A stretch of 64,000 bases of DNA, taken from Mobula birostris. Its lineage: Eukaryota. The stretch spans positions 81,797,921 to 81,861,920 of the forward strand of contig NC_092383.1 of assembly GCF_030028105.1 (NCBI RefSeq), written 5' to 3'. The notes under the pieces were generated by a model that saw nothing but the letters and a program-made list of their open reading frames with translations, ran no database searches and was not told the origin of the DNA. This document shows, one piece after another, positions 1-64,000 of the stretch. Positions within the stretch are counted from its first letter, which is position 1; each line of letters starts with the position of its first letter. Made by a program: the position numbers and the translations under genes.

Positions 1-754
1 AATCGTTTCTAGTCTCTCGGTTCCTTTTAATCTGAGTGCTTTTCAAGGGATTTGCTTGAAGTTTTTGAATTATTTTTCAATTGATTTGAAGTTATTGAAT
101 TGATTTATTGATTAAGATTTCTCTCAAGATCAAAGTGTATTTTAAATTTCAAGGGACAGTCTATACCATGGATTTTGTCCTGGAAGAAACATGTAAATGC
201 TTGAACTCTAGTATGTGGTTTACTACATGACAAAATAATTTCAGTGCTTCAATATAGGAAAAGCAGCAGTAAAAATTTATCTGCTGTTAACTTTAGCACT
301 CTGAATGTTAGTGCTCTTTTCCTCAGTGTTATTATAAATAGTTTAAATATCATGAGTCAGAGTATCAACAGACCCATTCTGGCTCAATAACCTTTTTGTG
401 TAAAGGGAAGGTTGTGTAGAAGCAATGCTTGAAAAATGAGAAACTACTTGAGACTAATTAGAAATGCTAAGGAGAAAAGGGCAAAACAGTAGGTTGAGTT
501 ATAACTGTATCATCCAGTTGGTTTCTGGAATGCAACAATAAGGGCAATTATTGAGGGAAAACTTGATGTAGACATGAGCTGAGTTGTGGATGAGTAAAAG
601 ATCATGCTTTATATTTCTAATGTTTTTTCTTTCATCGGAGAGTTGTGAGCAATATATCATTCTGGAATGGAGTTAAACAGTTTGAGCAGCCACTATAAAT
701 GAATTGTTGGAGATGGCATGCAGGGTTCAAAACAAGGGATAGATTCTGTTCATT

Positions 755-1000
755 TCAGTGACCTGGGTTCATTGCTGACCTTGGCTACTGTCTGTGGAGT
801 TTGCATCTTTCTGTGACACCTGAAGAATTTCTTCTGGGTGCTCAGGTTTTGATCTGCATCTTGTCCTGGCATTTTGGTAAGTTTGGAGGATAATGACCAT
901 TTACAGAGAATAAAAATGGGATAAATGTAAGATACAGAATAACTGAGAGGTTGATTGACATGGATTGCAGGGCCAGTTTCCTTGCTAAACAAATAACTTG
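755..1000 (+). mobile_element. Degenerate V-SINE (HE1-like)
   Basis: B-box-like gggttca and V-domain-like gtctgtggagtttgcat...gggtgctcaggttt. Confidence 0.55.
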
Positions 1001-1213
1001 ATGACTTTGATGTAAAAGACAGTAGAGGAGGTATTTGATGTCCAGAATGGCCATGTGAGCGTGTTTAGAGAAAACAGTGATTTGTATTTGAAGACAGTGG
1101 GGAATATATTCCAAAAGGGTGATGTGGCCTGGGCAATGGCAGACTCATTGATTTTCCTGCATGCTGTGTTATTGAATGAAGACAATCACCAGAAGTGAAC
1201 TTGGGTTTCCAGT

Positions 1214-1350
1214 AAACAACAGGAATTCTGCAGATGCTGGAAATTCAAGCAACACACATCAAAGTTGCTGGTGAACGCAGCAGGCCAGGCAGCATCTGTA
1301 GGAAGAGGTGCAGTCGACGTTTCAGGCCGAGACCCTTCATCAGGACTAAC
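1214..1350 (-). mobile_element. 137-bp Penelope-derived terminal-repeat insert with hammerhead core
   Basis: TTTCCAGT direct repeats at 1206-1213 and 1351-1358; matches the terminal part of the longer Penelope copy at 45722-46309. Confidence 0.8.
1312..1347 (-). ncRNA. Minimal type I hammerhead ribozyme motif, intact core
   Basis: Minus strand reads AGTC CTGATGA AGG-gtctcgg-CCT GAAA CG TC GACT: stem I AGTC/GACT, stem II, GUC cleavage triplet. Confidence 0.75.
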
Positions 1351-2949
1351 TTTCCAGTGATGACCCTGCAAATCCCAGCTAAGATCTATCTGGAAAAGAT
1401 TGTTTGTCCATGATTGCATTGCTTTGTGCAAGATGTGATATGGTTTGATTTTGTATGCTTAATTTACTGTAAATGTTGGGAATCAATTAAAGGTGAATTG
1501 TTATGTTGCAATGAATTTATTATGAGAAGTGTTAGATTGGGTTGAACAAGGAAGAAGCAGAGTGCAGGATGCCAAATGATCATGCTGACATTTGGGTGCA
1601 TAAATGGAAAACACATTCAGGACTGTTAGAAAGGTGAGGTGTAGGGGGACCGAGGATTCTTGGACTGTAAATCACATCAAAGTAGAATGAAGTCCTTGTT
1701 AACTCTTAGCCATAAAATGGGTTTTGTTCTAGTTAACAAGAAGCAAAGAGGATATTTGTCCAACGGGAACAGTGAAGAGAAGAAACAAGCACGAGTGACT
1801 TGGGGGTTTGAACTAAATGAAAACTAGAAACTAGTTGCCTTTTCTTTCTGTGGTGCAGTTTAAAGGTGGTATATGGTTTGGAAAAGCCACCGCTTGAATA
1901 CTATGGGTAAATTCGGGGCATGAACAAAAGCAAATTTAAACTCAAAGTCAACTTTGAGAAATGTCAGCAACACACACAAAGTGCTGGAGCAATGCAGCAG
2001 GCCAGGCAGCATCTGTGGAAAAAAAAGTAAAGTCAACATTTGGGGCCAAAATGCTAATAATTTTGTTTATAGAACACTTTTCATAGATTTAGCTCAAAGT
2101 GCTTTACAATGGGATAAAACTGCAAGCATGAAAATAAAAATAAACATTAAAAAGTTGTTGGTTAAAAGCAAGGTTTACAAAAATTGAATTTGAGCTTGTG
2201 TTAAGTGTCAACTGGGTCTGCATCTCTAATAGTTATTGAATTCCACAGTTAGGAGCATAATTCAAAAAAAAAGCTGACCTGCAAATGATCTTTTGAGGAA
2301 GATTGTTTTGAAATGTTATGAAAAGTTTGTTAATTAAAAAAAAATGATTCTGGTAAAATGGCAATGCATTTGATTGCTGCACCTTCTACGGGGTCAACCA
2401 TGGTTGTTGTGGTCTTTTTTAATGTACTTTTTATGGTGGCAAGACCCTGCTAGACATTAAGAGCTTAAAAGCAGCATGTCTTACACCATCAGCAAGTTGC
2501 TCATTGGCGGCGAAACTGAAGGCGCTGGACTTGGTGTGTATCATGCCGCTGCTTGCATTGGAGGAGTTGGTGCTCAAAGGCGGTGTGTGCTCTAACAACG
2601 AATGATTCTCTTAGCCGCTTTTCTTGTGATCACGAGACCCTGTTGGACATTATTAATGTGGAATGCCGCAAATCTGATTGACTGATTTATTGGCAGGCAG
2701 CGGGGGAGCTGCATGGCCTTGATCGTTGCAAGGACGAGGCCTCAGTGTCACCTTGCTTACAGCTGCTCGGAAGAGAGCCGTCAGGGTCAGTGCGCTCCAC
2801 TGGAGACAGTGTGGTGCAGCGTCAAAGCGGGAGTTGGTGCTGCCCCCAAAGTATTTGCTCAGCAGAAAACAAACAATGTTATGTTCAACTGCAGATACTG
2901 CAACATTCACGGACTCAGGCCCTTGGGCTTTCTTTGTGTGACTATATAT

Positions 2950-3582
2950 TTAGATTAGATTATGAGGACACGCAGTCCTCTTTTATTGTCATTTAGTAAT
3001 GCGTGCATTAAGAAATGATACAATATTCCTCCGGTGTGATATCACAGAAACACAGGACAGACCAAGACTGAAAAACTAACAAAAACCACATAATTATAAC
3101 ATATAGTTACAACAGTGCAACAATACCATAACTTGATGAAGAACAGGCCATAATCACAGTAAAAAAAAAAGTTCAAAGTCTCTCCAAAGTCCCACATCTC
3201 ACGCAGACAGGAGAAGGAAGAAAACTCTCCCTGCCATGCCCGACCACAGTCCGACTCTGAGTCTTCTGAAAACTTAGAGCCTCCGATCAGCCCTCCGATA
3301 CCAAGTACCGAGCACCATCTCTGCCAAACACTTCGACCTCAGCTTTGGTCGCCAGCAGCAGGCAAAGCTGGGGATTTTGGGGCCTTCCCTTCGGAGAGAA
3401 TCTCGATTGCACAGTAGCAGCGGCAGCGAACCGGGCATTTCAGAAGTTTTTCTCCAGATGTTCCTCTGCTTCTCATGTCTGTCTCCATCAAATCAGAATT
3501 GTGCATGGTCCCTGCTTAACAAATACGATATCATTTCACCAGAGAGCTGCGTGCACTGCATCGCGCCGCCATCTTCTCCTCC
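2950..3582 (-). mobile_element. ~630-bp non-autonomous retroelement, copy 1
   Basis: Collinear with 57001-57670. Minus-strand 5' end GGAGGAGAAGATGGCGGCG and short (TCTAA)n tail. Interrupts an older repeat at about 2350-3740. Confidence 0.75.
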
Positions 3583-4567
3583 TGCCCCTACAGTCATGAA
3601 TGTATTGTATGTGCTATCTATCCTGTATGTGCTTTGTACTGTGTGTGACTGTTGGTCTGTGTTCTGCAGCTTGGCCTCTGAGTAATGCTGTTTTGATATC
3701 TGTATTTGTGTATGGTTGAATGGCACTTGAACTTAACTCCTGAAAGGCTTGTGGTAGAGTGGTGCAGTAGAAACATGATTGAAACTTGATGAACTCTATT
3801 CACATTTTGGAGCTGGAGTTGGTGAGTGGTGATTTTGTTTATCTATAATGAGTATTGTAACATTTTCCTGCTACTTGGGTAGATTTGGGAATTGGTGGAT
3901 GGGAGAGATTGCTGCAACGGGTATGAACTAGGTTGTAAAATTCATTAGATTTTTAACCAGATATTATGGGTGAACAGTGATCAGAAGCCAATGAGTTTAG
4001 CACTCTCTCTAAAAGAGCAGCACCAAGGACAATTTCATTGCTGCTTTTGATAATAGTGGTCCATCAGCTTGGATCATGGAGAAAGAATTTGCAATTTGGT
4101 GTTGCCATTTTCTGTGCCTTAACTACGCACTGCATTCCAGTTCATCAGGCTGAAGTTAGTCCTTCAGTTTTGAACAGTTTCATTAGCTTGTGACTGAATT
4201 CCTTTTTCTGCATCGTTTTGTGTGGTCTCTTGGAGATGCCACTGACTGCCTCCATTGTGGGAGCAGATGAAATTCATCATTCATTCCTCAGCCTCTTGTG
4301 GGCAAAGGCACAGTCAATTATGATGGAGAGTTTTTTTGAAAGAATTTTTATTAGATTACATCTTGATTAGCATCTTGTCCTTTGTAGCATGATTTTAGAT
4401 TGCAAGTGATTGGGGGTTGGGGTAGAATGACATTAAGTAAGGAATAAGCACTTAAAATTAATAGCCAAAGCTACTTTTAAATAGAAATGGCAATTATAAT
4501 ACAGAGATTTCATGCAAATGAATCCTAAATTTTGTTTGTGCCTTTGGCTCAGAATCCTAACTGTTGG

Positions 4568-4815
4568 ATCAGAATCAAGTTTATTGTCACTGACATATGT
4601 CAGAATATTTGTTTTGTTACAATAGTACAGTTCAAGACAAAAATGCAAAATTTCAATAAAAATTCAAAAAGTAGCGCAAAAGAGGAATGGTGAAGTGGTA
4701 TTCACAGATTGCTCAGAAATAGGATGGCACGGGAAGAATCTTTTCTTTATTGTGTCTTCAGGCTCCTGTATCTTCCTCCTTGATGGTTGTAATCAGAAGA
4801 GGGTTTTGCCATGGG
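4568..4815 (-). mobile_element. Rex/Babar-like LINE 3' fragment
   Basis: atcagaatcaagtttatt tail and tgtcttcaggctcctgta...gatggt motif shared with 29522-30945. Confidence 0.65.
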
Positions 4816-5929
4816 CTACCATTTGACAATGCATTATCGAAAGCGCTCCATTAAGCTTTAGTATTAGCTTTTCACTGACACAGAAAAATGGGATTTTAAG
4901 TTGTCAGAAGCCATTGATGGAAAAAATATATAGTTCTGTTGTATTTGATCAGTGGATTGTGCAGTGTTTGTGAGAGTAGAATGCTGCTCAATAGTTAGAT
5001 ATTGTGTGCAGCACATTGTGGACGAATAAGCACTGGGCAAAAATTTGATTCTATTACTGGCCCATGGCACAATGATTTTCATTTTGAAAGTGACAATTGT
5101 GATTTCAAGCTCCTGTATGTGTGAGCGGACTGAATCTTGGGGTGCAATTATTGTTTTAGAAAATGCTAATATTTGTCTGCAGTTGTAGAATGAGCTGCCT
5201 AGTTTCATTTTGGCACCCAGAAAAATTAGTGTATCAGTAGTGTCTTTCAGTTTGTAGGTATACTTTTCATAAATTGTCTACTTTCATTTTATTATACACT
5301 TGAGATATATTGATGAAAGTTGTGATTTTTGTCAAAAATCTCATTAAGAAAAAGTCATTTTAAAATAGAAATCCCTTAACTGTCATTTTGTTCAATCTAG
5401 TTAATTCAAGTTAAGACTATAAGAAATCTGGTCTTCAAGTTGAGGATTATTAGAATGTTTGTATTCAAAGTTTTGTTCCCCACAGCTCACCATTTAAGTT
5501 GTTTGTGGTTTAGCTAACAATGAGTCATTGACGTAAATACAGCTTTGTGATGAGATCTAGTAGCAACTTAATGTGGTTTGAAAGCTTGGCTGCAAATCTT
5601 CAAGGATTACCCTGGAGTTGGTGTATATGAACTTCCAACTCAGCATTGCCAAGAGCAACCTCAGGAACAATGAGAAATTTATTTGATATTTAAATGAATT
5701 GTTTCATCTAAGAGGGGAAGCATTTTTGGAGAACGTTTTAGATTTCCAAACATTAATTTCCCAAAAAAATTAAATGTTAATGAAATACAAAAATTTCTTT
5801 GAAGAAAGTAACATTGAGTAATAGACAACTTTTAAAATAAAAACTTGATTACTTTGTAGGTATATTGCCCAATGCGTGATTAAACAAACATAACAAACAG
5901 TTGCTAATGATCAATGACATTTTGAGTTG

Positions 5930-7152
5930 AATGAGCAAAGCTGATTATCTGAAACACTAATGGGTGTTGAAGCAATCAAACTGGGTGAAGGACAGCCAAA
6001 CAAAAAGGTGAGTGTGTGGCAGATGTGACAGTTTAACCTTCAGATTATCAATTCTTACAACATGACAAGAGTGAGCACAGCAACAAGACACAAGGTGGCC
6101 ATTCTGCATCAGCAAAGTCTCTCCCAAGCCGAAATTTTGTGACGCAAGAGCTTCAAATGTGCTGTCCAAGCAGTTCTGAAAGAAGCACTATGAAACGGGT
6201 AAGGTTGAACACCAGAAAAATGGTGGTTGGCCATGGAAACTGAGTTCAGCTGATGTGAGGCACATCAGACTGACTTCCCTCTAAATCGAAAGAAGTCCAG
6301 CACTGCTATCAGCTCTGAACTCACTGGAACCCAACTACACCCTACTACAGTCTGGAGAAGTCTTGTCAAAAATGGCCTTCGAGGAAGAGTTGCTGCCAAA
6401 AAGCCATTCCTCCAAAGTGGAAGCAAAGCCAAAAGACTTGCCTACACACAAAAACACAAGGACAGAACAGTGGTAGCAAGTGCTCTTGACTGATGAGTCA
6501 AACTTTGAAGATTTTGGCTCAAACAAGAGGTAGATTGTCCTTTAAAAGAGCTGGATGAGTGGATGGGTGTCTACAGCCAACATTGAAGAACAACAGAGGT
6601 TTCCTGCAGGTTTAGGGCTGAATTTCTGTAAACCGAGTGGGTGATCTAGTCAAAAATAATAGAATTTTCAATGCTGAGAAGTACAAATGCCCTCCATCAT
6701 GCAATGCCATCTGTCCCAACTTCATTCTGCAGCTGTACAATGATCCCAAACAGATGGCCAAGGTCATAAAGAATCGTCTTCAGTGAAAAGAACAGAGTTC
6801 TGCAACATATGGTATGTCCTCCACAGAGCCCTAATCTCAAAATCATTTAGGCTGTCTGGGATTACCTAGAGAGACAGAAGCCAGTGAGACAGCCAAATTC
6901 TGCAGAAGAACTGTGGCAAGTTCTCCAAGATGCTTGGAACAACCAACCAACTGATTTTAAACTGCACAACAGTGTACCAAAGAGAATTGATGTAGTGTTA
7001 AAGGCAAAGGACAGTCACACCAGGTATTGATTTGATTTAGTTTTTTTACTGTTTGCTGCTCTTGATATTTAGAAACTTTCCATTTATTATTTTTGAAAGC
7101 AACTTTGCTTACAGATTTTTTTTACATTCGTCTAAGTCTTTTACACAATGCG
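5930..7152 (+). mobile_element. Decayed Tc1-like transposon (transposase pseudogene about 6062-7030)
   Basis: Broken frames give MTRVSTATRHKVAILHQQ, GLRGRVAAKKPFL, VLLTDES, NDPK, PPQSPNL, WDYLER, VPKRIDVVLKAKDSHTRY*. Degenerate right TIR at about 7128-7152; left TIR not found. Confidence 0.88.
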
Positions 7153-7189
7153 GGTATTAATAATAAATTATTAATACACAGAGGAAAAT

Positions 7190-7995
7190 ACTGAGGTAGT
7201 GTTCATGGGCTTATGTCCATTCAGAAATCTGATGGCAGAGAGAAGGAAGCTGTTCCTGGCACGAGTGTGTCTTCAGGCTCCTTTACCACCACCTTGATGG
7301 TAGCAAAGAAAAGAGGGCATATCTTGGGTGATGAATGTCTTTAGTGATGGATCCCACCTTTTTGGGGCATTGCCTTTTGAAGATGCCCTTGATTCTGGGG
7401 AACTGATTGCTCTTGATGGAGCTGGATGAATTTACACCTTTCTTCATCCTTTTCCATTCCTGTGCAGTGGTCCCTCCATTCCAGATGTGATGCAATCAGT
7501 ATGAATGCTCTCCACAGTGGATCGGTAGAAATTTGCATGTTCTTTGGGTGACATACCAAGTTTCCACAAGTTCCTAATGGAACATAATTGCCGTTGTGCC
7601 TTCTTTGTAATTGCATAAATATGTTAGGCCTAGGATAGACTCTTAGAGACGTTGACACCCAGGAACTTGAAACTGCTCAATCTTCATTTTCTGATTTCTC
7701 TCAGGACTGGTGTGTTCCCTCAACTTCCCCTTCCTGAAGTCCCCAATCAATCCCTTGATCTGTCAGACATTGAATGTAAGGTTGTTGTTGCGACACCCCT
7801 CAACTACCTGATCTGTCTCACTCCTGTATGCCATCTGAAATTGTTCCAATTGTTGTGTTGACAGCAAACTTGTTGATGGTGTTTGAACTGTGCCTAGCCA
7901 CACCATCATGGGTGTAGAGGAAGTAGAGCAGTGGGCTGCGCACACATCCTTGAGGTGCGCTAGTGTTGATTGTCAGTGAAGAGATGTTGCCTCCG
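7190..7995 (-). mobile_element. Rex/Babar-like LINE fragment (RT to 3' end)
   Basis: Minus-strand remnants APQGCVRSPLLYFLYTHD, WC.NNNLTFNV-like and LFSLLPS. Confidence 0.8.
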
Positions 7996-8369
7996 ATGTT
8001 GGAACACAATGTAATGTTCGATGATTTCAGTTTTTAATTGCTCCTATTCATTGTTTGACCATTTAATATTGTATGACCTGACTTGGCTGAGTACTTCCAG
8101 CATTGTTATCAATAGTGAAACCAGAACACTGCAGCAGAACTAGATGGAAGATGAGGTGCTGTTTCTCAAACATGATGGGCCTGATTCTAAAAGTACAGAT
8201 GTTTCTGCTTGCTCGTTTCCCTCCTCTCCCCCCCCCCCCCCCAGTGGAGGGCATGCTCAGCCTGACCTGCTGAGTGTGCCTTCCAGCTCTGCACTTTGCA
8301 ACTCTATTCTGTCTTCTGTGTTCTCATTCTAACTGCTCCCATTTGGTCATTGACCAGGAAGAAGACATC

Positions 8370-10535
8370 TCTTCCTCTCAAATGCCACCTCCAGCTCTGC
8401 TGCATCTGCTCTTAGGATGAGGCTATTCATTCCAGAACTAAGGAGATCCTCTTCCTTCAAAAAAAGGGATTTCCCTTCCTCCACCCTCAACCTCATCTAT
8501 TTCACGCACATTTGCCCTCACTGCATCCTCCCGCCACTCCACCAGGGGTGAGGGTTCCTTTTGTCTTTACCTACCATCCCAACAGCCTCAGCAATTAACA
8601 TAATTCTCTGTGACTTGCACCATCTCCAATGGGATTCCACTGTCAAGCACACACTTCCCTCCCTCCCACCTAGCTCCACTTTCTGTTTTCCACAGGGATC
8701 ACTCCCTATGCGACTCCCTTGTCGGTTCGTCCCTCCCCTCTGGTTTCCCTCCTGGCACTTACCCTTGTAAGTGGAACAAGTGCTACACCTGCCCTTACAC
8801 CACCTCCCTCACTACCATTCAGGGCCCCAAAGAGTCCTTCCAGGTGAGATGACTCTTCGCCTGTGAGCCTGTTGGGATCATGTACTGTGTCTGGTGCTCC
8901 CGATGTGGCCTCCTCTAAAAGTGCAAAACCAACTGAAATTCTGATTGTTTTATCTTGCTTTGTTTTTTTTTAAAACTCCTATTTGTTTCAGCAAATGTTT
9001 TTGGCATCAGCCACAAATTGATGGGAATTATTTGTCCCTTGGAGGTCTTTGCACATAGTCAGGATCAACACATCCTGGCATTAAAGTCCATTGTTGTTAA
9101 CTTAATGTCAAGTCAAGCCAAGTTTATTGTCATTTCGACCATAAGCTGCTGGTACAGAACACAGTAAAAATGAAACAACATTCCACCAGGATCCTGGTGC
9201 TACATGAAAACAACACAAAACTACACTAGACTATGTGAGACAGCACAAGGCTACACTAGACTACGTAAAACAACATAAAAACTGCACTAGACTACAGACC
9301 TGCACAGGACTACATAAAGTGCACAAAACACTGCACGGCAGTACAATAATTAATAAACAAGACAATAGGCACAGTAGAGGACAAATTACAATATAATAAA
9401 TAATGTAGATGTCAGTCTAGACTCTGAGTATTGAGGAGTCTGATGGCTTGGGGGAAGAAACTATTGCACAGTCTGGTCGTGAGAGCCCGGATGCTTCGGT
9501 ACCTTTTTCCAGATGGCAGGAGGGAGAAGAGTTTGTGTGAGGGGTGCGTGTGGTCCTTCACAATACTGTTAGCTTTGCGGGTGCAGTGTGTGGTGTAAAT
9601 GTCTGTAGTAGCGGGAAGAGAGACCCCAATGATCTTCTCAACTGACCTCACTATCCGCTGCAGGGTCTTACGATCCGAGACGGTGCAATTCCCGAACCAG
9701 GCAGTGATGCAGCTGCTCAGGATGCTCTCAATACATCCTCTGTAGAATGTGCTGAGGATAGGGGTGGGAGATGGACTTTTCTCAGCCTTCACAGAAAGCA
9801 GAGACGCTGCTGGGCTTTCTTGGCTATGGAGCTGGTGTTGAGGGACCAGGTGAGATTCTCTGCCAGGTGAACACCAAAAAATTTGGTGCCCTTAATGATC
9901 TCAATGGAGGAGCCGTCAATGTTCAGCGGAGAGTGGTCACTCCGAGCACGTATCAGTCCGTCAGCGAAAACAGGATCTCCCAGCAGTCACCCATTTTAAT
10001 CCCATTTCCCAATCTGACACATCAGTCTCTGGCCTTCTCTACTGTCATGATGAGACCACACTGAGTTTGGAGGAGCAACACCTTGTATTCCATCTGGGTA
10101 GCCTCCAACCTGATGGCATGAGCATCGATTTCTCAAACTTCCGATAATGCCTCCCCTTTCCCCATTCCCCATTCCCCATTCCCATTTACCTCTCCTTCCT
10201 TATCTCCTTGCCTGTTCATCACCTCCTTCTGGTGCTCCTCCCTCTTTTCTTTCTTCCATGGACTTTCTGTCCTCTCCCATCAGATTCCCCCTTCTCTAGC
10301 CCTGTATCTCTTTCACCAATCAACTTCCCAGCTCTTTACTTCACACCCTTTCCCTTCCTGGTTTCACCTATTATCTTGTGGTTCTTCCTCCCCTCCTCCC
10401 ACCTTCTTTCTGACTCCTTATTTTTTTTTTTCTTCTTCTTGTCCTAATGAAGGGTCTCGGCCCGAAACATTGACTGTAGTCTTTTTCATAGATGCTGCCT
10501 GACCTGAGTTCCTCCAGCATTTTGTGTGTGTTGCT
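8370..10535 (+). mobile_element. Penelope-like element remnant, interrupted at about 8918-9937
   Basis: PGTYPCKWNKCYTCPYT...QGPKESFQVR and YCVWCSRCGLL (GIY-YIG region). Resumes near 9940 with LEEQHLVFHLGSLQPDGMSIDFS, a pyrimidine tract and a terminal repeat with a mutated hammerhead at 10441-10475. Confidence 0.8.
9108..9937 (-). mobile_element. Rex/Babar-like LINE 3' portion, relatively young
   Basis: ORF 9412-9792 FYRGCIESILSSCITAWFG...LFSLLPSGKRYRS...SFFPQAIRLLN; (TTGAC)n tail; three ~33-bp ctacactagacta repeats at about 9215-9300. Confidence 0.85.
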
Positions 10536-10539
10536 TTCA

Positions 10540-11850
10540 TTTAAGGACTAAACCCACATCCTCAGCATCAAAACAAATTGTCCCTCCCCTGCTCTTTATC
10601 CTTGAGTGGTCCTACTCTCCCTAGTTAACCTTGCTACTCTGCCTAGTTGATCTTGATGTACAGTAAATTTAGAATGCCTTGGGATTCTTTTGAACTCTAC
10701 TTGCCAAGAACTTTTAATGGCCCTTCCTGGCTTTCCTAATTCCCTTCTTGAGTTCTTTTCTGGCTTCCTTATAATCCTCAAGTGCTCTGTTTGATTCTGT
10801 CTTCCTAAGCTTTATATACTTTTCCTTTTTCTCCTAGACTGTTCATCGGCTCTCTTGACATCCAAGATTCTCTTATCTTGCGATCCTGTCCTTTCCCTGC
10901 CCTGCTTCAATTTGATACACTCCTGTAAGATCCATACTTGACCTTATTTCTGTAGCTATATTAAAGCTTGGGGTGTTGTGGTCACTGTTCCCTAACTGCT
11001 CGCCCACTAAGGTCAGTCATCTGGCCAGGCTCATTATCCAACACTAGATCCAGTGCAACCCCTCTTCTTGTTGGACTATCTACACCAGGGGTCAGCAACC
11101 TTTTTGCCTCTGTGGGCTGGATCGCCTATTAATGAGTGGACAGTGGGCCAGATAAATGCCCAAAAAACACTTGAAATTTGGGAATTATCCATCTAAATGC
11201 ATCTAGTTATGTTTTGCCTCAAATTAATGAATAGAGCATGCTAGAAAATCATTTGTGCTTAAGGTTGCCTACCCCTGATCTACACATTGATTTGAGAAAA
11301 CCTCCTGGATGCTCCAAACAAATTTTGCCCATCTGAACCTCTTGCACTTAAAATGTTCCAGTTTATATTGGGATGGCTATTTTTTTTGGGGGGGGGGTCT
11401 GTAGTGAAATCTCATCAGAGTGATTACACCCTTTTTTTTAAAGTTCTACCTATGTAAATTCAGTGGATGAGCCCTCCATTATGTCCCCTCTGAATGCAGC
11501 TGTGATATTGTCTCTGATTAGTAGTACAACTCCCCTGCCTCTTTTCCCCTCTGTCTTCTTTGAAGCATCAAAATCCTGGGACATTAAGCACCCATTCCTG
11601 TCTTTCTCTCAATCAAATCTCTGTAATGGCCACAGCATAGTTCCATGTACTGATCCATGCTCTAAGTTCATCAACTTTACCTACAATGCTCCTTGCATTA
11701 AAATATACACATTTCAAGCTATCTGTCCCATCATAATGTATTAATTTGTCTTGCCTGCTTTACTGGTCTTGACATTTACCTTCCCCTCCATCCATCTGCT
11801 CTCTGACCTGGTGCCCTGGTTCCCATCCCCTCCCAAACTAGTTGAAAGCT
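10540..11850 (-). mobile_element. Degenerate CR1 LINE fragments
   Basis: ORF 10596-10781 and neighbouring sequence resemble the CR1 ORF2 endonuclease/linker region (RIKRIPRH-like, ggtcactgttcc). Confidence 0.6.
11086..11277. mobile_element. hAT-type MITE, 192 bp
   Basis: 17-bp TIR CAGGGGTCAGCAACCTT / AAGGTTGCCTACCCCTG; perfect 8-bp TSD ATCTACAC at 11078-11085 and 11278-11285. Confidence 0.92.
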
Positions 11851-12909
11851 AGTTTGAAAGAGCTAAGTGAGGTCTCTGTGAATGTACAGCCAATTTTATT
11901 TACTCAGCCAGGATTTTAACAAGGAGCTTAAATCTTCCTGGTTTAAGATTCACCAGGAGGAAATGAAAAGACTTTTTGATATAACATTGAAACCTCTTTG
12001 AAATGTTCTCCTGGAAATGTGCTGCTCTTGTACGCAAAATCAATAATAAAATTGGCTAGTGGTTTGTAAGTAAAAGCAAGAAGTCAATGAAACAGCTGGT
12101 TCTTCCTTTCTTCTCTTTCCCCTCTCAACTGCATCCCCTACCCCTTGAGTTACTTACTTTGTTATTGAGTTGCAGAGTGTAAATGCAAAGACAAAAATAA
12201 CCAGTTTAGAGTGGCTATTTCCTCTTCCACCCTCATCAAATAATCACATTAAGGTACTTTAATTTGGTCACTATTGTATCCTACCTAGGATCCAGGTTTG
12301 TTTTTTTTAAAAATTTTGCTCCCCTCATTAAGATTGACCACTTGGTTTGTAGGGGAGTTAGGCCATTGGCTGAGGGTTGATAGTACATGGCCATGTAAAC
12401 TTGAGTGTGGCAGCATAGGAGCAGAATGGATTGGTTCCTTAATTCCAGCTGCAGGTTCAGATAAAGAGGCAAAAAACCTCTTGATCTTTTCATTTGGTCA
12501 ACATCAGCACAAAAACTCATAGGAACATAAGGCCTAGAAGGTTGTGTGAAATGTCAGGTACTCTTAAATATGTTCTTAAATTCTACATTTTCCAATTGAT
12601 TTATTGGAGAACTGGATGAGATCACTTTTATTACCTAATTTTGTGATTATTATGAATTTTCATTGTCAAGTTGCCACTGCGATTTTGAGACCTCAGTCCT
12701 GTCTGTCTTTGTACAAATAGATTTGATTTCAAACTGTAAGCTCCTGTGGTTTATTTGGCTCTTTTTTTGGGGGGGGGGCACTGTAAATGCAGATTATAAT
12801 TTCAAAGGAAGTTTATGCACATATCTGGACAACTCTGGGTTCAAGATCATGAAGATTTTATTAATGCAGCAACTTAAGTTCCAAAAACCCATAACAATAA
12901 TGACTTGTA

Positions 12910-13158
12910 GCAACACACACAAAATGCTGGAGGAGCTCGGCAAGTCAGGCCGAAACTATCGAGAGAAATAAACAGTTGTTGTTTCAGGACAAGCCCCTTC
13001 ATCAGGACTGGAAAGGAAAGGAAAGAGGCTTTTCAGTCCTGATGAAGGATCTCGGCCTAAATGTCAACTGTTGATTCCCTTCCAAAGGTGTTGCCTGACC
13101 AGTGGGGTTCCTTCAGCATTTGTGTGTTCTTGAAGATTTCTAGCATCTGCAGAATTTT
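12910..13158. repeat. Inverted pair of Penelope terminal repeats
   Basis: ...cccttcatcaggactgg-spacer-cagtcctgatgaagg... with complementary arms; both hammerhead cores are damaged. Confidence 0.8.
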
Positions 13159-13499
13159 GTCTTTTAATGCCTTGTAACTTATTGCAGTTACTGGTTATGT
13201 AGGGGTGGTAGGCAAGTTGCATATGTTCCAGTTCCCAGAAGTACTTGGTTTGGCAATCATTTCAGTTATTTTGGTAGCGACATTTTTTTTTCCTAGCTCA
13301 AAATGGTTCTATTTGCATATGACATCATCAAAATGGACTGTAACTAGTATGCAATGCTATGTCATGCTCAGTTGTCATTGCAGTAGTCATTGATCCAATT
13401 TAAAGACGAAAGGAGCTGCCATCCTACTCTGGTATAGTTAGGGCTGCAGAAGTTCAAAGAGCTACTATGTGCTTGATTGAGAACTGACCTTCATTTCTG

Positions 13500-14290
13500 G
13501 ATTTCAGAGCTTTGCAGCACAGAAACAGGCCTTTTGGCCCATCTAGTTCATGCCGAACTATTATCCTGCCTAGTTATATCGACCTGGACCATAGCCCTCA
13601 TACCTTTTCCATCCATGTACTTACATAAACTACTCTTGAAAGTTGAAATCAAACCCGTGTCCACCATTTTTGCTGGCAGCTCATTCCACACTCTTAAGAC
13701 AGCCTCAGTGAAGAAGTTCCCCCTCATGTTCTCTTTAAACATTTCACCTTTCACCCTTAACCTATAATCTCTTGTTCTCATCTCAACCAACCACATTGGA
13801 AACAACCTGCTTATATTTACCCAATCTATTCTCATAATTTTATATACCCCTATCAAATCTCCCCTCAGTTTCCTACACTACAGGGGAAGAAGAAGTCCTA
13901 AACTATTTAATCTTCCCCTATATCTCAGGTCCTCAAGTCCCAGCAACATCCTTGTACCTTTTCTCTGTACTTGTTCAATCTTATTTATATCTATCCTATA
14001 GGAAGGTAACAGAACTGCATGCAATACTCCAAATTTGGTCTCACCATCATATTGTAAAACTTCAACACAGCATCCCAACTCCTGTACTCAGTACTTGGAT
14101 TTATGAAGGGGAATGTGCTAAAACCTCTCTTTACAACCCTATCTACCGACGGCACCACTTTCAAGGACTTGTGGATCTGTATTTTCAGGCCCCACTGTCC
14201 TTCTGCCCTCCTCGGTGCCTAACGTTCAATGTAAGTTCCCAAAGTGCAACACTTACCTGAATTAAATTCCATCTGCCATTTTTCAGTCCA
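13500..14290 (-). mobile_element. CR1 LINE 3' fragment
   Basis: Minus ORFs with IEQVQRKGTRML and VYKIMRID...RGNFFTEAVLRVWNELP. Confidence 0.85.
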
Positions 14291-14640
14291 CATAGGCCCT
14301 TATTATACTTAACCTTCACAGGACTGGCGGCCTTTCTCTTGTATCGCTAATCACTGTCATTTGTATTTCATTTTCATTGCCTTATAATATCACAGGAATC
14401 CAACAGTCCATTGCAGTGCAGTTTTTTTGACTCCACCAGTCAATGGATCCTTGTGACTGAAACTTGCTGTTGGCATGAAGTTAAAGATGCCTTTGAAGCA
14501 TTCTTAACAATACTACATTGGGAATTCTCTGGCTTTGTGTACTCATGTAGCTGAAATTGGGCATGAATCTGTCTTTGTCTTTGAAAATGCTTCTGAGGCA
14601 AGTAAATTTTTCTTTTTCTAACATTGTCTTTCCTTTTTAG

Positions 14641-15334
14641 GAAATGGATGTCCTAGTTGTACCTTGCCATGAAGCCCAGGCAGAACGGGGCACATTAGAT
14701 GATTATTTGAGACACTCCATGCCAATTCTTGTCTACGCTATCAGTGAGGACCGTTTGACAGACAATGAAGAGAGGGAGCTGGAGGACTTGAAGAAGAAAC
14801 ATGCCCTACCTATTTTCTTCATCAAAGTACCAAAACAATTGACAGGTCACCACCCAGAATCTCACTCAGGACCAGACAAGGATTACCTATTGAAAAGTTC
14901 AAAAACTGAAAAAGAAAAGAGCTTGCTTTATCGTCAGCTCACAAAGTTGGAGTACTTAAGTCCCACAGGATGTGGAATATCTCTCACCAACAAAGTCCCA
15001 AGTGTGTTGGTAGAACACTTTGAGAAGTTAAAGCAACTTGGAGCCTTTGCAAAGCAGGTGGTGCAGATGTATCTGGTTGATGCAGCAACTGTGCTGAATG
15101 GCGTCCACTGCCGCTGCCTTGATATCTTCATCAACCAGGCCTTCGATATGCAGAGGGACTTACAGATTACTCCCAAGCGATTGGAATACACCAGGGACAA
15201 GGAAAATGAGTTGTACCAGTCTCTGATGAGCATTGCAAATAGGAAACAGGAGGAAATGAGAGATATGATTGTTGAGACGCTGAGCAGCATGAAGGAGGAG
15301 CTTTTGGAAGAAGCAGCAAACTTGGAATTCAAAG
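14641..15334 (+). CDS. DSTYK: DSTYK coding exon (probable orthologue of human exon 3)
   Basis: Acceptor tttttag|GAA, donor AAAG|gtgagt, 694 bp. Encodes EMDVLVVPC...CLDIFINQAFDMQRDLQITPKRLEYTR...EFK, recognised as DSTYK. Confidence 0.96.
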
Positions 15335-15890
15335 GTGAGTTTAGCCTGTCAGTTTTTATTTGGAATGAATATTTATTTGAGTCCATTTATTTTGCTTTGT
15401 GCTCACATATTAAATGCTGATCTGGGTTTCTGATTGGTAATTGTGATCTATTAGATGACACTGGAGACTGCACAGTGTCGGGTTTGGTGCACAAGTTTGT
15501 AATGCTGCCACTTCTCCTGTACATAACTGATTTCTGTATTTGACACACTCTTACAAGTGGAGAGCACGCTCTATTCCTCAAGCATTGTATGAAGCTATTT
15601 GCTTTTAAAGTTTTTAAATTTTCCATGCTTTCTTCCCCAGTTTAAAACCACTCATATCTAGTTTGTGGGAATGAATTGATTAACAATTTATTTAAAGAAT
15701 TGTTTTATTTTATACATGGCCAGTTGATATAGAAAACAATTCGATTCAATTGATCTATGATTTCGAAGTAACTAAATTGGGAAGTGGGTTGATTTATATT
15801 TCAGTTTTTTAAAAGAAACACTAAATTTGTAATTAGCCATTGTCACCTTCATGATCTTGTTTGCTTCCTTTAACTTGGAGTAGTAATGTG

Positions 15891-16006
15891 TTCTGTATTT
15901 TAACATAGCATCCTATTGGGATTTGCTGTATACATCGTATCAAGCTGTTGCATATCACATTTTGTATAGAGCAAATCCCAATAGGATGCTATGTTAAAAT
16001 ACAGAA
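15891..16006. repeat. Near-perfect inverted repeat (44-bp arms, 28-nt loop)
   Basis: 15891-15934 is the reverse complement of 15963-16006 with one mismatch. Confidence 0.95.
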
Positions 16007-16636
16007 TAAGAATTGGTGTTTAAATTGGAAAGGAGAAACTTGCCATGTGTGGAGAAGTAAGTTGCTTGTAACAAAGGCAATGATTTGGATACTTATTTGA
16101 ATTCGCTAAGGCCTGATAGACGAAATGATTCAGAACTCTTCAAGTTAGTACATGAAAAATTATTTTTAAAATGGGGGGTATGGGCAAATCAGGGATCAGG
16201 TCACAATTTAAGTTCAGGTTTCTTTCAAGCCCAGTTTAAAAACAAACCATCCATCCATCCCACTGTGCCCTTTGTCATTTTCAACAGCGTGGGAGTTTAA
16301 TTTTTCTTCCCAATACCTGGAGGCTGTTGGATTTTGCAAGCATTTTCCTCATTTCTGTTTGCAATTACTTTATCTGTTGCAGGTGATTTCATACAGAAGC
16401 TGTTGGTGTTGAAAGCTTGGCACATTTGTGCTGAATACAACCCACAGTGAACCCACAATCTGTGGTTGTGTCTGTGTTGGTTTGCTGTGTTTTATGAGAG
16501 TAATTGCATTTAATATGTTTATTCAAGGAAATCTCAGTCTCCACCATCCAAGCACCTCACTCCTCCCAAGATTGTAAATCATTATTATGCAGTGGTAGGA
16601 AGTGACAACAGGGGAATGAGCACCCTCTGGTGGTAA

Positions 16637-16826
16637 CACAAACATGAGACTCTACAGATGCTGGAAATCCAAGCAACACACACAGTGCTGGAAGAACTCA
16701 GCAGGTCAGGCAGCATCAATGGAAAAGGGTAAACAGTCGACATTTCTCAGCCTGAAACGTCGACTATTTACTCTTTTCCATAGATGCTGCCTGGTCTCCT
16801 GAGTTCTTCCAGTATTTTGTGTGTCC
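16637..16826. repeat. Inverted pair of Penelope terminal repeats, centre deleted
   Basis: ggcagcatcaatggaaaagggtaaacagtcgac... mirrored by ...gtcgactatttactcttttccatagatgctgcc; the CTGATGA half of the core is absent. Confidence 0.8.
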
Positions 16827-17557
16827 TTTTCATCAGCTTGGTTTGACACAACTGCTGCATGATGGAGGGAGACTGATCAGAGAACTTAATAAGACTGGAT
16901 TGTAGCTTCAAAAACAAACAGGGTTCAGGGGAATTGAGGAAGGGATCTTTAAGTTAATCTGGGCAATATGATTGGTGTAAGAGTTGGGTTTCATCAGTTC
17001 CAGTTAAGCAGCAATCTATATGTGGTTTCACTGAGACTCTAGGAATTGCTACACTAGAGAGAAGCATAACAACTAGAGATTATATTCCTCTGGTTTCTTA
17101 TTTGAGCTAAATTGTGTCTGCAGTTCCCTTGGCTCTTGTACTGATGTGTAGAGCCAAATTTTGCAAGTCTGTTAAATTTAGAAACTCCACAAAGAGCATT
17201 AAATATTGTCCAAACTAATGATTAGTGATTTAAGGGTAAAGTCCTCAAATGGCAACTTTTAGATCTATGTCAAAGTGTAAATTGGTTCAGTCACCCAAAA
17301 GAGAGGTCAGTAGTACAGTGAAGTTCGAGTATATGTATACAACCAAATGAAACAACATTTCATTGGATCACAGTGAGTCTTGATTTTTCAAGCTTGTTGA
17401 CTCTGGCCTGCATGCATGTACTGGGCCCTTATTCCCACCTTGTTCATGATGTTAGAATTGACCTACCAATTGGTGGAATGTATGCCTCTTGTGTCTAAAG
17501 TTGTACAAATTTATCTGATCTATGAGTCCTGAATGAACTGCTTTTGGTGCCCTATGG

Positions 17558-17860
17558 GAGTGGTTCCCAACCTCCGGGCCACAGACCGATACATTGCCGC
17601 AAAGCATGCAGGGGTGCAGTAATAGCCAGAACACACCCAGCGTATCTTTAAGAAAAAAGCCAAAATAAGCAAGCTAATTAATTAGGTGCTACCCAGCATG
17701 TTAAATGTCAGCCCAGATCAGAGGCGATTGCCGATTGCGGCACCTAATTAATTAGTTTGTTTATTTCGGCTTTTTTCTTAAAGACTTGCTGGGTGCGTTC
17801 CGGCCACCGCTGCATTCTTCGCGGCAATGTATCAGTCCGCGGCCCAGTGGTTGGGAACTG
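17558..17860. mobile_element. hAT-type foldback MITE, 303 bp
   Basis: (C)AGTGGTTCCCAACC-type ends, imperfect inverted arms of about 130 bp, perfect 8-bp TSD CCCTATGG at 17550-17557 and 17861-17868. Confidence 0.92.
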
Positions 17861-17974
17861 CCCTATGGATCAACCTCTATTTAATTCTCTGGGTCAATTA
17901 AGGAAGTGGGCATCAGTTGCCACTGGTTGGCAGGACAAATGTAGGAAATGAGCTAAAGGATTGGAATAATCATC

Positions 17975-18430
17975 TGTAGAAGTTCTTGAGTGGATTTGAA
18001 ATACCAATCTCTTCAAACTCCTAATGAAGTATAGTCATTGCCTTGCCACCTTTACAGCTGTATCGATATGTTGGGACCAGGTTAGATCCTCAGAGATCTT
18101 GACACCCAGGCACTTGAAACTGCTCACTCTCTCCATTTCTGATTTCTCTGAGGATTGGTATGTGTTCCTTTGTCTTACCCTTCCTGAAGACCACAATTTT
18201 CCTCCTAAATGCTGATTCCTCACCACCTTTGATTTGGCCAACAGCAAATTGAAATATGGCATTGAGACTGTTTAGCTTTGCAGTCTTAAGTATAAAGCAA
18301 ATAGAGCAGAGCCCAAGCACACAGCCATGTTGTGCACCTGTGCTGATGAAGATTGTGCAGGAGATGCTGCCAATCTGAAATGACTGGGTAAACCAAGTAA
18401 GGCTATCGAGGATCTAATTGCTCAAAGAGG
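17975..18430 (-). mobile_element. Rex/Babar-like LINE fragment
   Basis: ERVSSFKCLGVKISEDLTWSQHID in ORF 18035-18262. Confidence 0.8.
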
Positions 18431-19524
18431 TATTCAGATTTTTATTGGCATTGAGTACTTTTTGAAAGGGAGAGCAGAACAGTATTCCACCCGAAGTAAA
18501 GCAATGAGCTAATCATTTCCTTAATTCAGAACATGTCAGAAAATATCAAGTTGACAATAGAAATGCTGAATTTCTAAAGTAGTCATGCACTGAAAAATAA
18601 CTTGCTGTGTTCTACTTTGATCCATGCAACATTTCTACTTGGTTCAGTAGGAGACGGGAGTTTTCCCTCTTACAGGTGATTAATGGCCATGAACATGGTG
18701 CATCCTCATTCAGTACTTGCTGTTCTTGAGCTAGGAGTAAAGTTTCCTTAGTTCAGTTTCCTCCTGAAAAAGCAAAAACTTATTTAGTTGTTGAAGGATT
18801 TTCGTGTTTGAACATCTTTTCTAGACTCTTTTATATGATGCAAGATGGAGCTTCAACATGGTGCTTTATTTCAGAATTGACCCCATTCTTAATTAAATTA
18901 ACCATGTTGCCAATACTGTACATTGTAGTTGGAAATTCTGAACTTTATTCAACAAAGATGATTTGAATGCATGTTAGTCTATTTTGTTTCTCTCTGTCAA
19001 CTTTGTCCCCACTGTTTTCTCCCATACTTCCCTCTTTCCTAGTCCTCCTGATAGCCTGCCACTTCAGTAGTTTCAAGAATGTAATGTTGGTTGTGTTCAC
19101 TTTGTGTATTCCCTGCTTGATCAATGCTGGAAGATGCCATGATAACTGCTGTTTCTGATCCAATTGTGATATCAAAGCACAGGGGCTCTCCTTGATTCTA
19201 ACATTTATTTATTTCTAAGTTGTTAGTAATGATTTGTACAGTATATTAAGCTTGGAAACTAAATTATCTGTTTCTGCATCACATTGTTAACTATGTTCTG
19301 TACACTTCACAGCCAAGGGTAAATTGTGAAAGCTGCTGCTAGAATGAATCTAACTTGCCAGAAGCCAACAGGAATAGCATGTTGCAATGGTGGTGGGGTG
19401 GGGAAAAGCCAAAAAAAAGCAACTAGTGGTACAGCAGTCAGCACAAAGAGGAAATACTTTGAACAGTAGCTCATTAAGTGGACAGATTACATGCAACCTG
19501 GAGAAATTGGATCTGCAGGATGAG

Positions 19525-19624
19525 CAGCGCACATCAAAGTTGCTGGTGAACGCAGCAGGCCAGGCAGCATCTCGAGGAAGAGGTGCAGTCGACGTTTCAG
19601 GCTGAGACCCTTCGTCAGGACCCT
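19525..19624 (-). mobile_element. 100-bp Penelope-derived insert with intact hammerhead core
   Basis: 13-bp TSD TCTGCAGGATGAG at 19512-19524 and 19625-19637. Minus strand reads GTC CTGACGA AGG-gtctcag-CCT GAAA CG TC GAC. Confidence 0.85.
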
Positions 19625-20004
19625 TCTGCAGGATGAGTTTGGGGAGCAGTAGCACCACCTAGTGTTAGAAAGCACAGAATGCATTGACAGTTAAAAGTTC
19701 TAGTGTGCTCAGAAAAGATAATGAACAGATTATGATATAAATAAGGGTTATAAATAGCAAGTTCTTAACTCTAACCCTACCTTCTCTCTTCTTCCCCCCC
19801 CCCCCCCTTACAAATACTGGGAACTGGGATCAACAGGATTTTCAGGGTGGTAGTTGGATTGTAAAATGGTATTCGGTCATTTATTGATACTATCTAAATA
19901 CCCAGAACTAGTAATGGTGTCACTTTATAAAAATCAATGGAGCAGGCAGTGTACCACTATAAGTGTATTCTGCTAATACTTGTTTAAAAATTCCTTTCAC
20001 TAAT

Positions 20005-20252
20005 TAAATGACCTTGCCTGGTGTCTCAATGTTGGGTGTGTCTGCATCAATGCCACCCCCTCCCCAGCACTCCTTCTCTGCTACTTGTGCAACACCCTTC
20101 CCGTTGTGCTCCACCCTCGCCATTCCCAACATCCTTTGTTCCCACCAGATTTACAAACTCAGTCTCGACTCCATGTTCACAAATACAGTACTGTGCAAAA
20201 GTCTTAGGTGCATATATATAGATAATATGCCTAAGATTTTTGCACAGTACTG
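20005..20252 (-). mobile_element. Partial compound Tc1-type element ending in a 67-bp mini-MITE (20186-20252)
   Basis: 23-bp TIRs CAGTACTGTGCAAAAGTCTTAGG with one mismatch, flanked by TA. 20005-20185 is homologous to the reverse complement of about 47866-48045. Confidence 0.88.
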
Positions 20253-20789
20253 TACTATATATCTTCCAATTTCAATCCTGAATACAAGTAACCAACCACA
20301 AACTTCGGTACTGAAGGTATTCAAACCATTAAAATTTCTCATTTCAGTTCTGAATAAGTGACCCCAGCCTGGCTATATGAAGTACTATTAATTAACTTCA
20401 ATGTTATTATGTAGCAGTTTGAGTTGAGGTGCATTAATTATATAGGAGAATAATCTTTGGTAGGAGTAGTTTAGTCACACTTAAACCAACTTAATAAGTT
20501 GGGCTCTTAATTTAGTATGTTAGCTTTAATTGATATTAAAATTTGCATTTAATTTGTAAAGTGGAACAGAATTCAGGGACTGGCTAGCCTATTCTTGATT
20601 CTGAGAGACTTCCAGTGATGGTCCTACAGCCTGAAATATTTTTACCCCATACTGATTTGATCCAAATTTGGCAATCTCACTAGATCCAGAGTTGCGTGTA
20701 TCCTGGTTATACTTCACTACATAAGACTTCAAGATTTCATTGCGATATATTGTGTATTTTTATCTTCAAGTACCTTGATTACTTTATTT

Positions 20790-21480
20790 GAAGGTGGCTT
20801 TTGGCACACTGTCCTTCATCAGTCAGGGCATTTGAGTATGGAAGTTGGATTCAATACTGAGTGTCTTGCTTGTTGTACAAATCATTGATGAAACTGGATT
20901 TGGAATATTGTATTCAGTTTTGGTCACCATCAAATGGGAAATATGCCATTAAGTTGGAATTTGAGCGAATTTATAAGAATACTGCTGGGACTTGAGGGAC
21001 TGAGCTGCGGACACATGTTGAACAGCTTGGGACTATTTTCATTGGACCACAGGAAATTGTGGGGTGATCTGATAGAATGTATAAAATTACAAGTGGCATA
21101 GATAGTGAATGTGCATAGTGGTTTTTTTTACAGCATCAAGAATTAGAGCAGGAGTTCCCAATCTTTTTTTTGCCATGGGCCCTTACCTTTAACTGAGGGG
21201 TCCGTGGATCCCAGTGTGAAAACCCTGAACTTGAGGCTGTAGGTTTAAGGTGAGAGGGAAGAGACTTAAAGACTTCAGCCAGAGAGTGATCAGTACATAG
21301 AATGAGCTACTGGAGGAAGTGGTTGAGGTAGGTACGTTAACAACATTTAAAAGACCTGGACAGAGACACAGATAGGAAAGGCTTTAGAGGGATGTGAGCC
21401 AAGTGCAAGCAAATGGGAATCTTGAACGGCATAGACCAGCTGGGCCTAAAGATGTATTTCTGTGATGTATGACTCTTGCC
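20790..21480 (+). mobile_element. Degenerate CR1 3' fragment
   Basis: ttggaatattgtattcagttttggtcacc, ggggtgatctgataga and ataggtttaaggtgagagg-type CR1 motifs. Confidence 0.75.
21149..21227. mobile_element. ~79-bp hAT-like mini-MITE inside CR1
   Basis: CAGGAGTTCCCAA...AAAACCCTG ends; diverged 8-bp TSD AATTAGAG / AACTTGAG. Confidence 0.6.
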
Positions 21481-21730
21481 CACATTTATAGAATTTTGCC
21501 ACTCTGCCTTACTTCCATTTTAATTGAAGTGTAATTTAACTGTGACAATTTTGCCTTGGTTAAATGTAGGTTTCCTAACCTTTTTTGGTTTTGTAATGCT
21601 ATTCTTAAAATGAACTGAAGTATTTTACTACAGTATTTATGTAATTTGAATTTTTGGAATGCTTTTAACATATTAAGCTTGTTTTCTCATTTTCTTTTGT
21701 TCCCCCCTCATTCCCCACCCTCAACCACAG

Positions 21731-21969
21731 ACATAATCATCTCTGAGAATGGTGAGACTGTTGGCAATAAGGATATTAAATGCTGCATCAAACAGATTCA
21801 GGAGTTGATTATTACTCGGTTAAATCAGGCGGTTGCCAATAAGCTGATCAGCTCTGTTGACTACCTTCGAGAGAGTTTTGTTGGGACCCTCGAGCGGTGC
21901 CTGAAGAGCCTGGAGAAATCCAGCCAGGATTCTGCAGTGAACAATGTTGCCAGCAATCATCTGAAGCAG
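21731..21969 (+). CDS. DSTYK: DSTYK coding exon (probable exon 4)
   Basis: cag|AC ... CAG|gtgtgt, 239 bp. DIIISENGE...[28 protein letters not shown]...HLKQ; phase fits the previous exon. Confidence 0.96.
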
Positions 21970-24133
21970 GTGTGTCAAAAGTGGGTAATAGATGACAAAA
22001 GCTCTTGGGCATGCAAGTATTTTCAGCACTGTGCAGCAGTTATTGTGAAACTTCATTAGTGGCTTCATGTATTTTTTTGCTTTAGATGGTATTTTCTAGC
22101 CAGTATCGTAACTAAATCTGTGTACTGACTTGAGGGGAGAGGAGGAAATGTTGCACAGATATCAGTAATCCGAAATACAGCACCTTGAAGGCTGGTGGAG
22201 GCATTTTCATTTCAAGGAAAAAAAAGTTGTAGTGTTTATTCATAGAGCAATGCAGAAAAAAAATGACATAAGCTGGCTAGGTATATCCAAGAGCAGAAAT
22301 AAGATGAATCCCCTTCTCTCCTATTCTATTTCTTTTATTATTGTCTTTGCACTTTTACTTGTGTACCACCTCTCGTAACTGTGGCTGAAAGAACATTTGT
22401 GCTACTTTATTAGGCAATCGGTAATAAAGTAATCTGCTCTGACTATTATAAAGAATCTTGTTGGCTTAGGTTTTCTCACAAGTCAAAACAATGATGGTGC
22501 TATTGTCTGTTTTGCTTGTTGTGCAACAGAACTGAAATAAGACAGACTTATTCTGTCCTCCATCTCAAGTTTCTAATCTGAAAGTTAATTTTTGAAGTCA
22601 TCTAAGTAATTCAATCCTGTTGATAGTTAGCTGCCAGTGAGCCAACAGTATAAAGATAACAAACACACAGAAAATGCTGGAGGAAATGTTATGTCCGAAC
22701 AACTAGCTCCACAAAATGTAAACTTCATGTGCTCAATATAATACCAAATAAAAGAAGTTTGAATATAGGGTAGGGGACGTAGCTGGTGGAGGATTTTGCT
22801 ATTTGACATGGTATTTGTCTCCTGTGATCTGTATGGAAACCGCACACGAGCTACAGACACAATGAGATTTGTATAGATAACAAGTATTGTTAATCTAATG
22901 GTGGAATAATCTGTATCTGTGGTGCAAATTCTATGCAATATGTTGTCATAATCTTGGCATTGTCCCCGGTTTGTTAATTTTCTCTGTTTGAAAAATCTTC
23001 GTGTCAGTTGTCTTTGTTATAACGCTTGAATGGCATTTTGGTCTTTTTCCTGTACTGTGATGATGTGAATGGGAGGAAGTCTGCTGTAGTGTGAGATTAT
23101 AATTAATCCTTTTTAAAGTATGGGAATTTAAATTAGGGATGCTTGCCCATGGTAATTCAAGTCCTGGGATATAATAATCCCAGTGAGAATTTTGAAGATT
23201 GCCACATTGAGCAAACTGGGGACATCCTGGAACTTGTAAGATAATGTTGAGGAAGAAATTTATGTTGCAGAGCTTTTTCCTTGTATTTTTTCTTTGGTAG
23301 GAATGAAGCTGTTCTACTCAGCCAGGGCATCCTCTTATAATGTCAACTGAAATAACTGAAGGGCTTGAATAATGGGGGGCATATATTAGCTATATTATTG
23401 CCTCCGAGGGTTGGCCTCTAGAGAAAACAATCCAAGTCTGTCCAAACTGTCAGAGCATGTGCCATCTAATCCAGGTCACACCCTATCTCAAATCTCCCAA
23501 TTCCTTCCCCTCTGTAATGGGCTGCTAGAATTGAATAAATTAACTAGGTAAAGCCTAACCAGAGTTTTAAATAGCTGCAACATCCTGAATCTTGAATTCA
23601 GTGCCTTGACTAACAAAGACAAGCATACTATCCACCTTTATTACCCTATCAACTTGTATGCCCATTTTCAGGGAGCAATGGATTTGAACCCCAATGTCCC
23701 TCTGTACTTCAATGCTGTTAAAGATCTTGCTTTAAGGGAAGCCGAAACTATACTGTTTTTGAAAGTGAATTCCCCACGTCTTGGCTCGTACCATGTGGCT
23801 CATCTGTTTCAAATGGTGCTGTTGAAAAACTCTATGGCCATACACTTCAATTTTGTCTTTCTATTACAAATTTTTGTTCGAAGTCCAAGGTGTATGTCAT
23901 GCAATACATGGGTTGTCTCTGAGCTAATGATAGGTTTGTTGCCTAATCATAATAATCTATTAGTTTGTTTTTGGATATGATGTGAGGAAGGTGAACTTTG
24001 GGACCAAGAGGTTTAGTTCTTCCAAGATGTGCTGTGCTTGAAACATTCTGTGTCACAATTTTCTTGTATTGAGGATTATTGCTTAATGTTTTAGTTATTC
24101 AGGGTTGTGGTAAATAATGGTGTCTTTTCATAG

Positions 24134-24217
24134 ATTTTAAATGCTGCATATCATGTTGAGGTGACATTCCACTCAGGCTCAACAGTTTCCCGGCTGCTTT
24201 GGGAGCAGATCAAGCAG
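24134..24217 (+). CDS. DSTYK: DSTYK coding exon (probable exon 5)
   Basis: tag|ATT ... CAG|gttagt, 84 bp. [28 protein letters not shown]. Not in the ORF track. Confidence 0.95.
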
Positions 24218-25526
24218 GTTAGTGTTATTTGCTGATCTATCTATTATTATAGAATATATGAGGTTAGAAGATATTCAGTCACCCCATTTCTATATGCTGT
24301 CTGAATTATTACATTCTTACCTTTGATTTTCATCTATTTTACCTTTCATTTCTCCTAAATGCTTAAAAGCTTTTACATTAGGGTCGTCAATCAAATTCTT
24401 GGTGTACTGCTGGATGAGCATTTTGTTTGATTGCTGCATAGTTTAATTTTGAGTAGTGCCTTTTGTCAAGCCAGCAGTATCGTGGCTACTTTTAATTTCT
24501 TACATTGATTAATGCATTTGGATATGCTTAAAGTCTCATCAGAGTAGCTGTGGAATTTTCACCTGAGTAATTAAATGTACAATATCTCATCACTGTGGTC
24601 TCAAAGTTACTGGACCATGATTTAAAACCCATGTAAAGTCTTTAGGGAAGGGAAATTGTTGACTATACTTGGTCTGGTTTGTGTGTCTCCAGACCCATGA
24701 TGTGCTAAGCTTTCCACCATTCTCTGAAAAATGGCACAGCTGGCCACTCAGTTCAGTTTGAGAAACAACTGCTGGCTTTATCAGCAACATTCACAATGTG
24801 TCGATGAGCAAATGGCCAGATTACTTATAAGGAGTGCTAGTCAGTCTCTCTTCTGAAAGATGAGCATGTGTAATGGCTACGAGCTTTAGGTTTTTGGGAT
24901 GTTTCCTCTGTATGCGTTTGGCAAGGTCGTTTAGGTCTATATATTACCAGATGAGGAAAGAGAATGATAGATCAAGACGTCCCATGTCTAGAAACTAGAG
25001 TGGATCACTTTGCGACAGTCAAACAAATTTGGAGAAAGTTAAGTAAATTAATTTAAAACCGATGGAGGTTGCCAGAAGTAATTTCATCTGGGCTGCTAGT
25101 TTATAAATGGTGCGTAATGTTTTGCAATTTCATTTATTGTGCTCTTGTGCTTAATTAACCTACCAAGAGCTGTACAGATACCCTGACTCATAGCGATATG
25201 AATTTCATAACCTTTATGGCATTGTTTGATTTCTGGTAGCTAGCATGTTGGATAATATATTTTCCTTGAGTTGTGATGCATTTAGTGTAGCAACAGGAGG
25301 AGGGCATTTTGTGTTTCCAAGAGGAAATTGTGTGTATGAATGATCAAGTAATCTACTATTCTGTTCCATGAGTGAGGATAGATCTGTGAACCCAGGATGT
25401 TTGGGAGGCTTAGAAATCTTAAAACTGTTCAAGAAGGGTAGTATCTGTATAAGAATATTGGTTTAAGGGAAACTAATGGAAGACTTGACATGAGCGACTT
25501 ACTTTCTTCCTTTTTCCACTCTGCAG

Positions 25527-25703
25527 ATAATTCATAGGATGCCTTGGGTACATCCTCCAGCTGTAACCATTGAGTGGAAAAGGAAAATTGCCCAGGACGC
25601 TATTGAGAGCCTTTGTGCATCAAAACTTGCGAAAAGCATTTGTAGTCAGTTCCGCACCCGTCTTAATAGCTCACATGAAGCATTTGCTGCCTCTCTACGG
25701 CAG
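25527..25703 (+). CDS. DSTYK: DSTYK coding exon (probable exon 6)
   Basis: ctgcag|ATA ... CAG|gtttgt, 177 bp. [59 protein letters not shown]. Confidence 0.95.
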
Positions 25704-26776
25704 GTTTGTTCACGTTGAGTGTTTGTATTATGATGCTCCTATCAGGTTTGCTTGAGAAGGATTAAGCAACTGTTTAATTAACAATGCCCGGAGTATTCAT
25801 CCACTTGGATGTGAATCACACCGAAGTTGGTGAAGTTATTAAAATGTGAATTAAAAAGTTATCAGTAACGGTAAGTATGGAAAGCAATTTGGTTCAGTTG
25901 TGTCCTTGAGTGAAGACAATACTTGTCTAGCCTGACTAACCTCCATTAATATGGTTGATTTTAATTGTCTATTGAAGTGCCCACAAAAAGGGCCCTGCCA
26001 ATTAGGGATAGACAGTTAATCACATTGCATGCCTGTGCTCTGCAGGCGCCTGTCAGAAATAAGCAAAAGGTTGCTGGTAATTCTGACCTTCTACCCCATG
26101 TTTGGAATCTCCACTGACTGCAGGGGTGAATCAGACATTCTGAGCTCAGAAACTGGATTCACTTTGCATTCAGTTCCTTGGCTTTGTGCCAGTGATTGCC
26201 AGCGGATGTGCTGTGACTCCATTTATTCGAAATAGGACAGTGATATTGATTTGGTGGGGGTGGGGGAGAAGAGTAACAAATTTGTTTTTTTATTGTAGAT
26301 AATTGCATGATTTGGCAGCATGCAAAGTTATGTACAGTTAGTGGAGTAAAACAGTGTATATGCTAAAATTCTGTGAAAGTACAATGCTAGGTATATTCAG
26401 GGTCAGGCAAAGTTTTGACCAAAGGAAGTTTCAGGCACCTTGAGGAAGTCTCACTGGCCAGAAGTTTAACTTTATTTCCCTATGGCCCCATTGACATAAG
26501 CATTTCACTTTGACTTTGTGGTGGCAGTACTTCTAAGCTTTTTAAAAAAATTGTTTCCCTTTTTGAACTCAGTTAATCTTGAGAATACAAATGATTCTTT
26601 TTGTTTCCATTCAGCACTCCTGTTTATGACCTGTCCAGGAATGCACCTTGCTTCCCCAAAATCCCTTCATCTTTCAGCATAACCTGTCCCATGTGGTATT
26701 TATTGAATTTTCTTTCAATGCATCATCCTCCTCCTCAATTTTCCAATGGTTTGCTTTCTCTGCTATTGCATTACAG

Positions 26777-26906
26777 CTTGAAACAGGCCTTTCAGGAAAA
26801 CTTGAAAGAACAGAGGATCTCTGGCTAAAGGTACGGAAAGACCATGCCCCACGTCTAGCTCGTCTTTCATTGGAAAGTCGTTCACTCCGCGACTTGCTGC
26901 TGCATG
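26777..26906 (+). CDS. DSTYK: DSTYK coding exon (probable exon 7)
   Basis: ttacag|CTT ... CATG|gtaagg, 130 bp. [43 protein letters not shown]. Confidence 0.95.
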
Positions 26907-27290
26907 GTAAGGTTGCTCTTTGAGTCTAGAGTTTTCATTTTTGCTTGAATGGGTGCAGAATACTGCTTTGCGTACTTGCATATATGAGATGTGCGATTTG
27001 CTTTTGTGGGGTGGTGGTGTCAAATATTTTGGAGGTGTTTGAGGCTCTTTGGCACATGAATAGGCAGAGAATAGAAGGATATGGAACATGTGCAGATAGA
27101 TTATTTAGGTGTCATTAGATGAATTCAGTAGAATATCATGAGCTGAAGGGCCTGTTGCAGTACTGTTCTGTGTTCAAGTAAGCAGTCTCTCAACCCTTTA
27201 AGTTTGTGCATTGTTCGAAGAGATTTGCTGATTTATTCTTGAAGTAAGAAAACAAAGAATAATCTAAAGCTACTTATTTTTGTAACACAG

Positions 27291-27447
27291 GTAAACCTAA
27301 GCTGGGACGTGAACTGGGTCGTGGCCAGTATGGAGTAGTATACCTCTGTGATACTTGGGCTAGTCACTCTCCCTGTGCTCTAAAGTCTGTTGTACCTCCA
27401 GATGACAAGCACTGGAATGACCTTGCACTAGAATTTCACTACACAAG
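27291..27447 (+). CDS. DSTYK: DSTYK coding exon (probable exon 8; kinase Gly-rich loop and ATP-binding Lys)
   Basis: cag|GT ... AAG|gtatga, 157 bp. [53 protein letters not shown]. Confidence 0.96.
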
Positions 27448-28310
27448 GTATGAAATGTGTAGAGATTGCTATCAATATTAAATTACTGGGGAATTACTGA
27501 AAGTCATAACTGTGTGAAAAGTTTCATCTGGCTTTGCTGATCCACAAAAGCTTGGTTTCCTGTCCACTCTTGGTATTTTGCAGAGTGCCATTTTCTTCCT
27601 TGTGATTAGAGTGGAATTCTAATTTTCATTTAAAGTGTGAAATTTTGTGCTGGTCTGATGTGAGGTGAATTTTTCTTGGCTGTTCCACTTTGTCCTTTTG
27701 GAAATATTTTCATGATGGACAACTGATGAGTGATTACTTTAAATGGAATCAGTGGAGTGACCCTCACAAGGGAATGCTTGTTTTGGGCCTTGAGCATTTT
27801 GTTTAAACCTGATATGGGAAGACTTTTAGCTGCAGAAATTTAAAAACAGAAGGCAACTCAAGTTGATGCTGTTAGGCTGTAACTTTTTTTGCCTGTAGTT
27901 TTGGTGAATTGCTGGTAAGGTGCCCTATTCAGGCTGCAATGTTCTTGTTCCATGCCTTTGCCTAGTAGCTTTGGCCATGAACTATCATCTGTCCGGATTA
28001 GAACAGGCTTGAAAGGCTAAATCCTTAACTTCTATGTTAAGGACATGTCATGATAGAGACACACAGTCAGTTGGTAGTTGTGATAGAGCATGTGAGGTAC
28101 ACAGAATGAGCATAGGATGTCGATCTAAACATTTGTTCTTAAAATGGAGAAATAAGTAAGTTTGGCAATCATCATATGTTGCAGATGAAGCGAATGTGAG
28201 TTGTTTCCATTTTCAGAAGAAAGCTGTATTGATCATGAATTTTGAATTTCTTGTATTGGTATTTCCATTTTTTATAGTTTTAGACATTTTTATTTTCCTC
28301 CATCTAACAG

Positions 28311-28443
28311 ATCCTTACCTAGACACGAGCGACTCGTTGATCTTCATGGGTCAGTTATAGATTACAGTTATGGAGGCGGTTCCAGCATTGCTGTTCTGTT
28401 AATCATGGAGAGACTACACAGAGATCTCTATGCTGGGCTGAAG
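28311..28443 (+). CDS. DSTYK: DSTYK coding exon (probable exon 9)
   Basis: aacag|A ... AAG|gtaaac, 133 bp. [44 protein letters not shown]. Confidence 0.96.
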
Positions 28444-28840
28444 GTAAACATGAGAAATCAGACTCTTATTCCACAAAGGTTTTGCCTTAATCTATAGAGG
28501 TATTTCAGCTCCTTGCACTTACCCTGCCATTCATTTAAAATGTGACTGATTCATTTAATCACCTTTTTCCCACTTTTTTTGATATTATCCAAAAAAATAA
28601 GTTGATCATTTTTGGCTCTTCCAGGTAACCCGTATCCAGTCTAGTCCTCAGCATATTGCTAATCTTTGTTCATCTAGGGCTTCTGATTGGGGCTCACTAA
28701 GTTTTGGAGACTCACTTATCCACACATTTCTTTTTGAACTTCATGACAATCTTGCCATATTCATTCAGGTCCTCTGAGCCCTAGACCATGACCCAGTTCA
28801 CCAACTTGAAGCAATCCCTTAAATTTCTTGATTTATTAAA

Positions 28841-29285
28841 GTTCAAGGTTCAAGATTGTTTAATGTTATTTCCAGTACACAAGTATAAAGGGGTGAAATA
28901 ATTTTTACTCCAGATTCGATACAGCACAAAAATAACAATATGAAGAATGCAATACTAGGAACAAATATAAATACATAGCTTGTATGTCCATAAAGTGATA
29001 ATAGGCTGTGCATAAGGTGACTGACAGGGAATAAAGTAGTGGTGGAGGAGTTAATGATCCTTGCTGCTGGGGGAAAGTAACTGTTTTTGAATCTGGTGGT
29101 CCTGGTGTGGATTCTGTGCAACCTCCTGCTTGATGGGGAATGGGACAGACAGTCCATAAGCAGGATGGGTGGGATTCTTCATGATGTTACTGGTACTTTC
29201 CTGACACCTTTCTGTACTTATGTCCTTGTTGGCAGGTAGGCTAGTGCCAGTGATCTGTTGGGCAGTTTTGACTATCCACTGTAGA
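28841..29285 (-). mobile_element. Rex/Babar-like LINE 3' end
   Basis: LQWIVKTAQQITGTSLP, TRTTRFKNSYFP, (TTGAAC)n-type tail. Confidence 0.8.
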
Positions 29286-29521
29286 ATGTGAATGAATTGA
29301 ACCCTTCCACTGGACATGTTGATATCCACGTCCACCAAGCCTGTCCTATAATTTATTTCCATTAACATGTAGTTCTGTTGCATTCTGTCATGTTTTTTGA
29401 GCTGCTTAAATGTCAATCTTTCAATTTTATAATCACACTAGTGTTTTAAAAAAAACAACTAAATTCATTGGATATGTCAGTAAATTCATTGCTCTAATTA
29501 CAGTGTCTTTTCAGAGGAAGC

Positions 29522-30945
29522 ATCAGAATCAGGTTTATCATCACCAGCATGTGTCGTGAAATTTGTTAACTTAGCAGCAGTAGTTCAATGCAATACATAA
29601 ATATAGAAGAAAAAAATAAATCAATTACAGTAGACATATATTGAATAGATTAAAAATTGTGCAAAACAGAAATAATACGATTTAAAAAAGTGAGGTAGTG
29701 TTCAAGGGTTCAATGTCCATTGAGGAATCGGATGGCAAAGGGGAAGAAGCTGTTCCTGAATCGCTGCATGTGTGCCTTCAGGCTTCTGTACCTCCTGCCT
29801 GATGGTAACAATGAGAAAAGGGCATGCCCTGGCTGCTGGTGGTCCTTAATAATGGATGCTGCCTTTGAGACAACGCTTCTTGAAGATGTCCTGGGTACTT
29901 TGTAAGCTAGTACCCAAGATGGAGCTGACTGTATTTACGACCCTTTACAGCTTCTTTTTGTCCTATGCAGTAGCCACCCCTCACCCCCCCCCATACCAGA
30001 CAGTGATGCAGCCTATCAGAATGCTCTCCACAGTACATCTATGGAAGTTTTAGGGTGTTTTTGTTGACATATCAAATCTCTTCAAACTCCTCATCTCTTG
30101 AAACTCCTAGCTGCTGTCTTGCCGCCTTTATAGCTGCATCAATATGTTGGGACCAGGTTAGGTTCTCAGAGATCTTGACATCCGGGAACTTGAAACTGTT
30201 CACTTTCTCCACTTCTGAATCCTCTAAAGATTGCTATGTGTTCCTTCGTCTTGCCCTTCCTGAAGTCCATAATCAGCCCTTTTGTCTTACTGACGTTGAG
30301 TGCAAGGTTGTTGCTGTGACACCACTCCACTAGTTGGTATATCTCACTCCTGTATGCTCTCACCTCCATCTGAGATTCTACCAACAATGGTTGTATCATC
30401 ACCAAATTTATAGATTGTGTTTGAGCTATGCTTAGCCACAGTCATGTGGAGTAAGCACACACCTCTGAAGTGCACCAGCGTTGATCATCAGCGAGGAGGA
30501 GATATTATCACCAATCTGCACAGATTGTGGGTTTCTGGTTAGGATGTTGGATCCAATTGCAGAGGGAGGTACAGAGGCCCAGGTTCTGTAAATTATCAGT
30601 CAGGATTGTGGGACTGATGGTGTTAAATGCTGAACTATAGTCAATGAACATGGTTGTTTGTATTGTCCAGGTGGTCAAAGGCTGTGTGAAGAGTCATTGA
30701 GATTGTGCCTGCTATTGACCTATTGTGGCGATTGGCAAATTGCAGTGGGTCCAGGTCCTTGCTGAGGTGGGAGTTCAGTGTAGTCATGACCAACCTCTCA
30801 AAGCATTTCATCACTGTAGATGTGTGTGTGCTACTGGGTGACGATTTTTAAGGCAGCTCACATTATTATTTTTAGGCACTGGTACAATTGTTGCCTCTCT
30901 GAAGCAAGTGGGAACTTCTGCCCATAGCAGTGAAAGTATCCTTGA
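29522..30945 (-). mobile_element. Rex/Babar-like LINE, 5'-truncated
   Basis: AYRSEIYQLVEWCHSNNLALNVSKTK; (CTGATT)n tail; the 3' part closely matches the reverse complement of 47416-47850. Confidence 0.88.
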
Positions 30946-31606
30946 ATACTTTCATGAAGCATCATGTTGTCTACTCCATTAAACTCTTTTGTACTGGGTC
31001 ACTCAAAAATGGCTCCAGCTTGCTGAACTGTTCTTACTTGGTACCAGTTTTTGAAGTAATTCTGGTAAAAAAGACTTTCTCCCCTTGGATATATAATCAG
31101 ATGATTTTGGCTGTAATCTTTTAGTTAACTCAATTTTAAGATAAAATGGAATATATGGAGTACCCAGTGATTTTTTTTTCCTGTTACATTTTAGAATATT
31201 GCACTGGTGAACATCCATCTGGCTATTGAGTCATTTTCAAAAAGTGCAAAGACTTTTTAGGTGGAAATTAGGAAAGTTCTTGAAGACTTTTCCAGTTCTC
31301 TCAGGAAATGAATTTGCAATCTAAAGTATGTGGCTTGGTTCCAGAAGTACTGTGATTCAGATTTACTACATGTTATGGTGTTTTGAATGTTCAATATGGA
31401 ACATGGATGTGAAGACTTGCAAATCATTGTACTTGTTTTTTTTTTAGTGATTCAGATTTCAGAATTGTTCTAGGTCTTTTTGAAAGAAATGTATTGTTTG
31501 GTTTGTCAAGTGTTATTATTTTCAGGAATTGGGTGGTAAATTTTAAAGCCAGATTATAATGCTTGCAAACATGATGCCAAAAATTTCTGTTTTCTGATTT
31601 TTCTAG

Positions 31607-31720
31607 GCTGGTCTCAAGCTGGAAGTACGTTTACAGATTTCCCTTGATGTCGTGGAAGGTATCCGGTTTCTCCACCGACAAGGCCTTGTGCATCGAGATG
31701 TCAAATTGAAAAATGTCTTG
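31607..31720 (+). CDS. DSTYK: DSTYK coding exon (probable exon 10; catalytic loop)
   Basis: ctag|GCT ... TTG|gtaagg, 114 bp. [38 protein letters not shown], with the HRD motif. Confidence 0.96.
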
Positions 31721-34516
31721 GTAAGGTCTGAAGGTTCTCATTTGATTTCTCTGGTGTCATAGTGTGATGTAATACTTCTATTTAGATAGACTTGCTGTCA
31801 AAAACTAATTGTTTGGCATTATCATTTAAGGTTTGCTGAAGAAAGACTTTGCTTGGATTATTCCTTACAGCATTTGTTTCCCGTAGTATTCAATATTACA
31901 GGCTGTACCTGGGTTACAAACACCTAACTTATGGGCAACCCTACATAGAAGTGAGCTCACATTAATTATTAAATTCAGAAATCCGATGAATGTGCATGCA
32001 TTTGTTCCTTTATATGGGAGAACTAGTTTCATTTTTCGATTAGGTTTGTTTTTTAAGCAATTGTTCTCAACAGTCTGTGTTTCCATGCCATTCATTACAA
32101 TACAGTGTAGGTATGGTAACCATAATAGAGTGATTTTTCTTTTGTCTATTTTCTGACTTTGGGACATCCATGAAAATGGAACCCATTTGTTACCCAGGGA
32201 CATCCCATATCTTTTGGATCAGGACTATTCAGTCCTTCATGAATTGATTCCAGTTCTACTTGAGTAGCATTGTGGGAAAGAATGCAGACAGGATACTGTA
32301 CCTTTTGTGGTAAGTGCAAGGAAGGGTGGAATGGATTCCCCTTCGTAGTCTTGAAAGGTTTTTATCCAATTCCCTTCTGAAAGTCTCTATGTAATCTATG
32401 TTGGAATAGAAAACCTTGTCTAATCCTGGCTTCGGGTGTGACTTGGGCCTTTTTTAAATTTTAATTTGTATTTATGGAAAACTTTCCCTCATATTTTTGT
32501 GAATTAATCTGAGCTGGTGTTTAATTTTGCCTTGCTTTGGAATACAATGAATGTAGATGTTTGTGTTGTCTCCAAGAATGGGCTCATTTTTAGGCCGAAG
32601 AAATCTGTGACACCAAATTAGTAACCTCTCATTTGCTGCATGTGTTAAAGTCGACAAATTCTATGAAAGCAGAAGTAATTTTGATCTCATACCATGTAGA
32701 ATTTTTTTTTAAGCTGCCAATGTGTTCAGGAGTCAAATTAAGTGAAAAGTGATCTCACTGTTGATTCCAATTATTGATATGTTGAAACTGAATGTTCAGA
32801 TATTAACTAGTCTACCACATTGCTTGCAGAAGGAGAACAAAATTACTAATATTTCTTATTGCCTTTAGCGTTTGTAATCTTGGAGAGTAATTTTTCTGTT
32901 TCAATTAAATTTGGAGTTGCTATTGATCCATTGCTCTGTTCCTGGTGTGCCTTTGTTTTAGATAGTAAGATGCAATAAAGCAAAGCAGCAAAGTTGAAAG
33001 GGAATGATGCAAATCCATCTGACAGAATGACAATCTTTCATGTGTACTTGGATTTTGGACATGTCAAAACAGTTTTTAAAAAAGAACATCTTGTTGTTTT
33101 CTCTCTAAACATTTCACTTGATGCATTGTAATTCTTTGACTAAAATATGAGGGAGCTAAGCTTTGACATCAGATTTATAATGAGGCAGGAGACGAAGAAC
33201 CAACCTGCCTTTCTTTAAAATAGAATCTGTACAAAGTGTACAACCCCAGATTGAGAAGTATTTGTGAGATACAAATGGTGCAGATAATGGACTGACTTCA
33301 TGCAATGCTGCCAATGATTGCATTTTCATTGTAGAATTTAAGACATTAAGCAAATTCCTCATCCTTTTTCCAAACCGTTATTGGACTTTTCAAAATGTAC
33401 TAAAATGGTTAGCTGTTCTCCTATACTTTAAATCCTATACTTTAGGATATGCTGTAGATCTCGAATCATCAGAGCTATAGATTTCTCTTATTGAATATCG
33501 TCTGAAATACCTGTCATATTAGAATGCAAAGCCTTCAAGCACACTGGTGAAGATTGTAACAAATGCTATTGGGGACAGACACACCCTTGTTTAATACCTT
33601 GGTTACAGATAATGCATCGCATCCGCTGATATCTGGGTCTGTATGTTGTCAAGAAAGATTGGTTAGTTTGTTTATATACAATGTATGTGGGTTAGTTAAA
33701 ATATCCTGCAATCCTGACAACTTTGCTCATGCTCTACTAGCTACTTTATTTGCATCATTTGTGCAAGACTATCTTTGACCATCTCTTGGCAGAACTCAAG
33801 CAACCTGAGAAATAAAATATTAATTAAGTTGGACTGCAGGCAATATCACTAGGCTTGATAAAGAGTGCTCAGCATACGTTGGCGGTAGTAGTATATCATC
33901 TGCAAGAAAAAATATTGACAAGATGGTGTAGGTGGATGGTAGCAGAGGATATTAAAATGTTCTTGGTATGTACAGCTTGTATTCAATTCAACCATTCTTT
34001 ACTGGTGGAGCAGATGAAGAGCCTTTCTAATTATCAAAACATTCTTAATTCCTGTTACAGGTAGACTTGACTCCTTAACAATAACTAGTTCAAAAAAAAT
34101 TCTGCTTGTCTGGCAGGATGAGAATCAAGTGTCTGACAAAATCACCAGATACGTATATTTTAGTTAGCATAGTGGCACAAGAAACTCAGAAATGCATCAT
34201 TCTTGGTTTGCTGGCCTCAGAATGAAGGCCATAGTGAGCGAGTTCAGTGCTCAGCTTGTTCTGCTGCCATCATAGCAAAGAGCATCCGCTTGCCACTATG
34301 ATTAATGGGAGGGAATTTAGAATTCAGTTTGCTGTTTCTAACTTGTACCTTTACCTATGGAGACTGATTTCCAGTATTGGTTTTAATCCATTGACAAAGG
34401 ACTGGTCATTTAGTTTGAGTACTGGACAATGTGGCAGCTTGATATTGGGTTTTACCATTTCTTGTTCTTGGTGCTTTTAACATAATGTCTTTTGTTTCCC
34501 TTTTGCAATCCCAAAG

Positions 34517-34631
34517 TTGGATAAGCAAAATCGAGCCAAAATCACAGACCTGGGATTTTGCAAGCCTGAGGCAATGATGTCTGGAAGCATTGTGGGAACC
34601 CCTATACACATGGCACCTGAGCTCTTTTCGG
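34517..34631 (+). CDS. DSTYK: DSTYK coding exon (probable exon 11; activation segment)
   Basis: aaag|TTG ... TCGG|gtatgt, 115 bp. [38 protein letters not shown], with DLG and APE motifs. Confidence 0.96.
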
Positions 34632-35271
34632 GTATGTTGCTTTATCACTGAATTGTCTTCTGTAATCATTGAAATTGACTTGAGAGGTTTGTAGGTTCCT
34701 GCCACTTAGTGGCCTGTAGTAATAGGAAGCCTTACTGGGAAAAATGGGTTCAAATCTTGATCTCTGCTGACTTTGGCGTTTCCTACTTCCCTAAGTTGAC
34801 ATTCAGGATTTCCTTTCTTGCTGTCCAGTGTCTACTAAACATTAGATGATCACAGGATCTTGAGAGAGATGATGCTCTTAGCTGACGTTTTTCCACCATG
34901 AGCTGTTTAGGTCCATGTGCTTAAAAGAGATGGCTTGAGAAATGTGCAAGAAGCAGTCCACGTTTACCGTGAAGCTGTCAAGGGTGTGCTGAGAGGTTGC
35001 TGATCACTGATGCTCGCCCTTCAATTTAATTCGGGTTGTGGTTATAAAATGTGCTTTCCTTTTCCTGGTATCACTGCTTGTGTGGATAGAGTTTAACAAC
35101 TGCCTCCCCAGAAATGACTCTTCACCATGAACAGGGCTTTTTCATTGTCGAAGGTAGACTGGGCACCTAAGCAGTCTTCCAAATTACTTCACTTCTTTGT
35201 TGGTGTTAAGCTGATGAAAAGAACAGGTAAAGGCCATTTAGCTCCACAAGCATATTTGCGCTATATTGTAC

Positions 35272-35878
35272 TCATAGATAGGGATCTGATGTTGCGGCTC
35301 TGTAAGGCACCTGTGAGACCACACTTGGAGTATTGTGTGCAGTTTTGGGCTCCTTATTTTAAAAAGGATATACTGACGTTGGAGAGGGTTCAGAGAAGAT
35401 TCACGAGAATAATTCCAGGAATGAAAAGGGTTACCGTATGAGGAACGTCTGGCAGCTCTTGGGCTGTATTCCCTGGAGTTCAGGAGAATGAGGGGGGATC
35501 TCATAGAAACATTCAGAATGTTAAAAGGCCTGAACAGATTAGATATGGCAAAGTTATTTCCCATGGTAGGGGATTCTAGGACAAGAGGGCACGACTTCAA
35601 GATTGATGGACGTCCTGTTAGAACTGAGATGTGGATCAGTCAGAAGGTGGTAAATCTGTGGAATTTGTTGCCATGAGCAGCTGTGGAGGCCAAGTCATTG
35701 GGTGTATTTAAGGCAGAGATAAATAGGTTCTTGATTAGCCAGGGCATCAAAGGGTATGGGGTGAAAGGGGAGTGAGGATGACTGGAAGAATTGGATCAGC
35801 CCATGATTGAATGGTGGAGCAGACTTAATGGGCCAAATGGTCTGCTTCTGCTCCTATATCTTATGGTCTTGTGGTCTT
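35272..35878 (+). mobile_element. CR1 LINE 3' end
   Basis: VRPHLEYCVQFWAP...LERVQRRFTRIIPG, MRGDLIETF, terminal ttctgctcctatatcttatggtctt. Confidence 0.92.
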
Positions 35879-35879
35879 T

Positions 35880-36168
35880 GGCCCACCAGGTGCATACTGA
35901 CCATCAACCACAGTTTAAACTAAACCTATATTAATCTTGTGTTTATTCTCCTTCTCATCAACTGCAATTATTGCTACTTGCTTACACACTAGTGACCAGT
36001 TGAACTACCAGCCTGCATGTTTTTGCGATGTGGAAGCACCCATTATCATTCCAGCAGTAGAGGTGGGTGAAATGTGTAAACTCTACACAACCAGTTGCCA
36101 AGGTCAGGATTCAACCTGGGCCAATGAGTTGTGGGGCAGCGGCTCTACTAACTGCACAATTGTGCCAC
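35880..36168 (-). mobile_element. Degenerate V-SINE
   Basis: Minus-strand tRNA-like head (ggcacaattgtgcagttagtagagcc...ggttgaatcc) and gtgtagagtttacac V-domain remnant. Confidence 0.6.
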
Positions 36169-36256
36169 TTGTATAACAGAATTATGCAACAACATACCTT
36201 CTTGCCTTAAGATTATATGCTTAATTTTGTCCCCTCCTATTCTGCTCCCCTTTCAG

Positions 36257-36391
36257 GAAAGTATGATAATTCTGTAGATGTGTATGCATTTGGCATCCTT
36301 TTCTGGTACCTTTGCACGGGGACAATTAAACTCCCAGAAGCATTTGAGAAATGTTCAAGTAAGGATCAGCTGTGGACCAATGTGAAGAAAG
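36257..36391 (+). CDS. DSTYK: DSTYK coding exon (probable exon 12)
   Basis: tttcag|GA ... AAAG|gtaatt, 135 bp. [45 protein letters not shown]. Confidence 0.96.
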
Positions 36392-37588
36392 GTAATTATT
36401 ACTCTTAACTTTCCATTGTAGTCAAATAAATCAGAGCTTCCCTTAATGATTATTTGTACTTATTGTCATGTATTTAACAATGGTTTTGCTTGCAGGAGTG
36501 TAAACAAATAGGTAAGGAATCTCTTAAAATGAGCATTGGGGAACAGATGGGAAGGAATCCTAGAACTTGGTCTCAGTTGCTGCAGGAATTTGGGGAAAGC
36601 ACAAAAGAGCAGGATACTAAATTGAAGGAAAGCCATGGTTTAAAATGAGCACCAAGAAGTCCTTCCAAATAAAACACAGATGAGGTGACCAGGAGTGTTC
36701 TGCTACTTTTATGCCCACCTCCACTTTCTGCTGTCCTTGGCTTCTTGGATAGTCTAACATCAAAAATTCTGGCGGTGTCCAATTATGCAACAGTTCTGTT
36801 GCTGAGGACTCTCTGTAAACCAAAATTTCCACAAGTCGTATATGAATAATTTTCCTAGAACCAAGGTGTGTAGCTGTTACAAAGTACCTTGGCACCAGAT
36901 TGGCAACACATTTTGTTTGGAGTAAAACGTTAATGATTAATTGAATTTCCATTTTAAAATGTCCTCTGTAATTGTCCTACAATTTTTACACACTTGAGTG
37001 CATCTGATTCCAGTCCTTGACTGATGTTTGAACTAAGAATTTCAGTGAATATTTTTTGATTCTTTGATCTGAGGAAGAAATATCGAGTTATTTTCTTGTG
37101 GGTTGGTAATACTTCTATTTTGTGGTCATTTGACTAACAAATGTGCAGGACTTAAGCATCCTCAGGTCTCTATACACACCACTAATGTCATCTTTCCACT
37201 GTTGTGGGTTATTGATAAAGAAATAACTCAATTTCTGGTTTGGGAAAATGAAGTTCGTTGTCGTTTTGTGGTTTCTGATTTTTTTTTCTTCCTCCTCAGT
37301 AGCATGGACATTAGCCAAGTCTTAACGTCATTTTGGTTTTTGTTTGGGAGGGTTTGCATAAGTTTGAATCTGCAAGTTAGCTCTTAACTCATGGACTACC
37401 TGCACTCATCTTTTGGGTACATTAAAGGCTTCAGGTTCTCCACTTTAATTAACTGTTTCTCTTTCCAGAGAACTATTTTTAGGGCAACTGGTTTGCAATC
37501 TCTAATGGGAAAGAATTGAGAAGTTCTTTAAAAGAGTTTGTACACACCCTGGACTAAGTGGAAATCTTTTATGATTCTGTGCTCCCAG

Positions 37589-37752
37589 GTGCAAGACCAG
37601 AACGGCTTCCTGCATTTGATGAGGAGTGCTGGCAACTGATGGAAGCTTGTTGGAGTGGTGACCCTTCACAGAGGCCTCTATTAGGAATTGTTCAACCCAT
37701 CCTGCAAAGCATCATGGGCAGGCTCTGCAGAAACGTTTCTGGGCAGCCGTGA
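37589..37752 (+). CDS. DSTYK: DSTYK last coding exon (probable exon 13)
   Basis: cccag|[56 protein letters not shown] then TGA at 37750-37752. The 11 exons total 2142 nt (714 codons). Confidence 0.95.
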
Positions 37753-40700
37753 AAAAATGGCTCCACGTGACTGTTGAAGGCAGTGTGGATTTGTAGTAAA
37801 TGCCCATAATGTTGATGGGGGTGGGGCAATAGGATGGGTTAAAATAACCCAGTTCATTGAGGCAGGGTTTTTTTGGCAAGAAACCAGTATCAGTATTAAC
37901 ACTAGTTCAGCGTCACTTTTTACCACCTGCTATGCAGCACAAAAGTAAAACTTGATATTTTTATTCTTTTGACTTTATGATACAGTAATACAGCTACTTG
38001 AGACTTTTTGCTTTTTTTTACCCCAACAGTGTTTTTGAGCAAGTCATTGTTTGGGGTTATGAGTTATCTCTGCCTCAAATAGAAGGTGCATCATATTTGT
38101 CTCTTTTTTCTCCCTAGCTCTAATCCATGCAAACTACTGCTTCATGAGCATGTATCAGAGTCGCTGGTAACCGTTCAGCTCCTTGATGTTGAGGGAGGAG
38201 AGGGAAAAATAACTTTAAACATTGGCCTTTTGGTCCTTTCCCTTGTTCTGTTTTAATTCCAAATAATTTTTGTTGGCACTTGTTCTCTCTCCACAAATAG
38301 TGTCACTTTGCACTAATTTTACACTTTAGTTTATTTGTTTGATGACACAGATTGGGAAATTAATGCAGAGCTGCACTATTTGATATGTATGTGAAATGGT
38401 AATACCATTGAGCTTTAGAATGTGTTGATGCAAGTGCCTGGAAAGTGTCCCTTATTTTACAAAAAAGGCCACCATCTGCTTTTCTACTTTAAAGCTTTAA
38501 GATCTTTGTGTATTAAGGTCCTTTTCAAAACATTAACAAACACTATCATGTTGCACATTGTCATTGTTCAGTTCAATGAATACTAAAAAGTATTCTGATA
38601 GAAAGGAAAAATGCTTGGAATTCAAGTTTGAAACTGGATTTAATTATGCCTGTAGTCTGTCTTTTGAGTGTGCTGTTGGTGTCTAAATTCTAAATGTTAG
38701 CCATGTTATGGATTCTTTGGCTGTTGATCTAAAATCAACAGGCCTGAGATGGAGGACAGAAACAAGGTTGCTCTTGTCCTTGACTTTCTGTGAGCCCTCA
38801 AAAGGCTTCCTGATCCGAATGACCTTGGAACTGTCTAGTATTAAACACTACATTTTCGCAATTGCACATAGCTCCATTTTAGCATAGTTGGACCAAGTTG
38901 AAGATCACCGAGTTGTTACTTATTTCTGTAACCTTTTTGTCTACTTGTCAGTCTGTAGCAAACTGGGAATCAATATCATTCCCAGTGTATTTGATTGGGC
39001 TTTTCAAAATGTTTAGGTGAACCAACACCGGTGTATTACACTCCACTCTATATTGGCAAAGTGCAAATTGACGCATGATCTATCCTTTTTGTGCAACTGC
39101 CTCGTTTATTTTCACTTCCAGGAAATAAATCATCTAGTATGGCTTTTTATAAATGTATATCTTTTAAACTGTTGTGTAATTTCATCATTAACTGAAAAGA
39201 TAATTGTTATGGTTTTGAGTTTGTCTTTTGTCTTTCACTTTGTGATATATAGCCAAGTATACTGGACTTCTTAAATTTAGTTCAGTGTTTTGCATAGCAC
39301 AAGAGTATCATTTCCAACTTTCACAGTCAAGATATATGTATGTAGTATGGATGCATGTTGGTTACATTGTCTCATGATGGGGTGCAGGTATTGTGGAACA
39401 GATAAGTAAATAGGTTAGCTTTGTTGGAGTGATGGAAACTGTGGGAATATAGACTCTGATTTATTGTGCAAATCTGCAACGACTGCCCACTCCAACCTAC
39501 TTTGCCTTTTGCATTTCTGAACAGAGGAGAGTATTGAACACTCCACCTTTCTTGAATCTGTTTGATAGAGATAACACTATAAGTTACATGCAAAGAGCTG
39601 GAATTCCTATGCAGTTTACAATTTTAATCAGTATGGATTGATCAGACTATGTAAAATGCAAGTCTTTAATTTCAGGGTTGTTTTTGCTATCAACTCCAAC
39701 TCTGTGCTTTGAAGGATCTGCTGATAGGGTTGATAGACAAATGAACAACGTTTAGGGACGGGAAGTCAACTCTGGACTAATTTAACTATTTTAATATAAG
39801 GGAGAATTGTGACACTTGGGATGAAAAGGTATGCTGATGCTTGTATTAATGTTGCAGCTTCCCAAAGAGACATTTTAAATGGCTACTTGCATTGGGAACT
39901 TGAGTGGGCTCCAAGGGGTACACCAACTTGGATACATGTGGAAAAATATCTTTTATTAACTACTTAGTTTTGTACAGCAGGATTCCTTTGGGGGCGGGGG
40001 GGAATGCTCTTCCTTCAGATCTAAAAGTACATTTCAAATTATATTAGGATAGGATTAAGTATTAATTGACTTACATGTTAATTAGTACTAATTCATTTTA
40101 GTATTGCTAAATTAGTATTAATTAACACATTAGTCACTAACCTGTACCTGTTCATTTATATTTCAAACCTATGAGATGGATGGATCCTGATTAGTCTGTA
40201 AATGGACACCACCAGGCCATATAAACACTACACTGCAAAGGATGGTAATAGGTGCTTCAATGTTGAAATTCGATGCCAAGAATCCAATGTAGTGTCAGTA
40301 AAGCAAACTTGGTAATTGGGTAAAAGATGGCTGGAGATCAGCCTACTTTAAAGTTAAGTTTCAAGGAACAGCTCCATGAAGGTCAGTCACTCCAGGATAG
40401 AAAAGTAATTCAATCCCTTGATTGTCTGTGGAAAATATTTAAAACCCCCTGGATAATTCATGGAAGGGCTCCACAGTGATTATTGAGTGATCAATTGTTT
40501 ACACAATTTTTGTTCAGATACTTACCTTAACATTTCAAAACCATTATCTACATTTTCTGGGCTTCACTACTGTTTAGAGATCAACATAACATTCCTAACA
40601 TCTACCTTGAGATTGTATTGGGAGGGAAAATAATTTTTCTTTTTGCCAAATCAACTTTCCCTAAAATAACTTCAGTTTCTAGTTGAGAAATTGAGACTAT

Positions 40701-43700
40701 TAAAAATCAAATCACCTACATTGAATGAAGATGAAGCTTGTGCAAGCTTGCACAGAACCTTTAACAAAGATGTTCTTTAATTTTAAGACCCACATTTGAA
40801 TCTGCAATAGGCCTGTGAAACACAGCATTTACTTCCACCTGTCCGAAAGCATGTTCCTTTGAGGCCTGTCTTAGCTACTTTCTTACTACATGTAAATCCA
40901 TAACACAAAATTATCTTTGGAAGTCATGAGCAGATTGGGAACGCAATGATTTAAAGTGAGATAGGAATGTGACTAAATTAATGTCCCTGCTTAGAAGGGA
41001 GGACTTTATACTCCAGTTTGCCCCAGCTATACCCCACCTTGTATGTTGCATCTGAGGTCAAAGGAAAAATTGTCGCTCACTGAACATTAGAGGCAAGGTT
41101 CCCTAAAGTAGAAAGTTATATTGAAAGCAGCACTTCAAAAAAAGACAACAGTATTACTATTAAACTTCAGAAATGGCTTGTAAAAGGCAAATAAGTAATT
41201 GACTTTGATGACGAAGTTGGGGGGTTGGGGGAGAAGAGGTAGTGCTTGTGAGCAAATGATCTTGTTTTAAAGCATTCTTGAGTTTAGTCCAGGGTCACAA
41301 ATTTCAGCTTGGTTTATTTCCAGTTGCATTTTCAAACAGCATCACCTTTCTATCCAGGGAGTCATGAACCTTCACCCAGATGCCTGGTCTGTCATCTTTT
41401 GATGGGGGGTTTCAGTGCTTCAAATCTTAACCATAATCATTTGTTAAGGAATCATCACTACTTCAGTACCTTAGCTGGGTATTATGTGGGTTTCTCAACC
41501 TGTAAGCACTTCTGGAATGAAGATGTCATAATGCACTTGAACTACTTTTAAGCTGCAAAGCAAATCGGTGCAGATGTTTAATTGTTTTAAATAATGTGTT
41601 GAATAGACAGTTGAACAAAATTGAAGGCGGAGGTGGCTGTTTCTTCCAAAAGTAGTGGGTGAACTAAGTTATCTTAAAAATATAGAAAAGCATGTGGAGG
41701 TTCTTGTTTCTCTTGTGTGATGTGGAATGCACAGCGATCAAGGATCACTAAAATCAAGAACACATCAATTAGAGAAACTAGAAGTAAGCCAAAATACTCT
41801 GAACCTTGAAATTATTCCAAACTGAACTTAAACTTAATGTCATTTTCTTATTCCCGCAAGTTGACCTGTTCCAAATCGCTAAATGTCTGATCATGTCCAA
41901 GTATTTAAAGTTGCTCTTAGCAAAAATAAAGCAGAAAAGTGTTGATGGAATTATTAGTCTGATTTATAGACTAGTCTCCTTTTTTTATTTTTTGTGTACC
42001 TGCTTAACTCCATTTGTGTACATGTGAAGTAGCCAGACCCATTGTATTTGTCATCTCTTGTTAACTCCTTGATAGGTGAAAATGGCACTTCATTGTTCAA
42101 ACTTATAGTTTACTCCAGATACTGTAACTGTTTGGGAACTCCTCTTAGTCAGCTACCTCTAATTGGTTTGCACTAGTTTTTTTTGTGTGTTTTTATAAAG
42201 GCACTGCTCTTCACTCACAAAGTGTATTATTTTTTAAAATCCCAGGATGTTAACTTGTGGCATGTTTACCTGTGTGTGCATTCATCTCTGATCCCTTGGG
42301 CAATGCTGAAACTTGATCCATTTTTTCCTACTTCATCCAGCAAAGTGTCCATTTTCCACAGGACTTGGCATTCTACTTAAATGCAACCATGGAACATGTC
42401 ATCCTGCTTCCTACTTGGCCTGTATTTCTCTTTAATGTGCCAAGGTCCAGCTTCATACACACTTTCACAGGAATGCTGAATTCCATGTGGGCAAACCATC
42501 CATGCTACAAATTAAATGTGGTTTAGTAATAATAAAAGCAATCTATCATATTAAGCTGTATTTGCTTAAACATATCATGTAGAAGTATATTTGCATCGAT
42601 TTGTGTAATGCCTCTACTTGTAAATGTACAGGCGAGGATAGTTCATCCTATATTTGCTTTAAAATGCTTTTTGGAAAGACTACACTGGGTAATGGACAAA
42701 ATGATTAGTTAATAACTACCCGCAAGGCCTCATTATATAACTTGCAACTTTAAAACCTTCAAGTTGTGACCTATGTACTTCTGTCTTGGTCAACAATGCA
42801 CTTGTTTGGCTGATGAGCTAGCCTACATTATCATCCATTTCTTAGCATTGAGAGTATGCTTTACGCATTTTCTCAGGTTTAGTGCAGTCACGTGCAAAAT
42901 TTGCCAACTCAGAAATGTGGGACTTTGCATGGTATCATGGTTGCAGAAGCCATCCCTGGGAGAAGTTCCCTCAAACTGTTGTTAGTACCCTGGCCTCCGA
43001 CAGTTCAACATGATTTGATGACATGAGAAAAGGAAGTCTAGTTACGGCTGTCATCAAGGTTTTGAGGACAGGGATAAGATCTCTTGTACTTGTGTGTTAT
43101 GTTAACTAGTGGATGGAAGTGTATGTTTTCTTGATGTCAAAAATTCTGTTTCTTTAAAAAGAAACTTTACCTTTCTCCTCTACTTCCCAATCTACTCACC
43201 TTAATTTACCCCAATCTAATAGAACTCAACGTCCTCCCTAGGCTAAGCCCTGTTAACGAGAAAATTTTGTACAACTGAGATGGCATTATACTTGCACCAA
43301 ATAATTGCTCATCACTTTAATTAGGAGGGCATATAGGATCTTGTTGAAGCAATACCACAGAATATCCATTTTTAAGGGAGACTTCTGTGGGTACGCTAGC
43401 TGCACAAATCATTAGCACAATCTTGTATAGAACATTTTGGTTTTTATTGTCTTCCTGTTTGGTACATTCTGACACTTCTTGTTTTAATGTAAATGGTGGC
43501 TAGACTTGGCATCATAAAGGTGATCTTTTAAATACTAAATATGCTTGGACTCTAGTGCAATGAAAAACAGTAACTAGTTTGGTGCACATTAATATTTTAC
43601 CATTGTGTATTCCTTATAATCTTCAATTAAGCCATTGGGTAAAGTATAAAGATCAAGTAATTATTTTAAAATGTTCTATTGTTAAAATGCCAATATTCTC

Positions 43701-43790
43701 AAATCCTTGTTTTATATAAAAAACTGGAAAAAATGCACAAAGTACAAGGTGCTTATATAATAAAGATGAACATTAACCTATTCTGTGTTG
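37753..43790 (+). other. DSTYK: Probable long 3'UTR of DSTYK
   Basis: AT-rich stretch with no recognisable repeats right after the stop. AATAAA at 39124, 41925, 42531, 43759 and 44045. The end point is inferred. Confidence 0.6.
43759..43764 (+). terminator. Candidate distal polyadenylation signal
   Basis: AATAAA followed about 17 nt later by GT/T-rich ttctgtgttgttt; repeat-dense DNA resumes about 300 bp downstream. Confidence 0.5.
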
Positions 43791-44056
43791 TTTAATATCT
43801 CACTTGGGCTGCAGTTCTGCAATAATACATTTTTCATCTTGGAAGTCCTGTGGAATAACAATTGGAACTTAATTCACAAAGTAAATACGGACAAATCTTC
43901 CTGTAGAATTTCATTACAGTATTGGACCATTCAATCTTTTGTGGTTCTCTCCTGGTTTCCTTTTTTGCGCCTCTGTATTTTTTTCCCTTTTGACTGAAGC
44001 CGATTTGTACACTCTTCCAAATGAGGACATTTCCATATACTGGAAATAAAAGTAAT

Positions 44057-45160
44057 ACACACAATGCTAGGGAAACTCAGCAGGCTAGGCAGTATCTATG
44101 GAAGAGAGTAAACAGTTGATGTTTTGGGCCAAGACCCTTTGTCAGGACTGGAAAAAGATGTCAGGGTAAGAGGTTGGGGGGGGTGGGCGGGGGGAGAAAG
44201 TACAAGGTACTAGATGATGGGTGAAGCTGGGGCAGGGGTGAAAGAAAGCTGGGAAGTTGATTGGGGAAAGAGAAAAGGATGAAGAAGGGAGAAATCTCAT
44301 AGAGGACAGAAGGCCATGGAAGAAAGGGAAGGGGGTGGAGCACCAGAGAGGGGTAATGGGCAGGTAAGATGAGAGAGGGTAATGGTGAAGGGGGCAGGGA
44401 TTACTGGAAGTTTGAGAAATCGATGTTCATACCATCAGGTTGAAGACTACCCAGCCAGAATATAAGGTGTTGCTCCTCCAACTTCACTGGCCTCATCATG
44501 GCAGTAGAGGAGGCCATGGACTGATTTATGGAAATGGGAAGTAGAATTAAAATGGGTGGCCACTGGGGATCCTGCTTTTTCTGGCGTAGGTGCTTGGTGA
44601 AGTGCAATTTGCGTTGGGTCTCACCGATTATACAGGAGGCCACAACGTGAGCAACAGAAACTGGATGATCCCAACAGATTCTCAGGTGAAGTGTCATCTC
44701 ACTTGGAAGAACTGTTTGGGGCCCTGCATGGTCATGAGGGAGGTGGTGTAGGGGCAGGTGTGGTACTTGTTCTGCTTGTAAGAATAAGTACCGTGTGGGA
44801 GATCAGTGGGAAAGCACGAATGGACAAGGGAGTCATGGGAGCAATCCCTGCAGAAAAGGGTGGGCGGAGGGGGAGAGACGTGCTTGGTGGTGGAATCCTG
44901 TTGGAGATAGCGGAAGTTACAGAGAATTATGTGCTGGACATGGAGGGTGGTGGGGTGGTAGATGAGGACCAGAGGAATTCTATCCCTGGTGCAGTGGCAG
45001 GAGGATGTGCATGAAATGGAAGAGATGCTGGTAAGGGCAGAGTTGATGGCAGAGCAAGAAAAGGACTCTTTCTTTGAAGGAGAACATCTCACTAGTTCTG
45101 GAATGAAAAACCTCATCCTGGGAACAGGTGGAGGAATTGAGGGAAGGGGATGGTATTTTC
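44057..45160 (-). mobile_element. Penelope-like element remnant
   Basis: RDRIPLVLIYHP, QGPKQFFQVR, IIGETQRKL, LEEQHLIFWLGSLQPDGMNIDFS; terminal repeat with a decayed hammerhead at about 44112-44150. Confidence 0.85.
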
Positions 45161-45721
45161 AATGTTTAATGCCTTTATACATACATTTGTTTAGGATCTC
45201 AAATAATAACTGGCACAACACAATGTAGAAATAGTATCAAACAAATTTGATATTGAACTGCAATATTAGGGAATATCATCAAAGGCTTGAACAAAAATAT
45301 TGCAGCCTTATAGAAGTTTAATAAAAAAAATTAGATCTAAACAATTAAGCATTTAACAGCCAGTGGCAGAGTGATTGAAATCTCAGCATTTCTCAGTTCA
45401 TTTGTCCATCTTCAATTTGTGCACTGATACATCTGCCCATATTTAAATTCTAAACCAAATGTAAATAGACAATGTATTGATGGCTAGAAACAGCTATGTA
45501 ATATTCACAGCATTCAGTTCAAAATAATGCAGAGACAAAGCATTGTCTGAATTTAAATTATTAGTGGAATTGGAAGACATTAAGCAATGTGTTTCTAGAG
45601 TGGGTGGGTGTCTGGAGTTGAAAGAGAAACTTGAAAGTGTTGGGTGTGCATTTGAAAAAAATTCTTTAAACAAAAATAATACTTGGTTATTGGATCAAGA
45701 ACTTATACTTCTGGATCTGGG

Positions 45722-46309
45722 AACACACACCAAAGTTGCTGGTGAATGCAGTAGGCCAGGTGCCATCTCTAGGAAGAGGTACAGTCGACATTTCGGGCCG
45801 AGACCCTTTGTCAGGACTAACTGAAGGAAGAGCTAGTAAGAGATTTGAAAGTGGGAGGGGGAGATCCAAAATGATAGGAGAAGACAGGAGGGGGAGGGAT
45901 GGAGCCAAGAGCTGGACAGGTGATTGGCAAAAGGGATATGAGAGGATCATGGGACAGCAGGCCCAGGGAGAAGGAAAAGGGGGAGGGGGGGAACCCGGAG
46001 GATGGGCAAGGGGTATAGTCAGAGGGAGAAAAAGGAGAGAGAGAAAGAATGTGTGTATATAAATAAATAACGGGTGGGGTACGAGGGGGAGGTGGGGCAT
46101 TAGCGGAAGTTAGAGAAGTCAATGTTCATGCCATCAGGTTGGAGGCTACCCAGACGGAATATAAGGTGTTGTTCCTCCAACCTGAGTGTGGCTTCATCTT
46201 TACAGTAGAGGAGGCCGTGGATAGACATATCAGAATGGGAATGGGACATGGAATTAAAATGTGTGGCCACTGGGAGATCCTGCTTTCTCTGGCGGACAGA
46301 GCGTAGGTG
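45722..46309 (-). mobile_element. Young 5'-truncated Penelope-like insertion
   Basis: Direct repeat TTCTGGATCTGGG at 45709-45721 and 46310-46322; GIY-YIG C-terminal coding piece, purine tract, terminal repeat with CTGACAA (mutated core). Confidence 0.88.
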
Positions 46310-46544
46310 TTCTGGATCTGGGGTTATCTTGCTGTGCCCTTTAAGAGAAATTTGGGGCTGCTAAATGAACTGTAATTTGTACTTAGGTGTTTGAAACTTG
46401 TATGCATCTTCCTGTCAGTGCAGGATTTAAGTGTATAGAAGTTAAGAACTGCATGAGGAACCTGCCTTCCCCCTTTCCTCAGTTGTGCAAGTTCAGACAG
46501 ATGATGACTTGGGAAATTTCAGGTACCTGGTCTAGATTAATTCA

Positions 46545-46790
46545 ATGTTTTTTATTGAGATACAGTGCTGAATAGACCCTTCTGGCCCCTCAAGCCATGC
46601 TGCCCAGCAATCCCCCGACTTAATCCAAGCCTAATCACAGGACAATTTATAATGGCCAGTTAACCTACTAACAGTCTTTGGACTGTGGGAGGAAATGAGC
46701 ACCCAGAGGAAACCCACGCAGTCACAGGAAGAACGTACGAACTCCTTGCAGGCAGTGGCGGATAATGTATTGATCGTGCCACGCACGTTC
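46545..46790 (-). mobile_element. V-SINE (HE1-like)
   Basis: Reverse complement of the V-domain: gtctttggactgtgggaggaaa..gagcaccc.gaggaaacccacgcagtcac. Confidence 0.75.
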
Positions 46791-47241
46791 TACAACCTTA
46801 GGACAACACAACCCAGCATTACCCCTGCTGGAACCGCAGGTATTCCTCTATGCGTCTGTTCCCGGATGTTTAAATTCCCCAAAACTTTTCATTTCAGCCT
46901 CTTCATTCTTTTTTACCACAAGATGGTGCCCTAATACTGAGCTCGAATGCTTCAGGCTCAGTTAGAGATCTCACAAATAACAGTCAGTAGAAGTAGGATA
47001 TTTAGCTCTGTCATGGAGAGGTGTTAAAATAATAGTGATAGCAATAGGGGATTTCAATTTCTTCTGTACTTACTGGGATCAGCCTCAGATGGATGCAATT
47101 TTAAAAGCATATCCAGCAGAGCTTTTTGAACCAATACATTTTATGTCCTACTGGAGAAAAATCTTTCCCTCCGGAGTCAAGGGAGTGTCAATGGGAGAGC
47201 ATTTCCTACAGAGTAAGCATTGCTCTGAGTTTCAATATAAT

Positions 47242-47415
47242 NNNNNNNNNNNNNNNNNNNNNNNNNNNNNNNNNNNNNNNNNNNNNNNNNNNNNNNNNNN
47301 NNNNNNNNNNNNNNNNNNNNNNNNNNNNNNNNNNNNNNNNNNNNNNNNNNNNNNNNNNNNNNNNNNNNNNNNNNNNNNNNNNNNNNNNNNNNNNNNNNNN
47401 NNNNNNNNNNNNNNN
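47242..47415. other. Assembly gap (174 N)
   Basis: Run of N. Confidence 1.
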
Positions 47416-47850
47416 TTTAGTCAGCTCCATCTTGCTTACTAGCCTACAAAGTACCCAGGAATCTTCAAGGAGTGGGGTCTCAGAAAGGCAGCATCTGTTA
47501 TTAAGGACCTCCAGCATCCAGGACCCAGGGCATGCCCTTTTCTCACTGTTACCATCAGGTAGGAGGTACAGAAGCCTGAAGGCACACACTCCGATTCAGG
47601 AACAGCTTCTTCCCCTCTGCCATCCGATTCCTAAATGGACATTGAACCTGTGAACACTACATCACTTTTTTAATACACAATTATTTCTGTTTTCTGCACG
47701 ATTTTTAATCTATTCAAAATAAGTATACTGTAATTAATTTACTTATTTGTTATTTTTTTCTTCTATATTATGTATTGCATTGAACTGCTGCTGCTAAGTT
47801 AACAAATTTCACAACACATGCTGGTGATAATAAACCTGATTCTGATTCTG
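47416..47850 (+). mobile_element. Rex/Babar-like LINE 3' end
   Basis: HALFSLLPSGRRYRSLK; tail aataaacctgattctgattctg. Confidence 0.88.
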
Positions 47851-47853
47851 GAA

Positions 47854-48328
47854 TGCACATTACTGTATTTGTCAATTTGCAGCGGAGAGCGAGTTTGTAT
47901 GTCTGGCAGGAGCAAAGGATGTTGGGAATGGTGAGCATGAAACGCTACAGGAAGGGTGTGGGACAGACCGCAGAAAAGGAATGCCGGGCGGAGGTGGTGT
48001 GTATGCAGATACCTAGCCCTGAGACACCAGGCAAGGTCATTTGATTCCAAACAATTATTTTTTGATCATTACAGAATGTGTGGTGGTTCCTGCTCCCTAC
48101 CCTGTCCCTTTCCTTTTCCCCAGTCATAATTCCCCTCTCCCTGCCCCCTTCCCACTCTCAGTTCACTGTAGAAACCCATTATCAGAATCAGGTTTATCAT
48201 CACTGATGTAAGTCATGAAATTTGTTTTTCTTTTGCGGCAGCTGTCAATGCAATACATAAAATTACACTACTGTGCAAAAGTACTGTACCCTAGTTATAT
48301 ATGTGCCTAAGACTTTTGCATGGTACTG
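47854..48328 (+). mobile_element. Compound Tc1-type element: TIR remnant, ~400 bp internal DNA, mini-MITE (48266-48328)
   Basis: tgcacattactgTA at the left end; TA-cactactgtgcaaaagt...cctaagacttttgcatggtactg-TA at the right end; internal part shared with 20005-20185. Confidence 0.8.
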
Positions 48329-48654
48329 TAAATCAATCTCATTTGCCTACACGATGTCCATATTCCAAAATTCTTTGATCAAGCTATCCAATTAATCCTA
48401 TTCCTCTTATTTTTCCACATCCCCGTAATTTATTTTCACTTCAAGTACTTACTCAATTCCAAAATTCATTAATAGTTCTGGTCATCATCCACGGATGCTG
48501 CCTAACCTGCTGTGTACTTTCAGCATATTTTCATTCATCCAATTCCTTTCTTTAAATAATGTTTGAATTTGCTTCTCTTTCAGATAGTGCCTGCCCAAGT
48601 AGAACAGTTCACATTATGAGATACCTTTTTTCCCTCTGGTTCTGTTTCCAATGT

Positions 48655-49225
48655 AAAAGCAAGATGTAATGTTGAGGCCTTATAAAACACTGTTGAGGCC
48701 TTGCTTGGAATATTGTAAGCAATTTTGGGCCCCTTATCTAAGAAAGGATGTACTGACATTGGGGAGGGTTAAAAGGTTCACGAAAATGATTCTGGGATTG
48801 AAAGGCTTATCAAGTGAAGAGCCTTTGATGGCTCTGAGACAGTACTTACTGGAATTCAGAAGACTGAGGGGTGACCTCATTGAAACCTATTGAACATTGA
48901 AAGGCCTCAGCAGAGTGGATGTGCAGAGGATGTTTCCTGTGGTGCAGGAATCTAAGACCAGAGGACACAACCTTAGAATCGGGGGGTGTCCTTTTGGGAT
49001 GGAGATGAGGAATTTCTTTAGCCAGAGAGTGGTGAATCTGTGGAATTCATTGCATTAGGTGGCTGTGGGGTATATTTAAGACAGAGGTTGATAGATTCTT
49101 GATTAGTCAGGGCATGGCGGGAAGACAGGAGATGGGGACTGAAAGGGAAACTGGTGAAAGGGTGAAGCAGACTCAGTGGGCCAGATGGCCAAATTCTGCT
49201 CCTATATCCTATGGTTTTATGTTTT
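48655..49225 (+). mobile_element. CR1 LINE 3' end
   Basis: LRPCLEYCKQFWAPYLRKD...LRGDLIETY; terminal ttctgctcctatatcctatggt. Confidence 0.9.
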
Positions 49226-50369
49226 TATGTTAAATCTGTGCATTCAGATTTACTGACATTTCTGCTGTGGCAGCAGTTTTTCAGAAACATGACACCCAAC
49301 CTCAAAGCTTTTGTACTGACAAGGTGGTAAGCTTGAAAGCTGACATCATATTGGACCTTGAATAGGAGAGAAAAGAAATGGGCAAATCTAAATTTGATTC
49401 ACAGCCGAATAAACTATTGAGCCTTAAATGCAGATACCTACAAGTTGGCAAAAACCTGAAATACCAAATGATATGAAGAACTATTACATCTATGCAGACT
49501 CTTTACAAGAAAATTTTTACTTATTTTCTTGAACGTGTTCTTAATCTTTCCTGGACCAGAGGCAGATGTACAGTATGTCAGACCAAGCAGGGAAAACAGC
49601 TGTTGTCTTCTAAAGAACATTTGATTAAACATGGCAGCTTTCTCAGACATTTCTTTCTGGTGCAAACCCACAATTGATCAGATCCATTAAAATTAAAGAG
49701 ACAATTTTATCATTGTGGTATTTAATGGCAAGTCAGCTGGTTCAGTCCTAACACCTTGGTCAGCTGTGTTAGTGAATCCTCCTCTACTTCATTGATTATG
49801 TTCAGGGATTTCCAATCTTGCAGAAAGTTTCAAGGTTCTGTAATTTCCTAGCCTTACCGGTTTGAATTACGTGTTGTCTTGAAGAACCAACTTCCCCTGG
49901 ACTTATGTTTAAAAATAAATTACTTGGAATTGGAGTTAGAATGGTTTCTGCAATGACAGATGCTCTTCATAGAGAGATACAGTATATTCTGAAAGTAGAA
50001 TGGAATTTTGGTGTGTAGGGTGAACACAAGTCACTGGGTGACCAAAATAAGCTCTGGGACATCAGTGTAATTTCTTGGTACTATATAAACTGAGAATCTG
50101 AGTTTAAAACTTGGTGATTAAAATCAAAACACAAAATGCTGCACTCACCAAGTCATGGCAAAAGATCCATCAGCGTTTCTGTTCAGAGGCCCTTTAGGAT
50201 GTTGATTTGTTTCTCTTCGTATGGATGCTGCCCTTCCAGCTGAATGTTTCCAACATTCATTTCAGGTTTGTAGTATTTGCATTTTTGAAAAAAAGAATCA
50301 TTATATTCTGTTAAGTTGGTTAGCTGTTGAAGGTGAATGGTGAAACAAAGGGGTTAATCTCTGTAACAG

Positions 50370-51018
50370 CTAATAGTGGGATCAGCAGTGGAAAGGGTGA
50401 GCAACTTTAAATTCCCGGGATGACAACGCCTCTGAAGATCTATCCTGGACCCAACATATAGATGCAATTAGGAAGAAAGAACATCAACGGATATATTTCA
50501 TTGGGAGTTTCTGGATATTTGGTATGTCACCAAAGCAAATTACTACAGATGTACTCTGCAGAGCATTCTAGTTGATTGCATAATTATCTGATATGGAGGG
50601 ACCGCGCAGGATCATTCACCACTGTAGAGGCTTGCAAACTCAGCCAATTCCATGATGGGTACCAGCCTTCCCAGCATTGAAGACATCTTCAAAAGGCGAG
50701 GACTTGAAAGTTAGCATCCATCATTGAGGATCTCCATTGGCCAGGACATTATTCCTCCTTATTACCAACAGAGAGGATGTGCAGGAGCCTAAAGACACAC
50801 TCAATGTTTTATGAACAGCTTCTACCCCTCCACCAGTATATTTCTGAATGGATAATGAACCAGCTCATGGACACTACCTCACTATTTTTGCTCTCCATTT
50901 GCACCACTTATTTAATTTATTTTCAAAATGTATTATTGTAATTTATAGTTTTTTTATGTATTGCAGTGTAGTGTTACTGCAAAATGACAAACTTCATATT
51001 AAACCTGATTCCGATTCT
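50370..51018 (+). mobile_element. Degenerate Rex/Babar-like LINE 3' part
   Basis: gtggaaagggtgagcaactttaaattcc...gaagatctatcctgg; tail taaacctgattccgattct. Confidence 0.78.
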
Positions 51019-51149
51019 AGCTAATTTTTCTTGATGATGTCTACTGAAGCAGGTAAGTGGTAAAGATGAATTTCCCTTGTCTTCCCTTTGTCAAGACACA
51101 GATGCAGGAGGAAATCATCTCCAGTTATACAGGATAAATAACTGTATTA

Positions 51150-51665
51150 AACGCAAGAGATTCTACAGAATCCTCCAGCACACGCAAAATGCTAGAAGAA
51201 CTCAACGGATCAGGCAGCATCTATGGAGGGAAATAAACAGTTTGGGGTTACGACCCTTCATCAGGACTGGGAAGAAAGGGGAAGTAGCCAGAATAAGAGA
51301 GGAGGAGGGGTGCAGGATGGAAGGTGACAGTTGCAGCCAGGTGATAAGGAAGGTGGGTGGGTGTGAGGGAGGGGGAAGGAAGTGAGGACCTGTGAGGTGA
51401 GAGGTGGAAAAGAATAAAGAATCTGATTGGAGAAGTGGACCAAGGGAAAAAGGGAAGGAGTAGGGGGACCAGGGGAGCAGGTGAGGGGAAGACAAAGGGT
51501 AAGTGACGCAGGTGAAGTGGAAGAAATTGTCCACAGTTAGAGAAATCAATGCTCATGCCATCAGGTTGGAGGCTACCCAGGTGGAATATGAGATGTTGCT
51601 TCTCCAACCTGAAAGTGGCCTCAGAGGAAGCCATGGTCCAATACGTCAGAATGTGAATGGAAATG
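51150..51665 (-). mobile_element. Penelope-like 3' fragment
   Basis: RLEKQHLIFHLGSLQPDGMSIDFS, purine tract, decayed terminal repeat. Confidence 0.8.
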
Positions 51666-52354
51666 ACTGTATTATCAGGAATAATAAAACAAAGCTCCAT
51701 TCTGTTAATTAATTCCTGTGCTTATCCTACAAGTTCGTCCGATCTATCTTGTACTCAATGAGCAAGTAAAACCATTAGACCTTAGTCCAATATTAAATCC
51801 ATTGTGTGAATTTATCTAACAAATGATGAATGAACAAGTGATTGTCCCACAATCTATAAAAGAACTGAAGGCAAAAGTCAATTGGGTCCAGAAAAAAACT
51901 ACTTTCTGTCCATCATGGGTCTGACCTTGAATGCTGAGTAAATTGAGCAGAGAAGAGCAATTAATTAAAGACTTGATTTTCTTTTCATGATTTTTAACCG
52001 TTACTGTTAAAAAATTACTGAAATGGTGTGGTAGTTAATGGCTTCTTCTTCATTCCATTTTTTTTTTACCTCTCTCCATTGTCCATTCTCAACTTAGTCA
52101 ATTCGGTATTACTGAGCATCCCTTGTGACAGCATTGATCACAATGGTCCGAGTTGCCATTCATCTTTATAACACAAAGGATGTAGATGCAGGTAGTTTAA
52201 GAAGTTGTAAAGGAATACATTTCCCTCTCCCTTTGAACAGGTCAGACCTGGTTTCTGTAACTGGGCCAACACCCTTCAGAGTACAAGAGTACATGGTGAT
52301 TTAATTAATCTGCTGGTTCCTTATGTAATGTTTCCCACAATATAAGTGGTTTAC

Positions 52355-52522
52355 ACAATGGCAAAGTAGCTAGCAATGCTGCTTCATGGCTCCACTGAGC
52401 TGGGTTTGACCATGACTTCCACAGCGGTCTGTGTACAGTTTATGCATTCTCTCTGTCACCATGTGGGATTCTGCTGAATGTTTCAGGTTGCTGCCACAAC
52501 CCAAAGATAAGTTGGTTGGTTA
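52355..52522 (+). mobile_element. Degenerate V-SINE
   Basis: tRNA-like head and gtctgtgtacagttt...gtgggatt...ccacaacccaaaga. Confidence 0.55.
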
Positions 52523-52538
52523 TTTAAAATTAACTTAA

Positions 52539-54969
52539 CACTCAGTAGGTACACGAGCTTGTTAATGCAAATATCTAATCAGCCAATCACATGGCTGCAA
52601 CTCAGTGCATAAAAGCATGCAGACATGGTCAAGAGGTTCAATTGTTGTTCAGGCCAAACATCAGAATGGGGAATAAAATGTGGTCCAAGTGGTTTTGACT
52701 GTGGAATGATTGTTGGTGCCAATCAACATTGAGAATCTCAGAAACTGCTGATCTCCTGGTATTTTCTCACACAAGTCTCTAGGGTTTACAGAGAATGGTG
52801 CAAAAACCTAGAAACACATCCTGTGGGCAAAAGCGCCTTGTAAATGAGAGCTCAGAGGAGAAAGGCCAGACTGGTTCAAGCTGACAGGAAGTTGACCGTA
52901 ATTCAAATAACTCCACGCAATACAACCGTGGTATGCTGAAGAGCATCTCTGAACGCACGTGTCGAACCTTGAAGTGGATGGGCTACAGCAGCAGAAGACT
53001 ACATACACTTGCTGGCCATTTGGTCATTTTATTAGGTAGAAACATAGAAAATAGGTGCAGGAGTAGGCCCTTCGAGCCTTCGAGCCTGCACCGCCATTTA
53101 TTATGATCATGGCTGATCATCCAACTCAGAACCCCGCCCCAGCCTTCCCTCCATACCCCCTGACCCCCGTAGCCACAAGGGCCATATCTAACTCTCTCTT
53201 AAATATAGCCAATGAACTGGCCTCAACTGTTTCCTGTGGCAGAGAATTCCACAGATTCAGATAATAATCAGATAATAATCTGTTTTCCTATTTTTGCCAC
53301 CAAAGTGGATAACTTCACATTTATCCACATTAAATTGCATCTGCCATGAATTTGCCCACTCACCCAACCTATCCAAGTCACCCTGCATCCTCTTAGCATC
53401 CTCCTCACAGCTGACACTGCCACCCAGCTTCGTGTCATCCGCAAACTTGGAGATGCTGCATTTAATTCCTTCATCCAAGTCATTAATATATATTGTAAAC
53501 AACTGGGGTCCCAGCACTGAGCCTTGCGGTACCCCACTAGTCACCGCCTGCCATTCTGAAAAGGTCCCGTTTATTCCCACTCTTTGCTTCCTGTCTGCTA
53601 ACCAATTCTCCACCCACACCAATACCTTACCCCCAATACCGTGTGCTTTAAGTTTGCACACTAATCTCCTGTGTGGGACCTTGTCAAAAGCCTTTTGAAA
53701 ATCCAAATATACCACATCCACTGGTTCTCCCCTATCCACTCTACTAGTTACATCCTCAAAAAATTCTATGAGATTCGTCAGACATGATTTTCCTTTCACA
53801 AATCCATGCTGACTTTGTCTGATCATTTCACCGCTTTCCAAATGTGCTGTTATCACATCCTTGATAACTGACTCCAGCAGTTTCCCCACCACCGACGTTA
53901 GGCTAACCGGTCTATAATTCCCTGGTTTCTCTCTCCCTCCTTTTTTAAAAAGTGGGGTTACATTAGCCACCCTCCAATCCTCAGGAACTAGTCCAGAATC
54001 TAATGAGTTTTGAAAAATTATCACTAATGCATCCACTATTTCTTGGGCTACTTCCTTAAGCACTCTAGGATGCAGACCATCTGGCCCTGGGGATTTATCT
54101 GCCTTCAATCCCTTCAATTTACTTAACACCACTTCCCTACTAACATGTATTTCGCTCAGTTCCTCCATCTCACTGGACCTTCTGTCCCCTACTATTTCTG
54201 GAAGATTATTTATGTCCTCCTTAGTGAAGACAGAACCAAAGTAATTATTCAATTGGTCTGCCATGTCCTTGCTCCCCATAATCAATTCACCTGTTTCTGT
54301 CTGTAGGGGACCTACATTTGTCTTTACCAGTCTTTTCCTTTTTACATATCTATAAAAGCTTTTACAGTCCGTTTTTATGTTCCCTGTCAGTTTTCTCTCA
54401 TAATCTTTTTTCCCCTTCCTAATTAAGCCCTTTGTCCTCCTCTGCTGAACTCTGAATTTCTCCCAGTCCTCAGGTGAGCCACTTTCTCTGGCTAATTTGT
54501 ATGCTTCTTCTTTGGAATTGATTATATCCCTAATTTCTCTTGTCAGCCACGGCTGCACACCTTCCTTGATTTATTCTTTTGCCAAACTGGGATGAACAAT
54601 TGTTGTAGTTCATCCATGCAACCTTTAAATGCTTGCCATTGCATATCCACTGTCAATCCTTTAAGTGTCATTTGCCAGTCTATCTTAGCTAATTCATGTC
54701 TCATACCTTCAAAGTTACCCCTCTTTAAGTTCAGAACCTTTGTTTCTGAATTAACTCTGTCACTCTCCATCTTAATGAAGAATTCCACCATATTATGGTC
54801 ACTCTTACCCAAGGGGCCTCTCACAACAAGATTGCTAATTAACCCTTCCTCATTGCTCAAAACCCAGTCCAGAATAGCCTGCTCTCTAGTTGGTTCCTCG
54901 ACATGTTGGTTCAAAAAACCATCCTGCATACATTCCAAGAAACGTAACTAAGAAAGTAGCCGCTGAGTG
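52539..54969 (+). mobile_element. Non-autonomous Tc1-like element split by a CR1 insertion
   Basis: Transposase N-terminal remnant (FDCGMIVGA, ISETADLL, ARLVQADRK, KSISER, TLKWMGYSSRR) at about 52666-53000. CACTCAGT left end; right end ...aaagtagccgctgagtg-TA at 54944-54971. Confidence 0.8.
53037..54942 (-). mobile_element. Young CR1 LINE, 5'-truncated with internal deletion; RT ORF 53257-54558
   Basis: 433-aa ORF with KSPGPDG, YRPVSLTS, QHGF, YLDFQKAFD, GVPQGSVLGP, FADD; upstream frame 54543-54938 with ILDWVL and SDH endonuclease motifs; (TTCTATGT)-type tail. Confidence 0.96.
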
Positions 54970-55439
54970 TAAGGGGTGGCAGAGAACCATGATGGAGTTG
55001 ATAGACCAGAGATTAAATAGTTACAGGTAAATAAGTTATGAGGTGGTAATGATGGGGTTATTCCAGAAGCAGGCATGGCATTGATGGGTTGAATGCCCTC
55101 CTAAGAGGGTAACAGTAAGTTTTGAAAATTTATCATGAAAGTGCTGAGCTATGATGTACAATGTTAGAATTAAATAATACAGTCACACGTAACTACACCT
55201 ATGGTATAATAATCAGTGTGAGTTGTGATTTTGAAGTCATCCAAAACTTTACATCCGAGTAACTTCAAATAAATGAGGGAACAAAGAATTTGTGTTTTGT
55301 TTCATTGCTGTGGGCTAGCAAAAGTAACTAATACCCTCCTCCCCCCAGCAGTATCGCCAGAAAGATTAAGTATAAATCTTGTATTTCCAATGTGTCTGTG
55401 AACTGGCTTAGGATGTCTTCTAATGTATTCTTAGCTGTT

Positions 55440-55745
55440 TTATACTTATACTTTACTGCCGCCAAACAATTGCTACTAGAACGTACAATCATCACAGTGA
55501 TATTTGATTCTGCGCTTCACACTCCCTGGGTTACAAATATTAAATATTAAAAATAGTTATAATTAGTAAATATTAAAAATTTAAATTATAAATCATAAAT
55601 AGAAAATAGAAAAATGGGAAGTAAGGTAGTGCAAAAAAAACTGAGAGGCAGGTCCGGATATTTGGAGGGCACGGCCCAGATCCGGGTCAGGATCCGTTCA
55701 GCAGTCTTAGCACAGTTGGAAAGAAGCTGTTCCCAAATCTGGCCG
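55440..55745 (-). mobile_element. LINE 3' end (Rex-like), different subfamily
   Basis: tatacttatacttta tail; gaaagaagctgttccc...aatctgg is the reverse complement of the coding end. Confidence 0.55.
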
Positions 55746-56270
55746 TTTTGGGCCCCTTATCTAAGAAAGGATGCGCTGGCATTGGAGAGTGTCCAGAGGA
55801 GGTTCATGGGAATGATCATGTGAATGAAAGGTTTGACATTTGAGTGTTTGATGGCTCTGGGCCAGTACCTAATGGAATTTAGAAGAATGAGAGGGATATC
55901 ATTGAAATCTATGGAATATTGGAAGGCCCAGATAGAGTGGACGTGTAGAGGATGTTTCCTACAGTGGGGGAGTCTAGCACCAGAGGGTGCAGCCTCGGAA
56001 TAGAAGGACATCCCTTTGGAACAGAAATGAAGAGGAAATTCTTTAGACAGAGGGTGGTAATTCTGTGGAATTCATTGCCACAGACAGCAGTGAAGGCCAG
56101 GTCACTGGATAGATATAAATATATATATAGTGGAGGTCGATAGGTTTTTGATTAGTAAGGGCATCAAAGATTGCAGGGAAAAGGCAGGAGGATGGGGCTG
56201 AGAGGGATAATAAATCAGCCGTCATGCAGCATGATTGGCCTAATACTGCTCCTATGTCTTATGGTCTTGT
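55746..56270 (+). mobile_element. CR1 LINE 3' end
   Basis: FWAPYLRKDALALESVQRRF; FFRQRVVILWNSLP; terminal ctgctcctatgtcttatggtctt. Confidence 0.88.
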
Positions 56271-57000
56271 GATCTTCTAATTGCCTCATTGCTTTCCAAC
56301 AGATAAATGTAAAAAGATTTAAAACAAAACATAATGGCAAAGTGATTGATTTATTGGATTGGAATCCAGCGATCCCGATGACTGAATTAGAAAGACAAAA
56401 TTGAAATCCATTTATATTCAGCTAATTAAATCAGGTAGTTTCATGATCACTATATTAACTGTGAATGTCTTTAAATAATAATATTGATTTCAAACCGTCT
56501 GATTGTCATTAATAGGATCTGAATTTTTGAGGTCCTTCATGGAAGGAAATCTGCCATCCTTAGCCAGTCACAACTAAATCTAACTCCACGCACAAAACAG
56601 TTGACTCTTAACTCCCTCTTCAACTCAGGTAATTAAGGGTGGATGGTAAATGCTTACATTGCCAGTGGTTTTCACATCCTTTGGATGGTGGTTGACGGAT
56701 GATGACGGGAAAGCTGTGCGGGAGAGTTTTAAAGTGGAAAAGCCGCTGTACTGGGGCAGTTCCTCTCTCTCGACCCAAGTCCAGGCGCAGTGGTACAAGC
56801 AGGCATCACTAACTGCAGTCTTCCCTGGTTGCATGACGTCTTCTGTGCCTTGTCATGCCTTTTGCTCTCCACGCAACATTGCAGTACCGCCTTCCTGGCC
56901 ATTGGATCCCACTGTAGATCTCATCTGCCCCGTCCACTGGAACTGACTCCACCCTGATTTACACGACAAGCCCCTTCACCCCAAACACCCCACATTCTTT

Positions 57001-57670
57001 TTAGATTGTGAGGACACGCAGTCCTCTTTTATTGTCATTTAGTAATGCATGCATTAAGAAATGATACAATTTGTTCCTCCAGAATGATATCTCAGAAACA
57101 CAAGACAAACCAAGACTAAAAAAAACCTGACAAAAACCACATAGTTATAACATATAGTTACAACAGTGCAAAGCAATACCGTAATTTGATGAAGAACAGA
57201 CCATGGGCATGGTTAAAAAATAAAGTCTCAAAGTCTCTCGAAAGTCCCATCATCTCAAGCAGATGGCTGAAGGGAGAAACTCCCTGCCATGAACCTCCAG
57301 TGCCACAAACTTGCCGATGCAGCACCCTGGAAGCACCCAACCACAGTCCGACTCTGAGTCCGTCCAAAAACTTCGAGCCTGTAACCAGCCCTCCGACACC
57401 GAGCACCATCTCTGCTGAGCGCTTCGACCCCGGCCCCGGCAACAGGCGATAGGCAAAGCCGAGGATTTGGGGTCTTCCCCTCTGGAGATTCTCGATTGCA
57501 CAATAGCAGCCACAGCGAAGCAGATATTTCAGAAGTTTTCTCCAGATGTTCCTCCGTGCTTCTCACGTCCGTCTCCATCAAATCATGATTGTGCACGGCC
57601 CCCTATTTAACGAATACGATACCAATTCGGAGCAGCCGCGCGTGTTGCATCGCGTCGCCATCTTCTCCTT
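57001..57670 (-). mobile_element. ~670-bp non-autonomous retroelement, copy 2
   Basis: Collinear homology with 2950-3582, including both ends. Confidence 0.75.
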
Positions 57671-58304
57671 CCCTACTTTGAACATATAAGCTAAAAACGG
57701 GAAAGAACACGGAATCAAATAAAGTAGTTTTGAAACAGGAGAGATCAGGTGAGGAAAATTATAAGGTAGACAATGGTGTGCATAAGGTATGGTTAATAAG
57801 GTTTAGTGGAGTGCAGGTAGAAATTACTGAGGGGATTATGATATGATAGAAAAGAATGGAGACTTTACGTAACAAAGTGAAGATTGTGAACTTAGAATCC
57901 TTAGCTACAATTTATTCAGGAAGAATAGGAAGTCAGAAAACAAAGTATGAGGTGGGAATATAGATCCAAGGTATTGTTTTTCCTTGGAAAGGAATAAATG
58001 CTCAAAGGTTCAGAGTAGGATTTGGGCAAGTTAGGAAGAGGAGAGGAGCTGTTTTATGGCTGGGTGTATACTATAACTAAAATGGTTCAAAGGTTCATGT
58101 TATTGTCAAAGTATGCATGTAAAATACAACTCTGATATTTATCTTCTCCAGATAGCCATGCAATACATAGAAAAAACATGGGAGTTGTTGAAAGAAAAGA
58201 CATTATCTCAACTCCGCCCCACCCCAATCACCAGCATAAAAAAGGAAAAGAAACACCCCCCCCACCATGTCCTCCCTCACAGAAAAACACAGATTGCCCA
58301 CTTT

Positions 58305-58577
58305 GCAGCAGCAGGTGCATAAAGAAGGCCTGGAAGATTGTTGGGGCACCAGTTGCTCCAACCATAAACTGTTTCAGCTGCTTCCATCTGGCAAACGGTA
58401 CCACAGCATTAAAGCCAGGTCCAACAGGCTACAGGACAGCTTCTTCCTACGAGCCGTTAGGACTGATAAATTCACACATCTGTACATTGCAACGGAGTCA
58501 TAACGCAAAGATTTTTACTCCCTCACGTTGTTGAATGGATGTAAGATTTAAGTAAATTCAATTCAATTCAATTCAAA
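58305..58577 (+). mobile_element. Rex-like LINE 3' end with (AATTC)n tail
   Basis: HKLFQLLPSGKRYHSIKARSNRLQDSFF; aattc repeats at about 58555-58577. Confidence 0.8.
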
Positions 58578-58789
58578 TGGCAGTTGGACATCAAAAACCC
58601 CAAATCCCAAATCCCCAATCCCCAACCCCCTCCCTCACAGAAAAAATGGTGAGAATAACATCAACTCCCCCCCCCCCCACACACCCTTTCCATTGTAGTA
58701 ATAGTAGTAGGTGATCACTTGAGTACAATTTTCTTCTAAGGGGTTGTCTATTGGTGGGTTGTCGTTAGGGGCCGATCCGGGATACACAG

Positions 58790-59435
58790 AGGACCTGTCC
58801 TGGACCCATCGTATAAATATTATTGCAAAGAAAGCACAACAGTGTGTCTACTTCCTCAGGAGTCTGGAGATTCAGCATGTCATCGAAAACCTTGGCAAAC
58901 TTCTATAGATGTATGGTGGAAAAGTGTGCTGACTGGCTGCATTAGAGCCTGGTATGGGAACACCAATGCCTTTGAGTGAAAAATCCTGCAAAAGGTAGTG
59001 GATTCGGCCCAGTACATACGGGAAAAGCCCTCCCAACCATTTAGCACATCTACATGAAACATTGCCGTAGTAAAGCAGTTCCCATCATTAAAGATCCTTG
59101 CCACCAGGCCAATCTCTTTTCTCGCTGCAGCCATCAGGTAAAAGGTACAGATTCACACAGCCTCAGGACTCACACCACCAGGTTCAAGACTAGTTACTGC
59201 CCCTCAACCATCAGTCTCTTGAACAAAAATGGATAGCTACACTCATTTAAGGACTCTGTTATATTGTTATTTCATGCTTATTAATTATTGCTATTTATTT
59301 ATATCTGTATTTGCACAGCTTGTTTACAGTTACTGTTGTATAGATTTGCTGAGTATGCCTGCAGAAAAAGAAATTCATGGTTGTATGTGGTAACGTGTAT
59401 GTATGCTGATAATAAATCTTACTTTGAAGTTTGTA
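58790..59435 (+). mobile_element. Rex/Babar-like LINE 3' part
   Basis: gaggacctgtcctgg, CITAWYG-like segment, LRTHTTRFKTSY. Confidence 0.8.
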
Positions 59436-59574
59436 CTTACTGTAATTCACATTTTTTTCCTGTTATTATGTAAAGCATTGTACCGCTGCCGCAAAGATGA
59501 CAAATTTCATGACATACTGCGGGCCGGTGATATTAAACCTGATTCTGATTCTGTCATACTAATGGTTATTTTGT

Positions 59575-60035
59575 AAACACAAAATAATCTGCGGATGCTG
59601 AGGTCTAAGCAACACTCACAACACGCTGGAGGAACTCAACAGGTCAGACAGCAGCCATGGAAACGATCAGTCAACGTTTCGGGCTGGAACCCTTCGTCAG
59701 GACTCTAGGGGGAAGGGGCAGAGGCCCTATAAAGAAGGTGGGGGGAGAGTGGAAAGGAGAAGGCTGGTAGATTCCAGGTGAAAAACCAGTAAGGGGAAAG
59801 GATAAAGGGGTGGGGGAGGGGAGGCAGGGAGGTGATAGGCAGGAAAGGTGAAGAAGGAATAGGGGAAAACACAATGGGTTGTAGAAGGAGGTGGAACCAT
59901 GAGGGAGGTGATAGGCAGCTGGGGGAGGGGGCAGAGTGACATAGGGATAGAGGAAGGGAGGGGGAGGGAACTACTGGAAGTTGGAGAATTCTATGTTCAT
60001 ACCAAGGGGCTGGAGACTATCTAGACGGTATATGT
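59575..60035 (-). mobile_element. Penelope-like 3' fragment (second subfamily) with intact hammerhead core at 59669-59704
   Basis: Minus strand reads AGTC CTGACGA A GGG-ttccag-CCC GAAA CG TT GACT; purine tract; LQPLGMNIEFSNF coding end. Confidence 0.8.
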
Positions 60036-60037
60036 AA

Positions 60038-60246
60038 TGCACACGGAATGAGAACTCAGCAAATCTGGCAGCATCTCTGGACGGGAATAATCAGTTGATA
60101 TTTCTGGCAGAAACCTGGTGGCCTGATGAAGGATCTCAGTCTGAAACATCAGTCATTTAATCCCCTCCATAGACGTTGCCTGACTTGCCGAGTTCCCCGA
60201 GTATTTTGCACGTATTGCTCAAGATTTGCAGAACCTCTTGTGTTTA
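60038..60246. repeat. Degenerate inverted pair of Penelope terminal repeats
   Basis: gaactcagcaaatctggcagcatctctgga... mirrored by ...ctccatagacgttgcctgacttgccgagttcc. Confidence 0.65.
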
Positions 60247-60894
60247 TGATTATTTTGTGTTTTGGTGGGTAGACAGTTTGCTGTGTGCACAGATTTCAGC
60301 TTGCTGACAGCTGCTTTGATGTGGTGTCCCAAAATCCCCACCAGAAGGAGCAGGAACCAGGAACGGAGGCTCCACGTACTGTCAGTTAACGGGAAGCTGA
60401 CACTACTTACACAGTGATAATCATTCAACGATCTCTCTGGAGTACAATATTCGTCAATCCGCCAAGATAATTATAGCAAAGCTGAAACTGAAGTGTGCAG
60501 AGGGTAGGAGGCATACAAACTTCCTTATGGTTAGCATGAACAGCACAGAAGAATGAAATTGAGCCTAATATTCTGTGTTGCTATTTTTGTCACTAGCAAC
60601 CACCATTTGTGCCATGGACTGAGTTCTCTATATTTCTAGAAAAGAAAATAATGTGCTCACTTTGCTGATACTTGCACTGTTTGCGACATAAACTGACAAA
60701 ATCGTACTTTGTTCATTCGTGTTCTGGAATAAGGTGGTTGCCAGCAAGAGTTTTCCATAGGAATACACTAGAAAGGAAAGAAGTAGAAAGGGTAAGAGGT
60801 CTTAAGCTCCTGGATCTCTGAAGATCTACCCTAGGCCCTACATGTTAGTGCAATCTCAAAGAAGGCAGAACAGTGGCTGTATCTCATTAGTAAC

Positions 60895-62493
60895 TAGGAA
60901 GTTGAATAGTCTAAAGGTAGGTAAATCTCCCGGACCAGATGGAATGCACCCTCGTGTTCTGAAGGAAGTAGCTGTGGAAATTGCAGAGGCATTAGTGATG
61001 ATCTTTCAAAAGTCGATAGATTCTGGCATGGTTCCGGAAGACTGGAAGATTGCAAATGTCACTCCGCTATTTAAGAAGGGGGCAAGGAAGTAAAAAGGAA
61101 ATTCTAGACCTGTTAGCTTGACATCGGTGGTTGGGAGGTTGTTGGAGTCGATTGTCAAGGATGAGATTACAGAGTACCTGGAGGCATATGACAAGATAGG
61201 CAGAACTCAGCATGGATTCCTTAAAGGAAAATCCTGTCTGACAAACCTATTACAATTTTTTGAGGAAATTACAAGTAGGCTAGACAAGGGAGATGTAGTG
61301 AATGTTGTATATTTGGATTTTCAGAAGGCCTTTGAGTTGCCACACATGAGGCTACTTAACAAGATAAGAGCCCATGGAATTACAGGAAAGTTACATACGT
61401 GGATAGAGCGTTGGCTGATTGACAGGAAACAGAGAGTGGGAATAAAGGGATCCTATTCTGGTTGGCTGCTGGTTACCAGTGGTGTTCCACAGGGGTCCGT
61501 GTTGGGGCCGCTTCTTTTTACGTTGTACATCAACGATTTGGATTATGAAATAGATGGCTTTGTGGCTAAGTTTGCTGACGATACGAAGATAGGTGGAGGA
61601 GCCAGTAGTGCAGAGAAAACAGAGAGTCTGCAGAGAGACTTGGATAGATTGGAAGAATGGGCAAAGAAGTGGCAAATGAAATTCAATGTTGGAAAGTGTA
61701 TGGTTATGCACTTTGGCAGAAGAAATAAATGGGCAGACTATTATTTAAATGGGGAGAGAATTCAAAGTTCTGAGATGCAACGGGACCTGGGAGTTCTCGT
61801 ACAGGTACTTTTAAGGTTAACCTCCAGGTTGAGTCGGTGGTGAAGAAGGCGAATGCAATGTTGGCATTCATTTCTAGAGGAATAGAGTATAGGAGCAGGG
61901 ACGTTATGTTGAGGCTCTATAAGGCGTTGGTGAGACCTCACTTGGAGTACTGTGGGCAGTTTTGGTCTCCTTATTTAAGAAAGGATGTGCTGACATTGGA
62001 GAGGGTACAGAGAAGATTCACTAGAATGATTCCAGGAATGAGAGGGTTAACATATGAGGAAGGTTTGTCTGCTCTTGGATTGTATTCCTTGGAGTTTAGA
62101 AGAATGAGGGGAGTCCTCATAGAAACATTTTGAATGTTGAAAGGCATGGACAGAGTGGATGTGGCAAAGTTGTTTCCCATGATGGGGGAGCCTAGTATGA
62201 GAAGGCATGACTTAAGGATTGAAGGGCGCCCATTCAGAACAGAAATGCAAAGAAATTTTTTTAGCCAGAGGGTGGTGAATCTATGGAATTTGTTGCCACG
62301 GGCGGCAGTGGAGGCCAAGTCATTGGGTGTATTTAAGGCAGAGATTGATAGGTATCTCAGTAGCCAGGGCATCAAAGGTTATGGTGAGAAGGCGGGGGAG
62401 TGGAACTAAATGGGGGAATGGATCAGCTCATGATAAAATGGCGGAGCAGACGCGATGGGCCGAATAGCCGACTTCTGCTCCTTTGTCTTACGG
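60895..62493 (+). mobile_element. CR1 LINE (RT to 3' end, with stop and frameshifts) inserted into a Rex-like fragment
   Basis: ORFs 60842-61093, 61118-61843, 61837-62133 and 62134-62409 are consecutive CR1 ORF2 pieces. Rex-like sequence at 60785-60894 continues at 62494-62822. Confidence 0.95.
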
Positions 62494-63024
62494 TAATTTG
62501 AGGAGATTTGGTATGGCTCCAAAGACTCCAGCAAAAATCTACAGGTGTAATGTGGAGAGCATTCTTACTGGTTGCATCACCATCTGGTAGAAAGGGGCCA
62601 CCGCACAAGATCAGAAAAAGCTGCAGAAAATTGTAAACACAGCCAGCTTCATCATGGTCACTAGCCCCTCCAGCATCGAGGACATCTTCAGAAGGCGATG
62701 CCTCAAAATGGCGGTATTCATCATTTAGGACCCCCATCCCCTGCCCTCATTACTACCGCCAGGGATGACGTACAGGAGCACGAATATGCAGGTAGTATTA
62801 AACCTGGTTCTGTTTCTGATTCTAGAGCTACATTCTTTAAGGTTAAGGTGATGTCATTGCAACTTAGAAAATTGTTATGGGGATCATTTCTGACGTCCTC
62901 TGTAAGAAGAGGACGACCTTCCCATGTGCAAGTGGGATTCCTCTAGATGCTCCAGTTTCCTCCTGCAGTCCAAGGATGTATCAGTTAGTAGGTTAATTGG
63001 TCATAGTAAAGTGTCCTGTAATTA

Positions 63025-63340
63025 ATATAGGCATCCGTTAGTCTCATGAGACCATGGATTTGTGCCTTGGAAGATTTCCAGGGTGCAGGCCTGGGCAAGG
63101 TTCTATGGAAGACCGGCAGTTACCCATGCTGCAAGTCTCCACTCTCCACGCCACCGATGCTGTCCAAGGGAAGGGCACTAAGGCCGATACAGCTTGGCAC
63201 TGGTGTTGTCGCAGAGCAATGTGTGGTTAAGTGCTTTGCTCAAGGAGACAACACGCTGCCTCAGCTGAAGCTCGAACTAGCGACCTTCAGATCACTAGAC
63301 CGATGCCTTAACCACTTGGACACGCACCAACACAACGATG
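63025..63340 (-). mobile_element. tRNA-derived CORE-like SINE nested in a V-SINE
   Basis: Minus strand has A-box-like TGTCCAAGTGG, B-box-like AGTTCGAGC and CORE-like TCCTTGAGCAAAGCACTTAACC. GTAATTA direct repeats at 63018-63024 and 63341-63347. Host V-SINE spans about 62895-63410. Confidence 0.7.
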
Positions 63341-63785
63341 GTAATTAGCCTAGTGTTAAATTGGTGGGTTGCTAGGCAGGGCCTGTTCTGCACGGTACCT
63401 CTAAATAAACAAGACATGGGAGTTGGCTCCACCTGACTGGGGAGAACTGTCTCATAATAAGCCGAACACTGTTTGGGACTGAGACGAACAGAAATCCCGT
63501 TGTGCAGAGGATATGAGCCTTTGGAATTCTCTGCCCAGAAAGGTGTGGATTTGCATCGATAGGTTTCTGGATTTTTAATCAAGGGATATAGGCTTAGTGT
63601 AGGTTGTTAGGTTAATGGGTTCCTGTAAAGAACTCCTGGTGTAACAAGCTGGTGGAAGAATCAAGAGGCTGTGATGGTGCATGAGTGAGGGAGTTAGTTA
63701 CAGGAATATAAGTAGGAGAACGAGATTGCTCACAAAGCTGGTATTTACTTAGCAGGCTGAATGGCTTCCTTCTATGTCATGAGTA

Positions 63786-64000
63786 TGAGGGGTGATTGAT
63801 AAGTTCGTGGCCTAAGGTAGAAGGAGATGAGTTATACAGCTCTCGTTACATGCACTTGCAGTTCAACTCTTTGAGTGATATTGCAGAAAGTTTGAAGTTA
63901 ACCCCTTCTACCTTAGGCCACAAACTTACCAATCACCCCTGCTGTGGACCACTTCTACAAAGAAGGGATCCATATGCTCCACGACCGCTGGATTAAGTGT
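63786..64000 (+). mobile_element. Mariner-derived non-autonomous element running off the window end
   Basis: TA then a 37-bp inverted repeat (63788-63824 vs 63904-63940, 2 mismatches), then DHFYKEGIHMLHDRWIKC, resembling a mariner transposase C-terminus. Confidence 0.85.

What the first reader, a model, noticed from the sequence alone, without database searches (positions are those of the whole stretch)
1214..1350. 137-bp stand-alone insert carrying an intact minimal hammerhead ribozyme
Seen: an 8-bp TSD (TTTCCAGT) brackets a unit whose minus strand starts 3 nt before a complete core (stem I AGTC/GACT, CUGAUGA, stem II, GAAA-CG-UC). Established: Penelope-like elements carry minimal type I hammerheads with a tiny stem III, thought to cleave as dimers. 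Inference: this is either a very short truncated Penelope insertion or a separately amplifying ribozyme-bearing SINE/retrozyme-like family, sitting in the presumed DSTYK intron 2.
Basis: partly seen in the sequence, partly recalled or inferred. Interest (0 to 1): 0.7.

Follow-up and report, generated by a model that had tools for sequence, protein, structure and literature searches.

The report
Truncated Penelope retrotransposon end with ribozyme
The insert is the last 137 bases of a very abundant Penelope-like jumping gene in a ray genome, carrying that element's known hammerhead ribozyme motif; it is ordinary, except that about a third of sampled copies stop at the ribozyme's start, which likely marks where the element's RNA begins.

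Summary
In detail: an 8-bp duplication flanks a 137-bp insert whose minus strand carries a minimal hammerhead core, in DSTYK intron 2 but antisense to the gene. It is the 3' end (pLTR hammerhead plus tail) of a Penelope-like element with RT, a CX4CXXC linker and GIY-YIG. A 24-mer from it occurs 51,560 times. Copies share two fixed 3' ends and have variable 5' ends reaching into the ORF. Short and long copies share alleles, and no array of the unit was seen, so a separate SINE or retrozyme master is not supported. The truncation is not even, though. 36 of 100 sampled arms end 120-146 nt from the tail end. Genome-wide, 1,709 of 20,755 break off at the first base of stem I, against 833 of 59,215 at the cleavage site, most of those being substitutions. 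Best reading: run-off at an RNA 5' end near stem I (inferred, about 0.45); an RT barrier is the rival. All 57 two-armed inverted insertions have one tailed and one untailed arm. Cleavage is untested, and stem II closes with G-U. A new member of a known kind.

The parts
1206..1213 (.). target-site duplication, left copy (TTTCCAGT)
1214..1350 (-). 5'-truncated copy of a Penelope-like element: last 137 nt of the pLTR including the tail
   Evidence: 97.8% to the 3' end of natural long copy L116; 3 differences from the sampled majority, two of them common subfamily alleles
1344..1347 (-). hammerhead stem I, 5' strand (AGUC); its first base is the modal 5' end of the family's short copies
1337..1343 (-). 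catalytic box CUGAUGA (family majority CUGACGA; C to T at a CpG, at the variable position 7)
1324..1336 (-). bulged A plus stem II (4 pairs, tetraloop) closed by G-U instead of G-C
1316..1323 (-). GAAA-CG-UC: second box, palindromic ACGU in place of helix III, and the GUC triplet; predicted cleavage between 1316 and 1315
   Evidence: cleavage site inferred from the hammerhead consensus
1312..1315 (-). hammerhead stem I, 3' strand (GACU)
1214..1248 (-). optional 31-36 nt PLE tail, present in this copy; the family's other 3' end falls at 1244-1249
   Evidence: 3' ends are bimodal
1351..1358 (.). target-site duplication, right copy
19523..19621 (-). second young short copy in the window (5' end at 133, no tail)
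45722..46312 (-). longer truncated copy of the same family reaching into the ORF end (5' end at 633, no tail)
14641..15333 (+). DSTYK exon 3 (host context; the insert lies in the intron before it, antisense)

Best explanation
The insert is a recent 5'-truncated copy of an abundant Penelope-like element, likely of the Neptune clade, made up of the last 137 nt of its pseudo-LTR (hammerhead motif plus tail), and was likely written into the DSTYK intron by the element's own endonuclease and reverse transcriptase. Shown: family membership, the two fixed 3' ends, the parent ORF, and the pile-up of 5' ends at the ribozyme's 5' edge. Inferred: the GIY-YIG domain cut the target with an 8-nt stagger, and RT started internally at the tail, as shown in vitro for the anole PLE. 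It then copied through the uncleaved hammerhead and stopped at nt 137-138. The most likely reason it stopped there (about 0.45 on its own) is that the RNA begins there: transcripts start at initiator-like sites at stem I in the upstream pLTR, and priming at that same pLTR's tail gives a short run-off copy. The ribozyme is a passenger in this copy. It is predicted to need a dimer or the PLE protein to cut, and it is antisense to DSTYK, so it would not cut the host pre-mRNA.
For: Copy number: 3,336 exact 75-mers and 51,560 exact 24-mers, controls 0. Long copies run upstream into an ORF with DKG, YIDD, CKRNKCYTC and GVIY..YIG; Pfam RVT_1 E=1.2e-5 and GIY-YIG E=2.7e-4, both just under the curated cut-offs; homologues with RVT_1 are about 50% identical over 99% of the query. 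Tandem copies read hammerhead, tail, then an ATG about 40 nt on. 3' ends are bimodal: of 100 arms, 62 end at 0-9 and 35 at 27-36 nt from the tail end. 5' ends: 36 of 100 at 120-146 against 4.8 expected; 28 of 94 at 120-138 and 1 at 139-146. Genome-wide, 1,709 of 20,755 break at nt 134, with 28 of 30 inspected being true ends. At the cleavage site 833 of 59,215 break, with 12 of 30 true ends. Copies that read on into the ORF show the same edge: 5 of 17 end at 125-138 and none at 139-268. TTAGTCC and TCAGTT fit initiator consensus sequences (recalled). A PLE start site in the upstream pLTR is reported in PMC2377424 and PMC6765202; internal initiation and dispensable cleavage in PMC11167929.
Against: No RNA evidence for a start site; only contigs were available. 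No excess of G before nt 134, as copying a cap would give: G 29, A 25, C 46 of the first 100 listed (hand count). The peak is broad (120-138). 5 of 17 ORF-reading copies and 5 of 8 extend past 138, so longer templates exist. In Drosophila Penelope the start site lies 46 nt before a 75-nt intron whose end maps at helix I, that is well upstream of the ribozyme (PMC2377424, PMC4209133). The 8-bp duplication is shorter than the sampled mode of 14. The clade call rests on one motif, with no tree.
Confidence: 0.78

Rival explanations
1. Same identity, but the pile-up is an RT barrier or exit point on a longer RNA. Candidates are proteins bound to the 3'-splice-site-like stretch just upstream (branch-point-like CTCAC or CTAAC, pyrimidine tract, CAG and TAG), or fold-back of the new cDNA through the stem I complement once nt 134 is copied.
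For: The splice-like sequence lies directly upstream of the edge, and an intron end maps at helix I in Drosophila Penelope (PMC4209133). Some inverted joints use the stem I AGTC/GACT overlap (L134; L278 and L286). C, the base fold-back would add, is the commonest letter before nt 134. Many copies pass the point.
Against: RT usually stalls on the 3' side of a structure (established knowledge), yet 0 of 100 ends lie at 101-104. Simple TSD-flanked copies peak there too. No shared upstream exon in 60 inspected junctions, and no GT-AG joint among the joints listed.
Confidence: 0.35
2. The short copies form a separately amplifying ribozyme-bearing SINE or retrozyme family with its own master, mobilised in trans by the PLE.
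For: About a third of arms are short. Two loci 1.2 Mb apart share one 202-nt head-to-tail dimer junction starting at nt 135, which may mean one short copy spawned another. Non-LTR retrozymes derive from pLTRs (10.64898/2026.07.22.740005).
Against: No diagnostic alleles at 15 variable sites: smallest p 0.019 uncorrected; mean distances 0.050 short-short, 0.044 long-long, 0.047 short-long. 5' ends vary over about 20 nt. The dimer junction occurs only twice genome-wide. No array of the unit among 348 cores. Short arms are sometimes paired with long arms in one insertion (14 of 57).
Confidence: 0.1
3. The copy derives from a ribozyme-cleaved or circularised RNA, with the hammerhead setting the element's boundary.
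For: Proposed for PLEs in PMC4209133. Breaks at the cleavage site may be slightly above background (about 330 purine-preceded true ends among 59,215, scaled from 12 of 30).
Against: This copy spans the cleavage site and includes the whole core. Ends at the cleavage site are about tenfold rarer than at nt 134. Uncleaved RNA is the dominant substrate in vitro (PMC11167929).
Confidence: 0.05

Closest known systems
EN+ Penelope-like elements, Neptune clade (as defined in PMC8557442)
   Same: Single RT plus C-terminal GIY-YIG ORF, CX2-5CXXC linker, pLTR formed by partial tandems, inverted 5' pieces, 30-40 bp optional tail, heavy 5' truncation, hammerhead in the pLTR.
   Different: No microsatellite targeting was apparent in the inspected flanks (not counted). 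A sharp 5'-end edge at the ribozyme is not described in the passages read. The ORF starts downstream of the tail.
Minimal hammerheads (min-HHR) of metazoan PLEs (PMC4209133)
   Same: Both boxes, bulged base before stem II, 4-bp stem I, palindromic 15.2-16.2, mostly single dispersed motifs from truncated PLEs.
   Different: Stem II is only 4 pairs and closes with G-U in most copies (T at 65, C at 16 of 85) instead of the conserved G10.1-C11.1.
Anolis Poseidon PAc (PMC11167929)
   Same: Two 3' ends one tail apart; cleavage apparently not needed for insertion.
   Different: PAc is Poseidon clade and its ORF starts in stem II; here the first ATG lies about 40 nt past the tail.
Non-LTR retrozymes (10.64898/2026.07.22.740005)
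   Same: pLTR-derived, non-coding, carries a type I hammerhead.
   Different: Those are tandem arrays with a hammerhead per unit; this is a dispersed TSD-flanked monomer continuous in sequence with coding copies.

Membership tests
EN+ Penelope-like element | RT plus C-terminal GIY-YIG in one ORF in the parent | tested here: met
   Pfam scores fall slightly below the curated cut-offs
EN+ Penelope-like element | partial tandem forming a pLTR upstream of the ORF | tested here: met
   L184, L189, L195, L198, L200
EN+ Penelope-like element | optional 30-40 bp tail | tested here: met
   bimodal 3' ends
EN+ Penelope-like element | inverted 5'-truncated partner copies | tested here: met
   51 of 100 and 43 of 94 arms; this copy itself is simple
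Neptune clade | CX2-5CXXC linker between RT and EN | tested here: met
   CKRNKCYTC; shared with Nematis, so not sufficient alone
Neptune clade | RT phylogeny groups with named Neptune elements | not tested
   no named reference sequences were available from the tools
minimal type I hammerhead | CUGANGA and GAAA boxes, NUH triplet, stems I and II, palindromic helix III stub | tested here: met
   stems I and II form in the isolated core's minimum-energy fold, and at about 0.4 probability in the whole insert
minimal type I hammerhead | G10.1-C11.1 closing pair | tested here: not met
   G-U; fold 1.9 kcal/mol weaker than with C
minimal type I hammerhead | compensatory covariation | tested here: inconclusive
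   215 of 221 descriptor hits have the same stem I, and sampling was biased to one young family
minimal type I hammerhead | self-cleavage as dimer or with protein | not testable with these tools
   needs an in vitro assay
non-LTR retrozyme | tandem units each with a hammerhead | tested here: not met
   this copy is a monomer; 7 same-strand pairs within 600 nt among 348 cores, none an array of the unit
independent SINE family | own master with diagnostic alleles and a fixed 5' end | tested here: not met
independent SINE family | internal promoter in the short unit | not testable with these tools
   needs a reporter assay or CAGE

The most novel reading that the evidence does not exclude
Penelope RT primes at the tail of the 5' pLTR of its own transcript and runs off the RNA start at hammerhead stem I, mass-producing a 'strong-stop'-like 130-138 nt class. 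A dimeric RT uses the two initiation sites one per side of the break (57 of 57 two-armed insertions). Some short copies keep the start site and re-amplify as ribozyme-bearing mini-elements without a separate master.
Probability: 0.25. Interest if true: 0.6.

Novelty: new member of a known kind. Interest (0 to 1): 0.33.

Why it matters
The single insert matters little: it is one of tens of thousands, and its ribozyme faces away from the host gene. The family is a useful natural record of PLE integration, whose later steps are stated to be unvalidated (PMC11167929) and whose hammerhead function is stated to be unclear (PMC8557442). It gives three testable constraints. Copies stop at the ribozyme's 5' edge, not at its cleavage site. 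The two 3' ends are used strictly one per arm in two-armed insertions. The lineage amplified with a weakened stem II closing pair. Together these would argue that cleavage does not define the inserted unit.

Tried and rejected
The DNA search of the own genome with the insert returned nothing because common words are skipped; exact patterns were used instead. Rfam: no hammerhead family hit. RNA: no RNA holder listed; contigs of 8 guessed-RNA runs laid on a tandem copy gave no start, end or GT-AG joint among the rows shown, and many rows were not shown, so this is no evidence either way. Spliced-template idea: no shared upstream exon in 60 junctions. Cap-G idea: no G excess. Separate master: rejected. 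202-nt retrozyme subfamily: only 2 exact junction matches. Run-off followed by a template jump as a general rule: only 2 of 10 internal joins fall at 133-135. Older relatives in the window also align up to nt 134, but at least two of them continue upstream in diverged sequence, so they were not counted as ends. The first energy calculation was mis-indexed and was redone. The dimer-cleavage paper PMC5785218 is not held. The search of earlier findings returned nothing.

Full report
Observation. The duplication TTTCCAGT (1206-1213, 1351-1358) brackets 137 bp. The minus strand begins GTT and then gives a full minimal hammerhead: AGUC, CUGAUGA, a bulged A, a 4-pair stem II, GAAA-CG-UC, GACU. A strict descriptor hits twice in the window and never in 100 shuffles. 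Rfam has no matching model. The isolated core folds into stems I and II at -8.2 kcal/mol; in the whole insert those pairs have about 0.4 probability. The ACGU stub gives a 4-bp intermolecular helix of -3.1 kcal/mol. Stem II closes with G-U, the family majority (T 65, C 16 of 85), whereas PMC4209133 calls G10.1-C11.1 highly conserved; that loss of this pair slows cleavage is recalled, not tested. The host gene is DSTYK on the + strand (97% to a stingray protein), with exon 2 ending 10.2 kb before the window and exon 3 at 14641. The insert is in intron 2, antisense.

Identity. The genome is 4.0 Gb, and the nearest named homologues come from rays. A 75-mer of the insert occurs 3,336 times and a 24-mer 51,560 times; the window holds about a dozen further relatives. 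Long copies continue upstream through a pyrimidine-rich region into an ORF with DKG, YIDD, CKRNKCYTC and a GIY-YIG domain. Near-full-length copies show the partial tandem: hammerhead, tail, about 40 nt, ATG. The unit is about 3.5 kb. This is an EN+ Penelope-like element, and the linker points to Neptune (or Nematis) as defined in PMC8557442; no tree was built. The insert differs from the sampled majority at 3 of 137 sites, two being common subfamily alleles and one a CpG change, so it is young.

Ends. Positions are counted in nt from the tail end. Sample 1 is the first 100 of 51,560 matches, all on contig C1 0.1-5.8 Mb, chosen by a pattern 3' of the ribozyme. Sample 2 is 94 arms from 90 loci among the first 100 listed of 3,336; it can only show ends at 110 or more. 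Seven loci are shared, and both arms of some insertions are counted, so rows are not fully independent. 3' ends fall in two classes one tail apart. 5' ends: 36 of 100 at 120-146 (4.8 expected at the background rate), none at 101-104, and the rest spread to 2.8 kb; in sample 2, 28 of 94 at 120-138 and 1 at 139-146. Genome-wide counts agree. A non-T precedes nt 134 in 1,709 of 20,755 matches, and 28 of 30 inspected are true ends. A non-C precedes nt 138 in 623 matches, 21 of 30 true ends (denominator not counted). A purine precedes the cleavage site in 833 of 59,215, 12 of 30 true ends by eye. So the edge is the start of stem I, not the cut site, and this copy (137, or 138 with one base of overlap) belongs to that class. 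Of 30 loci inspected among 419 holding the segment after the tail, 17 read on into the ORF; 5 of those end at 125-138, none at 139-268, and 5 further up.

Inverted insertions. From 94 inverted rows I kept pairs whose partner arm reaches within 50 nt of the tail end and removed repeats, leaving 57. In all 57, one arm has the tail and the other does not (cut-off 12 nt), and arm lengths correlate (rho 0.41, p 0.001). A tail at only one end is known qualitatively (PMC8557442, PMC3846280). The strict rule fits the two initiation sites, both-strand extension and predicted dimer reported for the anole element (PMC11167929).

Separate family? 36 short and 49 long arms share alleles at 15 variable sites and have equal within- and between-class distances. 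No array of the unit was seen among 348 cores in 298 loci. One 202-nt dimer junction is shared by two loci and by no others. A separate master is unlikely; occasional re-amplification of a short copy is not excluded.

Mechanism. Shown: membership, ends and pile-up. Inferred: endonuclease cut, internal priming at the tail, copying of uncleaved RNA, stop at 137-138. For the stop I favour run-off at an RNA 5' end (0.45). Initiator-like sequences sit at nt 134 and 138 (consensus recalled), PLE transcripts start in the upstream pLTR (PMC2377424, PMC6765202), and ORF-reading copies show the same edge. Against it: no cap-G excess, a broad peak, many copies passing the point, and a start site well upstream of the ribozyme in Drosophila. 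The rival (0.35) is a barrier or exit on longer RNA, at a splice-acceptor-like stretch or by cDNA fold-back through stem I. Available RNA contigs could not decide.

Literature seen. PMC4209133: parts 1-2 of 4 (abstract to start of methods). PMC11167929: parts 1-2 of 4 (whole main text). 10.64898/2026.07.22.740005: parts 1-3 of 5. PMC8557442: passages and section 15. PMC2377424, PMC3846280 and PMC6765202: passages. PMC5785218: not held, known only through the review. No supplements were opened; those of PMC4209133, PMC11167929 and the preprint may list cartilaginous-fish motifs or end maps. Seven searches listed no paper on this ray family or on a 5'-end pile-up at the hammerhead. Repeat databases could not be searched, so the family may already be catalogued.

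Verdict. The feature is real and the core call is ordinary: a new member of a known kind. The interest lies in the family-level end statistics, which make PLE integration models testable. Interest 0.33.

Noticed in passing
57 two-armed inverted insertions on G000:C1: Every pair has one tailed and one untailed arm, and arm lengths correlate.
   Followed up: partly
L205:480-815 and L201 (G000:C1 24.80 and 23.59 Mb): Head-to-tail 202-nt dimer (nt 135 to 68 past the tail) with an identical junction, two hammerheads in tandem; only these two in the genome.
   Followed up: yes
L301, L303, L305, L307, L310, L316, L319, L327, L329: Internally deleted mini-elements joining the sequence after the tail to the 3' pLTR, several at short shared sequences.
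   Followed up: partly
parent element, nt 132-155 from the tail end (e.g. L003, L007): Branch-point-like CTCAC or CTAAC, a pyrimidine tract and two AGs directly upstream of stem I, resembling the intron end at helix I in Drosophila Penelope.
   Followed up: partly
first 100 matches: C is the commonest letter before nt 134 (C 46, G 29, A 25), more than base composition suggests; fold-back through stem I or transitions could contribute.
   Followed up: partly
window 1958-2047, 8388-8911, 9953-10542, 12909-13156, 16641-16806, 44024-45159, 59588-60150: Older (70-87% identical) Penelope-like relatives on both strands, several with decayed hammerheads.
   Followed up: no
window 53257-54570 (-) and 61094-61843 (+): Long RT-like open frames resembling CR1-type LINEs (label recalled, not tested).
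   Followed up: no
window 14641-37746 (+): DSTYK exons 3-13 lie in the window.
   Followed up: yes
L188 (oriented 1038-1560): A 162-nt piece spanning the start of the PLE ORF is repeated head to tail in front of the ORF.
   Followed up: no
window 47242-47415: 174-base run of N.
   Followed up: no

Follow-up and report, generated by a model that had tools for sequence, protein, structure and literature searches.

Paris of Drosophila virilis is a natural composite of the Tc1 family, and the 80-bp MITE of Hsmar1 is known as MADE1. Most composite transposons are bacterial (PMC9977792). Among these, TIME-COMPs are Tn3-derived composites bounded by two complete non-autonomous miniature elements on the 244-bp scale; these may be oriented directly or inversely and move the intervening DNA, resistance genes included, with the transposase supplied in trans (PMC13367494). 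In eukaryotes, KolobokP elements of the Kolobok superfamily have terminal units with inverted repeats of their own, arranged as 450-660-bp direct repeats around an internal transposase, and they occur with often plentiful solos, footprints and unit-sharing multimers (PMC9587614). The Sleeping Beauty sandwich is an engineered pair of complete Tc1-family elements placed head to head, with mutated inner ends, whose outer ends move a cargo of many kilobases (PMC4229213). Pack-TIRs (PMC8277862) and grapevine Pack-MITEs (PMC2817404) are single TIR elements that carry host DNA acquired by gap filling or template switching, without inner ends or TA at the cargo junctions; they are mostly of single or low copy number, with some families amplified. 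The human 80-bp Hsmar1 MITE is a minimal two-TIR deletion derivative with a TA target, known as lone copies (PMC2642840), and Intruder elements are DD38E transposons of 1.5-1.7 kb with short TIRs (<100 bp), most reported copies of which are recent (PMC7731502). Searches of the accessible full-text literature, which takes in few subscription journals, turned up no animal composite of high copy number made from a minimal MITE of the Tc1 type.

Here we describe a locus that is very probably a truncated copy of such a high-copy non-autonomous composite, likely moved in trans by a DD38E Tc1-type element. The original prediction was that two neighbouring MITEs had mobilised the DNA between them as one unit, which was then amplified.

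Structure of the Window Locus

The window, i.e., the whole stretch of 64,000 nucleotides of Mobula birostris DNA that was analysed, carries at 47854-48330 a left-truncated copy of a repeat family designated A, which aligns to family positions 55-546 (Table 1). The TIR remnant with TA originally noted at its left side (47854-47867) proved to be all that is left of the left MITE, namely the last 12 bp of its inner arm, followed by the TA, and the internal DNA, noted as about 400 bp with an inverted LINE tail, measures 396 bp (47868-48263), its tail piece being 77-80% identical to LINE-type tails at 47765-47846, 59466-59549, and 29522-29601. At the right side, the TA is in place, but the mini-MITE is not full, being 63 bp long with a damaged inner arm and 3 bp lost at the inner junction.

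Table 1. Coordinates of the features of the composite and its surroundings in the window.
Feature	Position	Strand	Evidence or remark
Left MITE remnant, 12 bp	47854-47865	+	Aligns to family A positions 55-67, inner arm
Inner-left TA	47866-47867	+	Sequence; TA also in the family majority sequence
Cargo A, non-LINE part (~312 bp in the family)	47868-48180	+	Genomic candidates, best others 79-82% identical
Cargo A, inverted LINE 3' tail piece	48181-48263	-	Ends at the TA occupied by the right MITE
Inner-right TA	48264-48265	+	Junction ~3 bp shorter than in the family
Right mini-MITE, 63 bp (family 67 bp)	48266-48328	-	Inverted relative to the left MITE; parent-left-end arm toward the cargo
Outer TA, position of the target-site duplication	48329-48330	+	Sequence
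LINE-type retroelement 3' end	47419-47849	+	86% identical to window 29519-29930
Second copy in the window, cargo A cut short after its first ~185 bp	20002-20183	-	76.5% over 196 bp, E 4e-35
TA + complete 67-bp left MITE (20186-20252) + TA of the second copy	20184-20254	-	TAs at 20184-20185 and 20253-20254

The 3' end of a LINE-type element stops 4 bp upstream of the remnant of the left MITE, the bulk of which this element probably deleted or pushed aside; the 5' part of the element extends into a stretch of N, where any further piece of the left MITE upstream would be hidden. Its assignment to LINEs is based on a tandem-repeat tail and a weak RVT_1 match of a related window copy (E 0.08, below the cut-off), and is otherwise our presumption. 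Decayed LINE-type copies with reverse-transcriptase-like frames are also present at 7185-8033, 29519-30599, and 50374-50888 of the window.

An inverted repeat of the internal DNA had been noted at 20005-20185, adjoining a complete MITE. The complete 67-bp MITE was confirmed, but only about the first 185 bp of the cargo are present there, and a TIR scan allowing up to three mismatches detected no second MITE at this copy (20002-20254).

Abundance and Mobility of Family A

The majority sequence of family A, derived from 79 full-cargo matches without removal of duplicates, is a 546-bp unit consisting of a 67-bp hairpin MITE, TA, a 408-bp cargo, TA, and the MITE in inverted orientation, the two 67-bp ends being exact reverse complements. 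Conservation drops to background past the outer TA, and the flanks of family A copies are unrelated; the outer TA was present on the left in 33 and on the right in 31 of 44 copies with both outer ends recognisable. This is the structure that had been expected for many copies if the unit was mobile. Two findings would have spoken against it, namely a cargo usually occurring without MITEs and homology extending beyond them; neither was obtained, since only 2 of 108 full-cargo matches lacked the MITE on both sides and homology stops at the outer TA.

At least 3609 genomic candidates were found for the 313-bp non-LINE part of cargo A in the 4.0-Gb genome (G000), in agreement with the predicted amplification, and the window copy shows 79-82% identity with the best 39 other copies of cargo A. 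A 25-base TIR motif has 2890 exact occurrences in the genome, while only 9 of 308 arms of cargo-picked copies retain it exactly, which gives a rough estimate of 2x10^4 family A copies. A systematic sample of 20 stretches (190 kb of readable bases) contained no copy of A, of the sister composites B and C described below, of the MITE, or of its parent, which bounds family A below about 6x10^4 copies and implies that the density observed near other matches (5 A units in 429 kb) is inflated. The median K2P distance of A copies to the majority sequence is 0.112 (n = 109), indicating that the family is old.

Movement as a unit was assessed using empty paralogous sites. Among 44 complete A copies, 10 have an empty paralogue among the collected loci; a clean 2-bp TA overlap was observed for four of them (L051, 9 of 9 matches; L092, 1/1; L070, 30/44; and L097, 20/25), and the other six yielded scattered offsets. 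The unrelated flanks, together with the TA duplication at empty paralogous sites, show that family A moved as a unit, as the original prediction held for the DNA between the two MITEs.

Thirteen of the 40 best matches to the window cargo are clustered in a 2.3-Mb stretch (G000:C33:39.1-41.5 Mb), possibly a compositional effect. Two A copies (L030:1343-1925 and L002:1455-1953) carry a short inverted repeat of the first 26-35 bp of the cargo, lying beyond or replacing an end as if produced by fold-back repair.

The Parent Element and Derivation of the MITE

Two loci found with the TIR motif (L148 and L167) contain elements of 1.56-1.59 kb with the same 26-bp TIR. The majority sequence of this parent, built from 30 copies (K2P 0.116; 1232 genomic candidates), is 1598 bp long, and its 26-bp TIR is the same as the MITE arms. 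In one copy, an open frame shows a match to the catalytic domain of SB100X (Sleeping Beauty) with an E-value of 2.7e-26. The spacing between the second D and the E could be measured in 18 of 26 examined copies; it is 38 residues in nine of these 18 and 34 in none, the others carrying indels. A Pfam search of the parent frames returned nothing at E 0.01, with DDE_3 appearing weakly (E 0.08), and no intact transposase was found among the parent copies, which are decayed.

The inner arm of the MITE matches the left end of the parent for 31 bp and the outer arm its right end for 27-28 bp, so that the MITE consists of about 31 bp of the parent left end, a short AT-rich spacer, and about 27 bp of the parent right end. 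By this comparison, the MITE derives by deletion from the decayed DD38E-spaced Tc1-type element of 1598 bp. Like Tc1/mariner MITEs in general, it is short and non-coding, has TIRs, duplicates TA, and has its TIR in common with a transposase-coding element. A non-autonomous deletion family of about 405 bp (L149, L160, L173, L214, L215, L248, L256, L257, L267, and L270), comprising about 40 bp of the left and about 365 bp of the right part of the parent, looks like an intermediate step from the parent to the MITE.

Thirty genomic loci with Pfam DDE_3 matches were rejected as parent candidates, having ends of their own without this TIR. Most of those compared with themselves show long inverted repeats of another Tc1 family, which is abundant (L175-L204; 20,883 candidates), encodes DDE_3 frames of up to about 350 aa, and has ends that recall Sleeping Beauty. 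Other Tc1-like elements were found inside the TA-rich MITE spacer (L192:487-2343, L127:1385-1415, and L137); at L192, a Tc1 element with long inverted repeats splits one MITE of a B copy, so this Tc1 family must be the younger.

Sister Composites with Unrelated Cargos

The same MITE encloses three further, unrelated cargos. Cargo B measures 105 bp and cargo C 157 bp, and D is represented by one copy. Composite B is a 243-bp unit with 649 candidates and composite C a 295-bp unit, both built as in A, and the cargos of B and C are related neither to A, nor to each other, nor to the parent. Composite D (L219) is a single-copy 213-bp unit with a TA duplication in 5 of 8 empty sites. The empty-site test gave no clean TA result for B (2 of 14 copies testable) or C (3 of 10 testable).

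The MITE sequence and polarity are identical in A, B, and C, the arm from the parent left end pointing inward at 6 of 6 ends. Among individual matches, both ends have this arm on the cargo side in 72 of 108 for A, 18 of 27 for B, and 10 of 20 for C; one end is flipped in 2, 2, and 4 matches, respectively, and in most of the remainder one end is lost or cannot be read. The median K2P distances of B (0.064) and C (0.082) compare with 0.112 for A, the B and C samples being biased to best matches. Chimeras in which one MITE is common to two cargos were also found: A-MITE-B at L288:1043-1673, A-MITE-C at L348:1094-1709, and a tandem of A at L026:1191-1887. Two such MITE-sharing chimeras among about 49 B and C loci are far more than expected from chance adjacency.

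MITE-Free Sources of the Cargos

The original prediction called for a source of the internal DNA without MITEs. Such sources were obtained for B, for C, and for the right end of A, but not for the first 312 bp of cargo A, where each of the 24 matches was either a copy of the element or one interrupted by a later event, and no upstream sequence common to these 24 left-end matches was noticed. At the right end of A, MITE-free LINE-type 3' regions run through the TA of the junction in six loci (L069, L072, L077, L086, L089, and L405), of which five came from 30 loci collected with a pattern excluding the MITE end and the sixth was found separately. Cargo B occurs without MITEs at G000:C32:2029138-2029239, 95% identical to the family and with one TA at each junction, in flanks that are unrepeated as judged among the collected loci. 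Cargo C is an inner piece of a repeat of about 540 bp, with a majority TA at both junctions and no MITE in 10 of 10 inspected copies. Altogether, five of the six inner junctions of A, B, and C are single TAs in MITE-free host DNA, as expected for insertions made by a transposase; the left junction of A was not found.

The source locus of B (L381, G000:C32:2029138-2029300) has a splice-donor-like site after an exon-like stretch, preceding the left junction of the cargo. The donor repeat of C (L412-L421) has at least 39 other copies, 71-79% identical to L380, and L380, once considered a unique source of cargo C, is itself a copy of this repeat; the 983 genomic candidates for cargo C do not count the composite, for the cargo also sits in the repeat. 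A further candidate source of cargo A (L023, 93%) turned out to have a collapsed hairpin and was rejected. The source junctions rule out circular permutation of the cargo, i.e., capture of a circle at a single TA, for A, B, and C.

Lone MITEs and Excision-Type Footprints

The occurrence of the MITE outside composites was examined in 89 loci picked by motif alone, corresponding to the first 90 motif places on contig C1 with overlaps merged. Of these loci, 71 adjoin cargo A, 4 B, and 2 C; another 6 represent ends of the parent or its derivatives, and the last 6 were unassigned, three of the latter being A ends with later damage. No complete lone MITE was present among the 89. In a cargo-blind sample, every one of the best 29 whole-MITE matches belonged to an end of A or B. 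A second, enriched set consisted of 95 loci selected against A junctions, and 70 of these comprised 42 of A, 14 parent ends, 2 of C, 1 of B, 5 partial copies, composite D, and 5 complete lone MITEs. The lone insertions are 67-72 bp long, and two of them, both in repeats, show a TA duplication relative to empty sites (L258, 3 of 4; L273, 12 of 18). Lone MITEs with TA duplication thus exist but are rare.

Searching with the right junction and the pattern TA-NN-TA, we found four of 30 matches in which cargo A lacks its right MITE, and all four read TATGTA or TACATA at the junction. These sequences match the 2-bp excision footprint of Tc1, which suggests that single MITEs were sometimes excised from composites.

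Several other MITE arrangements were observed. At L226:1504-2143, a direct pair of MITEs, 570 bp apart, encloses unrepeated DNA and follows closely on an exon-like, cysteine-rich stretch reminiscent of an EGF domain. Some MITE ends (L146, L341, and L344) have the spacer in the opposite orientation to that of the family, probably through inversion between the identical 26-bp arms. At L249, the MITE spacer has grown into a GT-type microsatellite of about 800 bp.

Formation and Spread of the Composites

The 26-bp ends common to the MITE and the parent suggest that the parent transposase would have mobilised the composites in trans. In the scheme we favour, a MITE at one TA would have gained a partner at a TA 85-408 bp away, and the transposase would then have paired the two outermost ends. 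A composite of 240-550 bp may have outbred the lone MITE, as 67 bp of DNA would bend poorly for end pairing; this putative advantage is consistent with the resistance of DNA under 90 bp to bending (PMC2642840), although the same source reports that 80-120-bp mariner MITEs transpose in vitro and argues that size is not limiting, which weakens the argument. The inner ends remained intact, and their occasional use likely produced the footprints of lone-MITE excision.

For the first pair, local second insertion of a MITE is the likeliest origin, at about an even chance. The direct pair at L226 fits such insertions. However, the rarity of lone MITEs means that two independent insertions within 400 bp would require strong local hopping, and the uniform inward polarity at six of six ends, which would occur 1 time in 64 at random, is not predicted by local hopping alone; the two MITE arms are identical for 26 bp, so no end preference is evident.

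A birth in one step is a serious possibility, if one we lean against: once the DNA has replicated, the transposase would pair opposite ends of the two sister copies of a lone MITE, the left on one chromatid and the right on the other, and insertion at a nearby TA would invert the DNA between two inverted MITE copies, leaving the other chromatid MITE-free. By our derivation, this route yields inverted pairs only, as found in A, B, and C; the chance of three families all having the left end inward then rises from 1 in 64 to 1 in 8, and the need for a single MITE suits both the rarity of lone MITEs and the short cargos. Sister-chromatid or hybrid-element reactions have been described for P and Ac/Ds (PMC3744419); no paper showing such a reaction for Tc1-type elements was found in the accessible literature. 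No founder copy was seen, the source of B has no CA/TG footprint, and the pair at L226 is in direct orientation. An extension of this route, that the 67-bp MITE is too short to pair its own ends and works mainly via sister-chromatid pairing, creating a new, more mobile family at each event, is offered tentatively. If this extension is correct, it would constitute a general factory for non-autonomous families from arbitrary host DNA in animals, each event inverting the neighbouring 0.1-0.4 kb between two MITE copies.

It is rather unlikely that the cargo was exchanged between the inner ends of one ancestral composite, with B, C, and D descending from it and inheriting its polarity. The agreement of A, B, and C in MITE sequence and polarity, the chimeras at L288, L348, and L026, and the lower divergence of B and C, subject to the best-match bias of their samples, would fit exchange. 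Yet every new cargo is bounded by two distinct natural TA sites with no circular permutation of the source, a swap mediated by repair would not choose TA at every junction, and the chimeras are explicable by recombination between the identical 26-bp arms.

We consider it very improbable that the composite is a single element with long palindromic TIRs and filler DNA from gap repair, of the Pack-TIR/Pack-MITE type, in which the 67-bp unit was never an element. It is true that MITE units almost always belong to an end of A, B, or C (77 of 89 motif-picked loci and all 29 of the best whole-MITE matches), but the lone 67-72-bp insertions with TA duplication and the single TA at five of the six inner junctions in MITE-free DNA contradict this reading, as do the excision-type footprints and the plain 26-bp TIRs of the parent. 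Segmental duplication or chance clustering of repeats, which has in its favour nothing beyond the two copies in one window, is refuted by thousands of dispersed copies, unconserved flanks, and empty paralogous sites, and can practically be dismissed. Hairpin ends of the parvovirus type were rejected, as the ends match a Tc1-type parent and duplicate TA.

Significance and Comparison with Known Systems

The predicted likeness to a bacterial composite transposon was borne out for the defining features that were tested, apart from formation by two separate insertions, for which the uniform polarity would equally suit a one-step event. Two complete, near-identical elements flank DNA unrelated to the parent; the flanking element inserts alone (five lone copies); the whole unit moves with a target duplication, cleanly for 4 of 10 testable A copies and for D; and the cargo has an element-free source in which the inner junctions are insertion sites. 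As a eukaryotic counterpart of bacterial composites, the system is natural, repeated, and strongly amplified, and the parent, the intermediate deletion family, the lone MITE, four cargos, their sources, and the footprints are all legible in one genome. It offers a concrete route to new non-autonomous families with unrelated interiors, by which about 400 bp of host DNA was spread thousands of times; the hairpin MITE is likely a reusable tool that turns ordinary DNA into new jumping elements. The lower size limit of Tc1 end pairing and sister-chromatid transposition by Tc1-type elements become testable. Entries of repeat libraries with long palindromic TIRs may be hidden composites, and family A itself may already be catalogued in Repbase or Dfam as a plain non-autonomous element. 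The composite families are ancient, and neither a host function nor gene capture was observed for them.

Of the closest known systems, TIME-COMPs are alike in principle, while here the flanking element is a 67-bp Tc1-type MITE in a 4-Gb animal genome, the cargo is non-coding, copies number in the thousands, and the consensus is always inverted (PMC13367494). KolobokP resembles the present families in being eukaryotic, with self-contained terminal units, solos, footprints, and unit-sharing multimers, but here the units are Tc1-type, 67 bp long, and inverted, the transposase lies outside, the cargo is captured host DNA, and solos are rare (PMC9587614); membership in KolobokP, defined by long direct repeats and an internal transposase with a His-Me nuclease, was rejected in view of the 67-bp inverted ends and the 408-bp cargo unrelated to the parent. 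The Sleeping Beauty sandwich has the same head-to-head build, in contrast to which the arrangement here is natural, with intact inner ends and cargos of 85-408 bp (PMC4229213). Pack-TIRs (PMC8277862) and Pack-MITEs (PMC2817404) likewise carry host DNA and in some families amplify, but the junctions here, each a full inner TIR plus TA, exclude membership in these groups. The parent resembles Intruder in length, DD38E spacing, and short TIR class but is old (K2P about 0.12), unlike most reported Intruder copies (PMC7731502). The MITE itself is most similar in kind to the 80-bp Hsmar1 MITE (PMC2642840), with the difference that the latter is known as lone copies, whereas the unit described here survives mainly as the paired ends of composites.
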